Shown: positions 1-11,547, numbered from the stretch's first letter. The stretch: DNA of 11,547 bases from a virus (IMGVR_UViG_2529292734_000012); one strand, 5' to 3'. The notes: a model not told the origin generated them from the letters alone. Made by a program: numbers and translations.

Positions 1-1422
1 CATCTTAATCCCATCGTCTGGCAACTGGTTATCAACCCAGACGAAAATGAGATGGCGCGCGACTGGCAGCTGATGTTCATCAGCGTGCCGGTTATTTTAT
101 TGCTTGAACTGGTGTTTGCGACGTGGAGCTGGCAAAAGCTGCGCAGCCTGACGCGTCGTCGGCGCTTCGCGCGCCCGCTGGCCGCATTCTTATTTATCGC
201 CTTTATCGCCTCGCATGTGGTGTATATCTGGGCCGATGCCAACTTCTATCGCCCGATCACCATGCAGCGCGCTAACCTGCCGCTTTCGTACCCGATGACG
301 GCGCGACGTTTTCTTGAGAAGCATGGTCTGCTTGATGCGCAGGAGTATCAACGCCGTCTTATTGAGCAAGGTAATCCAGACGCCGTTTCCGTTCAGTATC
401 CGTTAAGCGAACTGCGCTATCGCGATATGGGCACCGGGCAGAATGTGCTGTTGATTACTGTCGATGGCCTGAACTACTCACGCTTCGAGAAGCAGATGCC
501 TGCGCTGGCAGGTTTTGCTGAGCAAAATATTTCGTTCACGCGCCATATGAGCTCCGGCAACACTACAGACAACGGCATCTTTGGCCTGTTCTATGGCATC
601 TCGCCGAGCTATATGGACGGCATTCTGTCGACCCGTACCCCTGCGGCGTTAATTACTGCGCTTAATCAGCAAGGCTATCAGCTGGGATTATTCTCATCAG
701 ATGGCTTTACCAGCCCGCTGTATCGCCAGGCATTGTTGTCAGATTTCTCGATGCCGAGCGTACGCACCCAATCCGACGAGCAGACCGCCACGCAGTGGAT
801 CAACTGGCTGGGCCGCTACGCACAAGAAGATAACCGCTGGTTCTCGTGGGTCTCTTTCAATGGCACTAACATTGACGACAGCAATCAGCAGGCATTTGCA
901 CGGAAATATAGCCGGGCGGCAGGCAATGTCGATGACCAGATCAACCGCGTGCTCAATGCACTGCGTGATTCTGGCAAACTGGACAATACGGTGGTGATTA
1001 TCACTGCCGGTCGGGGTATTCCGCTGAGCGAAGACGAAGAAACCTTTGACTGGTCCCACGGTCATCTGCAGGTGCCATTAGTGATTCACTGGCCAGGCAC
1101 GCCGGCGCAGCGTATTAATGCTCTGACTGATCATACCGATCTGATGACGACGCTGATGCAACGCCTGCTACATGTCAGCACACCTGCCAGCGAATATTCG
1201 CAAGGTCAGGATTTGTTCAACCCTCAACGCCGTCATTACTGGGTTACTGCAGCGGATAACGATACGCTGGCAATTACCACCCCGAAAAAGACGCTGGTGC
1301 TGAACAATAACGGTAAATACCGCACTTACAACTTACGTGGTGAAAGAGTGAAAGATGAAAAACCACAGTTAAGTTTGTTATTGCAAGTGCTGACAGACGA
1401 GAAGCGTTTTATCGCTAACTGA
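1..1422 (+). CDS. yejM: Inner-membrane protein with periplasmic sulfatase-like domain (YejM/PbgA/LapC-like), 5'-truncated by the window edge; reading frame is open from base 1
   Basis: Frame 1 is open from position 1 to the stop at 1420-1422. N-terminal hydrophobic segments are followed by a sulfatase/alkaline-phosphatase-like region (LLITVDGLNYSRF). Position immediately upstream of a tRNA-Pro(GGG) gene matches the yejM-proL arrangement in E. coli. Confidence 0.8.
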   Translation, partial: HLNPIVWQLVINPDENEMARDWQLMFISVPVILLLELVFATWSWQKLRSLTRRRRFARPLAAFLFIAFIASHVVYIWADANFYRPITMQRANLPLSYPMTARRFLEKHGLLDAQEYQRRLIEQGNPDAVSVQYPLSELRYRDMGTGQNVLLITVDGLNYSRFEKQMPALAGFAEQNISFTRHMSSGNTTDNGIFGLFYGISPSYMDGILSTRTPAALITALNQQGYQLGLFSSDGFTSPLYRQALLSDFSMPSVRTQSDEQTATQWINWLGRYAQEDNRWFSWVSFNGTNIDDSNQQAFARKYSRAAGNVDDQINRVLNALRDSGKLDNTVVIITAGRGIPLSEDEETFDWSHGHLQVPLVIHWPGTPAQRINALTDHTDLMTTLMQRLLHVSTPASEYSQGQDLFNPQRRHYWVTAADNDTLAITTPKKTLVLNNNGKYRTYNLRGERVKDEKPQLSLLLQVLTDEKRFIAN

Positions 1423-1454
1423 TTAATTATAAATCAGTTAGCAAAATATCTTAC

Positions 1455-1482
1455 TTGCAATCGGTGTGGAAAACGGTAGTAT
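1455..1482 (+). promoter_or_regulatory. Putative sigma70 promoter of the tRNA-Pro gene
   Basis: TTGCAA (1455-1460), 16-bp spacer, TAGTAT (1477-1482), about 14 bp upstream of the tRNA 5' end. Confidence 0.4.
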
Positions 1483-1496
1483 TAGCAGCCACGAGT

Positions 1497-1573
1497 CGGC
1501 ACGTAGCGCAGTCTGGTAGCGCACCGTCATGGGGTGTCGGGGGTCGGAGGTTCAAATCCTCTCGTGCCGACCA
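1497..1573 (+). tRNA. proL: tRNA-Pro (anticodon GGG), 77 nt with encoded CCA
   Basis: Sequence CGGCACGTAGCGCAG...GGTTCAAATCCTCTCGTGCCGACCA has acceptor-stem complementarity (CGGCACG/CGTGCCG), a T-loop GGTTCAAATCC and an anticodon loop AUGGGGU. It matches the E. coli proL tRNA as I recall it. Confidence 0.9.
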
Positions 1574-1610
1574 AATCGAATATCGGACAGCATCGGTAAC
1601 CTATTGAAAG

Positions 1611-1648
1611 CCCGTTAATTTACTGATTAACGGGCTTTTTGTTGTTTT
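1611..1648 (+). terminator. Rho-independent terminator downstream of tRNA-Pro
   Basis: Inverted repeat CCCGTTAAT (1611-1619) / ATTAACGGG (1626-1634) followed by CTTTTTGTTGTTTT. Confidence 0.7.
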
Positions 1649-1694
1649 CAGTCGCCGGATTGAATCGGTAAGATAGGGTTATAACCGGATTTTT

Positions 1695-1766
1695 TAGCTA
1701 CACGTTTAGCTATACGGTCCAGCGTGTAGCTAAAGCCGTATAGCTACGACCAGGCATATAGCTACC
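1695..1766. promoter_or_regulatory. Array of TAGCTA(C/T)ACG-type direct and inverted repeats upstream of the integrase gene (candidate integrase arm sites or int operator)
   Basis: tagctacacg (1695-1704), tagctatacg (1707-1716), cgtgtagcta (1723-1732, inverted), cgtatagcta (1737-1746, inverted), tagctacg (1741-1748), tagctacc (1759-1766). Confidence 0.5.
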
Positions 1767-1781
1767 GATGAGTAAAAAAAC

Positions 1782-3023
1782 ATGGCACGAAAAACCACCC
1801 CACTAACTATTACGGAGATCAAAAACGCACGACCAGGGGAAAAGGAATATACCCTGCAGGATGGCGGAGGATTATTTCTTCTGGTGAAGCCCTCCGGATC
1901 AAAAATCTGGCGTTTTACGTACTACCGCCCGGCAGATAAAAAACGGACTATTATCAGCCTTGGATCGCTAAATGATGTTTCCCTGTCTGATGCCAGAGAG
2001 CGACGGAATGAATACAGGTCACTCATAGCAAAGGGAACTGACCCACAGGACTACGAACGCCGGAAACGTGAAGCAGAGAGCAGGAAAAAGGGCAACACGT
2101 TCGAAAAAGTTGCCTTGGACTGGTACGAGATGAAAAAAGGCCAGAATCTGGCTTACAACACGATTAAGGATATCTGGCGATCCCTGGAAAAATACGTATT
2201 CCCGTACATCGGAAACACGCCAATAGATACCCTCACCGCTCGCCGCTTTGTTGAGATACTCACACCCATTAAAGCACGCGGCAACCTGGAAACTCTGAAA
2301 CGCGTTTTACAACGCATCAATGAAGTGATGGATTTTGCTGCCAACAGTGGGCTGATTGACATCAACACCGCCGCGAACGTCCGCAAGGCATTCCCTTCCC
2401 CCACTAAAAAGCATATGCCAACCATCCGACCGGAACAGCTACCGCAGCTAATGCACGATTTATCGGTCGCCAGCATAGAACGGCAAACCAGATTGCTAAT
2501 CGAGTGGCAACTGCTGACCGTAGCACGCCCAGCCGAAGCAGCCGCCGCACGCTGGGAAGAAATAGATCTCGATGCCGAAACATGGACGATTCCAGCCGGA
2601 CGCATGAAGATGCGCCGTGACCATGTGATCCCTCTTTGCGGTCAGGCGATGGCTGTACTGGAAACAATGAAGCCAATCAGCGCACACAGGGAACATGTTT
2701 TTCCCAGCCTTAAAAATCCAATACTGCCAATGAGCAGCCAGACCGCTAACGCTGCATTGCGCCGGATGGGATACGCTGGTGTGCTGGTGTCTCACGGATT
2801 ACGCGCCATATTCAGTACAGCAGCGAACGAGGAAGGATTCGAGCCGGACGTAATCGAGGCCGCACTCGCACACGTGGACACGAACGAGGTAAGGCGAGCA
2901 TATAACCGAAGTAACTACCTGGAAAAACGTGTAGTACTTATGCGCTGGTGGGGTGAATTTGTGGAAGCCGCAGCAACCGGAGTGACCATAGCCAGTGGTA
3001 AAAGGGGTATCCGTGCGGTGTAA
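1782..3023 (+). CDS. int: Tyrosine site-specific integrase, P4-like family (413 aa)
   Basis: Located about 200 bp downstream of a tRNA gene. N-terminal arm-binding-like region (GLFLLVKPSGSKIWRFTYY). C-terminal catalytic motifs HGLRAIFST (H-x-x-R) and RAYNRSNY (catalytic Tyr region). Confidence 0.9.
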   Translation: MARKTTPLTITEIKNARPGEKEYTLQDGGGLFLLVKPSGSKIWRFTYYRPADKKRTIISLGSLNDVSLSDARERRNEYRSLIAKGTDPQDYERRKREAESRKKGNTFEKVALDWYEMKKGQNLAYNTIKDIWRSLEKYVFPYIGNTPIDTLTARRFVEILTPIKARGNLETLKRVLQRINEVMDFAANSGLIDINTAANVRKAFPSPTKKHMPTIRPEQLPQLMHDLSVASIERQTRLLIEWQLLTVARPAEAAAARWEEIDLDAETWTIPAGRMKMRRDHVIPLCGQAMAVLETMKPISAHREHVFPSLKNPILPMSSQTANAALRRMGYAGVLVSHGLRAIFSTAANEEGFEPDVIEAALAHVDTNEVRRAYNRSNYLEKRVVLMRWWGEFVEAAATGVTIASGKRGIRAV

Positions 3024-3026
3024 CTG

Positions 3027-3076
3027 TACAAAAAACCAGTACAACCAGTGCAAACCATGCTAAACCATCGTATAAT
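3027..3076 (+). promoter_or_regulatory. Degenerate ~9-bp tandem repeats overlapping a putative promoter (-10 TATAAT at 3071-3076)
   Basis: CCAGTACAA / CCAGTGCAA / ACCATGCTAA / ACCATCGTA in tandem, immediately followed by TATAAT. Confidence 0.35.
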
Positions 3077-3136
3077 CGCCTATCTCCTCAACAGACAAGG
3101 AAAAACCCGACTCATGAGAAATCGAGATTTATTGAA

Positions 3137-3379
3137 ATGGTCTGGCACGAAAAATCATCCAATGTCTGCGGTGAAGGGCTGCAACTGGCGTTAATGGCAA
3201 ATCGTGAATTCTGGTCAACATACGATCCGGAAGACAAATCAACAGCCCCCACAAAACACGAGGTAGTCAGTTTTTTACGCTCGCGTGGCGCATCGAAAAA
3301 TCTGGCTGAAAGCATCGACAAGGTGCTGAGGCCCACCAGCCTTAAATGTGGTGGGCGACCTAAGAAGTGGAAACGGTAA
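3137..3379 (+). CDS. Hypothetical small protein (80 aa; alternative start at 3194), basic C-terminus
   Basis: ORF sits between a promoter-like element and a strong intrinsic terminator. There is no convincing Shine-Dalgarno sequence and no family was recognised. Confidence 0.35.
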   Translation: MVWHEKSSNVCGEGLQLALMANREFWSTYDPEDKSTAPTKHEVVSFLRSRGASKNLAESIDKVLRPTSLKCGGRPKKWKR

Positions 3380-3384
3380 TCACA

Positions 3385-3416
3385 ATAGCGGCCCCTTGCG
3401 GTCGCTATTTTTTTGC
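3385..3416 (+). terminator. Rho-independent terminator
   Basis: GC-rich hairpin AGCGGCC-CCTTGC-GGTCGCT followed by ATTTTTTTG. Confidence 0.65.
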
Positions 3417-3449
3417 AAAAAGAAAGCGTAATCAATGAGATAAAAAACA

Positions 3450-3484
3450 GTGAGTACCGTTTTAAAACGGTGAGTACTGTTTTT
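3450..3484. promoter_or_regulatory. Direct repeat GTGAGTAC(C/T)GTTTT x2 flanking a perfect 16-bp palindrome ACCGTTTTAAAACGGT, upstream of the AlpA-like gene
   Basis: Copies at 3450-3463 and 3470-3483; palindrome at 3456-3471. Candidate operator or activator site. Confidence 0.45.
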
Positions 3485-3548
3485 CCCGCCCTGCCCTGTT
3501 TTACCGTATTTACCACCGGAATACGCCGGATTAACGAGGTAAAACACG

Positions 3549-3755
3549 ATGGAAGTAATCAGAAAAATTCTTACCCGTCAGGAAGTAAAAAATATTCTGC
3601 GCATCAAGGCAGACAGTTCGCTACAGGACATGATCAACGCCGGAAAATTCCCGAAAGGCTTCAAAATCGGTCTGCGCCGTGTTGGCTGGTATGAAGATGA
3701 GGTGCAGGCCTGGTTGAAAGAACGCGAGGAAGAAGCGCGCGGAACGGCTGCGTAA
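3549..3755 (+). CDS. alpA: AlpA-family phage transcriptional regulator / excisionase-like HTH protein (68 aa)
   Basis: Short MerR-like HTH protein (LTRQEVKNILRIKADSSLQDMINAGKFPKGFKIGLRRVGWYEDEVQAWL) with the conserved Trp-containing C-terminus typical of AlpA/Vis proteins. GAGGT RBS. Position just after the integrase as in P4-like and PICI elements. Confidence 0.75.
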   Translation: MEVIRKILTRQEVKNILRIKADSSLQDMINAGKFPKGFKIGLRRVGWYEDEVQAWLKEREEEARGTAA

Positions 3756-3903
3756 TGGTGTGAGGTGTAACGCAATGAACATAACAAAAAGCGCCCCGTT
3801 GCCGGAGCGCCCTTGTGAACAATTAACCTGCTGCGAAAAAAATGGATCAGTGCAGGGGAATTATATCAACTGTGTGAAGAAGCGCCACTATTGCCGGATA
3901 ACA

Positions 3904-3934
3904 GGCAAAGAAAAGGCCACCAGTCACGGTGGCC
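3904..3934 (-). terminator. Rho-independent terminator for the minus-strand small-gene pair
   Basis: Perfect inverted repeat GGCCACC-agtcac-GGTGGCC (3915-3934); on the minus strand it is followed by TTTTCTTTG. Confidence 0.6.
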
Positions 3935-4013
3935 CTGCGACACAAATTTCGCGTTATCCCCAACGCATGAGCATCGCCAACAATGCCACATTTGCGGCTG
4001 GTGGGCAATGCAA

Positions 4014-4202
4014 TCAGTCTGGTTCAGTTCGTTGCCATACCTGCAATGAGCGCTTTTCCCTGTACTCTTTAAGAAATTGCTCAAGGGCAAAAGCACATGG
4101 CGCGAATCTTTCTGATTCATGCTCTATCTTTCTGCGCCGTCTTTTCCGTGCCGGTGATAATGTTTTGGTCAATTCTTTATCGGTCATTGTGTTGTCCTGC
4201 AT
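4014..4202 (-). CDS. Hypothetical small basic protein (62 aa; likely start at the second Met, 4187, giving 57 aa)
   Basis: AGGA lies 8 nt upstream of the ATG at 4187. KRRRRK basic cluster. Sits downstream of the RHH-like gene and upstream of the minus-strand terminator. No family recognised. Confidence 0.45.
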   Translation of the reverse strand: MQDNTMTDKELTKTLSPARKRRRRKIEHESERFAPCAFALEQFLKEYREKRSLQVWQRTEPD

Positions 4203-4244
4203 AGCAATGCGCCGTAGTTACTCACACCACGGCGCTGGTGATGG

Positions 4245-4424
4245 TTACTCCTGCTCTTTGGCCTTGCGGCGCTGGCGGCGTTTGATCTCGCCTTGCATTG
4301 ACGCAATGATGAATTGTGATGTGCTTTCGCCTGATTCTTTCACTGATTCCATGGCGTTTACTATTTCGTGTGGTACACGAGCCTTTAGAGCTTGTGATTT
4401 TGCGTTTGTTGTACCCGTTGCCAT
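4245..4424 (-). CDS. Small ribbon-helix-helix (Arc/CopG-like) DNA-binding protein, candidate repressor (59 aa)
   Basis: GAGGAA RBS 6 nt upstream of the ATG at 4424. Sequence MATGTTNAKSQALKARVPHEIVNAMESVKESGESTSQFIIASMQ fits a beta-strand/helix/helix RHH pattern. Divergent from the + strand operon promoter. Confidence 0.55.
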   Translation of the reverse strand: MATGTTNAKSQALKARVPHEIVNAMESVKESGESTSQFIIASMQGEIKRRQRRKAKEQE

Positions 4425-4485
4425 TTCTATTCCTCTGTTGGATTGGTGGGGGACAGTATACACAGAAAAAGCACAAATAAAACCC

Positions 4486-4526
4486 TTGACGTGGGCCACA
4501 CCTAAAGCATATAGTGGGCCACACCT
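4486..4526 (+). promoter_or_regulatory. Strong sigma70-like promoter for the rightward replication operon, with 13-bp direct-repeat operators overlapping -35 and -10
   Basis: TTGACG (4486-4491), 18-bp spacer, TATAGT (4510-4515). GTGGGCCACACCT at 4491-4503 and again at 4514-4526. Confidence 0.6.
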
Positions 4527-4552
4527 TGAGATTATCAAGGTGCATAGATGCA

Positions 4553-4587
4553 AAGCCCCGCAAGTGTCGTTACCACTCGCAGGGCTT
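4553..4587 (+). ncRNA. Stable stem-loop in the leader of the rightward operon (candidate regulatory or processed RNA element)
   Basis: 14-bp stem AAGCCCCGCAAGTG / CACTCGCAGGGCTT with two mismatches and a 7-nt loop; no following U-run. Lies about 30 nt downstream of the predicted transcription start. Confidence 0.3.
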
Positions 4588-4623
4588 CTAACCACCAACG
4601 ATAGCGAAAGTATCGAGGTAGCT

Positions 4624-4830
4624 ATGTTAAATCATACCACACACCCGCAAGGGCGGGACTCGTACAACCTGAATAAATACATCTGGCGTTTTATCGCCCT
4701 GAGCACGGCACAACCGCGTGTGATTACCATTGAGGCCACCAGCGAACAGGAAGCGCGTCAGCAATCTCCTGATGGCTGCGTGATGGTATTCGCTGCCCGT
4801 ATTCGCCAGGGGGTAGGCCATGTGCAATAA
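4624..4830 (+). CDS. Hypothetical protein (68 aa), first ORF of the rightward operon
   Basis: ATG at 4624 preceded by GAGGT. It is the C-terminal portion of an otherwise implausible 356-aa frame. Overlaps the next ORF start by 11 nt. Confidence 0.4.
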   Translation: MLNHTTHPQGRDSYNLNKYIWRFIALSTAQPRVITIEATSEQEARQQSPDGCVMVFAARIRQGVGHVQ

Positions 4831-5044
4831 AACCACACCGGACGCAGCAGCCGCCGCGCTCACTACGCTGATGCACGCGCTTATTGATATTTCTGTTATT
4901 GCTGACAGGGCGCATAAACACGCAGCCAGAGAATCAGAATGCATCTTCCATTATTTAGCATTTGTGCAGCTAAAAGCCGATCAGGCACTGGATAAGGCCG
5001 GAAAAATTATCATGGCTAATGTGCAGGAGGTGCACCATGCATAA
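4820..5044 (+). CDS. Hypothetical protein (74 aa)
   Basis: GGGGGTAGG RBS. Overlaps the previous ORF by 11 nt; stop overlaps the next start (ATGCATAA). Confidence 0.4.
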   Translation: MCNKTTPDAAAAALTTLMHALIDISVIADRAHKHAARESECIFHYLAFVQLKADQALDKAGKIIMANVQEVHHA

Positions 5045-5402
5045 CCTGTCAATTTCTGACCTTAACAGCATTCAGTTTGACGAGAAATTTACCGGGCAGT
5101 TGCTGGTCAATGTGGAGAACGGGCGCATAGTGCGTAATTATCACCTGCCGGATGGTGCAATTGCCGGAAGCGTTGAAGCATTGCTGGAACTGGCGGAACG
5201 TGCGCGACTGATTAAGCCGTCAACGAGCCATCACGATGATGATCTGCATTTTACCGGATGTATGGTGAGTCACTACGAAAACGGCGTCGAGGTATCCTGC
5301 GAACGGCTGCGTGATGATTGCTGTTTCGGCACACTGCCGGAATTTATCGAGTTGCTGACCAGTTGCGGTTATCAGGTCATTCAGGGGGGTAAACATGCGT
5401 GA
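5037..5402 (+). CDS. Hypothetical protein (121 aa)
   Basis: AGGAGG 6 nt upstream of the ATG at 5037 (the in-frame ATG at 5019 lacks an RBS). Translationally coupled to neighbours. Confidence 0.5.
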   Translation: MHNLSISDLNSIQFDEKFTGQLLVNVENGRIVRNYHLPDGAIAGSVEALLELAERARLIKPSTSHHDDDLHFTGCMVSHYENGVEVSCERLRDDCCFGTLPEFIELLTSCGYQVIQGGKHA

Positions 5403-5616
5403 TGATCGTTTTAATTCCCTGAAACAGGAATTTTCCGGCGTTCCTGATAATGCAGCTGATGCGCTTTCGTCAATATCTGAAATTATGCGGGTGGCTTTTT
5501 TCTTTCTTTGCACTGATGAGCATAGGGATACAGGGCTAAATATTCTTGATATCGCCGCTAACTATGCTGATTTCGTAACGGAAACTGTTTTAAGAAAAAC
5601 AACGGGTGGGGATTAA
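5395..5616 (+). CDS. Hypothetical protein (73 aa)
   Basis: Start overlaps the upstream stop (ATGCGTGA); G-rich RBS. Confidence 0.45.
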   Translation: MRDDRFNSLKQEFSGVPDNAADALSSISEIMRVAFFFLCTDEHRDTGLNILDIAANYADFVTETVLRKTTGGD

Positions 5617-5617
5617 T

Positions 5618-5851
5618 ATGCGTGATATTTACCTCGAAACAATAGACCGCGCATTTCTTGCACTTTCTCACAGTGAAAGCATGATGGAAATATTACGCAT
5701 ATGGCTTGAAACACTTGGCGACAATGAACGCGACAAACAAAAATCAAGAATTGCCACGGCATTAATAACGCTTCTTGAGCCTGTAATAATGGAACTGCAA
5801 GAAATAGATCTATTGCACGACAGATATAAAGAACAGCACACCGGAGAATAA
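5618..5851 (+). CDS. Hypothetical protein (77 aa), predicted helical
   Basis: ATG at 5618 is 1 nt after the upstream stop, preceded by GGTGGGGA. The GTG at 5606 in the ORF track is less likely. Confidence 0.45.
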   Translation: MRDIYLETIDRAFLALSHSESMMEILRIWLETLGDNERDKQKSRIATALITLLEPVIMELQEIDLLHDRYKEQHTGE

Positions 5852-5856
5852 AAATA

Positions 5857-6156
5857 ATGAAACTTAAATATTCTGGCTTAACTGCCAGTGGCAACACTCA
5901 CCCTAAATTTACGCGCGGCGATATTTACCGCGACCAGTACGGCGGCACGGTAATGATTAAGGGCGTGGAAGAACGGCGCGTAACCTACCGCCGTGAAGGT
6001 TACGAATATGATTGCGTGATGCCTGTTTATCAGTTCCGGCGTGATTTTTCTCTGGTACAGACCGCGCCGCATAACGTGTCCACCAGCAACGCCAGGGCAC
6101 GGGCAAACATCCAGAAGCTGAAAACCATGATTAACGGATTCAGGGGTAAAAAATGA
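5857..6156 (+). CDS. Hypothetical protein (99 aa), translationally coupled to the replication ATPase
   Basis: GGAGA RBS. Stop overlaps the start of the downstream gene (ATGA at 6153-6156). Confidence 0.5.
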   Translation: MKLKYSGLTASGNTHPKFTRGDIYRDQYGGTVMIKGVEERRVTYRREGYEYDCVMPVYQFRRDFSLVQTAPHNVSTSNARARANIQKLKTMINGFRGKK

Positions 6157-7559
6157 AACTGGCACCGAACGTAAAACTGTTACCGAAAGATAAACACACT
6201 GAGGCGGTTATTTTTGCGGGTGATAATGCTCACTCCTTTGCAGAACATTACATGATTGCACAGGCCAAAAAAGCAGGCGATCCCATCCCTCCGGTTTACC
6301 TGGGCCGTTATCAGTTAAGCGAACTGGACAATTTACAGATTGTTGATGAAGGACGATACAGAGCAAAGGTCATACGCGCCGGAAACCTGGACGATATGCA
6401 GATGCTGACCATTGCCACCAAACTGGCGATCGCAGGTGTCCGGGAAGCGCGGTTACTTTCAGAGAATTTCGAACTACTGGAGGACTGGAGCGAGCAACTA
6501 CCCCGACTTAAAGAAACCTGGGAACGCGGGGAAAGTCTGGTCATGAATGGCGGAAAGCGAAAAATCACACTTCCCATCTCATGGGGTTCTGAGGGATTCG
6601 ACGCGCAGCAAAGCTACGTAATTAAGGGGCTTATTCCGGCTGAATCATTATGCAGCACCTACGGGGCCAGCGGTTCTTATAAATCGTTCCTGGCTATTTC
6701 CTGGTCGTGTCATGTTGCCACAGGTATAGCATGGGGAGGCCGCAGGGTAAGTAAGGGCGCGGTTATCTATATCGCTGGCGAAGGCAGTATGGGCGTAAAA
6801 CGCCGCGTTAAGGCGTGGGAGATAACCCACGACAAGGTGGTTACGGATTTGTGCATCGTTAACGCGCCTGTCTTCCCTGCATCGCCTGACTATGTGGAGC
6901 AGGTTATCAGGACCGCCGGATTAGTGCAAGACAGAACGGGCGAAAGGGTGCGGATGATTGTCATTGACACACTGGCCCGTTGCTTTGGTGGTCATGATGA
7001 AAATGACTCCCGCGACATGGGGGCGTTTATCCAGGGGTGTGACGCGATAAAGCAGGCCACGGGGGCCACGGTTCTGGTTGTGCATCATTCCGGCAAGGAT
7101 GAGACGAAAGGGGCGCGGGGTTCCAGTGCATTCCGTGCGGCGCTTGATGCTGAGTTCCGAATCAGTCGGGAACATTCAGAGGCTACGGCGCTGGTTGCAG
7201 CATGTACGAAGATGAAGGACGCGGAGGAGCCAAAAGAAAGCGCCTACGACCTTAAGAGCGTGGAGGTATTTACGGATCCTGAGGGTGAAGAAATCGTGTC
7301 CATGGTGGTGATTGACGTTCCCCGCGCCCCTGCTGAACTGGAGCGCATAGAGGAGGCCGGGAACAAGACGGAAAATCACACGGCTTTATGGGGTTGTATC
7401 CGGTCACGTATACAGCATGGTGATAAATGCACGATCCCGCTGCTACGTGATGACATGAAAAAGCTGGGATATGACACAAAACACCTTAAACGATGGTTAG
7501 CCAAACTGGAAAAAGACGGCGTGATTTGCGTCGATGGGGATGATGTTCACCCACTGTAA
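6153..7559 (+). CDS. Replication initiator/helicase-like P-loop ATPase (RepA/AAA_25-like RecA-fold), 468 aa
   Basis: Deviant Walker A GASGSYKS, Walker B-like MIVIDTLARCF, and VLVVHHSGKDETKGARGSSAF typical of RepA/AAA_25-type ATPases. Followed immediately by an iteron array. Confidence 0.75.
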   Translation: MKLAPNVKLLPKDKHTEAVIFAGDNAHSFAEHYMIAQAKKAGDPIPPVYLGRYQLSELDNLQIVDEGRYRAKVIRAGNLDDMQMLTIATKLAIAGVREARLLSENFELLEDWSEQLPRLKETWERGESLVMNGGKRKITLPISWGSEGFDAQQSYVIKGLIPAESLCSTYGASGSYKSFLAISWSCHVATGIAWGGRRVSKGAVIYIAGEGSMGVKRRVKAWEITHDKVVTDLCIVNAPVFPASPDYVEQVIRTAGLVQDRTGERVRMIVIDTLARCFGGHDENDSRDMGAFIQGCDAIKQATGATVLVVHHSGKDETKGARGSSAFRAALDAEFRISREHSEATALVAACTKMKDAEEPKESAYDLKSVEVFTDPEGEEIVSMVVIDVPRAPAELERIEEAGNKTENHTALWGCIRSRIQHGDKCTIPLLRDDMKKLGYDTKHLKRWLAKLEKDGVICVDGDDVHPL

Positions 7560-7760
7560 AAAGTGGGCGTTAAAAGTGGGAATAGTGGGTAATTTAACTG
7601 GAATTTAACAAAATCGCCCACTTTCCCACGTGTATACATCCCAAAAAGTGGGCACTAAAAAAATTCTTATGAAACAGTACGATATAAAACCACAAAATCC
7701 CAGGTGGGACGAAGTGGGAAACCATGAAAAGTGGGTAGAAAAAGTGGGCACAGGTGGGCG
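7550..7760. repeat. Iteron-type origin of replication: at least 9 direct and 3 inverted copies of (A)AAGTGGG flanking an AT-rich core
   Basis: AGTGGG/GGTGGG at 7562, 7575, 7584, 7647, 7704, 7713, 7730, 7743, 7754; inverted CCCACT/TCCCAC at 7550, 7617, 7624. AT-rich AATTTAAC x2 at 7591-7609. Lies directly 3' of the rep ATPase gene. Confidence 0.65.
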
Positions 7761-7761
7761 C

Positions 7762-8013
7762 ATGACCAGAAAAACCAGAGATAAGACAGCACCAAAATAT
7801 CGCGCATTAGACATGACAGAGCACGCCTTAAAGGTGGCAATCAGAACGATAGACCGCCACGCCGGAGAAGGATACGCGAAAGCACATCCCGAACTGATAA
7901 GCGCATTCATGACCACGACGGCGGCAAATTTTGCCACGCTGACAGAGCGGGAGATTGCCGAAGCGGAACAGGTAACAACAATCAACGTTAAAACCGGAGA
8001 GGTGGAATCATGA
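7762..8013 (+). CDS. Hypothetical protein (83 aa)
   Basis: ATG at 7762 preceded by AGGTGGG. The longer frame from 7630 would run through the iterons and is rejected. Stop overlaps the SSB start (ATGA). Confidence 0.45.
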   Translation: MTRKTRDKTAPKYRALDMTEHALKVAIRTIDRHAGEGYAKAHPELISAFMTTTAANFATLTEREIAEAEQVTTINVKTGEVES

Positions 8014-8432
8014 CAGCACAGATAGCGGCTTACGGGCGGCTGGTGGCTGACCCGCAGTTAAAGACCACTAGCAAAGGGACACAAATGGCGATGGCGAGTA
8101 TGGCGGTTCCCCTGCCGTGCAGCCAGGCAGATGACGGAACGGCGACGATGTGGTTATCTGTCCTGGCGTTTGGCAGACAGGCCGACGCACTGGCAAAACA
8201 CCACAAAGGCGAACTGGTGAGCGTGGCGGGTAACATGCAGGTGAGCCAGTGGACAGGCCAGAACGGGGAAACGCGGCAGGGCTGGCAGGTTATTGCAGAC
8301 AGCGTAATCAGTGCGCGAACGGCGCGACCGGGCGGCAAAAAAGGTCAACAGGGCCAGGCTACTGACGCGCTGAACAGGGCAAAACAACAGGCGGGAAATG
8401 ATGATCCGTACGGGGATAACATACCGTTTTAA
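8010..8432 (+). CDS. ssb: Single-stranded DNA-binding protein (SSB-like, 140 aa)
   Basis: OB-fold-like N-terminal region and an acidic C-terminal tail ending DDPYGDNIPF, resembling the SSB DDDIPF tail. GGAGAGGTGG RBS. Confidence 0.7.
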   Translation: MTAQIAAYGRLVADPQLKTTSKGTQMAMASMAVPLPCSQADDGTATMWLSVLAFGRQADALAKHHKGELVSVAGNMQVSQWTGQNGETRQGWQVIADSVISARTARPGGKKGQQGQATDALNRAKQQAGNDDPYGDNIPF

Positions 8433-8445
8433 GCAACGAGTAACA

Positions 8446-8470
8446 GAGGCCGGAGCAATCCGGCTTTTAT
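8446..8470 (+). terminator. Rho-independent terminator ending the replication module
   Basis: GCCGGA-gcaa-TCCGGC hairpin followed by TTTTAT. Confidence 0.6.
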
Positions 8471-8493
8471 CAGTTGAGTCCGTCACACTACGC

Positions 8494-8519
8494 AAAAAAA
8501 AGGCCGGAATATTCCGACC
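8494..8519 (-). terminator. Rho-independent terminator on the minus strand (faces the + terminator)
   Basis: The minus strand reads GGTCGGA-ATAT-TCCGGCC followed by TTTTTTTT. Confidence 0.55.
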
Positions 8520-8704
8520 CTTTCATCACCAAAGAGAATAATTTATGTCTTTGAACTTGTAACGCTGTACAGAATGACACGTAACGCCGGATAAATAAAC
8601 GAAGATTGAAACTTTGCACACTATTGCATAGCAATGCATAAAGATGCCAAACAAGGCAGATGATAAAATTAACGCGACACTTTTACTAAGTATTAAGAGG
8701 TTAT

Positions 8705-9745
8705 ATGAGTGATTTATATTCGCCAGCCATGTTAATACAGGTTGTTAATGCCGAAGATATTCAATGGCAGATTAATTCTTTATTTATAAACCTGTTTTTT
8801 AAGCGAGTCGTTACATTTGAGACGCGGGATATTGCGCTTGATATTATTGACGATCCAGACATCCCGATGGCTGCATTTTGTTCCCCTATGGTTGGTAGTA
8901 AAGTCTCACGCGATGAAGGCTACGAATCAAAAGTAATTCGCCCTGGCTATATGAAGCCAAAAAGTAGTATCGACCCAAATAAAATAGCCGTTCGTCAACC
9001 AGGCGTATCACCTGAACAATTCAATGCATATTCATCACGCAGTTTCAAAATAAAGCGAGCGTTAGTAAGACAAGCGCAGGCAATTCGTGCGCGTATTGAG
9101 TGGCTTGCTGTTCAGGCGGTTACAACGGGGAAAAATATCATTGAAGGCGATGGAATTGAACGTTATGAACTGGACTGGAATATAAAACCACAAAATATTA
9201 TCACGCAGTCCGGCGGCACGGAGTGGAGCGGTAGAGATTTATCAACATTTGATCCAAACGATGACATCGAAGAGTACGCAGAAATCAGCGAAGGTACTAC
9301 AAATATCATCGTAATGGGCCGCAACGTATGGAAAAAATACCGCGCCTTTAAAGCAGTAAAAGATTGCCTTGATACTCGACGGGGATCTAATTCCGTTCTT
9401 GAAACGGCCCTGAAAAATCTTGGGGATTCTGTAAGCTTCAAGGGTTACGTTGGCGATGTTGCTATTGTGGTATATAGCGGACGTTATACCGACGAGGACG
9501 GCAAAGAAAAATATTTCCTTGATCCTGATTTGATGGTGCTTGGCAACACATCATTACAGGGCATCGTTGCCTACGGTGGCATTCAGGATCCTGAGTTAAT
9601 CAGAATGGGGCTGACTAAAGCCGAACTTGCGCCGAAAAATTACATCGTACCAGGTGATCCGGCTATTGAATATGTGCAGACGCACAGCGCACCGCAACCA
9701 ATACCGGCCCGCATCAATCGTTTTGTTACCGTTCGCATTGGTTAA
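8705..9745 (+). CDS. Phage major capsid protein, lambda gpE family (346 aa)
   Basis: Long collinear similarity to lambda gpE as I recall it: ITQSGGTEWS, FKAVK..LDTRRGSNS.LETA, GDVAIVVYSG, MVLGNT, YGGIQD. Similar length (346 vs 341 aa). AAGAGG RBS. Confidence 0.9.
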   Translation: MSDLYSPAMLIQVVNAEDIQWQINSLFINLFFKRVVTFETRDIALDIIDDPDIPMAAFCSPMVGSKVSRDEGYESKVIRPGYMKPKSSIDPNKIAVRQPGVSPEQFNAYSSRSFKIKRALVRQAQAIRARIEWLAVQAVTTGKNIIEGDGIERYELDWNIKPQNIITQSGGTEWSGRDLSTFDPNDDIEEYAEISEGTTNIIVMGRNVWKKYRAFKAVKDCLDTRRGSNSVLETALKNLGDSVSFKGYVGDVAIVVYSGRYTDEDGKEKYFLDPDLMVLGNTSLQGIVAYGGIQDPELIRMGLTKAELAPKNYIVPGDPAIEYVQTHSAPQPIPARINRFVTVRIG

Positions 9746-9754
9746 GGGGGAGCA

Positions 9755-10096
9755 ATGGCTACTCATTACACTGAACTCATGGCTGGCACTGAAGCACTGG
9801 TTACTACGTTGGGGATATTTTCAGCTAATAAAGGGGTAATTCCTGCATTTACGCCACTGATGCAAGAAGATGCAACTGGTGCACTGGTGGTATGGGATGG
9901 AACGAGCGCAGGCAAAGCTGTTTATGTTTCCGCTGTACAAATCGATACAGCGACAAAAACGCAGGCTCAGGTTTATAAAACCGGCGTCTTAAATGTTGAT
10001 GCTCTGAACTGGCCTGAGTCTGTAACACAACTATCAGCAAAAGTTGCTGCGTTTGTTGGCTCAGGTATTTCTGTTCAGCCGCTGGCACGTGTGTGA
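9755..10096 (+). CDS. Head decoration protein, lambda gpD family (113 aa)
   Basis: AFTPLMQEDATGALVVWDGTSAGKAV...YKTGVLNVDALNWPE...AFVGSGISV parallels lambda gpD ([26 protein letters not shown]...YKSGTFRYEDVLWPE...AFAGTAISIV). Confidence 0.85.
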   Translation: MATHYTELMAGTEALVTTLGIFSANKGVIPAFTPLMQEDATGALVVWDGTSAGKAVYVSAVQIDTATKTQAQVYKTGVLNVDALNWPESVTQLSAKVAAFVGSGISVQPLARV

Positions 10097-10105
10097 GGTA
10101 CGAGA

Positions 10106-10423
10106 ATGATTGAAAGAGATAGTCAGCTACGAGAGCTATTAGATATCGATGACAAAATGAGTTTAAGCGAGCGCCTTGTTGATATGGATCAGGTAGTGGA
10201 GCTTACAACCCTTAGCCGTCGCACATTGCTAAACCTTGAGGCTCGCGGAGAGTTCCCCGAACGCGTACAGGTTACGAAAGGGCGCAAGGCATGGTATTTA
10301 AGCGAGGTTGTTGCGTGGATTAACAACATTCCGCGCGCATCAAATTATTGCCTTGTTCCCACCCCGAAAAACCTGATGCGGCGTTATGCCTCAAGATTGA
10401 ACGCGCCAGGCGTAATGCCCTGA
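10106..10423 (+). CDS. HTH DNA-binding protein (AlpA/MerR-like HTH_17 type), 105 aa
   Basis: VVELTTLSRRTLLNLEARGEFPERVQVTKGRKAWYLSEVVAWI resembles the AlpA/excisionase-type HTH. GAGGT RBS. Lies between the decoration gene and cos. Confidence 0.55.
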   Translation: MIERDSQLRELLDIDDKMSLSERLVDMDQVVELTTLSRRTLLNLEARGEFPERVQVTKGRKAWYLSEVVAWINNIPRASNYCLVPTPKNLMRRYASRLNAPGVMP

Positions 10424-10489
10424 AAGGACGCAATAAGTTGATTGGTTGATGAAATTAGGGCCCGTTCTGGCTGGCGGGTCCTTTCCGGC

Positions 10490-10545
10490 GATCCGGCAGG
10501 CTACGGGGCGGCGACCTTGCGGTTTTTCGCTATTTATGAGCTTTT
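10490..10545. other. Lambda-type cos site (cosN cohesive-end sequence GGGCGGCGACCT at 10506-10517, plus start of cosB)
   Basis: ctACGGGGCGGCGACCTtGCGGtTTTTCGCTATTTATGAg matches the lambda left-end/cosN sequence GGGCGGCGACCTCGCGGGTTTTCGCTATTTATGAAAA (from memory) with a few substitutions. Sits about 130 bp upstream of a Nu1-like gene, as in lambda. Confidence 0.7.
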
Positions 10546-10548
10546 TCA

Positions 10549-10577
10549 GGGTGGTGGTGGTGGTTTTGTTGTTTGTT
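10549..10577. repeat. Short simple-sequence repeat (GGT)5 followed by a T/G-rich (TTG)n-like tract inside the cosB-equivalent region
   Basis: GGGTGGTGGTGGTGGTTTTGTTGTTTGTT. Confidence 0.6.
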
Positions 10578-10649
10578 CTATCTCCATGAATGAAAAGGGA
10601 AGATAACACCAACACACCAACCTGAAACCTTAACTAAGTGGGGATATTG

Positions 10650-11192
10650 ATGAAATCGCACCTGATGAACAAAAAAACTATGGCGCAAAGCTGCCGCGTA
10701 AGTGCGACAGCGTTCGACAAGTGGGGAGTGACTCCCGTTGAGCGTAAAGGCCGTGAGGCGTTTTATGATGTTGCTAGCGTGATAGACAATAGGGTTAACA
10801 ATGCAATTAACCAACTTACAAACGACAAAGGCGAGATTGATGATGATGAACTTTTACGCGTAAGAATCAGATTAATGACGGCCCAGGCGGAAGCGCAGGA
10901 ACTTAAAAACGAGCGCGAACGCGGCGAGGTGATTGATACAAAGTTTTGCATCTACGCGATTTCAAAGCTGGCACAACAAATTTCTTCAATCATGGACAGC
11001 CTCCCGCTCACAATGCAAAGGCGCTTTCCCGATATAAGGCCGTATATGCTGGATGAACTAAAAAGGGAAATAGTCAAAGCATGTAACGCATGTGCAAGAC
11101 TTGACGAAAACCTGCCACAGATACTGGCTGATTACCTGATGGAAACTACCGGAAACGTGCCTGAGAAGTTGCTACAGAACAAAGGCGAGTAA
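10650..11192 (+). CDS. Terminase small subunit, lambda Nu1-like (start uncertain: 10638 GTG, 10650 ATG or 10665 ATG)
   Basis: LMTAQAEAQELKNERERGEVIDTKFCIYAISKLAQQISSIMDSLPLTMQRRFPDI parallels lambda Nu1 LTRAQADAQELKNARDSAEVVETAFCTFVLSRIAGEIASILDGLPLSVQRRFPEL. The N-terminal DNA-binding region is more divergent. Confidence 0.8.
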   Translation: MKSHLMNKKTMAQSCRVSATAFDKWGVTPVERKGREAFYDVASVIDNRVNNAINQLTNDKGEIDDDELLRVRIRLMTAQAEAQELKNERERGEVIDTKFCIYAISKLAQQISSIMDSLPLTMQRRFPDIRPYMLDELKREIVKACNACARLDENLPQILADYLMETTGNVPEKLLQNKGE

Positions 11193-11265
11193 CCGCCGCC
11201 CCGTAACGGGCCATAATTCCAGGAAGGACCCGACGACACCAGGCTATCAGAACGATGAGGGCACA

Positions 11266-11547
11266 ATGACTGAAGCCGAACTACTGGGATTAATCCGCCG
11301 CGTCGTCGGAATCAGCCAGCAGCATGACGAACAGGCCACACAGCCGGACAGCGTGACCGCTGAAAATTATGTGCGTGTTGTTGCTGAGGTGATGCGCCGT
11401 GATGGTATTGAGCTTAACGGCGTGGATATGCGCAACATACGAACAAGAGTCCTTGAGTTGCTGGCATACCGTCGCCGTTCTCAACAACGGAGGGAGAGCG
11501 CGAAAAATACTTACCAGTGGAAGAAGCCGGAACGGTTGCGGCGGTAG
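11266..11547 (+). CDS. Hypothetical protein (93 aa), Arg-rich C-terminus; stop codon is the last three bases of the window
   Basis: ATG preceded by GAGGG. Occupies the position where lambda has gene A but shows no resemblance to gpA. Confidence 0.4.
   Translation: MTEAELLGLIRRVVGISQQHDEQATQPDSVTAENYVRVVAEVMRRDGIELNGVDMRNIRTRVLELLAYRRRSQQRRESAKNTYQWKKPERLRR

Follow-up and report, generated by a model that had tools for sequence, protein, structure and literature searches.

A small arginine-rich ORF at the end of a cos-type island

The stretch of DNA analysed here (the window) comprises 11,547 nucleotides of the viral record IMGVR_UViG_2529292734_000012. It ends with a small ORF downstream of a Nu1-like terminase gene, and contains the following features:

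52-1422: yejM, 3' part
1497-1573: tRNA-Pro(GGG)
1691-1716, plus strand: attL copy of a 26-nt direct repeat, downstream of tRNA-Pro
1782-3023, plus strand: P4-type tyrosine integrase (Pfam Arm-DNA-bind_3, Phage_int_M and Phage_integrase)
3549-3755: AlpA (canonical alpA)
6153-7559: RepA/AAA_25 helicase
8010-8432: SSB
8705-9745, plus strand: lambda-E-like major capsid homolog
9755-10096, plus strand: gpD-like decoration homolog
10106-10423: second AlpA-like HTH gene, 105 aa (Pfam Phage_AlpA 7e-08, phrog_2790)
10476-10580, plus strand: cos1, with cosQ-like GGGTCCTTTCC (10476-10486) and cosN GGGCGGCGACCT (10506-10517), then the cosB region
10638-11192, plus strand: Nu1-like TerS (Pfam Phage_Nu1 E=2.9e-24; phrog_57 1.2e-52)
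11190-11240, minus strand: remnant of an inverted cos2; what is left comprises cosQ-like GGGTCCTTCC and the initial 8 nt of cosN
11257-11261, plus strand: Shine-Dalgarno sequence GAGGG, 4 nt before the ATG of the 93-aa ORF, read directly from the sequence
11266-11547, plus strand: arginine-rich 93-aa ORF, with ATG start and a TAG stop that is the end of the window

The same DNA, at 99.9-100% identity, is found in complete E. coli chromosomes. The integrase, AlpA, replication module, capsid-morphogenesis genes, terS and att repeats, all within about 10 kb, make up the gene set of a PICI, for which the published proteobacterial architecture is int, alpA, pri-rep, capsid morphogenesis and terS. 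Neither Pfam searches nor the complete-genome maps revealed a TerL, portal, tail or lysis gene. By its gene content, the island is a classical cos-type E. coli PICI, not a capsid-forming one. Although it encodes E-like capsid and gpD-like decoration homologs, it lacks a portal, a protease and a scaffold; a sister island (L004) has a protease-capsid fusion instead. The position of the second AlpA-like gene, between the decoration gene and cos1, is taken in other islands by an unrelated 137-aa c1501-like gene. For EcCICFT073, the capsid and decoration homologs (c1499 and c1500) have been reported to be unnecessary for interference.

The lambda cohesive-end sequence in cosN occurs only once in the window, where 0.05 occurrences are expected by chance. 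The DNA around cosQ and cosN is about 90% identical to that of lambdoid phages, including phage 21. The cosB region right after cosN is island-specific, with GGT/GTT-rich repeats, and is common to other TerS-type PICIs. A 69-aa "hypothetical protein" annotated by RefSeq overlaps cosQ, cosN and cosB upstream of terS (window 10442-10606; 10498-10707 in the L092 locus); this call over the cos site is probably spurious.

TerS itself, which RefSeq starts at the ATG at 10650 to give 180 aa, is 35% identical to the Nu1 protein of a lambda-type prophage (E=6e-29), and had no PDB match in the search for RppA and RppC. The resemblance to Nu1 is strongest in the central and C-terminal part, and it is this part of Nu1 that contacts gpA. 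Since the island has its own TerS and cosB but no TerL, it must use the gpA-type TerL of a lambdoid helper. The lambda-like cosN and cosQ, together with the Nu1-like C-terminal half of TerS, would recruit this helper enzyme, and TerS would read the island's own cosB. The initial annotation had proposed that the element relies on the large terminase of its helper, and the TerL-less complete islands, the lambda-type cosQ and cosN and the island's own cosB and TerS all support this. From the same cos features and TerS we also infer helper-driven induction, packaging and transfer of the island. Resident prophages failed to mobilise the TerS-encoding E. coli PICIs on which this was tried in 2018. 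The dependence of TerS-encoding, TerL-less cos PICIs on helper TerL is established PICI biology, and this very island is found in many sequenced E. coli.

Sequence and conservation of the small ORF

The protein encoded by the small ORF contains 16 arginine residues (17.2%, compared with 1-11% in the other island proteins), has a pI of 10.5 and carries a net charge of +9 over its last 27 residues. The phrog_1561 profile, which has 93 positions, covers residues 1-93 (E=1.2e-56), and this full-length match together with the C-terminal motif places the protein in the phrog_1561 family. Its relatives form about 1,000 clusters at 90% identity, nearly all of them 93 aa long. Six divergent copies gave a dN/dS of about 0.21 for the 93-aa frame. 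In the same copies, dN/dS was 1.4-1.8 in four of the other five frames and 0.27 in one antisense frame, the latter presumably an echo of the constraint on the sense frame. Third codon positions hold 51 of the 93 variable sites. Because of the profile match, the many clusters of conserved length and the low dN/dS, we regard the ORF as a genuine gene under purifying selection and not as a chance ORF.

Conservation is strongest at the carboxyterminal end. Even family members that are 44-48% identical keep the motif Y-x-W-K-K-P-E-R-L-R-R without change or almost so, and the conserved core, the C-terminal 60 aa or so, corresponds to phrog_7271. The arginine-rich stretch that precedes the motif (residues 69-76), which we take to resemble the arginine-rich motif of lambda N, is variable within the family, and a lambda N-like motif was rejected on this ground. 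Searches with the protein gave no sequence match in Pfam, NCBIfam or PDB, and an exhaustive search of representatives returned only 41 matches (at the 50% identity level), which were close relatives or fragments. Matches to eukaryotic SEA and ankyrin repeat proteins were discarded as repeat-inflated.

The DNA beyond the window edge

According to the initial annotation, the small ORF ends exactly at the edge of the window. The stop codon is indeed the last thing in the record, but the coincidence is a trimming artefact, as complete genomes continue beyond it. Among 88 related loci, 25 (most of them IMG/VR provirus calls) likewise end at exactly this stop codon; the reason is technical, in that trimming sets the edge of a provirus at the final gene called. 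In the complete genomes of strains GTEN_23 (L001) and 504239 (L092), the 93-aa ORF is followed by about 1.2 kb without a long ORF and then by yejO, a core gene on the opposite strand past the island end. The island of strain 504239 is of the same type as that in the window and encodes an identical 93-aa protein, and TerL is absent from the whole island in both of these genomes with an identical ORF. The attR copy of the 26-nt repeat lies about 1.0 kb past the ORF and the window edge (L001 14452-14477). The DNA downstream of the ORF gave no Rfam match above threshold, and contains no conserved block common to islands with different att sites.

Distribution and genomic neighbourhood

The small gene was found in 1,572 (29%) of the 5,426 complete E. 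coli genomes, with up to six copies in a genome. No member of the family lies outside Enterobacteriaceae (41 representatives at 50% identity); the Citrobacter branch is its most divergent part, and a scan of GTDB species found Shigella and Cedecea loci only. Among 50,697 phage records searched with tblastn there was a single match, itself a cf-PICI-like segment. In every locus examined, the small gene is the last gene of the island, and 0.5-1.4 kb without long ORFs separate it from core genes or from the rest of an interrupted prophage gene. The gene immediately upstream differs between the 89 loci as follows:

Nu1-like TerS: 52 of 89 loci
RppA-like: 12 of 89 loci
553-aa TerL: at least 12 of 89 loci
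protease-capsid fusion: 2 of 89 loci
others: a few of the 89 loci

The 553-aa satellite TerL matches the TerL_ATPase (1e-25), TerL_nuclease (6.6e-51) and phrog_9 (5.8e-179) profiles. The small gene is thus the terminal gene of PICIs and cf-PICIs alike, directly after the packaging-initiation genes.

Copies about 92% identical to the window ORF belong to PICIs that are inserted in the portal or capsid gene of lambda-like prophages (L021, L038, L039, L046, L062, L064-L066, L068, L070, L071, L074, L075 and L079-L081). The interrupted portal gene resumes at gpB residue ~270-274, the capsid gene (L064) at residue 85, and homologs of C, D, E and FI follow past the interrupted gene, 0.5-5 kb downstream of the small ORF. 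These islands look like the helper-embedded PICIs of PMC10111431. In an island of Citrobacter sp. S-77 (L009 5597-7985), the small gene follows a 153-aa protein without detectable family. Two more proteins are encoded farther upstream, one of 174 aa in which nothing but an N-terminal TerS/Cox-like HTH is recognisable, and one of 345 aa that matches a "baseplate hub" PHROG. This island may use another packaging strategy.

The small gene in capsid-forming islands

The cf-PICI EcCIEDL933 has the order HNH, 60-aa ORF, TerS (P27), TerL, 93-aa gene, non-coding DNA and phoQ. Its 93-aa gene (product WP_000133425.1) is about 83% identical to the window ORF at the nucleotide level. It belongs to the same small-gene family and is likewise the last gene before non-coding DNA and phoQ. 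In contrast to the window, this satellite encodes a P27-type TerS and a TerL with TerL_ATPase and nuclease domains, and builds its own capsids. The gap between TerL and the small gene is 13 nt in the cf-PICIs of E. coli and Shigella.

The cf-PICI paper reports that all mutants of the packaging module abolished transfer, except for "hypothetical gene 1792", for which transfer was severely reduced. Gene counting puts this locus tag not at a member of the 93-aa family, but most likely at the 60-aa ORF between HNH and terS (L091 12159-12341), which RefSeq added only in a later annotation round (RS34035). The 93-aa gene would by the same counting be EDL933_1795. The counting was calibrated on EDL933_1785, whose product is of 9 kDa and which is preceded by 406 nt of intergenic DNA if pchE is left unannotated; it matches L091 7608-7832, where the gap is 407 nt.

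The single match among the phage records lies in Klebsiella phage P12620-1 (PQ569648.1, ~91.0-94.4 kb; L002 4310-7733), a cf-PICI-like segment in a 106-kb record. An unannotated 65-aa short form of the small protein overlaps the stop codon of a 553-aa TerL by 4 nt, with a P4-type integrase about 340 bp further on in the same orientation. This is the gene order that would be expected of an excised circle. The record may be a chimera, or it may represent a phage carrying a satellite.

Relation to the large terminase

What the small ORF has in common with lambda gpA is its place alone, behind a Nu1-like gene and on the downstream side of a lambda-like cos. The two proteins differ in length (~640 versus 93 aa), and the ATPase/nuclease domain is not found in the small one. 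The initial annotation had described the ORF as arginine-rich and without similarity to gpA, and BLASTP, Pfam/NCBIfam and hhalign searches bear this out. BLASTP with a 642-aa lambda-type (gpA-type) TerL reached E=9 only, and hhalign of the 93-aa protein against the N-terminal 120 aa of lambda-type TerL gave a probability of 0.1%. There was no match to the large terminase profiles of Pfam/NCBIfam (Terminase_GpA, or TerL_ATPase plus TerL_nuclease, as in proteins of ~550-640 aa); with the same profile tool, real TerLs scored 1e-25 to 1e-53. A BLAST fragment that aligns RESAKNTYQWK with KESSYTPGRWE (gpA residues 42-52) at E=13 was considered as a mimic of the gpA N-terminus, and rejected because it is not conserved within the family and because of the hhalign result.

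The position of the ORF, the same as that of gpA in lambda, is all that would suggest either a non-functional chance ORF or a decayed TerL gene of which a remnant or a frameshifted start is left. Against this reading stand the lack of TerL similarity by BLASTP, HMM or profile comparison, the length of 93 aa kept in about 1,000 clusters at a dN/dS of 0.21, and the intact TerL directly upstream of the small gene in cf-PICIs. Moreover, neither a split or frameshifted TerL nor a separate TerL gene follows in the complete genomes, since there is no TerL-sized ORF in the 1.0-1.2 kb downstream and then come attR and yejO. We therefore consider the reading refuted, with a residual probability close to nil. 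Very probably, the 93-aa ORF is neither a fragment nor a replacement of TerL.

The view that the ORF sits where a large terminase gene would be expected does not hold up, since the same gene also follows Rpp or the satellite's own TerL. The presence of the small gene is hence independent of whether the upstream gene is TerS, Rpp or TerL, and independent of TerL coding.

cos sites and exchange of the packaging-specificity gene

In the PICIs of O157:H7 and in EcCICFT073, an intact second, inverted cosN lies about 65 nt upstream of the ATG of the small ORF (the inverted pairs are at 8056-8069/8925-8938 in L003 and at 2557-2570/3298-3311 in L006). This second cosN of these islands is the published cos2. 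In the window, the cosN of cos2 is broken at GGGCGGCG|GTTA and abuts the TerS stop codon. The two cos sites constitute an inverted repeat of about 80 bp, made up of cosQ, cosN and the first part of cosB, with nothing but terS or rppA between its arms. This arrangement and the break at the TerS stop codon suggest that the packaging-specificity gene may be swapped as a cassette between conserved flanks. Such cassette exchange would place the same small gene behind upstream genes as unrelated as TerS and Rpp, between which we found no sequence similarity. A functional tie of the small gene to cos2 was considered and rejected: the gene is intact next to the truncated cos2 of the window, and in cf-PICIs, which have no cos2.

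Published assays of the EcCICFT073 ortholog

EcCICFT073, the prototype Gram-negative PICI (Fillol-Salom et al., 2018, 2019), ends with genes for capsid (c1499), decoration (c1500), a hypothetical protein, RppA and a 93-aa ORF, followed by phoQ. The 144-aa protein of CFT073 is RppA, as judged by its match to RppC (PDB 6hlk, E=5e-31), and the product of the 93-aa ORF (c1505) is 78% identical to that of the window over all 93 residues. The two islands agree in the terminal position of the small gene, in the upstream cosQ-side sequence and in the PHROG. They differ in the upstream gene, which is Rpp and redirects the helper's TerS in EcCICFT073 whereas the window has a complete Nu1-like TerS, and in cos2, which is intact there and truncated in the window.

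The position of c1505 follows from the supplementary primers of Fillol-Salom et al. (2019), which we mapped onto the CFT073 sequence. The insert of pBAD18-c1505 corresponds to L006 3317-3690 and spans the complete ORF (3374-3655). In the c1504-07::cat allele, the segment L006 3104-4001 is replaced, so that both the 93-aa ORF and cos2 are deleted. Lambda plaquing was reduced by c1503 (rppA) only and by no other cloned gene, pBAD18-c1505 included, and the c1504-07::cat island served as the "WT" of the lambda and phi80 transfer assays (Fillol-Salom et al., 2019). A later paper again calls this island "wt" (JP13413). Because the c1504-07::cat island is transferable, c1505 is dispensable for induction, packaging, transfer and establishment with lambda and phi80. 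Deletion of cos2 alone raised transfer according to published data, and since cos2 is deleted in c1504-07::cat too, a modest negative effect of c1505 loss could be masked.

These assays bear on the suggestion of the initial annotation that the small protein might be a further packaging or interference factor. An interference factor would block helper packaging, for instance via the Nu1 or gpA of the helper. Its gene would be in the right place, in the module that holds the PICI interference genes, and one can speculate that the basic tail could contact the acidic C-terminus of Nu1-type proteins. However, pBAD18-c1505 did not reduce lambda plaques, and c1505 expressed alone is thus no lambda-interference factor. 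Moreover, EcCIEDL933 has the gene and yet does not, according to published work, interfere with its helpers HK106 and HK446, and the 93-aa protein has no similarity to the gpA N-terminus or to Rpp. Like Rpp of PICIs, Ppi of SaPIs and lambda gpFI, it is small and its gene lies among the terminase genes or adjoins them, but it had no PDB match to RppA/RppC (6hlk/6hn7), its hhalign probability against Rpp was 0.07%, and unlike Rpp and Ppi it caused no interference phenotype when c1505 was overexpressed. We regard interference as largely refuted for lambda and as quite improbable overall. The transfer of the deletion island likewise lends no support to an essential role in packaging.

Predicted structure and possible functions

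The 93-aa protein was modelled with AlphaFold2 from an alignment of 29 sequences including the Citrobacter branch (mean pLDDT 72.5). The model has a helix (residues 3-14), a disordered acidic, Gln-rich linker (16-24), a hairpin of two helices (28-45 and 52-82, pLDDT 85-90) and a basic tail. This succession of an N-terminal segment, a flexible linker and a C-terminal domain is presumably gpFI-like. Foldseek searches of PDB and BFVD with the model returned nothing significant (best E ~0.4), and hhalign found no similarity of the protein profile to the gpA N-terminus, Nu1-like TerS or Rpp.

What the gene is can be said with considerable confidence: the 93-aa ORF is very probably a satellite-specific terminal gene of the late or packaging operon of enterobacterial PICIs and cf-PICIs, with c1505 and the post-terL gene of EcCIEDL933 as orthologs, and not a TerL. 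What its product does is harder to say. The protein would be made together with the terminase gene product or products, and in cf-PICIs its translation would be coupled to that of TerL. The helical hairpin and the basic C-terminal tail (+9) would bind nucleic acid or a terminase-DNA complex, and the protein would assist and modulate the maturation or packaging of satellite DNA without being essential for it, rather than inhibit the helper. We put forward such binding via the tail, with a non-essential modulating effect on satellite maturation or packaging, as a tentative proposal. The combination of the above identity with a role as packaging accessory is our best explanation overall, although we give it rather less than an even chance. 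It is favoured by the nature of the gene directly upstream, a packaging-initiation gene (TerS, RppA-like or TerL). Searches of Pfam, NCBIfam, PDB, Foldseek and profiles gave no homology support for the mechanism. Contact with one specific protein is disfavoured, because two unrelated TerL families are involved, the gpA type of the helper and the TerL_ATPase/TerL_nuclease type of the satellite.

Synteny cannot separate a role in packaging from one at attP or int, because the small gene always lies after the packaging genes and before attP and int. The protein could be an accessory linked to attP or the integrase, either as recombination directionality factor (RDF), as architectural factor, or through control of int by transcription that reads through from the late operon. 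The only constant feature of its context is that it is the final gene ahead of attR, and after excision int would, by the island map, lie directly downstream of the ORF across attP, as it does in the Klebsiella order of small gene, ~340 bp and same-strand P4-type int. The protein is also small, basic and att-proximal, as many RDFs are, but in the medium-confidence model (pLDDT 72.5) it is all-helical and lacks the winged helix of RDFs of the Xis/TorI/AlpA type, and it had no match to HTH or Xis profiles. Furthermore, the islands already encode AlpA, which is required for induction according to published work. The c1504-07::cat island yields stable transductants, which means that integration occurs without the gene, and islands do not share conserved DNA directly behind the ORF. 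A role at attP or int is unlikely in our opinion, though it retains some weight.

Alternatively, the protein might be a regulator or "moron" unrelated to packaging, such as a transcription or RNA-binding factor with targets among helper or host genes, or a factor of importance only in the presence of certain helpers, competitors or defence systems. This would fit the lack of a phenotype in the two published c1505 assays despite strong purifying selection and high prevalence, a basic arginine-rich tail compatible with RNA or DNA binding, and the frequent presence of accessory genes after terS in PICIs. The tight or overlapping coupling to TerL in cf-PICIs and the invariant position are, however, unlike variable cargo, and no DNA-binding domain is detectable. 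We consider such a regulator improbable, but worth keeping in mind.

Returning to the packaging accessory, the range of upstream genes points to a possible, if doubtful, generalization, namely that the protein is a satellite-specific factor acting at a step that is common to the TerS, Rpp and TerS-plus-TerL own-capsid strategies. This step would be binding of the satellite DNA end or of the terminase-DNA complex, favouring maturation of satellite DNA, or alternatively late-operon expression coupled to attP and int after circularisation. An effect at such a step would escape the laboratory assays with lambda and phi80.

Implications

Some of what is described here was known before. In addition to the biology of TerL-less islands discussed above, the small gene had already been cloned and deleted, without phenotype, in the prototype island EcCICFT073. 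In the PICI papers that we consulted, we found no mention of one terminal gene common to TerS-type PICIs, Rpp-type PICIs, cf-PICIs and helper-embedded PICIs, and the near-absence of the small gene from phages was likewise not found reported there.

The small gene is a near-universal and satellite-specific end marker of the PICIs, cf-PICIs and helper-embedded PICIs of E. coli and Shigella. As such, it could help to delimit satellites and to distinguish prophages from them. Few other backbone genes of these well-studied elements are likewise without an assigned function. The finding of a shared terminal gene is a modest insight at the level of annotation, and an experimental lead.
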